A stretch of 64,000 bases of DNA, from assembly GCA_963750165.1 (NCBI GenBank), contig CAVVPN010000001.1:352001-416000 (forward strand), in the 5' to 3' direction. The DNA comes from an uncultured Gemmataceae bacterium. GTDB taxonomy: Bacteria > Planctomycetota > Planctomycetia > Gemmatales > Gemmataceae. Below the pieces are notes generated by a model. It worked only from the letters and a program-made list of their open reading frames with translations, did not search any database and had not been told where the DNA came from. Below, in pieces: positions 1 to 64,000 of this stretch (positions are counted from its first letter, which is position 1; each line of letters begins with the position of its first letter). The position numbers and the translations under genes are program-made.

Positions 1-1442
1 AGCCGGTCGAGGACTTCGCGGGCCTGCCGGAAGACGGCGGCAAGGCGCTGCCGCTGGGCGTCGGTGTCGCAGCGGGCAAATTGGATTACCCAGGCCAGCG
101 CGAGATCGAATTGCTTGATGAATTCAAGCACAGTGAATCGTGGGGCGAGGACGGGCCGATCCTCCAGGCGGACGAGCACAGGAGAAGTGTGGGCGACCGG
201 CCGCTCCGCACTGTCGTGCCAGCAACGGGCCGCTAGCCACCCATGCTGATCAACGGCAAGTTCCTGGTCCAGCGTCGCGGTACAGGGCGAACCACTGCCG
301 ACGCTGCTTGCGACCACGCCCCCGTTGGCCACCAGTTCCAGGCGGTCAAACGCTGTCAAACTACGGGCCTGTGCCTGAACGTGTACCGTTCGCTTTGCTG
401 CCGGCAGAGTGACGCGACCTCCCGGTTCCTGGCCGTCCACGGTGAGGGCCATCAGGGGGCCTTCTGTGGCGTAGGTGCGGCCCGCGCGTATAGCCTCGAT
501 CCAGTTTGAGTAAGTCAAATCCTCACCGGGGCGTAAGCGGGCGTAGGTCCGCACCCGCCCCAGAGGGCCTTTGCGCCGGCTACTGGCCTCGCAGAGCGGC
601 GCCCGGAGGCCGCAGTTCAGGAGGGCGTACCAGTCGCGGAGTTGTTCCAGCGCGCCGCACACGGCATCGATCTTCCCGAGGATCAAATCCGCCAGGGCCT
701 CTTCGACCGGCCGGCCTTCCGACATCGGCCACGGCCAGAAGTTCACCCAGACTACCAGGCCGCCTTTACGGTGGCACTGGTCACACCAGTCGGCGAGCGT
801 CCAGTTGTCTTGCGGACAGCCAAAGCACAGCGGGTATACGACGCGGTGGGCGTTGAGCAGGGCCAGTCGCCCCAGCAGGTCATGCGCGTTCAGCGTGTTG
901 ACGACCACGAGATGGCCGGGCAGGGCCAGGGCGGGTTGCTGTCCGCTGAATGCCAGCAAATTCTGCACGACGCGCCCGTCCTGGGCGGGCCGCTCCTCCG
1001 CCAGCAGGTTGACGACCGCCAGATCCTCGCCGGCTCCTTCCAGCAGGGCGCCATGGGGTGTCAGGTTGTGTGCCCCAAGTTCCCCGGAAAACCAACCCGC
1101 CGTGCGCTCATCGGTCCAGCGTTGAATCGCCAGGCGGAGGGCCAGTTTTCCGGGGCCGAGCCGGATCGTTTCCGCGAACGGCAGATACTCCGGCCCCTTG
1201 TGGATTTCGATGTGCACCGGGCCGACCGGCAGTTGGATTTCACAGGCGCCGTCGATGTAGGCGAATAACTTTCCGTCCACCCGGACGTTGCCTTCGCAGT
1301 CCCAAACGCCCAATCGCTGCAGTCGTCCGAACGGCGCATAATACGTCCCGTCCGGCCCCGTGCAGCGAATCCGCACCGGCGTCGGCTGCCCTGTGGCCGC
1401 GTCGTTGACGCGCAGATGCACCGTTTGAAGCGTCGCGCTCAC
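1..1442 (-). CDS. CehA/McbA-like (PHP-type metallohydrolase-related) protein, ~480 aa, runs off window start
   Basis: Not in the ORF track because there is no stop in the window. Manual translation from GTG at 1442, overlapping the upstream stop (GTGA): MSATLQTVHLRVNDAATGQPTPVRIR...KGPEY...WYALLNCG...GRVRTYARL...WIEAIRAGRTYATEGP...AHTSPV, typical family motifs. Confidence 0.65.
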   Translation of the reverse strand, partial: MSATLQTVHLRVNDAATGQPTPVRIRCTGPDGTYYAPFGRLQRLGVWDCEGNVRVDGKLFAYIDGACEIQLPVGPVHIEIHKGPEYLPFAETIRLGPGKLALRLAIQRWTDERTAGWFSGELGAHNLTPHGALLEGAGEDLAVVNLLAEERPAQDGRVVQNLLAFSGQQPALALPGHLVVVNTLNAHDLLGRLALLNAHRVVYPLCFGCPQDNWTLADWCDQCHRKGGLVVWVNFWPWPMSEGRPVEEALADLILGKIDAVCGALEQLRDWYALLNCGLRAPLCEASSRRKGPLGRVRTYARLRPGEDLTYSNWIEAIRAGRTYATEGPLMALTVDGQEPGGRVTLPAAKRTVHVQAQARSLTAFDRLELVANGGVVASSVGSGSPCTATLDQELAVDQHGWLAARCWHDSAERPVAHTSPVLVRLEDRPVLAPRFTVLEFIKQFDLALAWVIQFARCDTDAQRQRLAAVFRQAREVLDR

Positions 1443-2275
1443 TGGTACTTCGCCCCAACCCGGTCAAGAATCTGCTTGAACGCCACCACCGCCTGCGGGA
1501 ACAACTCCGGCCCTGTGGCCCCACCTTTCGCGTCGCCGCCGAGCAGGTGCGGCTCCAGCGTCGCGAATCCCGTGTAGCCCGACTTCACCGCGTCCGCCAT
1601 CACGTCGGCGATGCGGCCCTGCCCCGCGCCCGCGACGACGCCGTGCTTCTCGCCATGCACCCAGTCCTTGATGTGGAAGTGGACCGTGAAGGGCTTCGTC
1701 AGTTGCCAGGCGCGCCACGGGTCGAAGCCGTCCACGACGTAGTTGGCCGGGTCGTAGACTGCCGCCAGCGGCTGGCCGTCCACCTGTTCGTTGACCGTCT
1801 CCATCAAATCGCGGACGCGCTCCGGGTCGTCGCCGTAGATGCCGTGCTCGTTCTCGTGCAGCAGCCGCACGCCCGCCTGCTGCGCGATCTTGACCTTCTG
1901 CCACATGCGGTCGAGCACCTCGCGCCGCCAGTCGTCCCACTCGCCCTCTGGCGTCTTGTAGTAGCTGAAGATGCGGATGTTCGGCGTGTCGAACACTTGG
2001 CACAGCTCGACCGCCCGCTTGAAGCGCTGCAGGTGCGGCTCGAACGACTGGTCGATACTTACCTTGCCGATCGGCGAACCGATGGCGCTGAGGCGAAAGC
2101 CTTCGCGGTCCAGCAGCGACTTCAGCTCACGCACTTGCAGGTCGGTGAGGTCGAGGACGTTGGTGTGCAGGATCGAGCGCAGCTCGATGTGACGGACGCC
2201 GCAGGCTTTCAGCACGTCAATTTGCTGCTGCGGGTCGGGGGAGATTTCGTCGGCGAAGGCACTCAGGGTGAACAT
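1439..2275 (-). CDS. Sugar phosphate isomerase/epimerase (AP-endonuclease-2 TIM barrel)
   Basis: LSAFADEI, IRIFSYY, HENE, YDPAN, HIKD and TLEPHL metal-binding motifs. Confidence 0.85.
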   Translation of the reverse strand: MFTLSAFADEISPDPQQQIDVLKACGVRHIELRSILHTNVLDLTDLQVRELKSLLDREGFRLSAIGSPIGKVSIDQSFEPHLQRFKRAVELCQVFDTPNIRIFSYYKTPEGEWDDWRREVLDRMWQKVKIAQQAGVRLLHENEHGIYGDDPERVRDLMETVNEQVDGQPLAAVYDPANYVVDGFDPWRAWQLTKPFTVHFHIKDWVHGEKHGVVAGAGQGRIADVMADAVKSGYTGFATLEPHLLGGDAKGGATGPELFPQAVVAFKQILDRVGAKYQ

Positions 2276-2330
2276 GGATCGGCGCTCCCATTATCGTGCG
2301 ATGGGGTTTCTCAGGGCCGCGGTCCCAGCT

Positions 2331-2376
2331 GACCCCGTTTACGTTTCGCGCGGCGCCGCGAAACGTAAACGGGGTC
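2331..2376. repeat. Intergenic perfect hairpin (REP-like)
   Basis: gaccccgtttacgtttcgcg / cgcgaaacgtaaacggggtc, 20-bp perfect stem with 6-nt loop. Confidence 0.75.
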
Positions 2377-2416
2377 GAGAAGCGTTCGGGGTGAGAACAA
2401 CTTACCGCCCGGTTCG

Positions 2417-5400
2417 TTAACCGACAACCTTCAGCTGCACCTTGTTCGCCAGAAACGTCCGCTCGCCCGCGGAGCCGAAGCGAATCTTGACCTTGGCCAG
2501 CGCCCCGTGGCCGCTGACCGCCGTGATGCGGCCGCGGCCATAGGTCGCGTGCTCGACCAGCATGCCCTCCCGGTACGCCCCACCGCCGCCCTCCTCCTTC
2601 TTCGACCGCGGCGCCACGCCGGCATCGATCCAGCCCTGCTCCGCCGCCGGACCGCCGCCGCGCCAGGCGTCCATTGCGTGCCGCGTTCCGGCCGCCGCCG
2701 CGGACAGGTCAATCGTCTGCACGCGCTCCTGCGGCAACTCCTCCAGAAACATGCTCGGCACCGCGTACAGCGTCTGGCCGCGAAACTCGCGCAGCCGGGC
2801 GTGCGTCAGATACAATTCCTCCCTGGCCCGCGTCATGCCGACGAACGCCAACCGCCGCTCCTCCTCGACCTCCTCGTCCTTCGTCAGGCTGCGCTCGTGC
2901 GGCAAAATGCCCTGCTCCAGCGCGGCCAGGTACACGACCGGGAACTCCAGGCCCTTGGCCGCGTGCATGGTCATCACCGAGACGGTGTCCTGCTCCTCGT
3001 TCCAGCCGTCCACGTCGCTGGCCAGCGTGACGTTCTCCAGGAAATCCGCGACGGTGCGGTTAGCGTCCTCCTCGCTGAACTGCTTGGCGGCGGTGATGAG
3101 TTCTTCGATGTTGGCCAGGCGCTCGGCGTCCTCGGTGTCGGTGCTGTCCTTGAGCATGCGGCGGTAGCCGCTGCGGTCGAGCACTTCACGCAGCAGGTCC
3201 GCCGGCGGCCGCTCGATCAACTGGCGCAGCTCGGCGATCATGACGCCGAACTCGCGCAGCGCCGTCGCCGCCTTGCCCTTGATCTGCGGGATTTTCGCGA
3301 CCTCCGCGGCGGCGCTGAGCAGGCTCAGTTCGCGCGGCCCGGCGTAGCGCTGCAGGTGCTCCAGCGTCACCTTGCCGATGCCGCGGGCCGGCTCGTTGAT
3401 GGCGCGCAGGAACGACAGGTCGTCACGCGGATTGAGCAGCAGCCGCAGGTACGCGAGCACGTCCTTGTTTTCCTTGCGGTCGTAGAACGCCAGGCCGCGG
3501 ACGATCTGGAACGGCACCCGATGCTTGACGAACGCCGTCTCCAGCGTCCGCGACAGAGCGTTGATCCGCAGGAAAATCGCGATGTCGCGGTAGTGTCGTT
3601 TGTGCTGCTTGACACTCTCGAGGATGCGGCGCGCCAGCCCCTCGGCCTCGTCCATGCCGGTCTCGTAGGTGAGCAACGTCACCGGCTGGCCCTGCGGATT
3701 CTCGGTCACCAGATCCTTGGGTTTGCGCTGCTTGTTGTGCGCGATCAGCGTGCTGGCCGCGTCGAGGATGGCTTTCGTGCTGCGGTAATTGCGGTCCAGG
3801 GTGATGACGCGGGCGTCGGGGAAGTCGCGCTCGAAATCAAGGATATTACGGATGTCAGAGCCGCGGAACTTGTAAATGGAGTTGTGGACGACCAGGCCGT
3901 TGGCGACGAAATTATGCGTCTCCGGCACGGACAGGTCGTACACCGGCCCCTCGTAGTCTTCCCACTCCACGGACTCGACGCGCCGGTTCACCACCCGGCC
4001 GTCCACCAGCACTGGCACCGCCATGCCGGGTTGCAGGTGGCTGGCGGGCATGAAGGGGAAGGCGGTGTCCTGCGTCAGTCGAGCGCGGGGCACCAAGTCC
4101 GTGTCATCGAATTTGCCAATCTCTTCGGCCAGGGCAAGTCCGTCCGCGTAATGTTTGCGGGACGTTTCGATGCGCCAACTTCCCCGATTGCCGTCGCGAA
4201 CCGAGAATCGTGCCGCCGCCTTCGCACGCAACTCCTCGCCCGTGGTCACCATTGGAACGCGGTGGTAATGCCATTTTTGCAGGTCGGTGGAACGGTGATC
4301 GCCGAACAGCGTGAACAGTACGTACCGCCGCGCCCAGGTGCCGCGGGTGATGCCGCCCGGCCGGTGGTGCGGGTAACGGCGGTCCAGGTGCAGGTCGGCC
4401 ATCAGGCGCAGCGCCCCGGCCTCGGTGTCAATGTCGCGGTACAGCCGGTCAATCCAGTCCTGGGTCATCTCCATGCGCCGGCCGCGCACGAAGAACACCA
4501 TCGTTGGGATGCCGTAGCGGACGGAGTAATAATGCTCGTAAAACCGAGCCTCCGCCGCCGCCGGACAGGTTCGCAAAATCCAAATCGCGTCCGCCACCTC
4601 CTGATTGGTTCGGACTTGCAGCCCGGACATGATGATGCCGTCCTTGCTGGTCCGCACCCCGCGGGTGGTGCCAATGCGATAGCCGACGCCCCTCTTCCAC
4701 ATCAGATACGTGAAGTGCGTGGACGGTGAAGCGGTGAGCAGACCAAAGCAAAGATGGTTCGGCGTAGCGCGCACCGTGATGCCGCCCTCGACGTGCAGCT
4801 TCACCAGGCGGCCCCTGTACGGGTTCACCATCACCTTGTCGATCGGCATCGGGCCGGCATCACCCCAGCCGGTGCCCGAAGTCACCTCGTCCCCTTCGCG
4901 GAGCGTCTCGATGGGCCGCGGCCCTTGCGGGGTGGTTACCATCGTCCCCGGCGGCAGACACTGATCCGGGTCCCCGACCACGCACAGGTTCGGCTGATCG
5001 ACGGACAGCCCGCGGGCGATGGCGTACTGCGCCTTGTTGGTGTCCTGGTACTCGTCGATGAGCACGAAGCGGAAGCGGGCGTCGAGTTCCGCGCGCGTCT
5101 CGGGGTCGTTCTTCAGCGCCAGTGCCGGCCAGTAGAGCAGGTCGTCGAAGTCCATGGCGTTGGACTCGCGCATGCGCTTCTCGTAGTGCGGGTAGACGCG
5201 GGCCACCACCTGCGTGAAAAAGTTGTCCGCCTTGCTGGCGTACTGCTCCGGGCCGATCAACTGGTTCTTGGCCTTGCTGATGGCGCTCTGGATGGTCTCG
5301 GGGCTGAAGCGCGATTGGTCCACGTCGGCGGCGTCGAGGGCGCCCTTGACCACCTTGAGGCGGTCGGTCTGGTCGTAGATGGTGAAGTTGCGGTCCAGGC

Positions 5401-5710
5401 CGAAGCGCTCGCCGTACTGCCGCAGCAACCGCACGCCCAGGCTGTGGAAGGTGCTGATCCACACCGGACTGTTCGGCATGAGCGCCTCAACGCGGTGCCG
5501 CATTTCGCCGGCGGCCTTGTTGGTGAAGGTGATCGCCAGAATCTGCCACGGTTTGACGCCCTGGTCGATCAGCCAGGCGACGCGGCGCGTGATGACGCGC
5601 GTCTTGCCGCTGCCGGCGCCGGCCAGGATCAGCAAGGGGCCCTCGAAGTGGGTGACCGCCTCACGCTGGGCGGGGGTCAGGTCGGCGAGCAGGTCGGCGC
5701 GGCGGCGCAT
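2417..5710 (-). CDS. pcrA: UvrD/PcrA family ATP-dependent DNA helicase, intein-containing
   Basis: AGAGSGKT, FTNKAA, DEYQD, GDPDQ|SIY, NYRST, HAAKGLEF and EERRLAFVGMTRA motifs; C-terminal Tudor-like domain; likely start ATG 5710. Confidence 0.95.
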   Translation of the reverse strand: MRRRADLLADLTPAQREAVTHFEGPLLILAGAGSGKTRVITRRVAWLIDQGVKPWQILAITFTNKAAGEMRHRVEALMPNSPVWISTFHSLGVRLLRQYGERFGLDRNFTIYDQTDRLKVVKGALDAADVDQSRFSPETIQSAISKAKNQLIGPEQYASKADNFFTQVVARVYPHYEKRMRESNAMDFDDLLYWPALALKNDPETRAELDARFRFVLIDEYQDTNKAQYAIARGLSVDQPNLCVVGDPDQCLPPGTMVTTPQGPRPIETLREGDEVTSGTGWGDAGPMPIDKVMVNPYRGRLVKLHVEGGITVRATPNHLCFGLLTASPSTHFTYLMWKRGVGYRIGTTRGVRTSKDGIIMSGLQVRTNQEVADAIWILRTCPAAAEARFYEHYYSVRYGIPTMVFFVRGRRMEMTQDWIDRLYRDIDTEAGALRLMADLHLDRRYPHHRPGGITRGTWARRYVLFTLFGDHRSTDLQKWHYHRVPMVTTGEELRAKAAARFSVRDGNRGSWRIETSRKHYADGLALAEEIGKFDDTDLVPRARLTQDTAFPFMPASHLQPGMAVPVLVDGRVVNRRVESVEWEDYEGPVYDLSVPETHNFVANGLVVHNSIYKFRGSDIRNILDFERDFPDARVITLDRNYRSTKAILDAASTLIAHNKQRKPKDLVTENPQGQPVTLLTYETGMDEAEGLARRILESVKQHKRHYRDIAIFLRINALSRTLETAFVKHRVPFQIVRGLAFYDRKENKDVLAYLRLLLNPRDDLSFLRAINEPARGIGKVTLEHLQRYAGPRELSLLSAAAEVAKIPQIKGKAATALREFGVMIAELRQLIERPPADLLREVLDRSGYRRMLKDSTDTEDAERLANIEELITAAKQFSEEDANRTVADFLENVTLASDVDGWNEEQDTVSVMTMHAAKGLEFPVVYLAALEQGILPHERSLTKDEEVEEERRLAFVGMTRAREELYLTHARLREFRGQTLYAVPSMFLEELPQERVQTIDLSAAAAGTRHAMDAWRGGGPAAEQGWIDAGVAPRSKKEEGGGGAYREGMLVEHATYGRGRITAVSGHGALAKVKIRFGSAGERTFLANKVQLKVVG
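3881..4960 (-). mobile_element. Intein (360 aa) in helicase motif III with internal GIY-YIG-like domain
   Basis: Begins CLPPGT after GDPDQ, has block B TPNH and block F/G VYDLSV..HNFVANGLVVHN, followed by Ser (SIYKFRG). Confidence 0.93.
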
Positions 5711-5830
5711 GTGCGGTTCTCCGGGTAGAAGGGGGTTGGCGTCCTGCGGGAGCAATTCGGATTGTACAGCCGCGGCCGGCGTTTGCTAAGATCGAGCCAG
5801 GCAAACCCACTGGACTCGCGGGGCAGCGTT

Positions 5831-6244
5831 ATGGAAATTGTCGGCATCGGCACGGACATTGTGGAGTGTTTACGCATCGGCCGCATGATCGAGGAGCACG
5901 GCGAACTGTTCCTGACACGCGTGTTCACGGCCCGGGAGATCGGCTTCTGTCAGGCGCGGCGGACAGTGACGGAGCACTTTGCCGGCCACTGGGCCGCCAA
6001 GGAGGCGATCATGAAGTGCCTGGGCACCGGCTGGCGGCGCGGCATCGGCTGGACGGACCTGGAGGTGCGCAACAGTCCGGCCGGGCAGCCGCGCGTCTGC
6101 CTGCGCGGGGCGGCTCGCGACCTGGCCCGGCGGCTGGGCGTCAGCGACATCCTGCTATCGCTGTCGCACTGCCGCGCCTACGCCACCGCCACCGCCGTCG
6201 CGCTGCGCGGCACCCTGCCGGCGCCGCTGGAGCCGGAAGAGTGA
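5831..6244 (+). CDS. acpS: Holo-ACP synthase
   Basis: GIGTDIVE, WAAKEAIMK and LSLSHC motifs; start at ATG 5831. Confidence 0.93.
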   Translation: MEIVGIGTDIVECLRIGRMIEEHGELFLTRVFTAREIGFCQARRTVTEHFAGHWAAKEAIMKCLGTGWRRGIGWTDLEVRNSPAGQPRVCLRGAARDLARRLGVSDILLSLSHCRAYATATAVALRGTLPAPLEPEE

Positions 6245-6305
6245 TCCACCCACCCGAAGCGTCAGCGAGGGCCGCCCTCGCTGACGCTTCGGGTGGGTGG
6301 ATCAC
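6241..6305. repeat. REP-like palindrome between convergent genes (possible bidirectional terminator)
   Basis: 31-bp perfect stem gtgatccacccacccgaagcgtcagcgaggg with 3-nt loop; contains both stop codons. Confidence 0.8.
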
Positions 6306-6508
6306 TTCACCACGTCCTGAATGATCTGCCGGGCGATCTTGTACGCGGTCTTGATGCTGGTGGCCCGGTTCTCCATCTGGCCCTCGTTGAAGTACTTGCC
6401 CGCTTCCGACTCGGGCAGGCCGGCGATGGCCACGGTCAACGGCAACAAACTCATGAACTCACGGGCCTTCTGCGCCTGGCGATCGGCGCTGCCTTCGCTG
6501 GTGCTCAT
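6302..6508 (-). CDS. Small conserved hypothetical protein (68 aa)
   Basis: ATG with upstream GGAG; GC-biased codon usage. Confidence 0.7.
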   Translation of the reverse strand: MSTSEGSADRQAQKAREFMSLLPLTVAIAGLPESEAGKYFNEGQMENRATSIKTAYKIARQIIQDVVK

Positions 6509-6594
6509 CGGTTGATACTCCGTGCGTGTCTCAACTTGAAGTGGGGCGACCCCCGTAGACTACCGCAAAGGCCGGGGCCGCTCAAGCGGGTTGC

Positions 6595-7194
6595 TCACAG
6601 CTGATTGAGGCCGATACGGCGGTGCAGATTGTCCACCACCCAGTGAAAGGCGGTCAGGTGGATGGACTCGACGATGCCCATGTCGTCGAGCGGCACGTGC
6701 AGGCTCTGCTGGGCCAGCGTCCGCAGTTTGCCGCCAGTGAAGCCGGTGCAGCCGAAGGTGCGCAGGTCGTGGCGGTTGGCCCACTCGACGGCGCGAAGGA
6801 TGTTCGGACTGTTGCCCGAGCCGCTGATGGCGATGAGCAGATCGGCCGGGTTGGCCAGGTTCTTGAGCTGCTCGACGAAGACGCGATCAAAGCCCTCGTC
6901 GTTGGCCCAGGCGAGGATGTAGGGCGTGTTGTCGGTAAGACTGAGGATGCGCAGCCGTTTCTTGGCGTCGTTGTCGAAGTCCTCGCGTGTCAGCGTACAC
7001 TTGCCAAGATCCTCGCAGAAGTGGGAGGCGTTGGAGCCGCTGCCGCCGTTGCCGATCACGTAGACGGTGCGGCGGTGCTGGTAGCAGTCGAAAATCGCGT
7101 CGGCCAGCGCCCGAACTTCCGCGGGGTTGATGCGTGCCAACTCCTGGCTGACACGCTGCAAAAACGGGCTCACATCGAGATGAACGCCGAGCAT
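6595..7194 (-). CDS. gmhA: SIS-domain protein, phosphoheptose isomerase (GmhA)-like
   Basis: GNGGS, AWANDEG, ISGSGNSPN and ESIH motifs. Confidence 0.8.
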   Translation of the reverse strand: MLGVHLDVSPFLQRVSQELARINPAEVRALADAIFDCYQHRRTVYVIGNGGSGSNASHFCEDLGKCTLTREDFDNDAKKRLRILSLTDNTPYILAWANDEGFDRVFVEQLKNLANPADLLIAISGSGNSPNILRAVEWANRHDLRTFGCTGFTGGKLRTLAQQSLHVPLDDMGIVESIHLTAFHWVVDNLHRRIGLNQL

Positions 7195-7299
7195 CGGCAG
7201 GGTCTCCGGGGTCCACGGCCGCGCGGACTATGCGCGGCGTCGTCTCATCATAGCGAATGCCCCGGCGCCGGGGCCAGAGCGCCTGGCCGGTCGCACACG

Positions 7300-7776
7300 T
7301 CAGCGTTTCGCAGCGTTGGCCTTGGGGGCCTGGTACGTGCGCTGGTCGCGTGTGACGCGGCGGTCGGTGCGGCGGTCGTTGGGCGAGACGTTCAGCACGC
7401 GGATGGCCTTCTCGCTGTTGGACACCTTGAAAATGCCTTGCACCTTGCCGTTGCGGCCGCCGGAGCTGCAATAGGCATAGTCGATGTTGATGTGCTCCTT
7501 GGCCAGGATTTCGCAGACGTGGGCCAGCGCCCCCGGCTGGTTGCGCAGGTCCACCAGCAGCACCTCCGTCTCGGTACAGGGCGTGTTCAGCGCCTTGACC
7601 ACCTTTTCCGTCCTGTCGAAGTCCTCCGTAACGATGCGCAGGACGCTGTGCTCGTGCCGGTCCATCACGGTCAGCGCGATGATGTTCACCTTCTCTTGCG
7701 CCAGCGACGCCAGCACGCTGGCCAGGCGACCCGGCTTGTTTTCCAGGAAAATCGTGATCTGCTTGGTCGTTTGCAC
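7300..7776 (-). CDS. Tandem ACT-domain protein
   Basis: IFLENKPGRL..VNI and LRNQPGAL..INIDYAY, two ACT repeats. Confidence 0.85.
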   Translation of the reverse strand: MQTTKQITIFLENKPGRLASVLASLAQEKVNIIALTVMDRHEHSVLRIVTEDFDRTEKVVKALNTPCTETEVLLVDLRNQPGALAHVCEILAKEHINIDYAYCSSGGRNGKVQGIFKVSNSEKAIRVLNVSPNDRRTDRRVTRDQRTYQAPKANAAKR

Positions 7777-7904
7777 GGCGGCCCTCCTTCGTCATTGTTG
7801 CCGGCGCCGGCGGGCGGCCGGCGGCTTGGTAGACTTGACCCCAACCATTGTAAGTTGCCGCGCTCCACACGGCCAAGGAAAAGTGAGGGGGTAAGGGGGT
7901 GCGC

Positions 7905-8075
7905 CCAGGGCATGGTCGGCCGGCTCGTGGGCGACTTCTTTTTTGAGGCGGCGCCGGCCGCGGCCCAGCTGGTGCGGGCGACGCTGCCATCGACACACCA
8001 CAGGTCGTAATCGATCTGGCCGCGCTCGTCCAACTGGGTCTGCAGCGCCGCCAGGATGCGGTCGAGCAGGCCGCT
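7905..8075 (-). pseudogene. IS5-family transposase internal fragment
   Basis: GLLDRILAALQ..IDYDLWCVDGSVAR..AAGA, then an A6G slippery site and HEPADHALG in the next frame; no IS ends visible. Confidence 0.65.
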
Positions 8076-8291
8076 TTGGCGCAGAGATGCTCCTACGCCA
8101 GTTCGGTGTGACCTACGGCTCGCGGGCCAGGCGCCGCTGGTTCCTGTGGGAGTAGCGGAGGCCCTGATCCACCCCGTCACGGTCCTCCACCAGGGGAGGG
8201 AGAAAAATCAAGGCGCTCCCGTATCAGGTCCGCTTCCTCGTATATTAAGATCACAGGGAACGGTTTGGCCAAAAAAAAGTGGGAGGTGGTC

Positions 8292-9233
8292 GTGCGTCAG
8301 TGTCTCGTCACCGGCGGCGCGGGGTTCATTGGTTCACACCTGGTGGAGGGACTGCTGGCACGCGGCGACCGCGTGCGCGTGCTGGACGACCTCAGCACGG
8401 GTAAGCTCGCCAACCTGCAGGGCCTGGAAGAGCGCGTGGAGGTGCTGCGCGGCAGCATCACGGACGCGGCGCTGGCGCGGCAGGCAGTGCAGGGCTGCGA
8501 GGTGGTGTTCCACCTGGCGGCGCTGCCGTCGGTGGCGCGCAGCGTCGAGGAGCCGCTGGCGAGCCATGAGGCCTGCGCCACCGGCACGCTGCAGGTGCTG
8601 GACGCGGCCCGGCAGTCGGGGGTGCGGCGGGTGGTGTACGCGGCCAGCAGCAGCGCGTACGGCGACAATCCGGGGGCGGTGCGGCGTGAGGACGAGCCGG
8701 TGTCGCCGCTGTCGCCTTACGCCGCCGCCAAACTGGCCGGCGAATTTTACTGCCGCTGCTTCACGGCGGTCTACGGCCTGGAGACGGTGCGGACGCGCTT
8801 CTTCAACATCTTCGGTCCGCGCCAGGATCCGCGCAGTCCGTACTCCGGCGTGATCGCCATCTTCATCGCGGCGCTGGCCGAGGGCAAAACGCCGCGCATC
8901 GACGGCGACGGTTTGCAGTCGCGCGACTTCACCTACGTGGCCAACGCGGTGCAGGCGGTCCTGAAGGCAGCGGACGCGCCGGCAGCGAACGGCAACGTCT
9001 ACAACGTCGGCATCGGCAGCAGCACCAGCGTGCTCGACCTGGTGAAGCACCTCAACGAGATTCTCGGCAAAAACGTGCAACCGCTCCACGGCCCCGCCCG
9101 CGCCGGCGACGTGCGCCACTCGCAGGCGGACATCACGCTGGCGCGCCGCGACCTCGGCTATGAGCCGACCGTCCCCTTCCCCGAGGGGCTGCGGCGCACC
9201 GTGGAGTGGTATCTGGCGACACAGGGCGGATGA
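8292..9233 (+). CDS. NAD-dependent epimerase/dehydratase (UDP-sugar 4-epimerase, extended SDR)
   Basis: VTGGAGFIG, YAAAK, FNIFGPRQ and RDFTYV motifs; GGAGG before GTG 8292. Confidence 0.9.
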   Translation: MRQCLVTGGAGFIGSHLVEGLLARGDRVRVLDDLSTGKLANLQGLEERVEVLRGSITDAALARQAVQGCEVVFHLAALPSVARSVEEPLASHEACATGTLQVLDAARQSGVRRVVYAASSSAYGDNPGAVRREDEPVSPLSPYAAAKLAGEFYCRCFTAVYGLETVRTRFFNIFGPRQDPRSPYSGVIAIFIAALAEGKTPRIDGDGLQSRDFTYVANAVQAVLKAADAPAANGNVYNVGIGSSTSVLDLVKHLNEILGKNVQPLHGPARAGDVRHSQADITLARRDLGYEPTVPFPEGLRRTVEWYLATQGG

Positions 9234-9312
9234 CCAGGTGACAAGGTGACAAGGTGACAAGGTGAAAAAGAAGGGTTCTTTCTTTCACCTTGTCACCTGG
9301 TCACCTGGTCAC
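9231..9312. repeat. Inverted array of 8-bp tandem repeats (GGTGACAA / TTGTCACC)
   Basis: tgaccaggtgacaaggtgacaaggtgacaaggtg...caccttgtcacctggtcacctggtca. Confidence 0.75.
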
Positions 9313-9361
9313 AATTTCCCTCGACACGGAATATTTTCCGGATTGTGCCGTCTTCCCTCCG

Positions 9362-9841
9362 ATGACCCCGCACGACTTCGCACGCCTGGTGGACGCCCAC
9401 GGGCCGCCGCTGGTCCTGTTCGCGCGGCAGTGGTGCGCCACGCCCGAAGATGTCGTGCAGGACGCCTTCCTCAAACTGGTCACGCTGCGGCAGCCGCCGC
9501 GGGACGCCATCGCCTGGCTGTACCGCGTCGTCCGCCACGGCGCCATCGACGCCGGCCGCGCCGACCGCCGCCGTCAGCGCCGCGAGGCCGCCGCCCGGCC
9601 CACTCACTGGTTCGTCGAGCCGGAAGTGGACGGCCTGGACGCCGCCGCCGCGGTCGCCGCCCTGGAGCGCCTGCCAGGAGAACAGCGCGAGGTCATCGTC
9701 GCCCGCCTTTGGGGCGGACTGAACTACGAGCAAATTGCGGAGGTGGCGGGCTGTTCCGCCAGTACCGCCTGCCGCCGGTACAGCGCAGGCATCGCCGCCC
9801 TGCGCCAGGAGCTGGGATGGCCATGTCCGACAACTCCCTGA
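9362..9841 (+). CDS. ECF RNA polymerase sigma factor
   Basis: EDVVQDAF..AWLYRVVR (region 2) and LPGEQREVI..LNYEQIAEV (region 4). Confidence 0.85.
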   Translation: MTPHDFARLVDAHGPPLVLFARQWCATPEDVVQDAFLKLVTLRQPPRDAIAWLYRVVRHGAIDAGRADRRRQRREAAARPTHWFVEPEVDGLDAAAAVAALERLPGEQREVIVARLWGGLNYEQIAEVAGCSASTACRRYSAGIAALRQELGWPCPTTP

Positions 9842-10242
9842 CCGACCGCCTGCGCCGCCTCACCCCCGCGCCGGGGCCCGACCGCGACGCGCTGCTGTTC
9901 GCTGCCGGTCGCGCCAGCGCCCGCCCCGCCCGCCGCTGGCAGGCGCTCACCGCTGTCCTGGCGGCGACGCAACTGGTGACGCTCGGCTTGCTGCTGTGGC
10001 CGCGGCCCGTGCTGCCGACGCCAGGCGGCCCACCCGTCCTGGTGGACGCGCCGTTCCCCTTTGAACCGTCCCCGCAGCCGCTGCCGCCGACCGCGTCCGA
10101 GGTGCCGCACCTGCTGATCCTGCGCGACCGCGCCCTGGCGACGGACGGGAACCTGCCGCCGGCCGCCCCCGTTGATTCGCTGGCGCCGCCGCAACCACCG
10201 CTGCGCGCCTTCGGCGCGCCGTCGCCAGACCTGTTGAAATAA
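9823..10242 (+). CDS. Putative anti-sigma factor (single TM)
   Basis: Overlaps the sigma gene end; LRRLTP..DRDALLFAAG followed by a hydrophobic helix. Confidence 0.65.
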   Translation: MSDNSLTDRLRRLTPAPGPDRDALLFAAGRASARPARRWQALTAVLAATQLVTLGLLLWPRPVLPTPGGPPVLVDAPFPFEPSPQPLPPTASEVPHLLILRDRALATDGNLPPAAPVDSLAPPQPPLRAFGAPSPDLLK

Positions 10243-10269
10243 TCCCATCTCATCCCAAGGAGTGAACCC

Positions 10270-11634
10270 ATGATCCGCGTCCTTCTGGCGGCCGCCGCGC
10301 TGCTGGTGCTGGCGGCCCCCGGTTGGGCCCAGGCCGACCAGGACAACCCGTTTCTGATCCGCCTGAAGGTCCACGCCGCCGCCGCGCCGAAGCCGGCCCT
10401 GAAGTATCAACTGCTGCCGGAGCTGCGCGAGATGCATCCCGGCAACCCGATTTTCGGCTACCTGAAGTGCTTCCCGGAGCAAAACAATTTCTTCCACAGC
10501 AAGGAGGCGTCGGACGAGCGGGAGAAGTTGCTGGAGATGCCACTGGCGGAACTGGCGAAGAAGAAGCTGGGCGGCTACGGCGGCATTGCCCTGAAGCGGG
10601 CCGACGCCGCCGCCCGACTCCAGCATCCCGACTGGCAAACGCTGCAACAACTCCGCACCGAGGGCTTTTACCTGCTGGTGCCCGAACTGCAACAGATGCG
10701 CACGCTGACCCACGCCCTGTCGGCGCGCTTCCGCGTCGAGGTCGCCGAGCGCCGCTTCGACGACGCCGTGGTCACTGCCAAAACGATGTTCGCGCTGGCC
10801 CGCCATACGGGCGAGCATCCCACGCTGATCGGCGACCTGGTCGGCCTCGCCATTGCCTCCATCACCATCGGCAACCTGGACGAAATGCTACAGCAGCCGG
10901 GCTGCCCCAACCTGTACTGGGCGCTGACGGCCCTGCCACGGCCGTTCATCGACCTGCGCCGCGGCCTGCAGGGCGAACGCGTGGCGATGGACCGGGAGAC
11001 CCGCACCGTGGTCGCGAACGCGCCCATGACCGCGGCGCAGATCAAGAAAGTCGTGGACCGTCTCAGCTCCGTGGTGGACGGGGGAAAGGACCCCCAGGCG
11101 GCCCACGCCTGGCTGGCGGAGCGGGTCAAGGACGAAGCGTACGTCCAGGCCGCCCGCCAGCGCCTGGTGGAGCACGGCCTGACCGCGGAGCGCGTCAAGG
11201 AGTTCCCCGCGGCCCAGGTGCTGCTGCTGGACGAGAAGTTCGCTTTCGAGGTGCAGCGCGACGACGCCATGAAGGTGATGCTGTTGCCGTACTGGCAGGT
11301 GGGAAAAATGCTGGCCGCCCGCAAGCAAAAGGATCGGCATCTGTTCAATCGGCTGCTGCCGTCCTTCATGAAGGTGCGCTACGCGCAAACGCGGCTGGAG
11401 CAGCGCTTCGCCCTGCTGCGCTGCGTCGAGGCGCTGCGGCTGTACGCGGCAGAGCACGGCGGCAAGTTGCCGGCCAAGCTCGCGGACGTGCCGGTGCCGG
11501 TGCCCGACGACCCGTTCACCAGCCAACCGTTCTCCTTCCAGCTCGACGGTGACACCGCCATCCTGCGCGGTGGCTTGCCGCCGGGGACGGCGGAAACCCT
11601 CCGCGTCACCTATCGCGTGACCGTCGTGAAGTGA
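10270..11634 (+). CDS. Secreted hypothetical protein (planctomycete family)
   Basis: Signal peptide; C-terminal LRLYAAEHGGKLP..DDPFT motif. Confidence 0.75.
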   Translation: MIRVLLAAAALLVLAAPGWAQADQDNPFLIRLKVHAAAAPKPALKYQLLPELREMHPGNPIFGYLKCFPEQNNFFHSKEASDEREKLLEMPLAELAKKKLGGYGGIALKRADAAARLQHPDWQTLQQLRTEGFYLLVPELQQMRTLTHALSARFRVEVAERRFDDAVVTAKTMFALARHTGEHPTLIGDLVGLAIASITIGNLDEMLQQPGCPNLYWALTALPRPFIDLRRGLQGERVAMDRETRTVVANAPMTAAQIKKVVDRLSSVVDGGKDPQAAHAWLAERVKDEAYVQAARQRLVEHGLTAERVKEFPAAQVLLLDEKFAFEVQRDDAMKVMLLPYWQVGKMLAARKQKDRHLFNRLLPSFMKVRYAQTRLEQRFALLRCVEALRLYAAEHGGKLPAKLADVPVPVPDDPFTSQPFSFQLDGDTAILRGGLPPGTAETLRVTYRVTVVK

Positions 11635-11647
11635 TCGGAGCGGCAGC

Positions 11648-11722
11648 AGCGCTAAGCCGCAAGCGGCAGCAAGACGGGGCTCGCGCTCCAGCCCGTCTTG
11701 CTGCCGCTTGCGGCTTAGCGCT
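11648..11722. repeat. REP-like palindrome (AGCGCTAAGCCGCAAGCGGCAG family)
   Basis: Long inverted repeat; a half copy recurs at ~43038-43059. Confidence 0.75.
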
Positions 11723-13540
11723 CTGACGCCTTCCCGGCGCGCCCGTTCAGTCCGGCGTCCTGCCGCTTGTTGCGGTCGCGCACCGTGGACCACAGCGCCC
11801 GAATCCCCTTCCAGCGTTCGCAGTCCGGCGGCACTCCCAGCACCCGCAGCAGTCGCTCGACGTGGAACCAGCGCAGCGCCGCGTCGCGGTCGATGCGCTG
11901 GAACTCGCGCACCAGCACCGAATAGTTGAAGCCCAGTTTCGGACTCAGATCGCGCAGCGTGTTCGCCTTCTCGGCGATCAGGTAGCGCAATTCCACCGCC
12001 AGCGGCGAGGCGAAGCGCGCCTGCAACTGTGCCCGGTAGCGTGCCGCCCAGTCGCGCGCAGATCCGCCAGTTCTTCGACACCGCCCGCCAGCGCCAGCTG
12101 CTCCACGACCGGCCACGCCGGCAGATCGCCGCCGTGCAGCAGCGTCCGCAGCCTGCCGATCCACAGGCCGCGCAGCCCCGCGCGCTTCAGCAGTCGTGCC
12201 AGCGGCACCAGCCCGCCCTCGCGCTCCGCCAGTGCCGCGACCAGCGCCGCCACCGTCGTTGGCGCCCGCCACGCCGTGCGTTGCGCCGCCCGCGCTGCCC
12301 GCTGCTGCAGCAGCGCCGCGACGCGCCGCTGTCCGGCCTGGTGCAGCGCCTGCACGATGCGGCGGCGAGCGCTGTCCAGCAGCGGACTGACGCCGCGCTC
12401 GATGCGCTGATACTCCAGGCTCGGGTAGCCCAGCAGCGCCTCCATGTCCGCCAGGCCGAAGCCGTACTGCTCGCGCACCAATCGCAGTTCGACGCGCGTC
12501 TCCGGCCGGCGGCGACGGTGGAACTGCTCGCGCCGCTGCCGCCACAACTCCAGCAGACGGTCGCGCTCCGCCTGGTCGTCGGTCAGCACGGCGGCCAGGC
12601 CCGCGGGGTACGCCTGTGCCGAGTACAGGCCGTCCTCCTCGATGTGCTTGAGGATGCGCGCCGGCTTCTTGCCGCCGACGCCGAACAGGTCCGCCAGCTC
12701 CCGGCGACTGACGCCCTGCCGCTCGCGTAGTCGCTTCAGCGCCGGCCCGAAGCCTGGCGGGTGCGGCGGCGCCGGCTCGCCCTGGCGCCACAGGTGTTCG
12801 AGCGCCCGCAGTTCGGCGTCGTCCTGGCACAGCGCCCGCGCCGCGGCGGCGACCTCGTCCCAGGGCGGCAGTTCCAGGTAACGCAGGCGGCGAAAGGTGG
12901 CGTTGCGCACGCCGAGGCGCAGCAGGTGGCTCTCGGGGTGACCGGCGCAGGCGCAGAGCAGACACAACTCGGCCCAGGCCGGCGGCAGGCCGCGCTCAAG
13001 GAGGCGGCGGCGCTGGGCGGCGGCCCACAGCGCCTCGGCCTCGGCCGCGTCTTCGCCAACGGCGGCGCACATTTGCCGCAGCAGCGCCAGCGGCAGTGGG
13101 AAACTACCGCGGCGGTACTCCCATAGCGTCGTGGCGCTGATGCCGACTCGCTGCGCCAGCGTCCGCGCCGAGCCCGCCCGCAGTTCCAGCCGGCCCAGCA
13201 ACTGCTCCAGGGTGCCGCCGGGGCCGACGTACAGGCACTGCAATTCATCGAGGTAATGGGCGGGGACGTGCTGCGTGCGGCAGAAGTCGAGGAAGTGCTG
13301 GAGGGTCTGGCGCGTCGGCTGGTGGACGCCGAGTTCGAGGTCGCGGAGAGCGCCACGGCTGACGCCACAGCGGCGGGCGCACTCCAGGCGGGTCAGGCCG
13401 AGCACCTCGGCGCGGAGGGTGACGACGAGGCGAGCCAGCGGGGCTGCTGTCTGGGCGCGCTCGACGGCGCGGCGGCGCAGGTGGGCGTTGCGGAGGGCGT
13501 GGCCGGCCAGGGGAGCGGCGGTGGTGGCGTCCTGGGGCAT
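11715..13540 (-). CDS. Multi-HTH (about 7 XRE-like modules) DNA-binding protein, frameshift ~12056
   Basis: ORF 11978-13540 continues in the frame of ORF 11715-12965 (DWAARYRAQL...); repeated XRE-like motifs. Confidence 0.7.
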
Positions 13541-13753
13541 ACGGCTCTCGGGCTCGGGACGGCAGCGCGGGCAGGCAATCCAAGCGGGTTGGGGTTCCGG
13601 TGGGGCGGCGGGTGGGCGGCAAGCGTGGGGGTAGTAAATATGAGATTAACCGGCCCGGCGGCGAATGCAATCAGAATTTTGCGAAAGTGCCCCAATCGCG
13701 GTTCGCGCGGGGGTGAAGTGACGCGAACCGGGAACAGGGCCAGCGGGGAGTAA

Positions 13754-14638
13754 GTGACTGTCCCATAAGGGGGGAGGAATGCGTATAATGTACCATGAGA
13801 ACGCAATCCTATCCCAGCGACGTGACCGATGCCCAGTGGACCTTGATCGAGCCGCACCTCCCCGTCTATCCCGGCGGGCGGCCCCGCACCACCAACCTGC
13901 GCAACGTCGTCGATGCCATCTTCTACCTGCTGCGCACCGGCTGCCAGTGGCGCTACCTGCCCAAGGACTTCCCGCCCAAAAGCACCGTCTGGCGCTACTT
14001 CGACGAGTGGCGGCACAATGGCACCCTCGACGTTCTCCACGACCTGCTCCGCAAAAAAGTCCGCACGCAGCAGAAGCCCTACCAGCCTCGGACCACGGCC
14101 AGCGTGGACAGCCAGTCGGTGGACACCACCTCCGGCGGCGAGCAGCGCGGCCGGGACAACGCCAAGAACGTCGATGGCCGTAAACGCCATATCGTGGTGG
14201 ATAGCATGGGCTTGCTGCTGGCCGTGCTGGTGACCGCCGCCAGCGCCGATGACGGCGCGGTGGCGGCCCAGTTGTTCGCCCGGCTGCAGGGCCAGCCGGT
14301 GGGCAAGGTGCGGCGAATGTTCGCGGACAGCAAGTACCACAACTACGCCCTCTACGAGTGGGTCCAGGAGAACGCCCCCTGGGAGCTGGTGATCGTGCGG
14401 CGGCCGGCGGGGAAGCGCGGTTGGGAGAAACTGCCGCTGCGCTGGACGGTGGAGCGGACCTTCGCCTGGCTGGGGAAGTGCCGGCGGCTCTCCAAGGACC
14501 GGGAGAAGAGCGCGCTCTCGTCGGAGGCGTTCGTCAAGTTGGCCATGATCCACCTCATGCTCAACAGGCTCCAGCCCAAGGACACGAAGGCCAAGTTCTA
14601 CTATCGCCCAGCTGCTTGACCCCTTATGGGACAGTCAC
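13754..14638 (+). mobile_element. Complete IS5-family (IS1031 group) insertion sequence
   Basis: 19-bp perfect IRs gtgactgtcccataagggg; TAA target duplication at 13751-53 and 14639-41. Confidence 0.95.
13795..14619 (+). CDS. IS5-family transposase
   Basis: YPSDVTDAQW, GCQWRYLP, DSQSV, KRHIVVD, ADSKY and RWTVERTFAW motifs. Confidence 0.95.
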   Translation: MRTQSYPSDVTDAQWTLIEPHLPVYPGGRPRTTNLRNVVDAIFYLLRTGCQWRYLPKDFPPKSTVWRYFDEWRHNGTLDVLHDLLRKKVRTQQKPYQPRTTASVDSQSVDTTSGGEQRGRDNAKNVDGRKRHIVVDSMGLLLAVLVTAASADDGAVAAQLFARLQGQPVGKVRRMFADSKYHNYALYEWVQENAPWELVIVRRPAGKRGWEKLPLRWTVERTFAWLGKCRRLSKDREKSALSSEAFVKLAMIHLMLNRLQPKDTKAKFYYRPAA

Positions 14639-14747
14639 TAAGAGGTTGTGCGAGAAGAAGTAGGTCCGGCGAGCCGAGCCGGACCCGCAGCGGGTGCCGC
14701 TCGGCTCGCGGCACCTACCGTGTCGCACAGACACTAACGGTTGTCTG

Positions 14748-15764
14748 CTACCGCCCCATGCCGAGCACCACCCGGAACCGCGCCTTGCCGCTCATCATGC
14801 GCTCGTACGCCTCGGCGACCCGCTCCAGCGGAAAATGCTCGTTCATCGACTTGACCCCCGTGCGCGAGCTGAAGACGAGCGCGTCCTGCGTGTCGATGGA
14901 CGTGCCGGAGTACCAGCCCTTGACCGCCCGGCAGCCCATGAGGAGGTTGAGCGAATCGACCTGCAGGGACGGCACCGCGCCGATGACCAGGAGGGTGCCG
15001 TTGACCGCGAGGCCACCCTGTACCGCGCTCATCGCCGGGCCGCTGGTCACGGTCGCCAGGATCGCTTTGGCGCCGCCGAGTTTCTGCAGTTCGGCCGCGG
15101 GGTCCTGGGCCTGGCTGTCGATGTAGACCGCGGCGCCCAGCTGGCGGGCGAGCGGCGCCTTGTCCTGGCCGCGGGCGATGGCGACGGTGTGCTGGCCCAT
15201 CTTCGCGGCGTACTGCACGCCAAGGTGACCGAGGCCGCCCAGGCCGAGGACCGCAACGACATCACCGGGCCGGACGCCGCTGTTGCGCAGGGCGTTGAAC
15301 GTGGTGACGCCGGCGCACATCAGCGGCGCCACCTCGGCGGCCGGCAGTTCCGACGGCATCCGCGCAACGGCGCTGGCGGGGGCGATCAGGTATTCGCCGT
15401 AGCCGCCGTCGAAGGTGAGGCCGGTGACCTGGCCGGTGACGCAGGCGAAGAATTCACCGCGGCGGCAGGGATCGCAGTGGCCGCAGTAGCCGCCGTGCCA
15501 GCCGACACCAACACTCTGGCCGGGCTTCCAGACGGGGACGCCGGCGCCGACCGCGTCGATGACGCCGGCGACCTCGTGACCGGGGACGCGCGGGTACTGG
15601 ATGCCCGGGAACATCCCGTCCTTGACGAGGCTGTCGCTGTGACAGACGCCGCACGCCTGCACCTTGATGCGCACGGTGCCGGGACCGGGTTCGGGGATCG
15701 GGCGCTCGACGATCTCAAACGGGCCGTTGGGACGCGGGACCTGCGCGACGCGCATCGTGGCCAT
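14748..15764 (-). CDS. Zn-dependent alcohol dehydrogenase
   Basis: CHSD, GHE, CxxCxxC..C and GLGGLG motifs. Confidence 0.93.
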   Translation of the reverse strand: MATMRVAQVPRPNGPFEIVERPIPEPGPGTVRIKVQACGVCHSDSLVKDGMFPGIQYPRVPGHEVAGVIDAVGAGVPVWKPGQSVGVGWHGGYCGHCDPCRRGEFFACVTGQVTGLTFDGGYGEYLIAPASAVARMPSELPAAEVAPLMCAGVTTFNALRNSGVRPGDVVAVLGLGGLGHLGVQYAAKMGQHTVAIARGQDKAPLARQLGAAVYIDSQAQDPAAELQKLGGAKAILATVTSGPAMSAVQGGLAVNGTLLVIGAVPSLQVDSLNLLMGCRAVKGWYSGTSIDTQDALVFSSRTGVKSMNEHFPLERVAEAYERMMSGKARFRVVLGMGR

Positions 15765-15833
15765 GATACCTCCTGTTGTTCGCCGTCAGACACGCCTGAC
15801 ATTTGCGTGAAACGCAAGGGATCCGATGGATTG

Positions 15834-16330
15834 CTAAGCGCGGCGTACCACAACCGCGCCAGTCGGCATGCCCTCGGCGTCGTACACATCCACGAACAGG
15901 CCGTGTTCGACGCTGAACGCTCCACCGTGTTCCCAAATCTCGATCCAGGGCTCATAGGGGTTGGGAAGCCCGGCTGTTGCCGGACATCGCTCCCATTTCA
16001 CGAACCAAAGGGCGATTCGGCTATCAACATTACGCTGACCCGGAATCTCTGCACTTCGAGCGGACGACTTTTCCTCAACCGTTAGTCGGAACTCAGGAGC
16101 GATGGCAGCGACCGCATCCTGGAATATGGGGTACTGGATGTCGAACAGCGCTTCAACCTCAGACCATCGTTGTTTCCCCAGGGCTGCGGCCTGGAGGAAT
16201 TGATCGCGTGTCCACGGTCCCACAGCCACCCCAGGGCGTATTCTTTGGACTCGTTCGAGTGCGTCCACTGCCCATTTCTCCGTTCGCAACCAGTATTTAA
16301 GCAGCCACAAACCGGCGGGTTCTCGATCAC
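15834..16330 (-). CDS. Hypothetical protein (start uncertain)
   Basis: Lower-GC ORF directly downstream of the TA pair; C-terminal LPNPYEPWIEIWEHGG..EHG. Confidence 0.45.
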
Positions 16331-16677
16331 AAGGGCAGGTAAACCACCTGGTCCCGAACGTCGTTCGGGTCACCGATGACGGCGAGGAATTCCACTTCGT
16401 CGATGGCCTGGCCGATGGTCAGCAGAGTGCGCAAGATTGCGACACCCGGCATCGGCAAGCCGCGGGCGACGCGGTCCCAGGCATCGACGGCCAGCGTTTT
16501 CTTGTCCACGGAGACGACCACGCGCCCTGCCGCGGCCGCCCACTCCAGAATGTCCGGGTCCGGCGTGTGGCGCAGTCCGACATCCTGAACGCGAACCAGA
16601 TCCAGTGTGGGCTGGCGCAACCGCAACCCGGCCACGATGTGACCATGTACGTTTTCGTCAATCAGGAATCGGAGCAT
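16327..16677 (-). CDS. DUF5615 family PIN-like toxin
   Basis: FLIDEN..DPDILEWA..VVSVD, a PIN-like acidic set. Confidence 0.85.
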   Translation of the reverse strand: MLRFLIDENVHGHIVAGLRLRQPTLDLVRVQDVGLRHTPDPDILEWAAAAGRVVVSVDKKTLAVDAWDRVARGLPMPGVAILRTLLTIGQAIDEVEFLAVIGDPNDVRDQVVYLPL

Positions 16678-17020
16678 GACCGTTCGCCGCCCGGGCCCGG
16701 GCGGCGTCCAGACGAGCCTTGAGTGACGCCAGGCGGCCTGCGTTGGCGCTCTCGATTTGCTGACGCAGCGCTTCGGCCTCCGCTTCGCGCTGCCGCAGGT
16801 ACTCGTCCAGCTCGGCCTGGTGGCGGTGGTAGTACGCCAGGGCGCCGTAGATGTCGGCCAGCGTCAGCGTGTCCAGGCCGCTGGCGATCTCTTCCGGCGT
16901 CATCCCCAGGCTCCGATATTGCAGCAGCACGTCCAGGGTGACGCGCGACTGGCCGACTCGGATGGTGCCCGTCTCATCCGTGTGCAGCGGCACCGCGTCG
17001 GCGTGAATGGTAATGGTCAT
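16658..17020 (-). CDS. DUF433 family antitoxin
   Basis: IRVGQSRVTL..TPEEIA..LTLADIYGALAYY; overlaps the toxin gene. Confidence 0.85.
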   Translation of the reverse strand: MTITIHADAVPLHTDETGTIRVGQSRVTLDVLLQYRSLGMTPEEIASGLDTLTLADIYGALAYYHRHQAELDEYLRQREAEAEALRQQIESANAGRLASLKARLDAARARAANGHAPIPD

Positions 17021-17095
17021 GGCCCAACCCCCTTGCAGCGGCCCAACAGACCCTGCGAGTTTATTCTAGCGGACAAATCCTGTCCGCATAACCGC

Positions 17096-18136
17096 TCACA
17101 CCGGCCGCCCCAACTCCTCGCGCACCAGCCGCACGCCATGCACCATGCTCGCCAGTTTACGGCACGCGATGAACCGCGCCGTCTGCGAAAACCCGCAGTC
17201 CGGCGTCACGTGGACGCGCTCCGGCTCGATGTACTTCAGCGTCAGCCGCAGTCGCTCCGCGACCAACTCCGGCGGCTCGATCCACGTGTTCTTCACGTCC
17301 ACCAGCCCGACCGCCAGTTCCATCGGCGGCTTGATCTCGCGAGCCAGTTCGATCTCGGCCATCTCACGGCTGGCGAACTCCAGGGCCAGCTGTTGCACCG
17401 CCGCCCGCGCCAGGTGCGGGAACAGCGGCCGATAGCTGCGCCAGCCGACCGCCCGGCCGCGGTAGTTGCCGAAGCACATGTGCATGCTGATGGGTACCGG
17501 CACACCCGCTACCGTGCGCGCGATCAGGTCGAGGAAGCGCTCCGGGTTGTCTGGGTGGCACGCGAAGCTCGGCTCGTCCAGCTGCAAAAACTCGACGCCC
17601 GCGGCGACCAGCCGTTTCATCTCCGCGTTGACGATCGGCACCAGGGCCTCGGTGATTTCCTGGCGGTCGCGGTACACGTCGCCGCCCTGCAGGCAGCCGG
17701 CCAGCGTGAACGGCCCGGAGATGGGCACCTTGACCAGCCCGTCCGTCAGTGTCCGCAGCCGCTGATACTCTTCTACCAGGCCGAGGCCGCACGGCGCCGC
17801 CAGCGGCGCGACACAATGGTAGCGGTTGCGCTGGTCGTGGGCCGGCGGTCCCCAGCGCCGCGCCGGCGGCAACGGCTCGATGCCGGTCAGGTAGTCGTAG
17901 AAGCCGAGGTTGAAATCGACGCGCTGCATTTCGCCGTCGGTGACGATGTCGGCGCCGGCCTGGAGCTGATCGTCGAGGGCCAGGCGCACCGCGTCGCGCA
18001 CGGCCTCGGCGCGGTCCTCGGAGCCGAACAGGTCCGGCTGGCGCACGGCGTCCTCGCAGAACTTCGCGTACCAGCCGGGAAACGACCAGCTACCGATCAC
18101 CGTCGCGGGAATCAGCGGGAGTGTGTTTGTCGCCAT
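17096..18136 (-). CDS. Single-domain cobalamin-independent methionine synthase (MetE C-terminal-like)
   Basis: GSW, TDGE, QLDEP, HMC, E and PDCG zinc-binding motifs; 346 aa. Confidence 0.85.
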   Translation of the reverse strand: MATNTLPLIPATVIGSWSFPGWYAKFCEDAVRQPDLFGSEDRAEAVRDAVRLALDDQLQAGADIVTDGEMQRVDFNLGFYDYLTGIEPLPPARRWGPPAHDQRNRYHCVAPLAAPCGLGLVEEYQRLRTLTDGLVKVPISGPFTLAGCLQGGDVYRDRQEITEALVPIVNAEMKRLVAAGVEFLQLDEPSFACHPDNPERFLDLIARTVAGVPVPISMHMCFGNYRGRAVGWRSYRPLFPHLARAAVQQLALEFASREMAEIELAREIKPPMELAVGLVDVKNTWIEPPELVAERLRLTLKYIEPERVHVTPDCGFSQTARFIACRKLASMVHGVRLVREELGRPV

Positions 18137-18192
18137 GTCATCCTCCGGCGCGGGGGGTGCCAGGGGCTGCCAGGTAGGGCGGTCAAGGGTGC

Positions 18193-18249
18193 CGAATCTC
18201 GACGTATGAAAAAGTTGGCCCCCTTGGCTCCCTTGGCCCCCTTGCTGTG
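18193..18249. repeat. Dispersed repeat (inverted copy at ~48207-48263)
   Basis: cgaatctcgacgtatgaaaaagttggcccccttggctcccttggcccccttgctgtg matches the reverse complement of ~48207-48263 with 1 mismatch. Confidence 0.8.
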
Positions 18250-18429
18250 ACCGCCGCAGTCAGCCAGCGACTCCCAGCGCCACCCGGACAGCTCCTCAAC
18301 AATCCGCCCCGCCGCTCTGATGATTGGGTTCCGAAAGCCCCGGTTGATGATACGCGGCGCTTGTCCCGCTGGCCGGGGTCGGGTATTCTGCAAAGACGTT
18401 GCCCGCTACCCCGCCGTGAGGAACCCGCC

Positions 18430-20631
18430 ATGCCGCGTGCCTACCTTGCCGCTCTGCTCCTCTTCAGCCTCCCATTCGCCCCGGCCCGTGCCGACGGACT
18501 CAAGCCCGAGGCCAAGGTCGTCGAACTGGCGAAGACCGCCAAGCCATCCGTCGTGGTCATCACGACCACCGGCCGCGACGGCAAGCAGCACGGCATCGGC
18601 ACCGGTTTCGTGATCGGGGCAGACGGCCTGATTGCGACGAACCTGCACGTGCTCGGCGAGGCCCGGCCCATCACCGTGCAGCTGGCCGACGGCAAACGGC
18701 ACCCCGTCACCAGCGTCCACGCCTCCGACCGCTCGCTGGACCTGGCGCTGGTGCGCATCGCGGCGAAGGGGCTCGCGGCGCTGCCGCTGGGCGACTCCGA
18801 CAAACTCGTCAGTGGTCAACCGGTGGTAGCGCTGGGCCACCCACAGGGGCTGAAGTACAGCATCGTCAGCGGCATCGTCTCGGGCCGGCCGAAGGTGGAG
18901 GGCCGCGAGATGATCCAGCTGGCCATGCCGATCGAGCAGGGCAACAGCGGCGGCCCGCTGCTGGACCTGAACGGCAAGGTGCAGGGCATCGTCACGCTGA
19001 AGTCGCAGGTGACGGCGAACCTCGGTTTCGCGGTGCCGATCAACGCGCTGCGGGCGTTGCTGAAGAAGCCGAACCCGATCAGCATGGCACGCTGGGTGAC
19101 GATTGGCACGCTGAACCCGGAGGAGTGGCAGCCGGTGTTCGAGGGCAACTGGCGACAGCGGAGCGGCCGGATCGTGGTGGACGGTGTCGGCAGCGGTTTC
19201 GGCGGCCGGACGCTGTGTCTGGCGAAGGCGGAGCCGCCGGCGCTGCCGTTCGAGGTGAGCGTGCAGGTGAAGCTGGACGACGAGGCCGGGGCGGCGGGGC
19301 TGGTGTTCCACGCCGACGGCAAGGATCGGCATTACGGTTTCTACCCCAGCGCCGGCAAGTTGCGGCTGACGCGCTTCGAGGGGCCAGACGTGTACTCGTG
19401 GAAGGTGCTGCACAACGAGGCGAGCAAGCACTACCGGCCGGGCGACTGGAACACGCTGAAGGTGCGCGTCGCGGAGGGCAAGATCCGCTGCTACGTCAAC
19501 GACGAATTGGTGCTGGAGTCGGCTGACCCGGTGCTGAGCGAGGGCAAGGTCGGACTGGCGAAATTCCGCACGACGCACGCGGAATTCAAGCACTTCCAGG
19601 TGGCGAAGCAGGTCAAGCGCCTGACGCCGCCCGCGGCCCTGGTGGCGAAGGTGACGAAGGCGGTGGGCGAACTGCCGGCGCAGGGGCCGCTGTCCGGGCC
19701 GCTGGTCGAGAAACTGCTGCCGGACGCGCCGGACAGCCTGGCGGCGCTGCGGCACCGCGCGAAGCAGCTGGAACAGCAGGCCGCCCGGCTGCGCGAACTG
19801 GCGCTGGCGGTGCACCACCGGGCCGTGCTGAAGGAGCTGGAAAAAGTCGTCGCCGGCAAGGAAGCGGACATCGACCTGCTGCACGCCGCGCTGCTGATCG
19901 CCCGACTGGACGACGAGGAGCTGGACGTGGCGGCGTACCGGCGGCAGGTGGAGCGCATGGCGAAGGACCTGCGGGCGAAGTTGCCGAAGGGGACGACGGA
20001 GGCGGCGCGGCTGGAGGCGCTAAACAGAGACCTGTTCACGGAGCGCGGGTTCCACGGCAGCCGCGGCGAATACTACCATCGGGCCAACAGCTACCTGCAC
20101 CGCGTGCTGGAGGACCGCGAAGGCATTCCGATCACGCTGGCGGTGCTGTACCTGGAGTTGGGCCGGCGGCTGGACCTGAAGTTCGAGGGCGTCGGCCTGC
20201 CGGGGCACTTCGTGGTGCGCTACGTGCCGGTCAAGGGGAAACCGCGGCTGATCGACGTGTACGAGGGTGGCACGGTGCTCAGCCGCAAGGAAGCGGAGGA
20301 GAAGGTGCGGCGCATCACAGGCGAGCCGTTGCAGGAGGCGTACCTGGCGGCGGTGGGCAAGCGGCTGATCCTGGTGCGGATGCTGGCCAACCTGGCGGCG
20401 CTGGCGCGGCGGGACGAGGATCTGGCGTCGTTCCTGCGCTACCACGACGCCATGCTGGTGGTCAAGCCGGACCTGCTGGACGAGCGCTTGCAGCGGGCGG
20501 CGGCGCGGTATCAGCTGGGCGACCGGGCGGGGGCGCTGGCGGACGTGGACTGGCTGCTGGAGCACAACCCGACGGGGTTGGACCGCGAGCGGACCCTGGA
20601 ATTGCGGCGGATCCTGAGCAAGGGGCCTTGA
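18430..20631 (+). CDS. Secreted trypsin-like protease + DUF1080 + SirB1/transglutaminase-like + TPR fusion
   Basis: Signal peptide, TNLHV/DLAL/GNSGGP triad, WNTLKV, NSYLHRVLEDREGIPITL and LPGHF motifs. Confidence 0.85.
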   Translation: MPRAYLAALLLFSLPFAPARADGLKPEAKVVELAKTAKPSVVVITTTGRDGKQHGIGTGFVIGADGLIATNLHVLGEARPITVQLADGKRHPVTSVHASDRSLDLALVRIAAKGLAALPLGDSDKLVSGQPVVALGHPQGLKYSIVSGIVSGRPKVEGREMIQLAMPIEQGNSGGPLLDLNGKVQGIVTLKSQVTANLGFAVPINALRALLKKPNPISMARWVTIGTLNPEEWQPVFEGNWRQRSGRIVVDGVGSGFGGRTLCLAKAEPPALPFEVSVQVKLDDEAGAAGLVFHADGKDRHYGFYPSAGKLRLTRFEGPDVYSWKVLHNEASKHYRPGDWNTLKVRVAEGKIRCYVNDELVLESADPVLSEGKVGLAKFRTTHAEFKHFQVAKQVKRLTPPAALVAKVTKAVGELPAQGPLSGPLVEKLLPDAPDSLAALRHRAKQLEQQAARLRELALAVHHRAVLKELEKVVAGKEADIDLLHAALLIARLDDEELDVAAYRRQVERMAKDLRAKLPKGTTEAARLEALNRDLFTERGFHGSRGEYYHRANSYLHRVLEDREGIPITLAVLYLELGRRLDLKFEGVGLPGHFVVRYVPVKGKPRLIDVYEGGTVLSRKEAEEKVRRITGEPLQEAYLAAVGKRLILVRMLANLAALARRDEDLASFLRYHDAMLVVKPDLLDERLQRAAARYQLGDRAGALADVDWLLEHNPTGLDRERTLELRRILSKGP

Positions 20632-20727
20632 CCCGCCGCGGTCGCTCGCAGTTTTTTCACGAACTGCTTGACGGCCCCGCGGGGCAGGCTCTATGATACT
20701 CCCAGATTGCCAGTCCAAAAACCCTAC

Positions 20728-20812
20728 GCCGAAGTGGCGGAACTGGCAGACGCGCCAGGTTCAGGACCTGGTTCCCGTTAAGGGAGTGGAGGTTCGAGTC
20801 CTCTCTTCGGCA
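20728..20812 (+). tRNA. tRNA-Leu(CAG)
   Basis: GCCGAAG acceptor stem, CCAGG-TTCAGGA-CCTGG anticodon arm, long variable arm, GGTTCGAGTCC; CCA not encoded. Confidence 0.96.
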
Positions 20813-20814
20813 CT

Positions 20815-20850
20815 GCGAAAAGCCTGGAAAAATCCAGGCTTTTTGCTTTT
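20815..20850 (+). terminator. Hairpin/T-tract after tRNA-Leu
   Basis: aaaagcctgga aaaa tccaggctttt followed by T-rich sequence. Confidence 0.6.
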
Positions 20851-20912
20851 CCTGGTGGTAAGGGCACCATTCGGGGGCACCATTCGAGGAGGCATCGCAA
20901 GGGCAACCTGCG

Positions 20913-21974
20913 ATGGCACGTCAAAGCAAACCGTGGTTCAGGGCGAGCAAAAACACCTGGTACGCCACGGTGGACGGCAAGAAAGTTTCACTCGGCGTTC
21001 GTGGCGAAGAGAATCGGAAGCAAGCCGTCAGCGCATGGCACCGGCTCATGGGCGGAATGCCCCTGGAAACGCCTCAGAAGCCGCCGCAAACGCACGAACC
21101 GCCACAAGTCGTCTCGAAATCCGAACGGAAGCCTGCGGGCGTCCAGAGCGTGATTACGTCGTTCCTGGCGGACGCTGAAACCCGTGTCGGGGGCGAGACG
21201 CAACGGGGTTACAGGAAGTATCTCATGCCTTTCGCCGCCCGCTACGGCAACCGGGACGCAGAACACCTGACTGTCTCAGAAGCCGAAGCCTACGTCCGCA
21301 ATCCCGCCTGGTCATCGACTTACCGGGCGAACGTCCTTTCCACGCTCATCACGGCGTTTCGTTGGGCAGAGCGGGAACGACTCATCAACCGAAGTCCACT
21401 GCACGGTCTGCGGAAACCGGCAAGGGCAAGTCGTGGGGCGAAAGCCATCGTCTCTGCCGAAGCCCACGCACGGCTCTGCGAACATGCTGATGCGTTCTTT
21501 CGGGCGTTCCTGCAACTGCTCTGGCTGACGGGGGCACGTCCCGGCGAGATTGCCGGGTTGCGAGCGGAAGCCATCGACCCGGCTCAAGGAGTCGCCGTCC
21601 TTGCTGAACACAAGACGGCTCATCTCGGCAAGGTTCGGGTTCTCTTCCTGTCTGCGGAGGCCGTCGCCGTCTTGGGTGAGCGGCTGGCCCTTCATCCCGA
21701 AGGATTGCTGTTTCCCGGTGAGGATGGGCAGAGGATGACACCGCAAGCGGTCGGATGCAGGCTTCGGCGGTTGTGCGTCAAGGCAGGCGTCAAGCACTGC
21801 ATCGCCTATGGCTTTCGGCACACCTTCGCAACCGACGCCCTTGCCAACGGCGTTCCCGATGCCCAAGTAGCGGCGTTGCTGGGGCACTCAGGGACGGCGA
21901 TGCTTCACAAGCACTACGCCCATCTCGGAGCGAGAGCGAAGGCACTGAGGGATGCTCTCGACAAGGTTCGGTAG
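20913..21974 (+). CDS. Tyrosine recombinase/integrase
   Basis: TGARPGE, HKT, YGFRH, LLGH and HY catalytic motifs; directly after the tRNA. Confidence 0.93.
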   Translation: MARQSKPWFRASKNTWYATVDGKKVSLGVRGEENRKQAVSAWHRLMGGMPLETPQKPPQTHEPPQVVSKSERKPAGVQSVITSFLADAETRVGGETQRGYRKYLMPFAARYGNRDAEHLTVSEAEAYVRNPAWSSTYRANVLSTLITAFRWAERERLINRSPLHGLRKPARASRGAKAIVSAEAHARLCEHADAFFRAFLQLLWLTGARPGEIAGLRAEAIDPAQGVAVLAEHKTAHLGKVRVLFLSAEAVAVLGERLALHPEGLLFPGEDGQRMTPQAVGCRLRRLCVKAGVKHCIAYGFRHTFATDALANGVPDAQVAALLGHSGTAMLHKHYAHLGARAKALRDALDKVR

Positions 21975-22174
21975 CACAGCGAACGAGCGAACGGCGAACG
22001 AACACTCAAACCGTTTCAAGAGCCACGTTCGCCGTTCGCTCGTTCGCCTTCGGAACGAGGCGAAAGCAACGATGCTGACTGCTACCATGCGGGCGGAAAA
22101 GTTCGTTTTTTACTTGCCGCCTGACTTTTCACCCGTACAATCTCTTAAATATACTTCCTTTGGAAATACCAGCC

Positions 22175-22534
22175 ATGCGAACAGCTATCTTTGCGGCGAT
22201 GGTCCTTGTAATCCTCGGTTGCGGCCCTTCGACTCGAAAGAAAGATGAAGAATTGATTGAGCAGGATTACATAAAATCCTTGAAGGTACAGGGAATTTCC
22301 AAAACAGTCAGCAACCCGAACGACCCTTTAGAGCGGCGAAGGAATGGCATTTTCTTCCTGGCCCTGATGACTGGTGCCGTCATACCGCTCTGCAACCACT
22401 GGCAGAGGAACAGGAGGCTTTTCGGCAGAGGGAAGAAGGTAGTGAACGAACAGGAACAGAAGCAGGATCAGCAGGAAAATCGACCTCTCGTGGACAAGGA
22501 AGAACACATCCTGTGGGAAGAGGATGAACAGTAG
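22175..22534 (+). CDS. Hypothetical lipoprotein/membrane protein (element cargo)
   Basis: MRTAIFAAMVLVILG-C lipobox-like N-terminus plus a second hydrophobic stretch. Confidence 0.45.
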   Translation: MRTAIFAAMVLVILGCGPSTRKKDEELIEQDYIKSLKVQGISKTVSNPNDPLERRRNGIFFLALMTGAVIPLCNHWQRNRRLFGRGKKVVNEQEQKQDQQENRPLVDKEEHILWEEDEQ

Positions 22535-23452
22535 TAACATTTCAATTATAGCCCAGCCCGATTCCAACAGGCTTTGTTGCTGGCGACCTTCTTGCAACAT
22601 GCACGGTCGCAAGTATTCCAGAGAGTTTCAATCCGCTGATTTGCCTGCCACCTACTAAGCGTTCCTTGGTTGGTTTGTATTCGGGAGAATGACACCTTCG
22701 ATACAGCACGGGCAATCAACTTTCCCTGATGTCTTCCTAACGCCGTTCTCTTTTTCGCCACACACAATCAAGGAGAACCACCGTCAAGGCGGCACGAGGG
22801 GCGGGAGTATGGAACTAGCGTCTGCGATTTACGGACAAAGTTAGTTAGTTTTGATTTTTGCTACATCAACCCGCTGTCGCCAAACAACGGAAGCACCACG
22901 GCATATAAAAGTGCCAAAACATCGTGCGCAGGGCGACTGTGGTCTGTGGCGTCTCCCCGAAAAGTTGTCAGCCCCCACCGCCCCCACCCCGTAAGACCAC
23001 GCACAGCCCGCCTTTTCTATTCGCCGTTCATAGCGGACAGCAGACACGAGGATACTAATAAACCCCTTACGGGGGTGGTGTAGTGTTTATTCCCCTCGGT
23101 GGTCTATGCTCGTTGCCTTGGTGCTTGTCGGGAATAGTCGCAACGAGCGAACCGGCGAATGGCGAACCCTTTCGTATTCGCCAAAATACAGCCAGTCGGC
23201 TTTGCCCTATGCGGCAGGACGGTAGGATGCCAACATATAAAGTTTTTAATGTTCATGCGTATACTAAACTGAATTTCGCTGCAATGCTTCACTTCCTAAC
23301 AGCAAAAAACACCTGTTGCGATAACTTTTTTTTCTGGCAAAGTGGCTACCTACAAAGAGGCGTGGCAGCGCACAGGAAAGCAAATATACGAAGCCGTGTT
23401 TGGAGTTGCCTGCCAGCAAGCCAAGCACGGCTTCTTCCATTTAGGTGAAAGT

Positions 23453-23890
23453 ATGAACGATAAAGTTTTTGACCCGATGGAGGGTTTCGTAGCCGACAGC
23501 AATAGCGGAGGGTTGCCGCCTGGGAACTACGTCGGCATGTTTGAGGCGGCTGAATACCTACCCGCACAAGAGAGCGATGCCATGAGCGGCGAAGGCGGTC
23601 GCAAATGGGCAAAAATCGCCTTCAAGTGGCGACTCACCGAAGACGCCAGTAACGGCGAACACAAAGGCAAGAATGCCGTGCGTGAGACGCCGCAAAGCAC
23701 AGGCGTCAAGTCCTCCTATGTCCAAGTTTGCGGCTTGGTGATGGGCAAACCCCTGACGCCGAAAGACGCCATCAAGATGAAGCCGTTTGTGGGTCGCAAA
23801 TACCTGCTGACCGTTGGCAACAAGACCGACAAGAACGGCAACCCGACCAACTGGACGCATGTTGTCAATGCGATGTTGATGCCGCAGTAG
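23453..23890 (+). CDS. DUF669-like / phage SSB-like protein
   Basis: LPPGNY..FKWRL..GEHKGK..FVGRKYLLTV pattern; AGGTG before ATG 23453; lies upstream of the primase. Confidence 0.55.
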   Translation: MNDKVFDPMEGFVADSNSGGLPPGNYVGMFEAAEYLPAQESDAMSGEGGRKWAKIAFKWRLTEDASNGEHKGKNAVRETPQSTGVKSSYVQVCGLVMGKPLTPKDAIKMKPFVGRKYLLTVGNKTDKNGNPTNWTHVVNAMLMPQ

Positions 23891-23959
23891 TTCGTTTAAC
23901 CCAAGAGGACGGGCTTGCTCACCGCTTGCCCGCCCTCGCATTCAAGAAAGACAAATCCT

Positions 23960-26185
23960 ATGCAGTATAGTAGTATGGCTGTCGGCGAAAACATTGCCGA
24001 AGCGTTGCGGTATGCTTCCCACGGCTACAAGGTTTATCCCGTGTGGGGCATCAAAGACGGCAAGTGCCTGTGCGGTGGCTTGAAAGGTTGCCGCCCTGGA
24101 AAACACCCGTGGGGCAAGGCAGTTCCACACGGCGAGAAAGACGCCACAACCGATGAGGCGACAATCCGCCGATGGTTCAAGATGCCCGTCGTCAATGTTG
24201 GCGTGAGTATTGACGGCGTCGTGGTTCTCGACCTTGACAAGAAGCATGGCGGTATGGACACGCTCGCCAATTGGGAACGCAAGCATGGTGCGCTGCCGCT
24301 GACGCCGACCGTAAAGAGCGGCGGTGGCGGACGGCATTTCGTATTCAAGCATCCCGGCGTGCCGCTCAACCCGAAGCCCGCACGAGGCGTTGATTGTTTA
24401 TGGGGCAACGGCGGCGGTTGGGTAGTGCCGCCCTCGCTCCACGCATCAGGCAACCGCTACGAATGGCTTGTGTCGTTGGAAACGCCGCTCGCCGCAATGC
24501 CGCCCTGGTTGGTGGAGATTGTCGCCGAGTGCCCGCTGCCGCTCCGCGGCAGCGGCGTGCGGCTTGACGACTTCGACCCAATGGACGGCTTCGTTGATTC
24601 CGTGCCCACCTTCGCTGACCTGGGGATGCTCCCTGCTGGTTGCCGCAATGATGCCGTCAATCGCACCATCGGCAGTATGCTCGGTAATGGCTTCACGCCA
24701 GAGCAAATCACCGAGGATGGCTTGCGCTGGGCAGAAATGCAAGAGTCGCCGTACTCGGCTGATGACCTGCGGGAGAAGGTTCGGCACTTCGGCCGCAAGC
24801 ATGAAGTCGAAATTAACGATTTACAGTATCCGCAAATCGTTCCACTCCATCAGGGCGAGTCGTGTTCGCCGTTCGCTGTTCGCCCTTCGCTATGCCCCTC
24901 CGGGGTTGTAGTTGCCCCCACCCCCATTGCACCGATTGACGGCGAACACTTCTTCGGTCTGCTCGGCGACTTCGTGCGAGCCGTCGAACCGTTCACCGAA
25001 GCAGACCCGCTCGGCATCCTGGTGTGTCTGCTGGGCGGGGTCGGCAATGCTCTCGGCAGAAACGTCCATCATCGCATCGGCAGACGGCACGGCACCAACC
25101 TGTTCGTCATGTTGATAGGGACAAGCGGCAATGACCGCAAAGGCACTTGTTGGGATGTAGCCGAAACGCTCCTTACACTTGCCAACCCTGCTTGGGCCGA
25201 TAGTTGTCTCGAAAATGGCTTGGGGAGTGGGCAGGGGCTTATTGACCGCATTCGAGACGCACAAGGCGATGACGCTGGCGTTCCCGACAAGCGGCTTATG
25301 GTTGTCGAGGAAGAGTTTGCAAAACCGATGCGGTTGATGCGAAGCGAGAGTAGCATCCTGTCCGCCAACCTGCGAGCGGCTTACGACGGCAAGCCGCTGG
25401 CCGTGCTGAATAGGGGCGAGAACCGCTACGGTTGTCGAGAGCCGCACGCCTCCATCGTTGGCATGATTACTCCCGAGGAGTTGCTGGAACAACTTAAAGG
25501 CCGCAGCGAGATGCACAACGGCTTCCTCAACCGCTTCCTGCTTATCGGCGTGAAGCGTACCCGCTACCTGCCGTGCGGTGCGGATTACGGCAAGGTGTGC
25601 CGAGATTACGCCGACCGGCTGCGAGAAGCAGTGGAGCGAGCCGCCGCACTGCGAGAGCCGCTTGGCGTGGCAGAGGATGCCGCCGCTTTTTGGGACGCCG
25701 AATATCGCAGATTGGAAGCCGAACGCCCTGGCAACTACGGCAAGGCGACCGCACGGCTTTCCGTCCATGCCCTCAAAGTGGCTCTGGTCTATGCCGCCCT
25801 TGAAGGCTCACCGAGTATCCGCCTGTCGCATTTACGAGCCGCCTTGTCGCTCATCGCCCACGCAGACCGCACGGCGTTCGACTTGTTCGGCACGGCATCG
25901 GCGGTCGCTCCCTGCGAAGAACCGCCGCACGCCAAACTGCTTACCCTCGCTCGGACTCGCTCGGACGGCATCATCAAGACGGACGCCTTTCGGCTGTTCA
26001 GCAACAAGCGGAAGGCGAGCGAGATTGACGCCGACTTCGCCCTGCTCACGGAGAACGGTTTTGGTCGCTGGGAGGGCACACGCTGGTTTGCAAGGAAGCC
26101 GGAATGCGATATGGGGGGTGGGGTGGCGAATGAGATAAAAGCGGTCTGCGAAACGGTGAATGGCGAAGAGAGGGGGTCGCTTTGA
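23960..26185 (+). CDS. Bifunctional DNA primase/polymerase (Prim-Pol) fused to DUF3987/YfjI-like P-loop domain
   Basis: GKHP, ATTD, VVLDLDKKHGG, GGRH, VVPPSLH, RNDA (PriCT-like), GTSGNDRKGT, VEEEF and GFLNRFL motifs. Confidence 0.85.
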   Translation: MQYSSMAVGENIAEALRYASHGYKVYPVWGIKDGKCLCGGLKGCRPGKHPWGKAVPHGEKDATTDEATIRRWFKMPVVNVGVSIDGVVVLDLDKKHGGMDTLANWERKHGALPLTPTVKSGGGGRHFVFKHPGVPLNPKPARGVDCLWGNGGGWVVPPSLHASGNRYEWLVSLETPLAAMPPWLVEIVAECPLPLRGSGVRLDDFDPMDGFVDSVPTFADLGMLPAGCRNDAVNRTIGSMLGNGFTPEQITEDGLRWAEMQESPYSADDLREKVRHFGRKHEVEINDLQYPQIVPLHQGESCSPFAVRPSLCPSGVVVAPTPIAPIDGEHFFGLLGDFVRAVEPFTEADPLGILVCLLGGVGNALGRNVHHRIGRRHGTNLFVMLIGTSGNDRKGTCWDVAETLLTLANPAWADSCLENGLGSGQGLIDRIRDAQGDDAGVPDKRLMVVEEEFAKPMRLMRSESSILSANLRAAYDGKPLAVLNRGENRYGCREPHASIVGMITPEELLEQLKGRSEMHNGFLNRFLLIGVKRTRYLPCGADYGKVCRDYADRLREAVERAAALREPLGVAEDAAAFWDAEYRRLEAERPGNYGKATARLSVHALKVALVYAALEGSPSIRLSHLRAALSLIAHADRTAFDLFGTASAVAPCEEPPHAKLLTLARTRSDGIIKTDAFRLFSNKRKASEIDADFALLTENGFGRWEGTRWFARKPECDMGGGVANEIKAVCETVNGEERGSL

Positions 26186-26486
26186 CAACGACGCCCTTCG
26201 CCAACGCCTTGATTCAGGTGAACCACTTGACGACGACGACTTCTTGAGGATGCTCAAGGAAATGCCTGACGACAAAACGGCTAAAGACAGCCTGCCCTTC
26301 CTTGAACGATTGGCGCTGCTTTGAGCGTCGGGGCACCCTTGAGGGCACTTTTGAGGCACCATTGGGGCTTGTCGGGGCACCATTCACGGCTACAATACCG
26401 ATGACGCTTATCTGCGATGCCGGAAGCGTTTGCCAGCGAAATCCCTGAAAAACACAGGCATTTCGCATTTGCTGACGTGAGTTTTC

Positions 26487-26537
26487 GGACCTGGTTCCCG
26501 TTAAGGGAGTGGAGGTTCGAGTCCTCTCTTCGGCACT
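26487..26537 (+). repeat. attR of element 1 (duplicated 3' half of tRNA-Leu)
   Basis: Identical to 20764-20814. Confidence 0.95.
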
Positions 26538-26713
26538 TGACGCAGCCGTCGTAAAGGCGGCAACGAACGGCACTTAGGACACATGATCCTGAGTGCCGTT
26601 TGTCGTTGTACAACATCGGTACAACAAACCGGGCATTCGCAGGGAGGTTGAAGGGAGGCTCCTTGACAGCACCGCCGAACCGATCTAGCGGTTCCCTGAA
26701 AGGCGGTGGCAAG

Positions 26714-27811
26714 GTGGCGAGTCTCAGGAAAAACAAGCAGGACGAGTACATCATGTGCTTCCGGTTGGGCGGGCGGCAGTACAACCGGGCGCTCGGCACG
26801 GACGACGAGAGGGAGGCGACTGCCAGGTTGAAGCGGGTGGAAGCGACCCTCCACGATCTCGGCACGGGGCGGCTCGCCCTCCCCGAAGGCTGTCTTGACG
26901 TGGGCTTGTTCGTCATGTCGGACGGCAAGGCGACGGCGAAGCCGACCATGCCGAAGGTCGTCACCGTTCAGACGGTGATCGACGGGTTCCTGGCGGATGC
27001 CGAAGGCAGGGTCAGCCCGGAATGCTTTCGGCAGTACCAAAAGCATCTCCGGCGGTTCGCAGCCAAGTTCGGGAACCGCCCTGCCGAATCGTTGACCGTG
27101 GAGGAAGTGGAAAATTACAGTAAGAGACCCGAATGGTCCCCCTCCTACCGCAACGGCGTTCTCGGCACGGTGGTATCGGCGTTTCGGTGGGCGGCATCTG
27201 ACCGTCGCCGGTTGATCGGGTCGAACCCCATCGCTGGTATCAAGAAGCCGAAGAAGCAGAGCCGGGGGCGAAAGGCGATCATCTCCCCTGCCGATCACGC
27301 CAAGCTGATCGAACATGCCGATGCCGATTGGAAGGAGTACCTGGCGTTGCTATGGGAAACCGGGGCACGACCTGGCGAGATCGCCGGATTGACCGTCGAT
27401 GACGTTCACCTGGCAACCAAGATGGTCATTCTCGCCAAGCACAAGACGGCGGACCAGACCGGGGAGGATCGGATCATCCACTTGACCGATGCGGCAGTGG
27501 CGATCCTCGAACGGCGGCTCGCCACGCATCCCGTAGGACTGTTATTCCCCGGCGAAGATGGACAGAGGTTGTCTGCGAACAATGTTGCCTGCCGGATGCG
27601 GCGGCTCTGTCAGAGGGCGGGCGTCAAGGCGTTCTGCTACTCGTACCGACATACCTACGGGACCGATGCTTTGAGCAAGGGCATCCCGGATGCGGTTGTC
27701 GCTACTTTGATGGGTCACACCGGGACCGCAACCCTCCATCGTCACTACAGCCACCTGACAAGTCGGAATCAGGTACTTCACCAAGGGGCAATCCAGGTCC
27801 GGGCAGGATGA
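26714..27811 (+). CDS. Second tyrosine integrase (paralogue of 20913-21974)
   Basis: TGARPGE, HKT, YSYRH, LMGH and HY motifs; shares LLFPGEDGQR with the first integrase. Confidence 0.92.
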   Translation: MASLRKNKQDEYIMCFRLGGRQYNRALGTDDEREATARLKRVEATLHDLGTGRLALPEGCLDVGLFVMSDGKATAKPTMPKVVTVQTVIDGFLADAEGRVSPECFRQYQKHLRRFAAKFGNRPAESLTVEEVENYSKRPEWSPSYRNGVLGTVVSAFRWAASDRRRLIGSNPIAGIKKPKKQSRGRKAIISPADHAKLIEHADADWKEYLALLWETGARPGEIAGLTVDDVHLATKMVILAKHKTADQTGEDRIIHLTDAAVAILERRLATHPVGLLFPGEDGQRLSANNVACRMRRLCQRAGVKAFCYSYRHTYGTDALSKGIPDAVVATLMGHTGTATLHRHYSHLTSRNQVLHQGAIQVRAG

Positions 27812-27871
27812 GTCTTAGCAAGGTCGGACGACAACCTCGTGCCGCGAAGCGGCACGAGGTTGCTTCCACCA

Positions 27872-28076
27872 TCACGGTTGCGGCAACAAACCCTCGCTCT
27901 GGTATCGCACAAGCTCTTCGTGCGATAGACTCCATTCCAGACTGCAACCACGTCCGCACGCTCGCTTCGTGGCATTCACCCTTTTGAGCCTGCACCACTC
28001 CCGCACGGTGTACTCATCCCGTTCGACCAACTTTGCAAACTCGCCAGTGGTGTAGGCGGCTTTGACCGAAGCTTGG
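27872..28076 (-). pseudogene. Excisionase-like HTH protein, 5'-truncated by IS3
   Basis: [25 protein letters not shown]_17-like motif abutting the IS3 left end. Confidence 0.7.
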
Positions 28077-28430
28077 TGAACCTCCCCACGAATGGTGGAC
28101 ACCCAGTTAAGAGTGTAAACTCTCCTGAGGAGGTCCATCATGGCCAGAACCCGACGTACCTACACCCCGGAGTTCAAGCTCGAGGCCGTCAAGCTCGTCA
28201 CTGAGCAGGGCTACTCCGTCGCCGAGGCCGCACGCTCCCTCGGCATCCACGAGACCCTGCTCCGCTCCTGGAAGCAGGCGCTGGAGGCCAAGGGCGGCCA
28301 GGCCTTCCCCGGCCAGGGCAAGCTCTCCCCCTTCGAGGAAGAGAACCGCCGCCTCCGGGCCGAGAACCAGCGGCTCCTGGCGGAGCGCGACATCCTAAAA
28401 AAAGCGACGGCGTTCTTCGCCAGGGAGGCG
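28077..28430 (+). mobile_element. Partial IS3 copy (IRL + orfA), tandem with the full copy
   Basis: 354-bp duplicate of 28431-28784. Confidence 0.9.
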
Positions 28431-29678
28431 TGAACCTCCCCACGAATGGTGGACACCCAGTTAAGAGTGTAAACTCTCCTGAGGAGGTCCATCATGGCCA
28501 GAACCCGACGTACCTACACCCCGGAGTTCAAGCTCGAGGCCGTCAAGCTCGTCACTGAGCAGGGCTACTCCGTCGCCGAGGCCGCACGCTCCCTCGGCAT
28601 CCACGAGACCCTGCTCCGCTCCTGGAAGCAGGCGCTGGAGGCCAAGGGCGGCCAGGCCTTCCCCGGCCAGGGCAAGCTCTCCCCCTTCGAGGAAGAGAAC
28701 CGCCGCCTCCGGGCCGAGAACCAGCGGCTCCTGGCGGAGCGCGACATCCTAAAAAAAGCGACGGCGTTCTTCGCCAGGGAGGCGACATGACCTTCCGCTT
28801 CATCGAGGAACACCGCGGCCAGTGGCCCGTGCGCCTGCTCTGCGAAACCCTGGAGGTCTCGACCGCCGGCTACTACGCCTGGCGCGACCGCCCCGCCAGC
28901 GACCGCGCCCGGCGCCGCGACACCCTCCTCGTGGAAATCCGCGCCATCCACGCCGAGGTCAAGGCCCGCTACGGCAGCCCGCGCATCCACGCCGAGCTGG
29001 TCGCCCGGGGCCAGGACTGCTGCGTCAACACCGTGGCCCGGCTCATGCACGACCACGACCTCCGGGCCAAGACGGCCCGCAAGTTCCGCTGCACGACCGA
29101 CTCCAACCACGACCTGCCCGTGGCCGCGAACCTCCTGGATCGGCAGTTCAACCCCGCCGCGGCCAACGAGGCGTGGGTGGCGGACATCACCTACATCCCG
29201 ACCCGGGAGGGTTGGCTGTACCTGGCTGTCGTCGAGGACCTGTACTCGCGGCGGGTGGTGGGCTGGTCGATGGCCGACCACCTGGAGAGCCGGCTGGTCG
29301 TCGATGCCCTGGAGCTGGCGGTGCAGCGCCGGCTGCCGGGGGAGGGGTTGCTGGCCCACTCCGACCGGGGCAGCCAGTACGCCAGCGACCACTACCAACG
29401 CCTCCTGGGCAAGCACGGCATCACCTGCAGCATGAGCCGCCGGGCCGACTGCTGGGACAATGCCCCGATGGAGAGCTTCTTCGCCTCCTTGAAGAAGGAA
29501 CTGGTGCACGACGCCGACTTCGCCACCCGGGCGGAGGCGCGGGCGGCGCTCGTCGAGTACATCGAGGTCTTCTACAACACGCGGCGCCGGCACTCGTCGC
29601 TGGGGTACGTGTCCCCGGCCGAGTATGAACAGTCCGAATAACCGTTAACCCCGTGTCCACTTTTCGTGGGGAACTCCA
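28431..29678 (+). mobile_element. IS3-family insertion sequence (orfA 28494-28790, orfB 28787-29641)
   Basis: TG...CA ends with imperfect IRs tgaacctccccacgaatggtggacac / gtgtccacttttcgtggggaactcca; A7G motif; DDE motifs WVADITY, HSDRGSQY, DNAPMESFF. Confidence 0.95.
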
Positions 29679-30335
29679 GTGCATGGCAAGGGAGCGGTTC
29701 CCGGCGAGCATCACTTCGTCGCTCTCTATCTCGTTCCCCGCCTGACCAGTTTCTCCTTCCTCGGCGTTCCGCACTTCGTCAACCCAGACGGCATGAAAGC
29801 CAGCGTAGGCGATGTGGTGTTCTGCTCATACGCGCCTGAGAAGAACATTTACTATGTTCCGACGAACCGCCTGAAGATCGAGGTCAAGCTGGAAAACCCG
29901 CGAGATGGCTTCATTGAACTCACCCGGTTGCAGTATTACCACTGGATCAGGCAGGAACGGAGACCAGAGGACAAGGGCAAGCCGAACCTGAGCGCCCAGC
30001 CCGAGCAGCCAGACCTCTTCGTGGGGGTTTCAGAGCAGGGCGTCGTGATTTTGCCGTGGGCCACCTTCCGCGACATCTACATCAAGCAGGTGTATCCGAA
30101 GGGACTGACCGACATTCTGAAGATCAAGAACAGGCCGAGCCCCACGGGTAAGTTCTCGATGAGTTGTTTCGACTGGCCCAATGATGGCAGCAGTTCTTAC
30201 TACTTCGGTTACTCGAAGAAGGTGGAGAAGTGGCCGAAACTAGAGTCGTCGTTCATGGAGTCCTTGAGACGCCAGTGTAGCGAACTCACCTCGGGTAGCC
30301 CGATCCAACCGCTTCAGCCACGACCGGACGTGTGA
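29679..30335 (+). CDS. PD-(D/E)xK nuclease-like protein, probably 5'-truncated by IS3
   Basis: GDVVF...IEVK motif; ORF starts exactly at the IS end. Confidence 0.5.
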   Translation: MHGKGAVPGEHHFVALYLVPRLTSFSFLGVPHFVNPDGMKASVGDVVFCSYAPEKNIYYVPTNRLKIEVKLENPRDGFIELTRLQYYHWIRQERRPEDKGKPNLSAQPEQPDLFVGVSEQGVVILPWATFRDIYIKQVYPKGLTDILKIKNRPSPTGKFSMSCFDWPNDGSSSYYFGYSKKVEKWPKLESSFMESLRRQCSELTSGSPIQPLQPRPDV

Positions 30336-30356
30336 AGAAAATGCACACCTCCATAC

Positions 30357-31876
30357 CTTGGCAGTCGCACTTTTCCGAGTGCTCAAACCGCGAGATTTAC
30401 GCAGTTTTTCAGCGCTTCGATGAGTTTCAGGAGTTCCGTTGCATCGGCCGACTTGGGTTTAATTAGGGCGTTCAAAGTCGCCCGCCGCAACACGGCAACC
30501 ATATGACGCAACGACCATTCACTCTCCCAGGGTCCCATCACTTGGCGCAATTCCTCCGCCTCCGGCAACTGCCGACCGGCGGTAAGATACCACACCATCA
30601 CGACGCTCTGCAACGACCACACCCACGGCGCCACCTTCTCCACCGCTTCCCGACTGTAGTGTTGTGGCGCCTCGAGGTCCAGCACCTGTTTGCTCGCCCG
30701 GAACAGTACCTCAATGGACCAGCGCCAGGCGAACTGCGTAATCACCCACCCCACGTCCGCACGCATGTCGGTCGTGAACAGGTAGGCATCGTCCAACTTC
30801 CCGTCCGGGTCGCGCACCACCACCACCTGCACCGGCCGCAACCCCAACACCCGCGGCCACACCGCCCGGTAGGCGAACGCCCGCAGGACGCGCTGCTCCC
30901 CGTAGACGGTCACCGTCACCGCCTGCCACACCCAGTCCCCGGTGGCCACGCGCTTACGGTCGGCCTTGGCGGCGGCTGCTTTGGGGTTGGGCAGACGCGG
31001 CCCCTTCTGCGCCTTGCGGCCGCGCCGGCCGGGCTTGGCCTGAGGCAGACGCGGGTCGTACACGGCCGCGTCGCCGCGCAACCGGCCGACGAAGGTCACG
31101 CGCTCGTCCAGGTCCGCCAGCAGCGCTTGGGCCGCGTAAGCGCCGTCGGCCACCAGGGTAAAGCGCCGGCCGGGGAACCAGGCCAGCACTTCGGCGAGCA
31201 GCGCGCGCGCCAGCAGTGGGCAGGACGGCTGCGCCTGGCCGGGCCGGTGCAACCGGGCCAGCAAGGGCAACGCCAGGATCGGGGCGTTCGCGAAGGGCAG
31301 GCAGACGGCGACGGCGACGACCACCCAGTTGTGCCCCGCGGCCGTGGCGGTGCGTTTGCGGGTCGAGGCGACGGCATCGCGGAACCAGCCGAGGCCCCAG
31401 ACGTGCTTGCCGCGCTTGTGGGCCAGGGTGTCGTCCACCAACAGCGTGATGGTGCCGCCCAGGTGGAGGCGCGTCAGGATGAGGACGGCGACGTGGTAGG
31501 CCAACCCGGTCACGGTCCAGGCGGAGCGCGCAAAGAAGTTGTAGGTGGTGTCCAGGCCGTGGCGCCGGGAATGGTCCCGCAAGTCTTGGGGTTGGGCGGT
31601 GTCGGCGACGCGACAGAGGCGGTGCTGGCCCAGGCACATCACCCAGCCGAGCACGAGTTGGCAGTGGGTGTGGAACGAGGGCAGGGTGAAGGCCGGGGCG
31701 AGGGCTTGGACGATGGGCTGGAGAGAAGCTATCATCAGCCACATGAGGGGCTCCTTCCGGCGAGTGCATGGCTTGAGAACCTATGCACAAACTTAGGAGG
31801 AACCCCTCTCTCTTTCTGCGACAGCCCCGTGACACTATCGGTGTTCGTCTGTTCATGGAAGCGTGCGACAGTTCAG
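30357..31876 (-). mobile_element. IS701-family element, copy 1 (transposase 30383-31744)
   Basis: 1520 bp; ATAC target duplication; VDDT, ADGAY and RWSIEVLFR motifs. Confidence 0.92.
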
Positions 31877-31958
31877 ATACCGGGGATCGGCTTCGAGGCG
31901 TACCGTTCTTATGGGTGTCGAGCAGGTTACTCGCCTCCGTCCGGCTGGCTTTGCCCAC

Positions 31959-32255
31959 TTATCGTCCCTGAATAACCTCCAAGACCCCGAGGACTTGGTT
32001 CAATAGCATCTCGAAGTCGAGAAACTTGATGTCGGCGATCTGCATATCACGAGACGCGATGCCCTTCATAGTGATCGGTTGCGGCAGGTGTGGCGCAGCG
32101 TCAGGGAACTCCTTCTTGATGTTGTCCACGATAGAGTTGAACTGTTCGGCGATCTGGATGGAGATATGCTTCTCCTTCTCCTTCGCCGATTTGCCGTCCA
32201 AGGTGTTCTTGAAGGCCGTGATCGTACCCTTGTGGAAGTCGAGCGAGGTCGGCAT
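31959..32255 (-). CDS. Hypothetical helical protein, paralogue B
   Basis: GGAGG RBS; aligns end to end with 32284-32583. Confidence 0.75.
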   Translation of the reverse strand: MPTSLDFHKGTITAFKNTLDGKSAKEKEKHISIQIAEQFNSIVDNIKKEFPDAAPHLPQPITMKGIASRDMQIADIKFLDFEMLLNQVLGVLEVIQGR

Positions 32256-32283
32256 GGCTTCCCCCTCCTATTGCGCCGGGATT

Positions 32284-32583
32284 CTACTTTCGCTCTTGGA
32301 GAACGTCCAAGACGGCTAACACTTGGTTTACCATGATCTCCAGATCGAGGAATGACACTTCGGCCTGCGAAGCCAAGCGAGCAACATGACCGCCCCAATG
32401 GATCGGTTGCGGTAGATGGGGTGCTGCTTCGGGTGACGCCTTCTTGATCTCTTCGATGACGGTGTTGAACTGCTGGGCGGTTTGGATCGAGATGCGCCCG
32501 TCCTTCTCCTTGCCGGACTCGCCGTCCAGCGTGTGCTTCACAGCCAGCATCTTCGCCTTGATGAAATCAAATGCCGTTGGCAT
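32284..32583 (-). CDS. Hypothetical helical protein, paralogue A
   Basis: Shares ISIQxAxQFN, AAPHLPQPI and FLDxExxxNQVL with paralogue B. Confidence 0.75.
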   Translation of the reverse strand: MPTAFDFIKAKMLAVKHTLDGESGKEKDGRISIQTAQQFNTVIEEIKKASPEAAPHLPQPIHWGGHVARLASQAEVSFLDLEIMVNQVLAVLDVLQERK

Positions 32584-32600
32584 GTGAGTCTCCCCGTTGG

Positions 32601-33248
32601 TCAGGCCGGGTTCCTGCTGATGAAGTCTCTGATCCCGGCCACCATCAGCTTCACTTGCTCATGGGTGTAGTCGCCATACTTCCCATGCGCCGCAGCATTC
32701 CGAAGATCAGCCCACGCCGTTACCTGCTTCTGGTCGTTCTTGTTGTAGGCCCCAGCCTTCGCCAAATCCGAGTTCATCGAGTCGAGCTTGGGCTTCGGCG
32801 GGACCGTGACGCCGTGCTTGCCGCAGAGCTTCCGCAAGTGCTCTTCGAGGACGCCGCCCGCGATGACCGCCGCAGGGTCTTTATACCCTTCTTGCAGGAA
32901 GTATTCGGCCATCGCAAGGAAGTCGGAGAACAGGTCGGCGTGGATAAGTTCCTCGAAACTCTGAAGACGACCGGCCTCGTAATCGCCCCGGAGGGCGCTC
33001 AAGATCCCGCGAAGGCGGAACTCAACTTCCTCGTCGCGGCTCCTGCTGATGCTCTTCACGGTGTTCTTGAGCACCGACTCCATCTGGTCGAGGTAGGCGC
33101 TGCCCGGTGGGGCGAGCCGCCTGATCGCGGCGCAGGAGAGCGTCGTGATTTCTTGTACGTTTTCAGGAACCCAATTGCCGCTGAGTTCTTTGCGGCGCGT
33201 GAACACGGCATCAATCTGGGTCAGCGCCGTTGATTTGTCGATGGGCAT
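32601..33248 (-). CDS. DUF4145-like HEPN domain protein
   Basis: AAVIAGGVLEEHLRKL and RNAAAH (RxxxxH) motifs. Confidence 0.8.
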   Translation of the reverse strand: MPIDKSTALTQIDAVFTRRKELSGNWVPENVQEITTLSCAAIRRLAPPGSAYLDQMESVLKNTVKSISRSRDEEVEFRLRGILSALRGDYEAGRLQSFEELIHADLFSDFLAMAEYFLQEGYKDPAAVIAGGVLEEHLRKLCGKHGVTVPPKPKLDSMNSDLAKAGAYNKNDQKQVTAWADLRNAAAHGKYGDYTHEQVKLMVAGIRDFISRNPA

Positions 33249-33311
33249 AGCCTTCCTCTTCGTGGGGATGCCGTATTATAGTGTTCACGCAAAGAAAAAG
33301 GGGACGTAGTG

Positions 33312-33536
33312 TTAGTTACGAGGTGGCTGTGGGTTGATGAGAAATGGCCCCTGATCAGGTGGCACGAGTTCCAGTGTGGCCTCGACGAAATGTTCTTGCT
33401 TCCTATTGCCTTTGAGCCAGTAGGTGCAGATGACTTCTCCGCTTGGCGTGTAGCCGTCCACGGTCATGTCCGGGCCACCGCCGCTTTTTGTGCGGACTGC
33501 ATCGCCTTGTTTGAATTTCTGCATGTTCATCTTCAA
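33312..33536 (-). CDS. DUF2158/YodC family protein
   Basis: FKQGDAVRTKSGGGPDMTV..CTYW..F.EATLE. Confidence 0.8.
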   Translation of the reverse strand: MKMNMQKFKQGDAVRTKSGGGPDMTVDGYTPSGEVICTYWLKGNRKQEHFVEATLELVPPDQGPFLINPQPPRN

Positions 33537-34089
33537 CCTTTCTCCAGATTATGCCACTTGTCACGCACCTTACGTATAGCGTGGTAGGGGGAATTCACGG
33601 GATGGAGTCGCTTGTGGTATGGGTCGGGAAAATCGAACAACCTCCTGATCTCATCGTGATATTGGCGATAGAATCGCTCATCATCGAGTTTCCCGCCGTC
33701 GAGATACATCCCGCAGGCAAGTTCGTATGAGTTCAAAAGAACCTCGACGGCCTCCTCATAGGCCGTTTGGAAGGAAGCAATTTGACGGGTCTCGTCAGCA
33801 AGAAGTTTGGTGGGAAGTTTGCCACCTTGCAGGTCGGCTATTCGCACAAAAAGCTCGCCCACCCTCATCCTCGCCTCGTTGATAAGACGCAGGACGGAAA
33901 GTTCTGACTCGGCAGTCAGTCGTCTTCCGGTCTGTTCAGCGATGGAGTTCGCCTTCTCGGCAAGCGTGTTGGCAGCAGCAGCGCGGTCCCCGGCATTCTT
34001 GGCGCTTGATCTGTTCAAGAAATAGCTGACGATGGCCCACAGGAGCGCTGCACCGAGAGGCACGCCAAGATCACATCCTTCGTGTCCAT
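33533..34089 (-). CDS. Membrane-anchored hypothetical protein (DUF4760-like), probable frameshift ~34055
   Basis: N-terminal TM; LNSYELACGMYL..D...F..QY motif; ATG 34089 sits right after the upstream stop. Confidence 0.55.
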
Positions 34090-34091
34090 TT

Positions 34092-34280
34092 TCACTTCTT
34101 CTTTGAATCAGATTTGCTCGCTGCTCTTTCAGCCGCCGCTTTTTGCTCAGCCGCCCGTCTCCCGGCCTGCGCCAGCTTTTCCGCCATCTCGGTCGCCATC
34201 TTCAGCAGCGCATCGGCGCTCTCTTGTAAATTTCGTTCGGTTCTGCCCACCACCTTTGGCTTGTCGTTGTTCTGGCCCAT
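34092..34280 (-). CDS. Small hypothetical protein
   Basis: 62-aa ORF packed into the operon-like run. Confidence 0.45.
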   Translation of the reverse strand: MGQNNDKPKVVGRTERNLQESADALLKMATEMAEKLAQAGRRAAEQKAAAERAASKSDSKKK

Positions 34281-34338
34281 GTTTGTGCTCTCAGCCCTTG
34301 ATCGCTTGAAACAGATCGCCCCGATTCTGCACGCTGGA

Positions 34339-34689
34339 TTACTTCTTGATCGCAGTGAAAAGCGCCTGTAGTTGTTGCGTCATCGCCAGCAGGGCCTCGA
34401 CGCTCCCGCTCTTCGTGAACCGCCGCAGCGTTCTCGGTTGGGGCCAACCGAGTGCTTTGGCGATCTCCTCGACGATGGCTTCCTTGGCTTCTTCGGTGAG
34501 GGGCGTATCATCCTCGTAGGTGAGTGCGTCGAGCGCCCGCCCGATGGCGATGATCTCGGTCCCCAAGTTTGAAGATGCAAGGTCGCTTGCCTTTTTGATG
34601 AGACCCTTCGTCACATAGATCTGGTCACGCGCCACCGCTCGCTCGATGCGCTCCGCGTATTCTTTGCCCACTTCCTTAAACGTCGGCAT
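34339..34689 (-). CDS. Hypothetical protein
   Basis: MPTFKEVG..., 116 aa, same strand as the cargo run. Confidence 0.6.
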   Translation of the reverse strand: MPTFKEVGKEYAERIERAVARDQIYVTKGLIKKASDLASSNLGTEIIAIGRALDALTYEDDTPLTEEAKEAIVEEIAKALGWPQPRTLRRFTKSGSVEALLAMTQQLQALFTAIKK

Positions 34690-35556
34690 CGTTGCCCCCG
34701 TGCATTCCCGCAGTGATAACTTCCGTCCGCCTCGACCATCCACCAACACGACATTTTACCAGACGAACCCGCTCGTCCCAAGGTCAGCAGCAGGAACGAA
34801 AAAGGCCCGACGGACCTTCTCGCGTTCGGTCGGGCCTCGTGTTTGGGGAAGTGCGGGCCGTGGCGGGGCTCAAGCCGGGTTGCCCGTCTTCCCCCTGAAC
34901 GTCTCGTTCGCAGAGGGCCGTCTCGGGCAGGGAATCGGCTTCGGGCCTTCTTCCTCGGGATCTTCGCCTCGGCCAGAACGCGGGCCGCTACTCTGAAAAA
35001 GCGACCGCTTCCGAACACACGTTCACACAAATCGCGTTTTCATGCTCTCTGGGTGAACGGTAGTTCATGACGACTTACTTGCGGGTGATACCGAGGACGA
35101 GCGCGATCTCGACCACTCCATTGCCCTTAGCCTTGAGTTCGTTATCCTGCGGACAACCTTGGGGGTCGAATGCGATGTCTTGCTGCGGCCTGTTGACTGG
35201 ACTTTGTAGCGGCGGGAATGGCCGGACTAAGCAAGGAAAGGACGCGGACAACGGACAACTGCCTCCACCGTGCTATTCACAATGAATCGCCTCCACCGAG
35301 GCTCTGCCACCCTTTTTCGGGCACGTCGCCACGGGGAAGCAGGCCCGGTCCCTGTTCGACGCTCTGATCCAGTCGGCGGATCGGGAGATGCGGCTCGGGC
35401 AGTCATCGGCGTGGAACCGCTGTTTTGGAGATGTGTGCGACAGGAATTTAACCGATCACCGGACAATTCGTTTAAGGAATCGTTTAAGAGGAGTAATTGG
35501 CGGAAGCGTTTAATCGAGCAGTCGCCATAAACCCTTTGGGCAACTGAAGTTTCAAG

Positions 35557-35628
35557 AGCGGGCGATGGGATTCGAACCCACGACGTCCAGCTTGGGAAGC
35601 TAGCATTCTACCACTGAATTACGCCCGC
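35557..35628 (-). tRNA. tRNA-Gly(CCC)
   Basis: Reverse complement GCGGGCGTAATTCAGTGGTAGAATGCTAGCTTCCCAAGCTGGACGTCGTGGGTTCGAATCCCATCGCCCGCT. Confidence 0.95.
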
Positions 35629-36029
35629 AAGTAGTTATCATTTCAGGGCTTACGTCGATTGCCTGTTATGTTTCCTATCTGGTTGGAACATTGATTGGAA
35701 CAACTTTAAGCCTGGTCGCGACAAATCACAAAAAATATGACACTCTAGCACCAGGGGTGGGCAGAATGCGGTAGGCGGCGCCGTAAGGCCTTTCGTTGCT
35801 GCTGCTTGCGTTACCGGCCTCGTACGCTCCGTTCGGCCGAACCGACCAGGTGGCTCACTATCGGGGCATTTGCGGTCAAAAGCGCTTGTCGGTACATGAC
35901 TTACGCTGCTTGGACGCCAATTCGGTCACTCCTGGTGCTAGAGTGTAAAAAATATTCTACCCGGCCCATTGGATACTTCAAGAGAATTCTGGAATCCAAG
36001 AGCCGGGGGTGTGGCAAATCTTTCGGGAG

Positions 36030-36257
36030 TCAGACAGCGAGGCAGAGTTGGGCCTCCCAGTAGTCCTGCCAGGCGCCGCTTTGCTCCAGGGCCTCCAGCG
36101 CCATGACGCTCTCGGCGTTGTCCCCGTCCCAGCGCCTGCCGCGCCCCTTGATCCGTTGCGTCGTTGCCTTGCACATCGACTCCGTCGGACCGCTGCCGAT
36201 CTGCCGGCCCATCTCCTGGAACTTCGGATATTGGATCATTTCCCGGCTGTCCGTCAC
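36030..36257 (-). pseudogene. ISKra4/ISLre2-like transposase C-terminal fragment
   Basis: Y..F...G.QIGSGPTESMCK...R.K..G.RW motif. Confidence 0.7.
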
Positions 36258-36850
36258 CTAAATAGAAGCAACCAACAGGGAAAGTAGTAACTACGCTGAC
36301 CGGCCTTTGCCCTTCGGCTTCGGCTGCAAGTACACGGCATCCTGGACCTTAAAGGATTTTCGCTCGGTCAACCAGGCCAGCACCAGGTCCACCAACTCTT
36401 CGAGACTTTGGCATTGATGGTTCCGCGTGATCTGCTCGTGCAGCCGCCACCACACCCGCTCGATCGGGTTCAACTCCGGCGCGTACTTCGGCAGGAAGTG
36501 CAGTTTCACCCGATCGCCGGACTTCAGACAGAACTCCCAGACTGCCCAGCAGTCGTGGTGGATCTTGACGTTGTCGCAGATCACGTGGATCACCCGGTAG
36601 CGGCGCAGGCGCCGCCGCAGGTCGTGCAGGTGCGCCACGAACAGCGCCCGTCCTTCTTGGCCCCCCGCGTCGTGATGAGCTTGCCCGTGCGCCAGTGCAG
36701 CGAGCCGGCCAGGTAGCCCTTCTCGTTGTCGCCGGGGGTGACCACTTCGGCCTGGTGCCCCTTGCGCATCCACCTGCGGCCGATCTTGGGGTTGAGGTGG
36801 ATGTCCATCTCGTCCTCGAACACGGCCGTCTCGTCGTCGGGCGGCCATCC
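36258..36850 (-). pseudogene. IS630-family transposase fragment (frameshift ~36650)
   Basis: FEDE, ICDN and LPKYAPELNPIERVW motifs. Confidence 0.8.
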
Positions 36851-37545
36851 CGCTGCTGGAAGGGGTGTTCAACCAAACCCGCCGCACCTACGTGGTCCTG
36901 AGTCTGGCAAACGCCTACCTGGGCCGGTATGACGCGGCGGAGGCGGAGTATCGGACGGCCCCCGAAATGCTGGAGTGGTTGGACAAGGCCATCCGCATCC
37001 TGGAGCCCGTCGTGCAGCGGACGAACGAGCGGCCCCAAGCGCGGCAGATGCTCCTCATGGCTTACGAGCACAAAGCCTGGCAACTACCGCGGCAAAAGCG
37101 CCACCACGAGGCGGTGATCCTGTACGACCGGGCGGCGGAACTCTGCCCGGGGAGCAAACTATCTCTGTTATTGGCGAACCGGCGGAAAATGCAAGTCTAC
37201 CAATGCTAGATCCTGGTGAAGCGTGCCATCGAACAGGCGCACGCGGGGGAACACGTCAAGCCAGCCCAGTTGGCCGAGCAGTGGGGCGCCCTGCCGGGGC
37301 CGGCGAAAGAGCCGTGGGTGAACGCCAGCCGGGTTCTGTCCCAGTGCGCCAAGGTTGCCAGCCAGGAGGACCAGCGCGAGCAGTACGCTGCCAGGGCTGT
37401 GCGGCTGCTGGAGAAGGCCCGGGCGGCGGGCTGGTTCACGACCACGGCCCGGAGGAAGGAATTGGGCGATCCGGTGTTCAAGTCGCTGCGGGGCCGCGCG
37501 GACTTCCGGGCGTTACTGAGCAAGGTGGAGGCCCCGCTGCGCTGA
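36851..37545 (+). pseudogene. TPR-rich C-terminal remnant (kinase/TPR-like)
   Basis: Two ORFs (36865-37209 and 37216-37545) split by a stop; ends DPVFKSLRGRADF; 5' end lost at the IS630 fragment. Confidence 0.55.
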
Positions 37546-37680
37546 AATCGTCCCCCGCCGGAGCGACACCACACGCGGTATGCTGGATTGACAGATCGCC
37601 GCCTTCCCCTTTGCCGCGCCCCGGTTTACAATCCCACAGTCGCTCGCCATCGCGTCCGCCACGCCGCCCCTGGGACCGCC

Positions 37681-38724
37681 ATGTTCGACTTTCTCCGAGC
37701 CAACGTCCGCGCCATGGCCGGCTACACCCCCGGCGAGCAACCGCAGGGCGATACCTTCGTCAAGCTCAACACCAACGAGAACCCCTATCCGCCGTCGCCG
37801 CGCGTCTTCGACGCCCTCCGCACCGCGCTGACCGGCGAACGCCTCCGCAAGTACCCCGACCCGATCGGCACCGCCTTCCGCCAGACTGCCGGCCGTGTCC
37901 TCGGCGTCGATCCCGACGGCATCCTTATCGGCAACGGCTCCGACGACATCCTGACCATCCTCACCCGTGCCTGCGTGCCGGACGGCGGCCTGGTCGTCTC
38001 GCCGACGCCGAGCTATGTGCTCTACCGCACCCTGGCCGAGCTGCAGAACGCTCGCTTTCAGACGGTGCCGTTTCGGCCCGACTGGTCGCTGCCGCAACCG
38101 TGGCCGCTGCCCGAGGCGCACGTCACCTTCGTGGCCAACCCCAACTCGCCCAGCGGCACCGTCGTGGCGCCGGCGGACCTGCACGGCCTCGCCGAACAGC
38201 TGCGCGGCCTGCTGGTCATCGACGAAGCTTACGTGGACTTCGCCGAGGCCAACGCTCTGGGCCTGACGCGGCGCCGCAACGTCGTCGTGACGCGGACGCT
38301 GAGCAAGTCGTATGCGCTGGCGGGGGTCCGCTTCGGCTTCGCGGTCGCGGATCCGGCCCTGGTGCGCGAACTGGTCAAGGTCAAGGATTCGTACAACTGC
38401 GACGTACTCAGCTTGACGGCGGCCACGGCGGCGCTGCACGATCAGGAGTACTTGTGCGCCATGCGCGGCCGCATCCTGGCGACGCGGCAGCGCCTGGAGC
38501 GGCGGCTGGCGGAACTGGGCTTCCTCGTGACGCCGAGCCAGGCGAATTTCGTCTGGTGCAGCCGGGCGGATCGGCCGGTGCAGCCGATCTATGAGGAGTT
38601 GAAGCGCCGCCGTATTCTCGTGCGCTACATGAACTACGCCGGCCACGGCGACGGCCTGCGCGTCTCAGTTGGCACCAATGAGGAGATCGACCGGCTGTGT
38701 TCGGAACTGCAAACGCTGGTTTAG
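37681..38724 (+). CDS. hisC: Histidinol-phosphate aminotransferase
   Basis: KLNTNENPY, GNGSDD, NPNSPSG, DEAY and RTLSKSY motifs. Confidence 0.95.
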   Translation: MFDFLRANVRAMAGYTPGEQPQGDTFVKLNTNENPYPPSPRVFDALRTALTGERLRKYPDPIGTAFRQTAGRVLGVDPDGILIGNGSDDILTILTRACVPDGGLVVSPTPSYVLYRTLAELQNARFQTVPFRPDWSLPQPWPLPEAHVTFVANPNSPSGTVVAPADLHGLAEQLRGLLVIDEAYVDFAEANALGLTRRRNVVVTRTLSKSYALAGVRFGFAVADPALVRELVKVKDSYNCDVLSLTAATAALHDQEYLCAMRGRILATRQRLERRLAELGFLVTPSQANFVWCSRADRPVQPIYEELKRRRILVRYMNYAGHGDGLRVSVGTNEEIDRLCSELQTLV

Positions 38725-38734
38725 AATCAATGGA

Positions 38735-38834
38735 TTAGCCACAGAGGACACAGAGAACACAGAGAGAAAGACAGAGAAAACAATTCATTGGATTTGTTTT
38801 TCTCTCTGTGTTCTCTGTGTCCTCTGTGGCTAAT
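38735..38834. repeat. Inverted CACAGAGRA-type tandem repeat element
   Basis: ttagccacagaggacacagagaacacagagagaaa...tttctctctgtgttctctgtgtcctctgtggctaa. Confidence 0.8.
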
Positions 38835-38848
38835 TCTGGAGCTGTGCG

Positions 38849-39459
38849 ATGAAGACTCCTTCGGCTGAAACGCTGCCGCGTACCGCCCGCGTCGAGCGGC
38901 AGACGGCGGAAACAACCGTCAGCCTGGCCGTCAACCTCGACGGCAGCGGCCGCGCCGAACTGGCCACCGGCGTCGGCTTCTTCGACCACATGCTGACGCT
39001 GCTGGCCCGGCACAGTCTCATCGACCTGACGGTGCAGGCCCAGGGCGACCTGCACGTGGACGCGCACCACACCGTGGAGGACGTGGGCATCTGTTTCGGC
39101 AAGGCGCTGGCGCAGTGCTCGGCGACAAGGCGGGCATCCGCCGTTATGGCGCCGCGACGCTGCCGATGGACGAGACACTGGTCACCGCAGCGCTGGACCT
39201 GAGCGGCCGGCCGTTCCTGGTCTGGTGCGCGGCGGTGCCGCCGGAGACGCTGGGCAACTTCAGTTCGCAGCTGGCCGAGGAGTTCTGGCGGGCGGTGTCG
39301 TCGAGCGGGCTGTTCAACCTGCACGTGCTCTGCCACCACGGTCGCAACACGCACCATATCATCGAGGCCGTCTTCAAGGCGACCGCCCGGGCGCTGGGCC
39401 AGGCTGTCGAACGCGACCCGCGCGTCAGCGGCGTGCCGTCGAGCAAGGGTGTTCTGTAG
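38849..39459 (+). CDS. hisB: Imidazoleglycerol-phosphate dehydratase (frameshift ~39116)
   Basis: FFDHML and DAHHTVED in the first ORF; PMDE, NTHHIIE and PSSKGVL in the second. Confidence 0.92.
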
Positions 39460-39567
39460 CGAGTTGTCCGTCGGCGGCTGTCCGTTGTCCGTGCGTGGTG
39501 GCTTTGCTATACTCCTGGAATGGTCGGATGCCCGACAGGGGACGGCTCTCGAAGCGAGGAGAACACG

Positions 39568-40080
39568 GTGTACAAGGTTTGTGGGTTCTTGATGCTCTGC
39601 GCTCTGCTGGCGGGACTGACGGGTTGTGGCGCCAGCCAACGCGACCAGGAAATCCGTCACGTTATTGAACTTATCAGCAACGTGTCGTCCACCTACCGGA
39701 CCCTCAAGGACGACCTGAACAAGGCCAGCGACAAGCATGAGAAGGACAAGAAGCCGCTGACCGAGGAGGACTGGCGGCCGCTTGTCGTCAAGGCCGAGGA
39801 TCTGAAAAAGATCGCCCAGGAAGTACAGGCTTACAAGGGCCACCTGGACTCCTTTCGCGACAGCACTTCCGACGAGCAGAAGCGCCGCTTCGCCGAAAGC
39901 TATGGCGTTGATTTCCGCGACCGCGTGCTGGAGGTGGACCGCGAGGAGCGCGCCTACCACGTCGCCTTCAACCGAGCCTACGACCTGTCCAACGACCTCG
40001 GCAAGGAGGAGGCCGACAAGTTGCGCAAGACAGTCAAGGACGGCAAGGACGTGTTCGATCTGCTGACCAAGCAGCGCTGA
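39568..40080 (+). CDS. Helical lipoprotein
   Basis: GAGGAG RBS; LTG-C lipobox. Confidence 0.7.
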   Translation: MYKVCGFLMLCALLAGLTGCGASQRDQEIRHVIELISNVSSTYRTLKDDLNKASDKHEKDKKPLTEEDWRPLVVKAEDLKKIAQEVQAYKGHLDSFRDSTSDEQKRRFAESYGVDFRDRVLEVDREERAYHVAFNRAYDLSNDLGKEEADKLRKTVKDGKDVFDLLTKQR

Positions 40081-40127
40081 CGTCCGCGGGGTGGGCCGCC
40101 GCCACTCGGTCCGGGGAGACTGGGGTC

Positions 40128-40541
40128 ATGAAGACTCGAACCGTCATGGGGTTGCTGACGCTGGCGGCTGCCGGCCTGCTGGTCCTGGTCGCGCCCGGCC
40201 AGACGCAACCGGCTGGCCATGAAGCTGTCCTCAAGGACATGCTGGCCACGCTCGGCGACATCAACAAGACGCTCAAGACCGTCAAGGACGAGGAGACCGC
40301 CACCGCCGCCCGGCCGCCGTTGCGCGACGCGGCCAAAAAGTTGCTGGCCCTGCGCAAGCTGGCCGACAGCCTCAAGCAGCCCGAAAAACAGGAAAAGGAC
40401 CGCCTGGAAGCCGCCTATAAAGTCAAGATAGAGGACGCCCTGAAGACGCTGCAGAACGAGAGCATCCGCGTCAAGGCGATCCCTGGCGGCTTCGCGGCGG
40501 TGCAGGAAATCGCCGTCGCCACCAGGAAAAAGAAGCAGTGA
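40128..40541 (+). CDS. Secreted helical protein
   Basis: Signal peptide; LKTVKD..TA motif. Confidence 0.7.
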   Translation: MKTRTVMGLLTLAAAGLLVLVAPGQTQPAGHEAVLKDMLATLGDINKTLKTVKDEETATAARPPLRDAAKKLLALRKLADSLKQPEKQEKDRLEAAYKVKIEDALKTLQNESIRVKAIPGGFAAVQEIAVATRKKKQ

Positions 40542-40999
40542 GGCCCCGCATGCGCCGCCTGGTGCCCGGACTGCTGCTGACGGCGGCGCTGCTGTGTGGC
40601 TGTGGCGGCCAGCAGGACGGGTCGAAGCCGCACAAGCTCAGCGCCGCCGAGGCGAGCGACGCCCAGGCGTGGATCGATTTCACGCGCCGCCAGATCGCCG
40701 TCAAGCGCGAAATGGTGGGCATCCTGAAAACCGTCAAGGGCGGGCCATCGATGCAGGCGGCGCTGGACGCGCTGCTCAAACTGGAGCCGAAGGCCGAGGC
40801 GGTGATCCAGGAACGGCACCGCCTGCCGGTGCTGTCCGCCGCCGCCAACGATCACTACCGGGAAACCTGCGCCGAAGAGTTGGCGGACGTAAACGCGGCC
40901 GAACAGGAGCAGGTGCGGCGCATCGTTCACGACGTACGCGACGGCCCCGCATTTTTCGATACCTTGAAAGCGAAGCTGAAAACCCTTCGGTCCCCGTGA
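40538..40999 (+). CDS. Helical lipoprotein
   Basis: LCG-C lipobox; ILKTVK motif. Confidence 0.7.
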   Translation: MRPRMRRLVPGLLLTAALLCGCGGQQDGSKPHKLSAAEASDAQAWIDFTRRQIAVKREMVGILKTVKGGPSMQAALDALLKLEPKAEAVIQERHRLPVLSAAANDHYRETCAEELADVNAAEQEQVRRIVHDVRDGPAFFDTLKAKLKTLRSP

Positions 41000-41030
41000 C
41001 CGCTTGACACACCTGCCTGTGGAGCTACCG

Positions 41031-41637
41031 ATGAACCGACGGTGGTTGGCCTGCTGTCTCCTGCTATGCACCGGCATCGTGGGTTGTGGCGATTCGCCCA
41101 GCCTCATCATGCGCGACACCATGACCACGGAGAACGAGTTGTGCGACCTGCTCTGCAAGGTCCCGGACAGCGACAACGCCGATGAGGTCGCGGAGGAGAT
41201 TTCCAGACTCAGGATCAAGCCGTTCAAGGAGAAAGCGGATAACTTCAGCCACCGGTCAAAAGTCTTCCAGCCGAACGACAAGGAGACCAAGAAGGAGCTG
41301 TTGAAGGCGGCCGACTTCTGGAAACCGGCGTTCGATGCGGTGGGCGCGCGGCATCCCCGGCAGCCGGGTCTACGTGGTGATCGAACGGCTGAAAAACATC
41401 GCGCTGCACCGGGCCCAGGCCCGGGCGGACGAGATCAAGGCCGGAGGGGGGCAAGCCAGGGTGGGAACCGAGGGACAGTTTGCGAACGAGGTGGAGGCGT
41501 TCGCCCAGGTCGGCAAGCGGCTGGAGATCATCGATCCGGAAAAACTGTGCCCCAACATCTACCAGCTCATCAAGGACACCGAGGGGACGGGCCTGGACGG
41601 TTTCAAGGTGGTAGAGGTCAAGAAACAGGGCGAATGA
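41031..41637 (+). CDS. Lipoprotein (frameshift ~41356)
   Basis: IVG-C lipobox; continues in the frame of ORF 41335-41637. Confidence 0.6.
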
Positions 41638-41660
41638 TCCCGAGTCGCCTGGCCTGTTCT

Positions 41661-41710
41661 TGAGCCCGCAGCGCCAGCGCGGGATGTCCCGCACTGGCGC
41701 TGCGGGCTCA
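41661..41710. repeat. REP-like palindrome (CCCG-AGCGCCAGCGCGGG family; also 44079-44138 and 6241)
   Basis: tgagcccgcagcgccagcgcggga..tcccgcactggcgctgcgggctca. Confidence 0.75.
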
Positions 41711-41817
41711 GAAAACAAGAACCGCGCCGCGGCGGGATTGGCTACAATACGTTTCGACAACTAACTGGACCGTCGCCCGCGGACCTACGCCGCCAGTTCG
41801 CCGAGGGAACCCGACTC

Positions 41818-43011
41818 ATGATGATCCCGATCTCCCGGATGGCCGCTGCCGTGCAGCCCTCCGCCACCCTGGCCGCGGGCGCCAAGGCCCGCCAGCTGAA
41901 GGCCGAGGGCGTCAAGGTTTACGACTTCAGCCTGGGCGAGCCGGACTTCAAGACGCCCGAGCACATCTGCCGCGCCGCCTACCAGGCCATGCAGGACGGC
42001 CACACGCACTACACGCCGGCCACCGGCATCCCCGAGTTGCGCAGCGCCATCGCCCGCCGCTATCAGAAGACGCACGGCCTGGCCGTCACGCCCGAGCAGG
42101 TCATCGTTTCCAACGGCGCCAAGCACTCGCTGCACAACGCCCTGGCGGCCCTGGTCGGCCCCGGCGACGAGGTCATCATCCCGACGCCCTACTGGGTCAG
42201 CTACAGCGACCTGGTGCAGATGACCGGCGCCGCCTACGTGCTGGTGCCGACCACTCACGAGAGCGGTTTCAAGATGACGCCGGCGCAGATCCACGCCGCG
42301 CTGACGCCGCGCAGCCGTCTGGTCATGCTCAACTCGCCGGCCAACCCGACCGGCACTGTCTACACGCGCCAGGAACTGGAAGCCCTGGCCGACGTGATCC
42401 TCGACAGTCCGCTGGCGGTGCTCAGCGACGAGATTTACGAGCGGCTGGTGTTCGGCAGCGCTCGCTCGACGTGCTTTGTGACACTGAGGCCGGGGCTGGC
42501 GGAGCGAACCGTCACCATCAGCGGCGTCAGCAAGAGTTACGCCATGACGGGCTGGCGCATCGGCTGGTCGGTGGGGCCGCTGCACGTCATCAAGGCGATG
42601 GGCAACGTGCAGAGTCAGGAGACGAGCAACCCGTGCAGCGTCAGCCAGTACGCGGCGCTGGCGGCGCTGGAGGGCGATCAGGACTGCGTGGAGCGGATGC
42701 GCCGCGAGTTCGAGGCGCGGCGCGACCTGGTGTGCCGGCGGTTGGCGGCGATGCCGGGCGTGCGCTGCCCGCTGCCGGAAGGCGCCTTCTACGCCTTCTT
42801 CAACGTGGCGGCGCACTTCGGGCAGACGCTCGGCGGCAAGAAGGTGACCGATTCGGCGAGCTTCTGCGCCGCGGCCCTGGAGAGCGCCCACGTCAACCTC
42901 GTGCCCGGAGCCGCGTTCGGCGCCGAGGGCTACGTGCGCCTGTCGTTCGCCGCCAGCCGTGAGACGCTCACCGCGGGGCTGGATCGGCTTGAGCAGTTTT
43001 TGAATACGTGA
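41818..43011 (+). CDS. aspC: PLP-dependent aspartate aminotransferase (class I)
   Basis: GEPDF, NSPANPTG, DEIY and SKSYAMTGWRIG motifs. Confidence 0.9.
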   Translation: MMIPISRMAAAVQPSATLAAGAKARQLKAEGVKVYDFSLGEPDFKTPEHICRAAYQAMQDGHTHYTPATGIPELRSAIARRYQKTHGLAVTPEQVIVSNGAKHSLHNALAALVGPGDEVIIPTPYWVSYSDLVQMTGAAYVLVPTTHESGFKMTPAQIHAALTPRSRLVMLNSPANPTGTVYTRQELEALADVILDSPLAVLSDEIYERLVFGSARSTCFVTLRPGLAERTVTISGVSKSYAMTGWRIGWSVGPLHVIKAMGNVQSQETSNPCSVSQYAALAALEGDQDCVERMRREFEARRDLVCRRLAAMPGVRCPLPEGAFYAFFNVAAHFGQTLGGKKVTDSASFCAAALESAHVNLVPGAAFGAEGYVRLSFAASRETLTAGLDRLEQFLNT

Positions 43012-43107
43012 GAAGTCAAAGGTCAGAAGTCAGGAAGAGCGCTAAGCCGCAAGCGGCAGAAAAGCCAATCTGACCTCTGGCCTCTGACTTCTGACCTCTG
43101 ACTTCTG
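43012..43107. repeat. Inverted heptamer (TCAGARG) tandem repeats with an embedded REP half
   Basis: agaagtcaaaggtcagaagtcag...ctgacctctggcctctgacttctgacctctgacttctg. Confidence 0.7.
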
Positions 43108-43120
43108 CGGAGGGGACGAT

Positions 43121-44077
43121 ATGGGCCTGCTGCTCCTGACCGAAGACGACGTCCGCCAGCTGCTGACCATGGACATGGCCCTGGAGGCGGTCGAGGAAGG
43201 GCTGCGCCGGCTGGCGCTGGACGAGGCGGCCAACATCCCGCGGGCCCGGTGCCAGACCGATCACGTCATGCTGCACACCCTGTCCGCGGCGGCCAAGACG
43301 CTCGGCGTCGCCGGCCTCAAGGCATACACCACTGGCCGCAAGGGCGCCTTTTTTTTGGTCACGCTCTTCGACGGCAAGACTGGCGTGCCGCTGGCGCTGC
43401 TCCAGGCGGACTACCTCGGCCAGGTGCGCACCGGGGCGGCCAGTGGCGTCGCCACGCAGTACATGGCCCGGCCCGACGCCTCCGAGGTTGGCCTGTTCGG
43501 CACCGGCAAACAGGCACGCACGCAGCTCCAGGCCGTCTGTCGGGTGCGCAAAATTCGCCGCGTGCAGGTCTACAGCCCCAACGAGGAGCACCGCCGCCAC
43601 TTCGCCCACGAAATGTCGGCTGTCGTCGGTTGCGAGGTGGCGCCGGTGCCGCGGCCCGAGCTGGCCGCCCAGGACAAGGACATCGTCATCACCGCCACCA
43701 ACAGTCGCGAGCCCGTCCTCAACGGCCACTGGCTCGCCGAGGGCACGCACCTGAACGTGGTCGGATCCAACTTCATCACCAAGGCCGAGGTGGACGCCGT
43801 CGCCGTGCGCCGTTGCAACTCGATTGTCGTCGATAGCAAGGACCAGGCCCGGTTGGAGGCCGGCGATTTCGTGCAGGCCCAGGAGGACGGCTCCATCAGC
43901 TGGTCGGACATTCACGAACTGGGGCAAGTCATCGTCGGCCGCTACACCGGCCGGGCCCACCCCGAGGATGTGACATTGTTCAAGTCGCTGGGCATCGCCA
44001 TCGAGGACGTGGCCGTCGCCGCCCGTGTTTACGCCCGGGCGCAGGCCGCGGGCATCGGCCGCGTTATCGAGTGGTAG
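43121..44077 (+). CDS. Ornithine cyclodeaminase/mu-crystallin family protein
   Basis: RTGAASG, GTGKQA and FKSLGIAIEDVA motifs. Confidence 0.9.
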   Translation: MGLLLLTEDDVRQLLTMDMALEAVEEGLRRLALDEAANIPRARCQTDHVMLHTLSAAAKTLGVAGLKAYTTGRKGAFFLVTLFDGKTGVPLALLQADYLGQVRTGAASGVATQYMARPDASEVGLFGTGKQARTQLQAVCRVRKIRRVQVYSPNEEHRRHFAHEMSAVVGCEVAPVPRPELAAQDKDIVITATNSREPVLNGHWLAEGTHLNVVGSNFITKAEVDAVAVRRCNSIVVDSKDQARLEAGDFVQAQEDGSISWSDIHELGQVIVGRYTGRAHPEDVTLFKSLGIAIEDVAVAARVYARAQAAGIGRVIEW

Positions 44078-44150
44078 GTCGGAGCCCGAGCGCCAGCGCG
44101 GGGCAAACTTGGCCCCGCGCTGGCGCTCGGGCTCGGACACGGCAGCGCCG

Positions 44151-45602
44151 TCATTTGCCGAGGGTGGCGAACAGTTCCATCAATTTGCGGTTGAGTTGCT
44201 TGAGCGTCACCGGCCGCACCAGGACCGCGATGGCGCCGCGGGCCTCGACCTTTTCCACCCAGCCCGCCTGGCTCTCCGACAAAATCAGAATGCCGGCGCA
44301 GGGGTGCTGCAGCCGCTTGGCCTCGGCCACAATGCGGTCGAACATGAACATGCCGTCCTGGCCCGTCGTGCCCGCGTCGATGATGAGCGCGTCATACGGC
44401 TGCTGGCGGAAGCGGTCGAGGGCCCGCATCGGGTCGGCGGCCAGGAAGACGCGGTAGCCCAACTCCTTGAACTTCTCGCGCAGCGCGTGCTGCAAGCGAT
44501 CATCGCTCTCGGCAATGAACAGCGACCGCACCACCGGGCCGGCGTCGGCCTTGCTCTTGCCCTCCAGGTCGCGGCGCACGTCGCGGATGGCCTCCAGCAA
44601 CTGCGAGGGTGTCTGATAGCGCTCCTGGGGGTTGAGCGCCATCATCGTCTCGACCAGGTGGAACACGCTGGGCGGCCCCTTGACCTCATCCTTGCCAATC
44701 GGCTTGACGTTGCGGAAGCGCTCGCGGTTCATGCGGGAGCGGGCGTCCCTGGTCGCCTCCAGCGGCGGCCGGCCGGTCAGCAGTTCGTACAGCACGCAGC
44801 CGAGGAAGTAAATGTCGCTGCGGATGTCGCCCGGGATGACGCCGGTCGCCTTCTCCAGGCCGGCGTAATCGACGGTGCGATCAACGTGCAGCGGGTCTTC
44901 GGTGTCCCTGGCCGAGAGGGCCGCGGGCTTCGGATTGTGTTCGCCGGCCAGGCCGAAGTCCACCAGCTTGGCGGTGCCCTGGCTGGAGATCAGCACGTTG
45001 GTCAACTTCATGTCGCGGTGCGAGACGCCTTTCGAGTAGGCGTGCGCCAGGCCGGCGATGGCGTCCTCCAGGATGCGCAGCGCCTCGGCGGGTTCCAGCT
45101 TCTTGCGGATGGCCAGGAAGTCGCGGAGGTTGCCGCCCTCGACGAACTCCATCACGATGTAATGCTGCTTGCCGACGGGATCGCGGTGGACGGCGAGGAT
45201 CTCGACGATGTTCGGGTGGCGCAGGGTCATCCCCATTTTGCCCTCGCGCTCGAACAGTTCGATGTTGTGTTTGTCGTCGCTCCACTTGCGGCGCAGCACC
45301 TTGAGTGCCACGACGGTGCCGGTGCGCGGGTCGTCGGCACGGTAGACGCGGCCGAAACTGCCCGAGGCGATCTTGTACAGCAGCCGATAGCCGCCGAGCA
45401 CGTAACCGTCGGTGTCCCCCTTGAGGAGCTTGCCGGTCTGGAACGGGGTCAGGATGTTGCGCCGCTCCATGACGCGCAGCCACGGTTCGGGCTCGCCGCC
45501 GCGCTGCCCGAGTTCCGCCCAGCCCTCCTCGGCCTGGTCCGGCGTGATCAGCCCCAGTTTGACCGCGAACTGGGCCAGTTTAGCTGCGTCAGCCGTCGCC
45601 AT
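44151..45602 (-). CDS. Hanks-type Ser/Thr kinase with C-terminal receiver-like domain
   Basis: SGSFG, ALKVL, HRDMK, DFG and SDIY motifs; C-terminal (beta/alpha)5-like IAESD..LIIDA. Confidence 0.88.
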   Translation of the reverse strand: MATADAAKLAQFAVKLGLITPDQAEEGWAELGQRGGEPEPWLRVMERRNILTPFQTGKLLKGDTDGYVLGGYRLLYKIASGSFGRVYRADDPRTGTVVALKVLRRKWSDDKHNIELFEREGKMGMTLRHPNIVEILAVHRDPVGKQHYIVMEFVEGGNLRDFLAIRKKLEPAEALRILEDAIAGLAHAYSKGVSHRDMKLTNVLISSQGTAKLVDFGLAGEHNPKPAALSARDTEDPLHVDRTVDYAGLEKATGVIPGDIRSDIYFLGCVLYELLTGRPPLEATRDARSRMNRERFRNVKPIGKDEVKGPPSVFHLVETMMALNPQERYQTPSQLLEAIRDVRRDLEGKSKADAGPVVRSLFIAESDDRLQHALREKFKELGYRVFLAADPMRALDRFRQQPYDALIIDAGTTGQDGMFMFDRIVAEAKRLQHPCAGILILSESQAGWVEKVEARGAIAVLVRPVTLKQLNRKLMELFATLGK

Positions 45603-45789
45603 GGATTCTCACCGTCCGGAAGCAGCCCGCAGAAACCATTCGCCAACACCCTTGTCCCATTTTACCTAACCAGGGCGCCGTGCCAAGCGAAACTCTGCGC
45701 TGCGCCGACAGGTGAGTGACGCCGCTTACCCCCGAGCGGGTCCTGGCCGGGCGCGGCGGCGCGGCATACAACCGCGGTGTTGAGGGAAA

Positions 45790-46037
45790 CGGTGTCAGGG
45801 AGAACTAGCTTGGTGCTCTGCACCGTGGGCGATGTTGCGTCGCCCGAGCGGTTTGTTTGCGATTCGTCTCAGGGAAGGCTGTTTCAGGCTCGCCGTGGCC
45901 GTCGGGTTCGACTCGGGCGACGTCGGCCTGGGACAACCCCGCGGCCCGTGGTTCCGACATCGCCCGAGTCGAACCCGACGGCCGCGAGCCCGTGAGCCTT
46001 CCGTGACCCAAGCGGAGAAGTAGGTCTCCCGACACCG
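45790..46037 (+). ncRNA. Retron-type msr-msd ncRNA, unit 1 (Mx162/Sa163-like)
   Basis: Terminal IR 45790-807 / 46021-37, predicted branch G45808, two msr hairpins (45812-24, 45827-45), long msd hairpin with a 30-bp stem 45897-926 / 45954-83. Confidence 0.8.
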
Positions 46038-46310
46038 CAGCGCGGACGGCCCGCGGCGGAGAACTAGCCCGGTGCCCTGCACCACGGGCGGCGTTGCGCC
46101 GCCCAGGCCGTTTGTCAATCGTTCGTCTCAGGGAAGGCTGTTTCAGGCTCGCTGTTCGGGTTACCCGATGAGGTAATTCTCATCAGCCTGGAACAACCGC
46201 GCGGCTCGCGGTTCTGATGAGAATTACCTCATCGGGTAACCCGGCGAGCCCGTGAGCCTTCCGTGACCCAGGCGGAGAAGTAGTTTGATGCCGTTGGGTC
46301 GTCCGCGCTG
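46038..46310 (+). ncRNA. Retron-type msr-msd ncRNA, unit 2
   Basis: Terminal IR 46038-66 / 46281-310, predicted branch G46067, msr hairpins (46071-83, 46086-104), perfect 30-bp msd stem 46157-86 / 46214-43; followed by T6. Confidence 0.8.
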
Positions 46311-46488
46311 TTTTTTCCACAGTCCTTCCTTGACCGCCACCCACCCCGGCCGCCCAGCAACGAGAGCCCCGTTTACATTCCGCGCGGACTCAGCGCGCGC
46401 GAAACGGAGTGCTTGTTGACCGAGGGCGCGCGGCAGGGTCATCGGGTAGAATGGCCGCAGCGGTTTTCGTTGGCACGAGGAGCGAATC

Positions 46489-46782
46489 ATGAATACGTCG
46501 GTAACTGTGCAGGGGACACTGAAGCCCGATGGGACGCTGGAGCTGGATACCCGGCCAGAACTGCCGCCGGGCCGGGTCAGGGTCGTACTGCAACCACTGC
46601 CCGCCTCAGCAACAGCGCAGGAAGACTGGTGGCAGTACCTGCAGCGCGTGCGGGCCGAACGAGAAGCCGCCGGCTACCCTTTCATGAACGAGGCCGAAAT
46701 GGCAGCACATCTTCAGTGGCTGCGGGAGGATGACGACCGCATTGAGCGCATCTACCGGGAAATGGGGCAGGAGCAGTCCTGA
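46489..46782 (+). CDS. Putative antitoxin
   Basis: GAGGAG RBS; VQGTLKPDGTLEL..LPPGRVRV; TGATG coupling to the PIN gene. Confidence 0.7.
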   Translation: MNTSVTVQGTLKPDGTLELDTRPELPPGRVRVVLQPLPASATAQEDWWQYLQRVRAEREAAGYPFMNEAEMAAHLQWLREDDDRIERIYREMGQEQS

Positions 46783-47184
46783 TGCGCGTTTACTGCGATA
46801 GCGTCATCTTGATCTACTACCTGGAAGGAACGCCGCCGTTCAAGGCCCGGGCAGCGGCCCGGTTGGCGGCCTTGTGGGCCGCCGGAGACACGGTGGCGGT
46901 CAGCGACCTGGTCCGGTTGGAGTGCCGGATGCAGCCGATCCGATTCGGAAATACTTCTGCCCTCGCCGACTACGACTTGCTATTCGCCCAGCCCAATGTC
47001 GAGTGCGTACCCATCACGACGGCCGTTTTCGACCGCGCCACGTTGATCCGGGCCGCCCTCAATTTCAAGCTTGGCCGACTCCCTCCACCTGGCGGCCGCC
47101 GTCGAGTCCGGCTGCGACCGCTTCCTGACGAACGACACGCGGCTGTCCCGATTCTCCGACATCGCGGTGGAAGTGCTGCCGTAA
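46782..47184 (+). CDS. vapC: VapC/PIN toxin (frameshift ~47071)
   Basis: YCDSVILIY..ECR, then ADSLHLAAA..FLTND in the shifted frame; stop at 47182-84. Confidence 0.8.
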
Positions 47185-47322
47185 ACAATCGGCGGCCTCT
47201 GGCCTTTCTCCTTGACCCTGCCACCCGCGGCGGTGACAATCCACCCAGCTACCGGGGTGGTTCGCGACGGGGCAATCGCCTCGGCTCCTGGTGGCCCTGT
47301 CCATCTCGAAGGAGCCCTGTCA

Positions 47323-48072
47323 ATGACCAGGACGACAGCAACCGTGCTGGCGGCGATCTTTCTGGCCGTCGTGGCGACGAGCCTGCGGGCGCAGCAGACC
47401 GACAAGGAAAAGGAACTCGCCAAACAAAAAGCGGCGGCGGACAAGGCCCGGGAAGCCGACGCCCGCGCCCAGAACTTCAGCAACCTCAAACAAATCGGCA
47501 TCGCCGTCCACGAATTCTACGACAAGCAACAGACCCTGCCGCGGCACGCCATCTACAGCAAGGACGGCAAGACGCCACTGCTCAGCTGGCGCGTGGCCCT
47601 GCTGCCCTACCTTGACGAGAAGGCGCTGTTCAAGGATTTCAAACTCGATGAGCCGTGGAACAGCCCGCACAACCGCCGGCTCATCGCCAAAATGCCGAAG
47701 GTGTATGCGCCCGTGGTTTCGGGCAAAGCCGGCGCGGGCAAAACCTTTTACCAGGTCATCACCGGCCCCGACACGCTCTTCGACGGCACCAAAAAAATGA
47801 AGCTAACGGACATCCGCGACGGCACCTCGAACACCATCCTGGCGATTGAGGGCAAGAACGCCGTCACCTGGACCGCCCCGGAGGATGTGCCGCTGCCGCG
47901 GGGCAAGGGTCGGCTGCCGGCCATCGGCGGGCAGTTCAAGGATAGCATCGCCGTCCTGTTCGGCGACGGCTCCGTCCACACCATTCGCCCTGATCCGCCG
48001 GTCGAGGTGCTGCGTGCGGTGATCTCGCCCGCGGGCGGTGAGGTGGTGGATCCGCAAAAGCTGGAGCGGTGA
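47323..48072 (+). CDS. DUF1559 domain secreted protein
   Basis: NLKQIGIAVH, LSWRVALLPY, DGTSNTI and LFGDGSV motifs. Confidence 0.88.
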   Translation: MTRTTATVLAAIFLAVVATSLRAQQTDKEKELAKQKAAADKAREADARAQNFSNLKQIGIAVHEFYDKQQTLPRHAIYSKDGKTPLLSWRVALLPYLDEKALFKDFKLDEPWNSPHNRRLIAKMPKVYAPVVSGKAGAGKTFYQVITGPDTLFDGTKKMKLTDIRDGTSNTILAIEGKNAVTWTAPEDVPLPRGKGRLPAIGGQFKDSIAVLFGDGSVHTIRPDPPVEVLRAVISPAGGEVVDPQKLER

Positions 48073-48110
48073 CCGTGGCGAAACCAAGAACCAGTGGCGG
48101 AAAGAACAGT

Positions 48111-48399
48111 CTTCGTTCGCAGTACCGCCTTTAGAGCGAGCGGTTCACGCACGGTTTGCGCACAAGTGGCGGCGGGCACGGGCTGACCTCCAGCGGCCTG
48201 CGCTGCCACAGCAAGGGGGCCAAGGGAGCCAAGGGGGCCAACTTTTTCACACGTCGAGATTCGAGCCTGGGAGCGGCTCGCGCAGTTTGCAGGACGGCTC
48301 GGGAGCACTGGCCTGCCGTTCGTGGGCCACACAACTGCGAACCGCGCTAGGCGGAATCGGACACGCAGATTCCGCCTAAAGGCGGTACTACGAACGAAG
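48111..48399. repeat. REP palindrome interrupted by a ~215-bp MITE-like insertion
   Basis: cttcgttcgcagtaccgcctttag ... gcggaatc..gattccgcctaaaggcggtactacgaacgaag; the insert carries the repeat shared with 18193. Confidence 0.55.
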
Positions 48400-48464
48400 C
48401 ACTCAGAGGACGCTCGCTTTCCGCCACAACTTGTAACGACCTGTCGAAATCAAAGGAGCCATTC

Positions 48465-49580
48465 ATGACCCGACGAAAGACCGAGGCGGTGGGGGTTCTC
48501 CTGGCCGCCCTGGGGCTGGCCCTGGTGGGCCAACACGCCCTGCAGGCGCAGCAGAAGACCGACAAGGATTCCCTCGTCGGCACCTGGAAGATCGTCAAAG
48601 CCAAGGCGGCGGGCAAGGACTTGCCCGAAGAATTCACCGTGCTGTCCCGGCTGACCTTCTCCAGGGACGGCAAGCTGATTTTCACGATGCTCGACAAGAA
48701 CATGGAGAGCAAGTATGCGTGGCTCAAGGCGGGGCAGCTCGACCTGGCCCTGGGCACCGTGGACCCCAGCCCGGCCATCTACAAGTTCGATGGTGACAAT
48801 CGCCTGACCATCTGCGCCGGCCCGCCCAGGGGCACCCGACCCACGGAATACACCGCAGAGAAGGGCAGCGAACAGCTCCTGCTCGTGCTGGAACGTGCCA
48901 AGCCCGGCCAGGAAAAGCCGTCGCCCCAGGACATCGCCAAGTACAAGGACAAAATCCAGAACGCGGCGGCACGTGCGATGCACACCAACAACTTCAAGCA
49001 GATCGGCATCGCCATGCACAACTACTACGGCGTGTACAAGCACCTGCCGCTGCACGCGATCTACAGCAAGGACGGCAAGACGCCGCTGCTCAGCTGGCGC
49101 GTCGCCATCCTGCCGTTCATCGAGCAGGAAGACCTGTACAGGGAGTTCAAACTCGACGAACCGTGGGACAGCGCGCACAACAAAAAGCTCATCGCCAAGA
49201 TGCCGAAGATTTACGCGGTGCCGGGCAAGGGTAAGCCCGAGGATGGTAAGACCCATTACCAGGTCTTCACCGGCCCCGGCACCGTCTTCGATGGCAACAA
49301 GAAAAGGCAGTTCCAGGACATCACCGACGGCACCTCGAACACCATCCTGGCCATTGAGGGCAAGAACGCCGTCGTCTGGACCAAACCCGAGGACCTGACG
49401 CTGCCCAAGGACAAGAACCAGTTGCCGGCCGTGGGCGGGCTCTTCAAGGGCGGCATCGTCGTGCTGTTCTGCGACGCCTCGGTACACACGTTCCGCCCCA
49501 ACCCGCCGGCGGACCTGCTGCGCACGTTGATCACGCGCGCTGGCAATGAGGTGGTCGATCTGGAAAAGCTGGAGCAGTGA
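48465..49580 (+). CDS. TIGR03067 + DUF1559 domain protein
   Basis: LVGTWKIV..IYKFDGDNRLTIC..RPTEY plus DUF1559 motifs; paralogue of 47323. Confidence 0.85.
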   Translation: MTRRKTEAVGVLLAALGLALVGQHALQAQQKTDKDSLVGTWKIVKAKAAGKDLPEEFTVLSRLTFSRDGKLIFTMLDKNMESKYAWLKAGQLDLALGTVDPSPAIYKFDGDNRLTICAGPPRGTRPTEYTAEKGSEQLLLVLERAKPGQEKPSPQDIAKYKDKIQNAAARAMHTNNFKQIGIAMHNYYGVYKHLPLHAIYSKDGKTPLLSWRVAILPFIEQEDLYREFKLDEPWDSAHNKKLIAKMPKIYAVPGKGKPEDGKTHYQVFTGPGTVFDGNKKRQFQDITDGTSNTILAIEGKNAVVWTKPEDLTLPKDKNQLPAVGGLFKGGIVVLFCDASVHTFRPNPPADLLRTLITRAGNEVVDLEKLEQ

Positions 49581-49586
49581 GGTGGC

Positions 49587-52087
49587 TCAAGGCCCATCCC
49601 GCCGCGGCCGGCGCCGCAGGACGCCGGCCGCGGTGTCGGTCAGGTCGGCGCCCGGCGCCCCCGCCGCCCAGGCGCGCAGCACTTCCCGCGCGGCGTCCGT
49701 GTCCGCCAGCTCCAGCGCCAGCACCGCCCGAGTGACGCGCAGTTCGGTGGCGGTCGGCTTGTGCGCCAGGGCGTCGAGCAACTGCCGCGCCCGCCGTTGC
49801 GCTTCCACGGACGGCGGTTTCTTCCACAATTTTTCCAGTGCCGGCCGTGCCAGTTCGCCGGCCGCGGCCAACTCCTTCGCGGCGGCCGTGCGCACCTTCA
49901 CCGCCGGATCATGCAGGCCGGCGACCCACTGCTTCAGTTTGCCCGCCGGCAGTGGCGCGACCGGCGGCAGCTGCTTCCGCAAGAACTCCGCCGCACCCGG
50001 GGCCTCGCTCAGCGCCAGACAGCGCGGAACGCCTTGCCGGCATCGCTCCCGGCCAGATCCGCCCACAGAACGGCGAGGTCTCCCCTGGGAACGGTTGGCG
50101 GCCGCAGCGACCACAAAAACGCCTGGCCGTCCGCGCCGCCGGTGAGCAGCGTGCGACCGTCCGGACTGAACGCCAGGCTGGTCGCCGACACCGCGTGCCC
50201 CGACAGCCGTAACAATTCCTTGCCGGCGCTGGGATCCCAAAGCTTCACGTCACCGTCGCTGGTGGCGACTGCCAACCACTGCCCGCCGGGCGAAAATTCC
50301 AGCAACTGCACGCCGTTGACAAAGAACACCTGCCCCGCGCCGTTTTCGGGATCGTATCCCCGAGCGGCCCGAAACCATTCCCAGCGCCGGCCAGTGTCGG
50401 CGTCAAACAGCGCCACCATGTTCTGGATCTCCGCGGCCAGGAGCCGCCGATCCGGGGACCACGCCAGGGCCGCGACGCTTATCAGTCGATCGGGGTAATT
50501 CAGGCCGAACCGCAGCTTGTGGACGGTCTTGCCGGTGAGGGGGTCGAGCACCTCCACGGACGGCCCCAGGCGCGCGACCGCCAGGCCGTCCGCGCCGAAC
50601 GCGCCCTGGACGAGGAAGGGTGGGCTCTGCGGAAAACTCCGCTGCCAGCGCACCTTGCCGGTGTCGGGGTGCAGAGCGTGGATACCGTGCATGTGGTTGA
50701 CCAGGAGAGACCGTCCGTCCGGGCTGAACCCCGAGCCGTGGCCGGTTGTGAAGTTCCGCCAGTGCAGCTCCGAGGAAGCCGCGGGCATCGGGTCGCCAGC
50801 GTCCAGGAGCCGTTCCTTGCTGGTGGCCACGTCCCACACCTGCACGCGGCGGTGGTGGACGCCAGCCAGGGTTTTGCCGTCCGGGGAGAACGACAACCGA
50901 CCCGCGAACGGCCCGGCGCGGCGCAGCGTCCGCAGCAGCCTGCCGTCGGCGCTCCACAGGTCGAGTCGGCCGCGCTCATCGCCGATGGCGACTCGCCGGC
51001 CGTCCGGGGACAGCGCCGCGGCGAGCACGCCATGGTAACCCGGCGGCTCCGCCAGTTGCTTGCCAGTCTGCGCGTCCCAGCGGCGGAGCAGGCCGTCGCG
51101 GGCCGTCGAGAGCAGCGTCTTGCCGTCCGCCAGCCGGTGCAGGTTGACGGGCCGGCCGGTGTGACCGCGCAGGGCCGGCAGTTCCTTGCCGGTGGCCGCG
51201 TCCCAGCGCAGGATGAAATCCCTGTCGCTGGCCAGGAACAGCGTGCGGCCGTCCTCCGTGAAGCCGACGCGATGGTCTCCGATGCTCGGCCCCTTGCGGG
51301 CTTCCTCCGGGATCGGCAGCGTTCGCCGGAGCTTACCGCCAGCGACTTCGCGCAGCTGGATTTCCTTGCCGTCGTGGACCAGGGCCAGCGTCTTGCCGTC
51401 CGGCGCGAACGCCGCCAGCACAGCACCGGCATTGAGCAGGTACGGGGGGATGGTCGTGGCCGTCCGGAACAACTCCTTGCCGGCGGCGTCGCGCAGGCTC
51501 ACCACCTGCCCGGCGTCGAGGGTGACGGCAGTGCGGGCGTCCGGCGACAGCAGCAGCACGCGGCCGCCGGCGTTGCCGAAGCGCGTGGTGTTGCCGAGCC
51601 GCACGTCCCAGAACGTCAGCCGCTTGGCGCCGCCCCAGAAGAACTCCTTGCCGTCGGGAGTGAACCGGGCGCAGCCGATGCTCCGGTCGCCGTTGCCCTC
51701 CAGGCGTGCCTGCTCCACACCCGTGTGCATGTCCCAGAGGATGGCCAGTCGGAAACTTCGGGCCAGCCCCAGATAGTGGCTGTCGGGGGACCATGCCAGG
51801 ACCGGCGTCCAGAAGTGCGATGTGAAGGGCAGTGGAAACCGTGCCAGGCGGCGGCCGCTGGCGGCGTCCCAGACGGCGACCGAGCGCTCCGAGACGGTGG
51901 CCAACCGCTTACCGTCCGGCGCCAGCGTCGAGTTGTAGATGGCGGCATCATGGCGGCCGCGTGTGTCGCCGAAGCGCATCAGCGCCCCCGGCGGCAGCGG
52001 GTCGTCGTCGGGCTGGGCCGACAGGCGGCCGGCGGTGGTACTCGTGAGGATGACAGCGAGCAGGCCGGAACAGGTCAGCCGGTGCAT
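49587..52087 (-). CDS. Secreted WD40-repeat protein (frameshift ~50020)
   Basis: DPLPPGALMRFG, many FSPDG/WD repeats; C-terminal helical LRVTRAVLALE in ORF 49587-50240. Confidence 0.85.
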
Positions 52088-52225
52088 GGCGCAGACTCCC
52101 GAAGACCGGACGGGACAGCCAAGGCCCCCAGCCTATCCGCGGCCGACGGCGGATGCAAGGCGCCCGGGCGACACTCCAGGGCCAGCACCCCGCAGCGGGT
52201 GTGCCGCTACATTTTGGCATTTTCA

Positions 52226-52293
52226 GGCGAGCGGCGCGGCGTCAGCCCGCCGGTGACACACAGCACCGGCGGGCTGACGCCGCGCCGCTCGCC
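52226..52293. repeat. REP-like palindrome (second copy 55972-56047)
   Basis: ggcgagcggcgcggcgtcagcccgccggtg...caccggcgggctgacgccgcgccgctcgcc. Confidence 0.8.
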
Positions 52294-52485
52294 AAAATCC
52301 AGCGGCACACCCCCCCGCAGCTTCTTCTCTTGCGTCCATCCCGAGGGACGGTATAAGCGGCAGACGTCGCACTGCTTCCCGGTGCGGCCCGGGGTGAGGA
52401 CGGCGGCGCGCCAGGGCGGCTGGATTGCCGGCCAGGCGGTGACCGATGAGTAAGACAGGTTTCGTTGCGTTTCGGGAGGACGGAC

Positions 52486-53592
52486 ATGCGTTCTCTGCTA
52501 GTGCTTGCTGCTCTGCTGCTCTGCTTTGTCCTGACCCCGCTGCCGGCCACCCACGCGCAAACGCCGCCCGCGCCGCCGACGCCCGAGGCGCAGGTGCTGA
52601 CCGTCGTGGCGGGCGAAACGATGGTACGCAGTGGCCCGACGGACACTTATTATGCCACCGCGAAGCTCCGTTTTGGCGACACGGTGGCGGTGCTGGGTCC
52701 GGCCAAGGAGGATCCCAACTGGTTGAGGATTCGCCCGCCGCTGGGGTCGTTCAGCTGGATCAACGAGCGCTTCGTGGCGGAGATCGGCAAAAGTGCGACC
52801 TTCCCCAAGTCCGGCGTGGTGCTGTGTGCGGACGACAACGCAGAAGTGCCCGTGTTGGCCGGCAGCACGGAAGTCAACCAGGAGCCCAGTAATATCGCGG
52901 CCAAGGTCAAGCGTGGGACGCAGGTGACCATCATCGGCAGTTCACGGCTGACGGACAAGGGTCCGCTGGTGCCGATCTACCCGACCACCCTGGAGGTGCG
53001 CTACATTCGGGCGAGCGATGCGCGCAAGGTGGAATTCCCGACCGCGGCCCCGGACCCGAAGGCGAAGGAAGCGCAGGACAAGATCACCCAGGCCGAGCAG
53101 CACGTCCGCGACGCCCGCAAGCACCTGGAAGACGCCTTCAACGCCACCACGGACCCGGCACAGCGGCAGGACATCAAACAGAAACTGGCCCTGCTGCCGG
53201 TGGTGCCCCCGGCCGCGAACGCCCCGGTCGCGGCCCCGGCAAGCCCGACTCAGGCCGGCTCGATCTATCACACGACCGCACAGGTTGGCGGCACGAACCC
53301 GGTGCTGAACGCCAACCTGACCGCGGCCGTCAAGCCTGCCGCGGCGGAGTGGAGCAAGTGGGGCTACCTGCGCAAGGCGAGCCTCCAGATGGGCGGCCAG
53401 CAGTTATACGTGTTGACCACGCAACAGGGCGACGCCCTGGAGTACGCCGTGGCGGCGGACCCGAGCAAGACCCTGGAGTATCACGTCGGCAACGGTCAGG
53501 TCACCCTGTACGGGACCGCCACCTACCGCAGCGAGGTGGTCCGCGGCCTGCTGGTCCGCACCGTGACGCACGTCGGCATTCCACCCAAGTAG
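52486..53592 (+). CDS. Secreted SH3-like domain protein
   Basis: GGAGG RBS, signal peptide, VRSGP..YYAT.KL..WLRIRPP.GSFSWI. Confidence 0.75.
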   Translation: MRSLLVLAALLLCFVLTPLPATHAQTPPAPPTPEAQVLTVVAGETMVRSGPTDTYYATAKLRFGDTVAVLGPAKEDPNWLRIRPPLGSFSWINERFVAEIGKSATFPKSGVVLCADDNAEVPVLAGSTEVNQEPSNIAAKVKRGTQVTIIGSSRLTDKGPLVPIYPTTLEVRYIRASDARKVEFPTAAPDPKAKEAQDKITQAEQHVRDARKHLEDAFNATTDPAQRQDIKQKLALLPVVPPAANAPVAAPASPTQAGSIYHTTAQVGGTNPVLNANLTAAVKPAAAEWSKWGYLRKASLQMGGQQLYVLTTQQGDALEYAVAADPSKTLEYHVGNGQVTLYGTATYRSEVVRGLLVRTVTHVGIPPK

Positions 53593-53660
53593 TCAATAGT
53601 TCAAAGAGTTGGAGCGCCGGGCGATTATCGCCCGGCGCTCCAACTCTTTGAACTATTGAC
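53592..53660. repeat. Perfect 34-bp palindrome between convergent genes
   Basis: gtcaatagttcaaagagttggagcgccgggcgat-t-atcgcccggcgctccaactctttgaactattgac. Confidence 0.8.
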
Positions 53661-53666
53661 CATTGA

Positions 53667-55481
53667 CTAATGGTTCAAGATGAACTCATTGCTGTTGAGC
53701 AGGGCCCAGAAGAGGTCCTGATAGAAGCCGATGTAGAAGTTGCGGTCGAACTGGGTGTACGGCTGGCTCGGTCGCAGGGCCATGCGCCGCGGGTCCAGCA
53801 TGCGCTCGTACTCCTTCTCGGTTGGCGGCCGGTTCAGCGCGGCCAGGAACAGGTCGCGCATCGCCAGCTTCATGCCCGTCATCCCCTTGCCGGAGTGTCT
53901 CTTGATGACCTGGGCGGCGATGCCGTGTTCCTTGTCCATGATCGCCGTGTTGATGTCCTGCCCGTTCATCATTAGCAGCGCCTGCACCACCGTGCCGTTG
54001 AAGGTGCCCTCACTGCCCTCGTCGTCGCCGAAGTTGACGACCAGCTTCGTCAGCCAGGTTTCGCGCAGATTTTGCTTCTTTTCCTTGGTCTGCCCCACCT
54101 TGGCCTCGGTGGCGATCATCAGGGACTCGAACAACTGCTCCGGCGACAGCGCCTTCAGCAGCATCCGGCTGAAGAACTTCTCGTCCTCCTGCTTGTCGTT
54201 GGTCTCGTTGGCGACGCTGCTCAGACCGTAGGCCCGGTTGTTGCAGATCCAGCGCACCAGGCTGCGGATGTCGTACTTGTATTTGGTCGCCCACGTCTGC
54301 GCCAGGTTGTCCAGCAGTTCGGGGTGCGACGGCGGACTGTGTTCGCCGAAGTCGTCCGGGTCCTTGGTGAACGCCCGGCCCATGAAGTGCGCCCACAGAC
54401 GGTTGACGAACGCCTTGGCGAAGTACGGGCTGCCCGTCACGAACTTGGCCAGCTCCTCGCGGCGGTTCCTGACGTTCTTGGGCAGCTTGGTGCCGTCCAG
54501 GAATTTCGCCCGGGTGAACAGCCGCGTGCCGTTGCGCCGCTCGTAGCCGACAATGCCGTCCTTGTTGAAGTTCGGATTGTCCACCAACTCGTGCTGGCCC
54601 AGGCCCATCATGCCCTTCTTCTTCTTCTTGACCATGATCGTCGGCCGGCCGCTGGGCGCGTCCACCTGGCGGAAGAAGGCGTTCATGCTCCAGAAGTGCT
54701 CCTGCTTCCAATCGTCGTTGAACGGGTGGTCGTGGCACTGGGTACACTGCGTCCGCAGACCGAGGAACAGCCGGGTGGTGCGCGACGTGACCGGGACCAT
54801 CTCGAAGCGGCCGTTTTCGTCGCGCTTCTCCTTGATCTCCTCGCCGAGGTGGGCCAGGATGAAGTTGACGGCGCCGTTCTCATTGGTACGGCCGGTGGCG
54901 GCCAGGATTTGGTGCGTGATCTTGTCCCAGCCGGGCGCGTCGTCGCCCTTCTTGTCGAACTGCTCCTCCAGCCACAGATGCATCTGCTCGTGGTAGAGCT
55001 TGCCGCCGGTGCGTGTCAGCAGCAGGTTCGTCCAGAGGTTGGCGAAGTGGCTCGCGAACTCCGACGAATTGAGCAGCCGTTCGATGAGCAATCCGCGCCG
55101 CTTGGCGGGCGGGTCCGCCATGAAGGTTTCAATCTCCTTGACCTTGGCGATGCGGCCGATCAGATCGAGCGAGGCGCGACGGATGAACTCGTAGTCGGAG
55201 CAGCGCGCGGCGGGGCGGATTTTGTTCTCCTTCCAGGCCTTTTCGATCTCGGTGTTGATCGAGTCGAGCACGTCGATGCCGCCGAAGTTATCGACGAGCT
55301 GATCCTTGACGACCTGGGGCGCGGCGACTGCTGTTTTGCCACCGTTGGGGTTCGGTTTGCCCTTGTCCTTTTGGGCCTGGGCCAGGTCGCCTGAGAGGCC
55401 GGACAGCGCCAGGGCCCCCAGCAGCAACCCGGCGAGGGCCACGCCGCGGCGGACGAGGCAACCACAAGACGATGTGGTCAT
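53667..55481 (-). CDS. DUF1549/DUF1553 planctomycete protein
   Basis: FIRRASLDL, CTQCHDHP, VNRLWAHF, PSHPELL, QALLMMN and LLNSNEF motifs. Confidence 0.9.
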   Translation of the reverse strand: MTTSSCGCLVRRGVALAGLLLGALALSGLSGDLAQAQKDKGKPNPNGGKTAVAAPQVVKDQLVDNFGGIDVLDSINTEIEKAWKENKIRPAARCSDYEFIRRASLDLIGRIAKVKEIETFMADPPAKRRGLLIERLLNSSEFASHFANLWTNLLLTRTGGKLYHEQMHLWLEEQFDKKGDDAPGWDKITHQILAATGRTNENGAVNFILAHLGEEIKEKRDENGRFEMVPVTSRTTRLFLGLRTQCTQCHDHPFNDDWKQEHFWSMNAFFRQVDAPSGRPTIMVKKKKKGMMGLGQHELVDNPNFNKDGIVGYERRNGTRLFTRAKFLDGTKLPKNVRNRREELAKFVTGSPYFAKAFVNRLWAHFMGRAFTKDPDDFGEHSPPSHPELLDNLAQTWATKYKYDIRSLVRWICNNRAYGLSSVANETNDKQEDEKFFSRMLLKALSPEQLFESLMIATEAKVGQTKEKKQNLRETWLTKLVVNFGDDEGSEGTFNGTVVQALLMMNGQDINTAIMDKEHGIAAQVIKRHSGKGMTGMKLAMRDLFLAALNRPPTEKEYERMLDPRRMALRPSQPYTQFDRNFYIGFYQDLFWALLNSNEFILNH

Positions 55482-55632
55482 GGTTTCGCTCTCCCTGTGA
55501 TGGGCCGCCTACTTCGGCCGAGAATTTGCTTTACCGTATCCTAATGGAAGATGTCCAGGCACACAACAGTACGTCGGTTTTGACGAGGCGTCGGCGGATT
55601 TGGTTCCCGAACCGGCGCGGGAGGAGGCAGCG

Positions 55633-55992
55633 ATGTTGGACTTCGACGCGGGGCGGGTGGCGAAGAATGCCCAAGAGGCGCCCACCGAGGACTTGCTGGA
55701 TCGGGTGACGGTGTATCGCGGCAACCTGGAGCCGGAGGCCGTGGGCATCATCGAAGAGGAACTGCGGCAGCGCGGCGTCAGTGCCGCGGACGTGGCAGCG
55801 CACGCGGAGCGCCGCCAGGGCGACGGGCTGACGACGCCGGCGGGGCAGGTGCTCAGTTGCAGTTTCTGTCGTCAGCCGGCGGTGGCGGAGCGCTGGGGCT
55901 GGCACCGGCTCTGGGGCGTGCTACCACTGTTCCCGCGGCGCTACCGGTTGTGCCGGGAGCATTTGGGGAGTCCGGCGAGCGGCGCGGCGTGA
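55633..55992 (+). CDS. Hypothetical protein with C-terminal Zn-finger-like motif
   Basis: GAGGAGG RBS; CSFC...C..H. Confidence 0.7.
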   Translation: MLDFDAGRVAKNAQEAPTEDLLDRVTVYRGNLEPEAVGIIEEELRQRGVSAADVAAHAERRQGDGLTTPAGQVLSCSFCRQPAVAERWGWHRLWGVLPLFPRRYRLCREHLGSPASGAA

Positions 55993-56105
55993 GCCCGCCG
56001 GTCGTGGCGGTCGCTCACCGGCGGCCTCACGCCGCGCCGCTCGCCGGGCTCATCTGGTGCGGCAGCTGCTAGAATACACGCATCGGGCCCCGGAGGAGCG
56101 CGCGC

Positions 56106-57398
56106 ATGAAGCTGCTGGTCGTCGGCAAGGGTGGGCGGGAGCACGCCCTGGTGTGGAAACTGGCGCAGTCGCCGCGCGTCGAGCGCGTCTTCTGCGCGCC
56201 CGGCAACGCCGGCACCGCCGAGGACGGCGTCAACGTGGCCATTGAGGCGACCGACCTGGACGCTTTGGTGCGCTTCGCCAAAAAGGAGGCGATTGGGCTG
56301 ACGGTCATCGGCCCGGAGGATCCACTGGCGCTGGGTGCCGTGGACGCCTTCCAGAAGGCGGGCCTGCGCGTCTTCGGCCCGTCGCGGGCGGCGGCCCAGC
56401 TGGAGGCGAGCAAGGCGTTCGCCAAGAAGCTGATGCGCCACGCCGACGTGCCGACTGCGGACTTCCGCATCTGCGACCACCCCGAGCACGCGCGCCAGTA
56501 CATCGAGGCCCGTGAATATCCCGTCGTTGTCAAGGCGGACGGCCTGGCCGCCGGCAAGGGCGTCATCGTCTGCTCGACCACCGCGGAGGCGCTGGCCGCT
56601 GTGGAGCGCATCATGGTGCGCGAGGAGTTCGGCCGCGCCGCCGGGCGGCAAGTGGTCATCGAAAAGCGCCTGGAGGGTGAGGAACTGAGTCTGATGGCAC
56701 TGGTCGCGGGCCGCACCATCATTCCGCTGCAGCCGACGCAGGACCACAAGGCGGCGTTCGATGGTGACACCGGCCCGAACACCGGCGGCATGGGCGCTGA
56801 CTGTCCCGCGCCGCTTGCGACGCCGGAACTGCTCGACCGCGTGGACGCCGAGGTGTTCGTGCCGATTGTGCATGCCCTGAAGCGCAGCCGGCGGCCGTTC
56901 CGTGGCGTGCTCTACGCGGGGTTGATGGTCACGAGCAAGGGCCCATCGGTGCTGGAGTTCAACTGCCGCTTCGGCGACCCGGAGACGCAGCCGCTGCTCA
57001 TGCGCTTGCGCTCGGACCTGCTGGACTTGCTGGAGGCGGTGGTGGACGACCGCCTCGGCGAACTGGACGAGAATGCCGTGCAGTGGGACCCGCGGCCGGC
57101 GGTGTGCGTGGTGATGGCGAGCCAGGGCTACCCCGGCCCCTACAGCAAGGGCAAGATCATCTCAGGGTTGGCGGAGGCACCCCAGCTGCCGGATGTGAAG
57201 GTCTTCCACTCCGGCACGCGCGCGGACGGCCAACTGGTGCTGACCGATGGCGGCCGTGTGCTGGGAGTGACGGCGCTGGGCGCGACGCTGGCGGAGGCCA
57301 GGCGGAATGCGTACGCGGCGGTGGAACGCATTCATTTTCAGGGGGCGTTTTATCGGCGCGACATCGCGGACAAGGCGCTGCGGCCGCAGGGCGGGTGA
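56106..57398 (+). CDS. purD: Phosphoribosylamine-glycine ligase
   Basis: GGREHAL, KADGLAAGKGV, QDHK, GPNTGGMG and RFGDPE motifs. Confidence 0.97.
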   Translation: MKLLVVGKGGREHALVWKLAQSPRVERVFCAPGNAGTAEDGVNVAIEATDLDALVRFAKKEAIGLTVIGPEDPLALGAVDAFQKAGLRVFGPSRAAAQLEASKAFAKKLMRHADVPTADFRICDHPEHARQYIEAREYPVVVKADGLAAGKGVIVCSTTAEALAAVERIMVREEFGRAAGRQVVIEKRLEGEELSLMALVAGRTIIPLQPTQDHKAAFDGDTGPNTGGMGADCPAPLATPELLDRVDAEVFVPIVHALKRSRRPFRGVLYAGLMVTSKGPSVLEFNCRFGDPETQPLLMRLRSDLLDLLEAVVDDRLGELDENAVQWDPRPAVCVVMASQGYPGPYSKGKIISGLAEAPQLPDVKVFHSGTRADGQLVLTDGGRVLGVTALGATLAEARRNAYAAVERIHFQGAFYRRDIADKALRPQGG

Positions 57399-57666
57399 GA
57401 GCGGTTTTTCCGCTCCCTGGAGTTGCTCAGACCTGTGTGTATCTTTTTGATGGACCAACACCGAAGCGAGACAGCCGGAGTTGGTATTCCGTCCGTTGCA
57501 AGGCGGTAAAGTTCTTCTTGTCCGAAAGAACTAACTCAACCCCTCGGAGGGTGCTCACGATCTCATCAAGCACACTCCGGTCCTGATACAGATTTAATGA
57601 GAGTTGGGAACGCCACCAGAGCACGTACAACAAACCGACCCAGAGAAGCAGGAACAAAACAACTTA

Positions 57667-57765
57667 GGAGGCGCCGAACAACAACTTCGTAGGACGGCTC
57701 TCCAGAGCCGTCCCGACGGCTCTGGAGAGCCGTCCTACTCTTGGAAGTTGTTGTTCGGCGCCTCC
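57667..57765. mobile_element. 99-bp MITE with 22-bp IRs and an internal GTAG-type REP doublet
   Basis: ggaggcgccgaacaacaacttc / gaagttgttgttcggcgcctcc, TTA on both sides; core gtaggacggctctccagagccgtcc..gacggctctggagagccgtcctac. Confidence 0.7.
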
Positions 57766-57769
57766 TTAC

Positions 57770-59289
57770 CTGAACTGTCGCACGCTTCCATGAACAGACG
57801 AACACCGATAGTGTCACGGGGCTGTCGCAGAAAGAGAGAGGGGTTCCTCCTAAGTTTGTGCATAGGTTCTCAAGCCATGCACTCGCCGGAAGGAGCCCCT
57901 CATGTGGCTGATGATAGCTTCTCTCCAGCCCATCGTCCAAGCCCTCGCCCCGGCCTTCACCCTGCCCTCGTTCCACACCCACTGCCAACTCGTGCTCGGC
58001 TGGGTGATGTGCCTGGGCCAGCACCGCCTCTGTCGCGTCGCCGACACCGCCCAACCCCAAGACTTGCGGGACCATTCCCGGCGCCACGGCCTGGACACCA
58101 CCTACAACTTCTTTGCGCACTCCGCCTGGACCGTGACCGGGTTGGCCTACCACGTCGCCGTCCTCATCCTGACGCGCCTCCACCTGGGCGGCACCATCAC
58201 GCTGTTGGTGGACGACACCCTGGCCCACAAGCGCGGCAAGCACGTCTGGGGCCTCGGCTGGTTCCGCGATGCCGTCGCCTCGACCCGCAAACGCACCGCC
58301 ACGGCCGCGGGGCACAACTGGGTGGTCGTCGCCGTCGCCGTCTGCCTGCCCTTCGCGAACGCCCCGATCCTGGCGTTGCCCTTGCTGGCCCGGTTGCACC
58401 GGCCCGGCCAGGCGCAGCCGTCCTGCCCACTGCTGGCGCGCGCGCTGCTCGCCGAAGTGCTGGCCTGGTTCCCCGGCCGGCGCTTTACCCTGGTGGCCGA
58501 CGGCGCTTACGCGGCCCAAGCGCTGCTGGCGGACCTGGACGAGCGCGTGACCTTCGTCGGCCGGTTGCGCGGCGACGCGGCCGTGTACGACCCGCGTCTG
58601 CCTCAGGCCAAGCCCGGCCGGCGCGGCCGCAAGGCGCAGAAGGGGCCGCGTCTGCCCAACCCCAAAGCAGCCGCCGCCAAGGCCGACCGTAAGCGCGTGG
58701 CCACCGGGGACTGGGTGTGGCAGGCGGTGACGGTGACCGTCTACGGGGAGCAGCGCGTCCTGCGGGCGTTCGCCTACCGGGCGGTGTGGCCGCGGGTGTT
58801 GGGGTTGCGGCCGGTGCAGGTGGTGGTGGTGCGCGACCCGGACGGGAAGTTGGACGATGCCTACCTGTTCACGACCGACGTGCGTGCGGACGTGGGGTGG
58901 GTGATTACGCAGTTCGCCTGGCGCTGGTCCATTGAGGTACTGTTCCGGGCGAGCAAACAGGTGCTGGACCTCGAGGCGCCACAACACTACAGTCGGGAAG
59001 CGGTGGAGAAGGTGGCGCCGTGGGTGTGGTCGTTGCAGAGCGTCGTGATGGTGTGGTATCTTACCGCCGGTCGGCAGTTGCCGGAGGCGGAGGAATTGCG
59101 CCAAGTGATGGGACCCTGGGAGAGTGAATGGTCGTTGCGTCATATGGTTGCCGTGTTGCGGCGGGCGACTTTGAACGCCCTAATTAAACCCAAGTCGGCC
59201 GATGCAACGGAACTCCTGAAACTCATCGAAGCGCTGAAAAACTGCGTAAATCTCGCGGTTTGAGCACTCGGAAAAGTGCGACTGCCAAG
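57770..59289 (+). mobile_element. IS701-family element, copy 2 (transposase 57902-59263)
   Basis: 1520 bp; TTAC target duplication; near-identical to copy 1. Confidence 0.92.
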
Positions 59290-59389
59290 TTACACGACAA
59301 TTTGAGTATTGAGCGATTCAATGAACGCAACCGCGATGCCAATTAGAGTGAAGATAAGCGGCAGACTGAATCCGATGACCTCGACGGCG

Positions 59390-61240
59390 TCAGACGATGT
59401 TCTCCGCCACCGGCAGCGTCAGTCGGAACACCATCCCCGTGCCCGGCTGGCTCTCGCACGTCACGGTGCCGCCGTGCGCCGTGGCGATCTCCTGCACAAT
59501 GGCCAGCCCCAGCCCGGTGCCGGCGCCGCGACTCTGACCCGGCACGCGGAAGAACTTCTCGAACACGTGCGGTAGGTGCTCCGGCGCGATGCCGATGCCC
59601 GTGTCCGCCACCGCCAGCTCCACGGCCCCGTCCGCGGCGCGGGCGCTCAGCGTGATCTTGCCGCCGCGGTCGGTGTACGTCAGCGCGTTGTCCAGCAGAT
59701 TTCGCAGGGCGTGGCCGATGCGCCCGGCGTCCGCCGACACGTCCGGCAGGTCTGGCGGCACGTCCAGCGTCAGTTCGACCCCCTTGTCCACCGCCCGCGG
59801 CCGCACCGCCTCGGCCGCCGCCTGCAACAGTTCCGCCGGCGCCTCCGGCCGCGTGTCCAGCTGCCGCCAGCCCTGCTCGAAGCGCGCCAGGTCCAGCAGG
59901 TGTTCAACGACCGCCAGCAGGCGCTCGCTGTTGTCGCGGGCGTCCAGCAGCAGTTCGGTCTGCTTGGGACTGAGCGGTCCCAGCGTCTCCTCCTCTAGCA
60001 GCAGGTGCAGCGCCAGCCGCAGACTGGTCAGCGGTGTCTTGAGTTCGTGACTGGCGGTAGCTACCAGGTTACTTTTCACCTGATCGAGCAGCCGCAGCCG
60101 CGTCACGTCCTGAAGCAGCACCGCCGTGCCCAGGGCGTGACCGTGCGGGTCGCGGATGAACAGGACGCGCGGCAGCACCGCCCGTTCGCGGCCACCGCCG
60201 TTCAGCAGGATGGCGTGGTCGAGCCCTTCGGGCAGATAGTTGCCCTGATCGCGCAGGGCGCGGGCCAGCGGTTCGCGCAGCGGCTCGGGCGGGTTCCAGA
60301 CACCGCCTGGCTGGCCATCGTGGCGCGGCAGCACACCGAGCAGCCGCCGCGCCGCCGGGTTGGCCATCTCGACACGGCCTTCCGGGTCGAGCACCACCAC
60401 CGGGTCGGGGAAGGAGTCGATGGTCGCCTGGCTGGTTTTCTGGGCGCGGAGCAGGCGGGCCGACTGTGACTGGCGGTACTCGCGCAGGTGACGGGCCATC
60501 GTGTTGAAGGCGCCGGCCAACTGGCCCAGTTCGTCGCCCTGATCCTGCGGCAGCACCTGGTCGAGGTTGCCGGCGCTGATGTTCAGGGCCGCGTCGGTCA
60601 GGGCGCGGATGGGCCGCAGGACGCTGCGCACGGTGTGCAGCGCGGACAGCGCCGCCAGCAGCAGGGCGACGACCAGGCCGACGCCGAACCAGAAGAACGA
60701 GGCGGCCGCGGCCTGCTGGGCCTCCGCGCTGGCGTGCATCATGCTGCGGTGGTTCAGGTCGGCGATGTTCCGGGTCACGGCCTTGAGCTGCTTGAAAGTC
60801 GCCTCCAGACCGCCATCGCCGTAGTAGTCCTGTTTGCGCTCCGGGGCGTGCATCGGGCGACCGAAGAAGACCTCGCCCTGCTGGCGGTAGCGCCGGGTCA
60901 GGCGGTCGAGTTCCTGAACCAGTTGATCCTCGCCCGGCTCGGTGATGTTGTTCCGTTCCTTGGTCAGCCAGTCCTGGTACTGGGCCCAGTGGGACTCGTA
61001 CTGTTGCCGCGCCCGCTCCTCCTTGCCGGTCATGGCGAAGGTGAACGAGGAGTCAATGCGCTCCAGCGATTCGCCGAGCGCTTCCATGTAGCGGACGCTG
61101 CGGTAGTTGTCGTGCAGGATGGCGCCGATGCTGCTGCCCAGCCGCGACAACAGCACGGCGCCGAAGATTCCCAGCACCGCCACCAGCACCAGCAAGGGCA
61201 CCAGCGGCAACACGATGCGGTAGCGCAGGGACAGGGTCAT
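59390..61240 (-). CDS. Sensor histidine kinase (2TM-HAMP-PAS-HisKA-HATPase, KinB-like)
   Basis: DELGQLA, SHELKTPL, NLLDNA, DTGIGI and GTGLGL motifs; start ATG 61240. Confidence 0.9.
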   Translation of the reverse strand: MTLSLRYRIVLPLVPLLVLVAVLGIFGAVLLSRLGSSIGAILHDNYRSVRYMEALGESLERIDSSFTFAMTGKEERARQQYESHWAQYQDWLTKERNNITEPGEDQLVQELDRLTRRYRQQGEVFFGRPMHAPERKQDYYGDGGLEATFKQLKAVTRNIADLNHRSMMHASAEAQQAAAASFFWFGVGLVVALLLAALSALHTVRSVLRPIRALTDAALNISAGNLDQVLPQDQGDELGQLAGAFNTMARHLREYRQSQSARLLRAQKTSQATIDSFPDPVVVLDPEGRVEMANPAARRLLGVLPRHDGQPGGVWNPPEPLREPLARALRDQGNYLPEGLDHAILLNGGGRERAVLPRVLFIRDPHGHALGTAVLLQDVTRLRLLDQVKSNLVATASHELKTPLTSLRLALHLLLEEETLGPLSPKQTELLLDARDNSERLLAVVEHLLDLARFEQGWRQLDTRPEAPAELLQAAAEAVRPRAVDKGVELTLDVPPDLPDVSADAGRIGHALRNLLDNALTYTDRGGKITLSARAADGAVELAVADTGIGIAPEHLPHVFEKFFRVPGQSRGAGTGLGLAIVQEIATAHGGTVTCESQPGTGMVFRLTLPVAENIV

Positions 61241-61275
61241 GGAGGCCTCATTTCTCGTGCATGGGCACGAGCGTA

Positions 61276-62630
61276 TTAGAATCCTGGGAGGTTCCGCTGG
61301 CGGTACAACTTCCGTTTGCGGAACAGGGTGCTCGGATCGATACCCAGGACGACGGCGGCCTCCTCCAGCGTGGCGGTGCGGGCCAGCACGCGGCGGATAT
61401 GCTCGACCTCCAGTTCCTCCAGCGTCACGTTGCCGCCGACCTCCGGGCTCTTCTCCGCCGCCGGCGGCGCCCCCACCTGGGCTGGCAGATCCGCCGCCTG
61501 CACCGGCGGCGCCGCACACAGGATGACGCCGCGCTCGATGGCGTTGCGCAGCTCGCGGACATTGCCCGGCCACGGATAGCGCAGCAAGGCCGCCCGCGCG
61601 TCGTCGGTGAAGGCATAGTCCGACTTGCCCGCCTGCGCGCGAAGAACTGCAGCAGGTGCTCGGCCAGCGGCACAATATCCTGGCGGCGCTGGCGCAGCGG
61701 CGGCAGCACCACCTCAATGACATTCAGCCGATACCACAAATCCTCGCGGAACGCTCCCGTGGCCACGGCCGTCTGCAGATCGCGGTTGGTCGCGGCCAGG
61801 ATGCGCACGTCACAGGCGCGCGTCTGGGTCTCGCCGACGCGCTCGTAACGCTTTTCCTGCAACAGCCGCAGCAGCTTGGGCTGCAGGGCCAGCGGCAGGT
61901 CGCCAACCTCGTCGAGCAGCAGCGTGCCGCCGGCGGCCGCCGCCACCTTGCCGACCGTATCCTGCACCGCCCCCGTGAAGGCGCCGCGGACATGGCCGAA
62001 CAACTCGCTTTCGAGCAACTCCGCCGACAGGCTCGGGCAGTTGACGGTGACAAACGGCCCCTGGGCGCGCGGACTGCGGGCGTGGACGGCGCGAGCCAGC
62101 ACGCCCTTGCCGGTGCCGCTTTCGCCGCGGATCAGCAGGGTCGCGTCTGTCGGTGCCACCCGAAAGGCCACGTCGAGCGCCTGCCGCATGGCCGGCTCGG
62201 TCGTTTGCAGGTCCGCCTCGGGCACGGCGGCGCGCACCTGCGCCTCCAGGTCCTCGACGTGTGTCTGCAAACGGCGCAGCCGCTGAACGCGGTCGAAGAT
62301 GATACGGAGTTGACCGGGCGTGAACGGCTTGGGCAGGTAGTCGAAGGCGCCGCGGCGCATGGCCTCCACGGCCGTCTCGATGGTGGCGTAGGCGGTGACC
62401 ACCACGACGGCCAGGCCGGGCGCCAGCCGCAGCAGCGCCGGCAGCGTGTCCAGCCCGCGTTCGCGGCCCAGCCGCAGATCCAGGAACGCCACGTCGAACG
62501 AGCGGTGCCCCAGCAGGTCCAGAGCCTGGGCGCTGTCCGCGGCCTCGGTGACCTGATGGCCCATCGTCTCCAGGGCCAGGCGCAGCGACTTCCGCAGACT
62601 GCCGTCGTCGTCGATCACCAACGTGTTCAT
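61276..62630 (-). CDS. Sigma-54-dependent response regulator (AlgB/NtrC-like), frameshift ~61636
   Basis: REC domain, [13 protein letters not shown] and FREDL motifs; WPGNVREL and Fis HTH in ORF 61276-61587. Confidence 0.9.
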
Positions 62631-62770
62631 GCTACCTCCGCATTTCCAGGAGGTATCAGGCATTTTGCATACCGGCGGCCGCACCCGATATTGCGAAGCG
62701 CATGCGCTTGTTCAAGCGGACATTATCGCACGGCCCAGTTGCGCGGCGGTTACAGGCTCCATCCAGGAGG

Positions 62771-62804
62771 TTGCATTTTGCACGACATGGATTGCAAAAT
62801 GCAA
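62771..62804. promoter_or_regulatory. Putative enhancer-binding (UAS) inverted repeat
   Basis: ttgcattttgca-N10-tgcaaaatgcaa upstream of the response regulator; extra half site near 62660. Confidence 0.55.
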
Positions 62805-63298
62805 GGCAAGAAATGGCTTCAAGTTGGCTGTGCGCTTGTCGGCGGCACCGAGGGGCAGCGACACGCGGTCCGACGCGCGCGACGGACATCAGCTTGCTTC
62901 AGGGTATAGATGCATCTGCGGGGGGTTAGGACCAGGGCGCGCAAGACATGGTCCCGGCGCACAAGCCCAGAGCCCAGCCAGGATCTGGGCCTTCCTCGTT
63001 GGGTAGACGGAATTGGTCAGCAGGTCGGACACCGCAGTCTGGTTTTCCGTTGACAGTGGGAAGCTGCATCCGGAAGATCGGCAAGGCCGTACTGCTGGGA
63101 CGGCAGCACTCCCACTCCCGAAAGGATCCCAGGCTACCCATGGAGACGACTGCCACCCTGTACCCGCTCGCACCCTCCGGTCTGCCCTTCGAGCGGTCAC
63201 CCGCGTTCCTCGCTGCCCTGCACTTCGTGCAACAGGGCGGGCTAGAAAGAACCTCAACCTTTGGCGCCCGCAGGCGCCCTTTCGAGCACGGTTCTGTG

Positions 63299-64000
63299 TC
63301 AGCGCCCGGCGAAGTCCACAAGGCGTTGCCTTTCCGGGTCCCAGAGTTTGAGCCGCAGGCAGCGGTAGACGGCCCGTAGGCTGAGGGAGGTCGTCCCCGG
63401 CGACTGCAAGTCCGCCAGGCGGGCCATGGCCTCAGGCAGCCGGTAGAAAGGGATGCGCGCGTTGAGGTGGTGGACGTGATGGTACCCAATGTTGCCGGTG
63501 AGCCAGCGCAGCACCGGCCCCATGGCGATGTAACTCGACCCGGCCAGGGCGGCGTCGGCGTAATCCCACAAGCCTTTCTCCTGGAACCGCGCTCCCGGGA
63601 AATTGTGCTGCGCGTAGAACAGGTACGCCCCCAGCGCCGTCGCCACCCACAGGGGCACGAGCAGCGCCCACAGTAGCACGGCCGGGTTGAGGGCCGCGAG
63701 GGCTGCGACCAGTGCGGCGTGGATGACCAGTGCCGCGGCGCAGTCCGCGTGCCGGCGCGGCCGGAGCAGGAACGGGGCCAGGCACATGCCGTACAGGAAC
63801 ACCGTCGCGTAGCCGGCCAGGATGGTCAGGGGGTGCCGGCCCAGAGCGTAGGCCAGGCGCCGCCTCCGGGAGGCTCGGGTATAGGCCCGCGTCGTCATCA
63901 CGCGGAAGCTGCCCACGCCCGACGCCTGGAGTCGGCCGTTGTGGCTGTGGTGGTAGTGATGCGTACGCCGCCAGACGCTCTGAGGGGTCAGCAGCAATAG
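63299..64000 (-). CDS. Fatty acid desaturase (5' part outside the window)
   Basis: HHYHH, QH and HHVHH histidine boxes; TM segments. Confidence 0.88.
   Translation of the reverse strand, partial: LLLLTPQSVWRRTHHYHHSHNGRLQASGVGSFRVMTTRAYTRASRRRRLAYALGRHPLTILAGYATVFLYGMCLAPFLLRPRRHADCAAALVIHAALVAALAALNPAVLLWALLVPLWVATALGAYLFYAQHNFPGARFQEKGLWDYADAALAGSSYIAMGPVLRWLTGNIGYHHVHHLNARIPFYRLPEAMARLADLQSPGTTSLSLRAVYRCLRLKLWDPERQRLVDFAGR

Follow-up and report, generated by a model that had tools for sequence, protein, structure and literature searches.

Within a window of 64,000 nucleotides from an uncultured Gemmataceae bacterium (the whole stretch of DNA that was analysed) lie two head-to-tail msr-msd units, at about 45790-46037 and 46038-46310, in which a retron scaffold is held constant and the long central stems are unrelated. 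The genome (9.6 Mb, 12 contigs) has seven such units with seven unrelated stems, each unit with its own a1/a2 repeats, and in related genomes a single cognate reverse transcriptase (RT) is accompanied by up to 32 dispersed units. Such a pattern hints at a single bacterial defence enzyme that presents a whole range of DNA baits. The fuller reading, in which a type XIII retron with its protein genes on another contig would have the window units as satellite msr-msd genes, and in which its msDNAs would act as baits, is about evenly poised between being right and being wrong. The usual picture of a retron is one of a single ncRNA, a single RT and a single effector, with the msDNA as a single fixed sensor; one RT served by dispersed and rapidly exchanged templates would represent a nucleic-acid route to the diversification of innate sensing.

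What is it that identifies these units as retron templates? Both fold into a structure with paired a1/a2 repeats, a branching G, msr hairpins and a long msd stem-loop, the ncRNA of a retron being defined as one to three msr hairpins plus one long msd stem-loop (accessible text of PMC7736814). In unit 1, on the forward strand, the a1 inverted repeat (45790-45807) pairs with a2 (46021-46037) and is followed immediately by the predicted branching G at 45808, which lies in a TAGC context, the commonest context for this residue in retrons (accessible text of PMC6868368). The folded msr stem-loops SL1 (45812-45824) and SL2 (45827-45845), which share in a family-wide G-U bias, are followed by a conserved 5' basal msd stem (45869-45893) that is near-invariant among units, by the variable hairpin (45897-45983), in which the arms of the 30-bp stem (45897-45926 and 45954-45983) enclose a conserved apical loop of 27 nt, and by a conserved 3' basal msd stem (45984-46006) placed by comparison and folding. 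The predicted msDNA of this unit, on the reverse strand at 45859-46020, would be of about 160 nt, with its 3' end set by analogy to Mx162, for which a 241-nt transcript and a 162-nt msd are given in the available part of PMC6868368, and it is predicted to fold as a single long DNA hairpin (z -8.1).

Unit 2 repeats this arrangement on the same strand, with a1 at 46038-46066, the predicted branching G at 46067 again within TAGC, SL1 at 46071-46083, SL2 at 46086-46104, a near-invariant 5' basal msd stem at 46128-46152, the variable hairpin at 46157-46243 (30-bp stem with arms 46157-46186 and 46214-46243 and a conserved 27-nt apical loop), the conserved 3' basal msd stem at 46244-46266 and a2 at 46281-46310, after which a run of six T, ending at 46316, may act as a terminator. 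Since a1 of unit 2 abuts a2 of unit 1 the two units are probably co-transcribed. A candidate -10 box for the two-unit transcript, TACAAC, is found at 45767-45772 on the forward strand; the hexamer recurs 35-45 nt 5' of the branching G in five of the six unit starts compared, and a sigma-70 scan did not pick up the box at this position. Against 200 shuffles the folds have z-scores of -8.9 (unit 1) and -13.1 (unit 2), and the span from the branching G to a2 is 212 and 213 nt, compared with 208-213 nt in relatives. Across the family the position of the branching G hardly varies (174 of 181 units), and a paired, unit-specific a1/a2 is present in 113 distinct cases. An Rfam search with the window units returned miRNA-like hairpin matches alone, none of them at the gathering score. 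A likeness of the stems to a hammerhead or a tRNA T-arm, an idea formed by eye, was rejected as it is not common to other units.

The first-pass annotation had described two stems of exactly 30 bp, at the same position, unrelated in sequence and capped by a conserved 27-nt loop, and the coordinates above bear this out: by a count made by eye the stems are alike at 8 of 30 positions, and the frames that flank them show 82% identity over 98 nt and 98% over 40 nt. Pairing is complete in unit 2 (30/30) and interrupted once in unit 1 (29/30), where the mispair at stem position 25 is, as had been reported, C-A in the RNA and G-T on the other strand. The nearest other stem to that of unit 1 is alike at 19 of 25 positions (in genome G012), and to that of unit 2 at merely 13 of 25. 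The expectation of a fixed length also stands, with the correction that the norm of the family is 29 rather than 30 bp. Thus, 202 of 227 distinct units have paired arms of 28 bp (4 units), 29 bp (187) or 30 bp (11, of which six belong to this genome); left out of the 227 are 24 units with one-base bulges, collapsed hairpins, non-matching arms or other loops, together with one spurious row, and the 202 include several Nannocystis-type units that pair over only 25 bp and have a longer loop. When the query is made without the loop the core measures 86-90 nt in 197 of 209 units, and exactly 88 nt in 171, and a detectable 3' motif is absent from 9 of 218. Within each of five genomes the mean identity between units is 0.26-0.31 for the stem, against 0.73-0.86 for the scaffold and 0.71-0.79 for the loop, and stem positions 4-26 hold almost no positional information.

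Several units depart from this plan. A divergent class, found at one orthologous locus in three genomes, has the usual msr and basal scaffold, but its stem is short and its large loop, which is itself conserved, is of another kind. Five degenerate units have a short palindrome without a loop, or a tandem repeat of 8-9 nt, in place of the hairpin. In another five the two arms fail to match, and in one of these the 3' arm is that of the stem at the orthologous locus in another genome; units with non-matching arms are either assembly chimeras formed via the conserved loop or intermediates of a swap.

The mispair in unit 1 relates to the question of which strand is selected. Among 243 distinct arm pairs in 200 clusters, with arms of more than two interior mismatches left out, the interior mismatches of the stems, read on the RNA strand, are C-A in 26 cases and G-T in 6 (p=0.0005), with 13 of other types, whereas the a1/a2, SL1 and SL2 helices have 86 G-U and 23 C-A; this is a switch of wobble between the stems and the msr plus a1/a2 (Fisher p=9e-10). 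Base composition was rejected as its cause, because each Watson-Crick pair has one transition route per type, and the RNA-side stems of the identical units go the opposite way. On these counts the variable hairpin is selected, or mutates, as cDNA, with strand-biased mutation as a possible source of the bias, such that what had been proposed from a single mismatch extends to the family as a whole.

Where, then, is the enzyme that would copy the window units? There is no RT in the region around them and no RT match on their contig, the RT matches of the genome being on other contigs. Apart from the two units in the window, one unit is found on contig C3, one on C9 and three on C11, and the C11 trio heads a type XIII retron operon, 12.9 kb upstream of its RT. 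PADLOC and domain profiles place in this operon a HEAT-ARM_XIII protein of 1050 aa with a BRCT domain, a second HEAT-ARM_XIII protein of 2134 aa with WD40, a SWIM_XIII protein of 647 aa with WGR and, by PADLOC, an RT_XIII of 460 aa (E=3.5e-164), which is the partner set of type XIII. The hallmark motifs of retron RTs are NAXXH, YADD and VTG, and the C11 enzyme has NATRH at 226, YADD at 334 and ITG at 386. As the window units have the msr-msd structure and are not contiguous with an RT gene, they are best called satellite templates; the retron scaffold claimed for them at first reading is upheld both by their full msr-msd anatomy and by the type XIII operon elsewhere in the genome. Domain profiles revealed no catalytic toxin domain in the proteins of the operon, and for two of these proteins the ESM Atlas provided leads only (hypothetical, BRCT, HEAT and SWIM).

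The operon and its surroundings have some further features. A Y1 (IS200-like) transposase-like ORF with an internal tandem repeat lies between the two HEAT genes (C11:2305463-2306299), and the final 40 or so residues of the 1050-aa HEAT/BRCT ORF (C11:2306520-2309672) look out of frame, the profile match stopping at residue 1013. Another type XIII RT operon is present at C3:793781-799450, where the gene immediately 5' of the RT is membrane-protein-like. No unit of this family was found near it, and this RT was rejected as the main partner, with units in 2 of the 34 genomes that have only that RT type. At C11:1628536-1628958 an RT in an 858-aa frame scores as RT_UG37.

The association of units with the cognate RT is seen across the family. 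Among 250 family genomes both are found in 51, the unit only in 5, the RT only in 10 and neither in 184, with cut-offs (unit E<=1e-7, cognate RT E<1e-110) that were set after the lists had been viewed and with kin that are not independent. In each of the 23 genomes tabulated the RT has a unit on its own strand, 11-18 kb upstream. Within 30 genomes, picked mostly for having BLAST hits, a loop-free pattern gives 0-32 matches and its reversed control 0-4, and after a hairpin filter 218 units are retained in 14 genomes, with a maximum of 32 in one. A scan of named records (at least 123 stretches, 80 of them with titles) has, among the records listed, true units in Gemmata, Fimbriiglobus, Frigoriglobus, Nannocystis, Bradymonadales, Thiothrix and Desulfobacterales. 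A strict three-part pattern, of a kind that can miss units, had 0 matches in 400 genomes from the other families of the phylum. A metagenome scan with a 16-nt motif gave 2 true units among the 118 stretches listed, and viral contigs gave one among the 120 loci listed (115 + 5). One complete unit within a contig of a viral collection is probably host DNA beside a prophage, since its stem is also present in a cellular record.

One of the central questions is how the stems come to differ when the frame does not. This can be approached through pairs of orthologous loci, taken as loci in different genomes with homology of at least 400 nt in both flanks and a mean flank identity of at least 85%. There are 23 such pairs, some of which share a locus and so are not independent, and ten more were skipped because one unit is degenerate. 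The stems are alike at 24-25 of 25 positions in 12 pairs and at 5-18 of 25 in the other 11 (15 or fewer in ten of them), where random stem pairs peak at 8-9 of 25. In the swapped pairs a1, SL1, SL2, a2 and the flanks are kept (0.88-0.96), and it is the stem and the loop that differ. For instance, G182 and G206, both of them nearly complete genomes, differ in this way in the unit that heads the operon, with flanks that are 89-90% identical and a stem that is alike at 8 of 25 positions. Stems that are kept are 0.99 identical where the flanks are 0.86, which suggests a constraint on their sequence. A common stem is also found at loci with unrelated flanks, in 22 pairs of which 16 are independent, and 7 of these 16 lie within one genome. 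The tract shared by such pairs starts some 30 nt ahead of the basal anchor and stops about 10 nt before a2; outside it identity is at background level (0.85 vs 0.85 in SL1/SL2 and 0.56 vs 0.55 in outer a2), with edges that are weakly marked (3' linker p=0.02, 3' link p=0.05, a1 p=0.04). The tract is without the msr hairpins and coincides with the predicted span of the msDNA. The bimodal identity at orthologous loci, together with the sharing of the msd span alone at unrelated loci, argues that stems are exchanged as cassettes, which accords with the hypervariable and exchangeable stems of the first-pass annotation. The pattern named there as contrary to this, of identical or gradually diverging stems of variable length, is mostly not seen, but gradual change is also present, with several stem families that differ at 1-7 positions. 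Modules of 10-12 nt are common to stems above the level of shuffles, a count inflated by palindromic words. By these comparisons, stems circulate, recombine and mutate within the family.

The shared tract fits conversion templated by msDNA. Ordinary gene conversion that starts in the conserved basal blocks is also possible, and chimeras in draft assemblies can be a source of apparent exchange. A bolder proposition is that of a self-editing library, whereby one type XIII RT would make tens of different msDNA baits, each a duplex of fixed length with non-self palindromes that have been selected, and the msDNA would recombine into sister loci and rewrite their stems. The evidence cited for such rewriting is the restriction of the shared tract to the msd, and the idea is tentative and leans towards the doubtful; if true it would amount to natural retron recombineering, in which the specificity of sensing is reshuffled and the proteins are left untouched. 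At the loci of three genomes (G206, G239 and G182) many unit pairs have one common flank only, which suggests rearrangement at the units or misassembly.

What do the stems contain? The three dyads that had been picked out in the window stems (CGGGT-T-ACCCG, GATGAG-N6-CTCATC and GTCG-N4-CGAC) are present, and dyads exceed chance across the family. Counting dyads with arms of at least 4 bp, the 164 cluster representatives have 2.07 per stem, where dinucleotide shuffles have 1.36 (z=9.7) and 25-mers from genomic DNA 0.64; there is an excess of spacers of 0-5 nt, and the dyad centres are scattered along the stem. Certain words recur at many positions (GAATTC 12, ACCGGT 24, TGCGCA 15 and GGTNACC 19), in counts that are not independent because stems share ancestry and modules. 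GAATTC, ACCGGT and GGTNACC are above a random fold-back null in all 200 runs at each of 3 settings, and TGCGCA is likewise above every run of the fold-back simulation. When six-base palindromes are ranked by their avoidance in the host DNA that flanks the units, the 16 most avoided are found 18 times in stems against 37 expected, a scarcity to be expected of any unmethylated msDNA regardless of its function, whereas the other 48 occur 231 times against 120 expected (rho 0.43). Interrupted sites known in REBASE (via Biopython) are enriched 1.59-fold and other such sites 1.15-fold (permutation p=0.015), a signal that rests on about four words, with 14 of the 31 known interrupted sites at or below expectation. 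How strongly a 6-bp palindrome is enriched shows no significant correlation with how many REBASE enzymes there are for it (rho 0.13, p=0.32), and the orphan-methylase words are not enriched in stems (GATC 19 vs 16.1, GANTC 11 vs 13.9). In the genome as a whole the avoidance of GTCGAC is extreme (observed/expected 0.01), and it is strong for GTGCAC, GAGCTC, ACGCGT and TTCGAA.

The palindromes that crowd the duplex are ones not avoided in the host genome, which is why the duplex can be viewed as a bait for incoming enzymes. In the mechanism proposed, each unit would have a promoter of its own, and the single RT would copy the transcript in trans to give an msDNA of about 160 nt. A complex of the RT with the HEAT and SWIM/WGR proteins would hold the conserved base and the apical loop, such that the free duplex of about 29 bp between them would form a display of fixed length; WGR and BRCT domains often bind DNA breaks. 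The palindromes would attract palindrome-recognising enzymes, namely phage or plasmid DNA methyltransferases, restriction-type nucleases and possibly dimeric repressors, and methylation, cutting or binding of the duplex would lead to release of the effector. Renewal of the library would take place through duplication of units and gene conversion of msd segments between them, possibly with msDNA as the donor. The analogy is with Ec86 and Sen2, where methylation of the msDNA stem by Dcm and Dam, respectively, triggers the effector (available text of 10.1101/2023.08.16.553469 and 10.64898/2026.10.13.758329; also PMC8632793). Drawn from this analogy and from the comparison of units, a library of msDNA baits against foreign methyltransferases or nucleases is a reading with roughly equal chances of standing and of falling.

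Could the length of the duplex be all that matters? The strict length, the near absence of positional information at positions 4-26 and the spread of dyad centres along the stem would suit a duplex of about 29 bp that serves as a ruler for sequence-independent phage proteins (nucleases, helicases, SSB), with a stem sequence that is free to vary and dyads that arise as a by-product of template switching in hairpins. Such a sensor is nevertheless unlikely, given that certain words recur far above the fold-back null and that kept stems (0.99 vs 0.86 in the flanks) point to a constraint on sequence, and it leaves the retention of up to 32 different copies unexplained. The units might, alternatively, be non-autonomous SINE-like repeats, dispersed by the action of the retron RT and reshuffled through gene conversion, from which the host gains nothing. 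This idea draws on the variable number and dispersal of the copies, on the existence of degenerate and collapsed ones and on a similar reading of the Nannocystis msr/msd repeats without a nearby RT (accessible text of PMC6868368), but it is unlikely when 197 of 209 units found without the loop keep the 86-90 nt core, the arms remain paired with a wobble bias of the cDNA strand, each copy retains its own paired a1/a2 and units are rarely found without the RT.

A regulatory sponge, in which operator-like stems titrate nucleoid proteins or dimeric transcription factors that belong to the host itself, would make use of the operator-like dyads with enriched 0-5 nt spacers and agree with the largely vertical inheritance of type XIII (PMC7736814, in the part available). 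It is distinctly unlikely, in that for none of the seven stems is there a match elsewhere in this genome that exceeds those of shuffles, and the same-locus swaps of stems between close relatives would be unexpected if host regulators are fixed. At least four N6/N4 methyltransferase matches are present in the genome, which also strongly avoids several palindromes, as might befit a guard of the host's own restriction-modification whose stems carry host sites and report a loss of methylation, but the depletion of host-avoided palindromes in stems (18 vs 37 expected) and the presence of just one of the 15 most avoided 6-mers in the seven stems of this genome make a guard very improbable. The likeness to CRISPR spacers that had been drawn at first reading holds for modularity (a constant frame, a fixed-length unique insert, wholesale replacement and about 200 stem clusters in 243 arm pairs), but an origin in captured invader pieces is highly improbable, as the viral contigs searched contain no exact 20-mer from either of the window stems, the best BLAST E-values of these two among phage records, where the phages of these hosts are probably poorly sampled, are 0.2 and 0.6, stems have three times the dyads of genomic DNA, and identical stems recur at unrelated loci and in other genomes, sister units exchanging their stems instead. 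No Cas1-Cas2 integrase was seen beside the units in the window region or the C11 operon.

The bait library can be set against what is known of other systems. Type XIII corresponds to the clade 10 retrons with SWIM and HEAT/ARM partners, which include Mxa1/Mx162, Sau1/Sa163, Nex2/Ne144 and Mxa2/Mx65, and the available text of PMC7736814 reports no tested defence function for them. The system described here resembles these in its RT_XIII with an N-terminal extension, its SWIM and HEAT/ARM partners and the size and layout of its ncRNA. Unlike type XIII as described in the accessible accounts, with one RT-contiguous ncRNA, it has seven units (up to 32 in relatives) that are mostly far from the RT, with a different stem of fixed length in each unit that serves the one cognate RT. 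Planctomycetota are listed with type XIII in PMC13712802, and the words 'tandem', 'array' and 'orphan' are absent from the main text of that paper in its available form. Retron-Nex1 (Ne160) of Nannocystis exedens likewise has repeated msr/msd without a nearby RT (via the accessible part of PMC6868368), and related units were found here in Nannocystis records too; the Nannocystis repeats, compared through the description in PMC6868368, have been read as possible retrotransposition, and that description mentions neither a fixed-length hypervariable stem nor an exchange of cassettes. In Ec86 (Eco1) and Sen2 the msDNA stem is a methylation-sensing substrate, as is proposed here, but there is one msDNA with other effectors in place of a variable library, as far as the available accounts go. 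CRISPR arrays also hold fixed-length variable inserts that turn over between strains within a constant frame, whereas the inserts here are inverted-repeat pairs, mostly dispersed, common to sister loci and without an invader match found.

The closest working analogue is the UG27 array. According to the accessible text of 10.64898/2026.09.22.753630, the UG27 RT is likewise served by many ncRNA units, conserved in structure and diverse in sequence, that yield different cDNA hairpins, for which no phage or host complementarity was found and the function is described as unknown. In the same text UG27 is a class 2 UG RT carried by prophages, whose arrays are tandem and whose cDNA hairpins are bulged and of varied length, whereas here there is a chromosomal retron RT with mostly dispersed units and near-perfect stems of fixed length that contain nested palindromes. 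The linked RT scores best as RT_XIII, with its best 25 families all of retron type, and a prophage location is not apparent, with one true unit among the 120 viral-contig loci listed. No account of a dispersed, fixed-length, exchanged library of retron stems was found in a literature search for which subscription journals and supplements were mostly outside the scope, and the available text of PMC7159879 has nothing on such unit libraries. Thus, the operon proteins are those of a known type XIII retron and the 1997 Nannocystis repeats form a partial precedent, while no description was found of a dispersed template library with exchanged fixed-length stems and one RT, which appears to be new. 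Two old questions become testable with it, namely the role of myxobacterial-type (type XIII) msDNA and the natural recombination of msDNA into the chromosome. The roughly 200 natural stems also map those parts of the scaffold that tolerate any cargo and show precisely what length is permitted, information of use in retron engineering.

Next to the two units the window has a divergent gene for a Ser/Thr kinase and a PIN-domain pair. The latter, just downstream of the units at 46489-47185, consists of a small ORF and a PIN-domain ORF (PF01850, E=2e-6) in a VapBC-like arrangement, where the PIN frame continues to 47615, with an apparent frameshift near 47070-47090. Between genes the window also has several long inverted repeats (41661-41710, 44078-44138, 48111-48399, 52197-52312 and 53592-53660), of which two are alike; they are presumably akin to REP-type elements. 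Paralogous genes for secreted proteins at 47212-48072 and 48465-49580, which are taken here to resemble the DUF1559 family, are 76% identical across about 570 nt.
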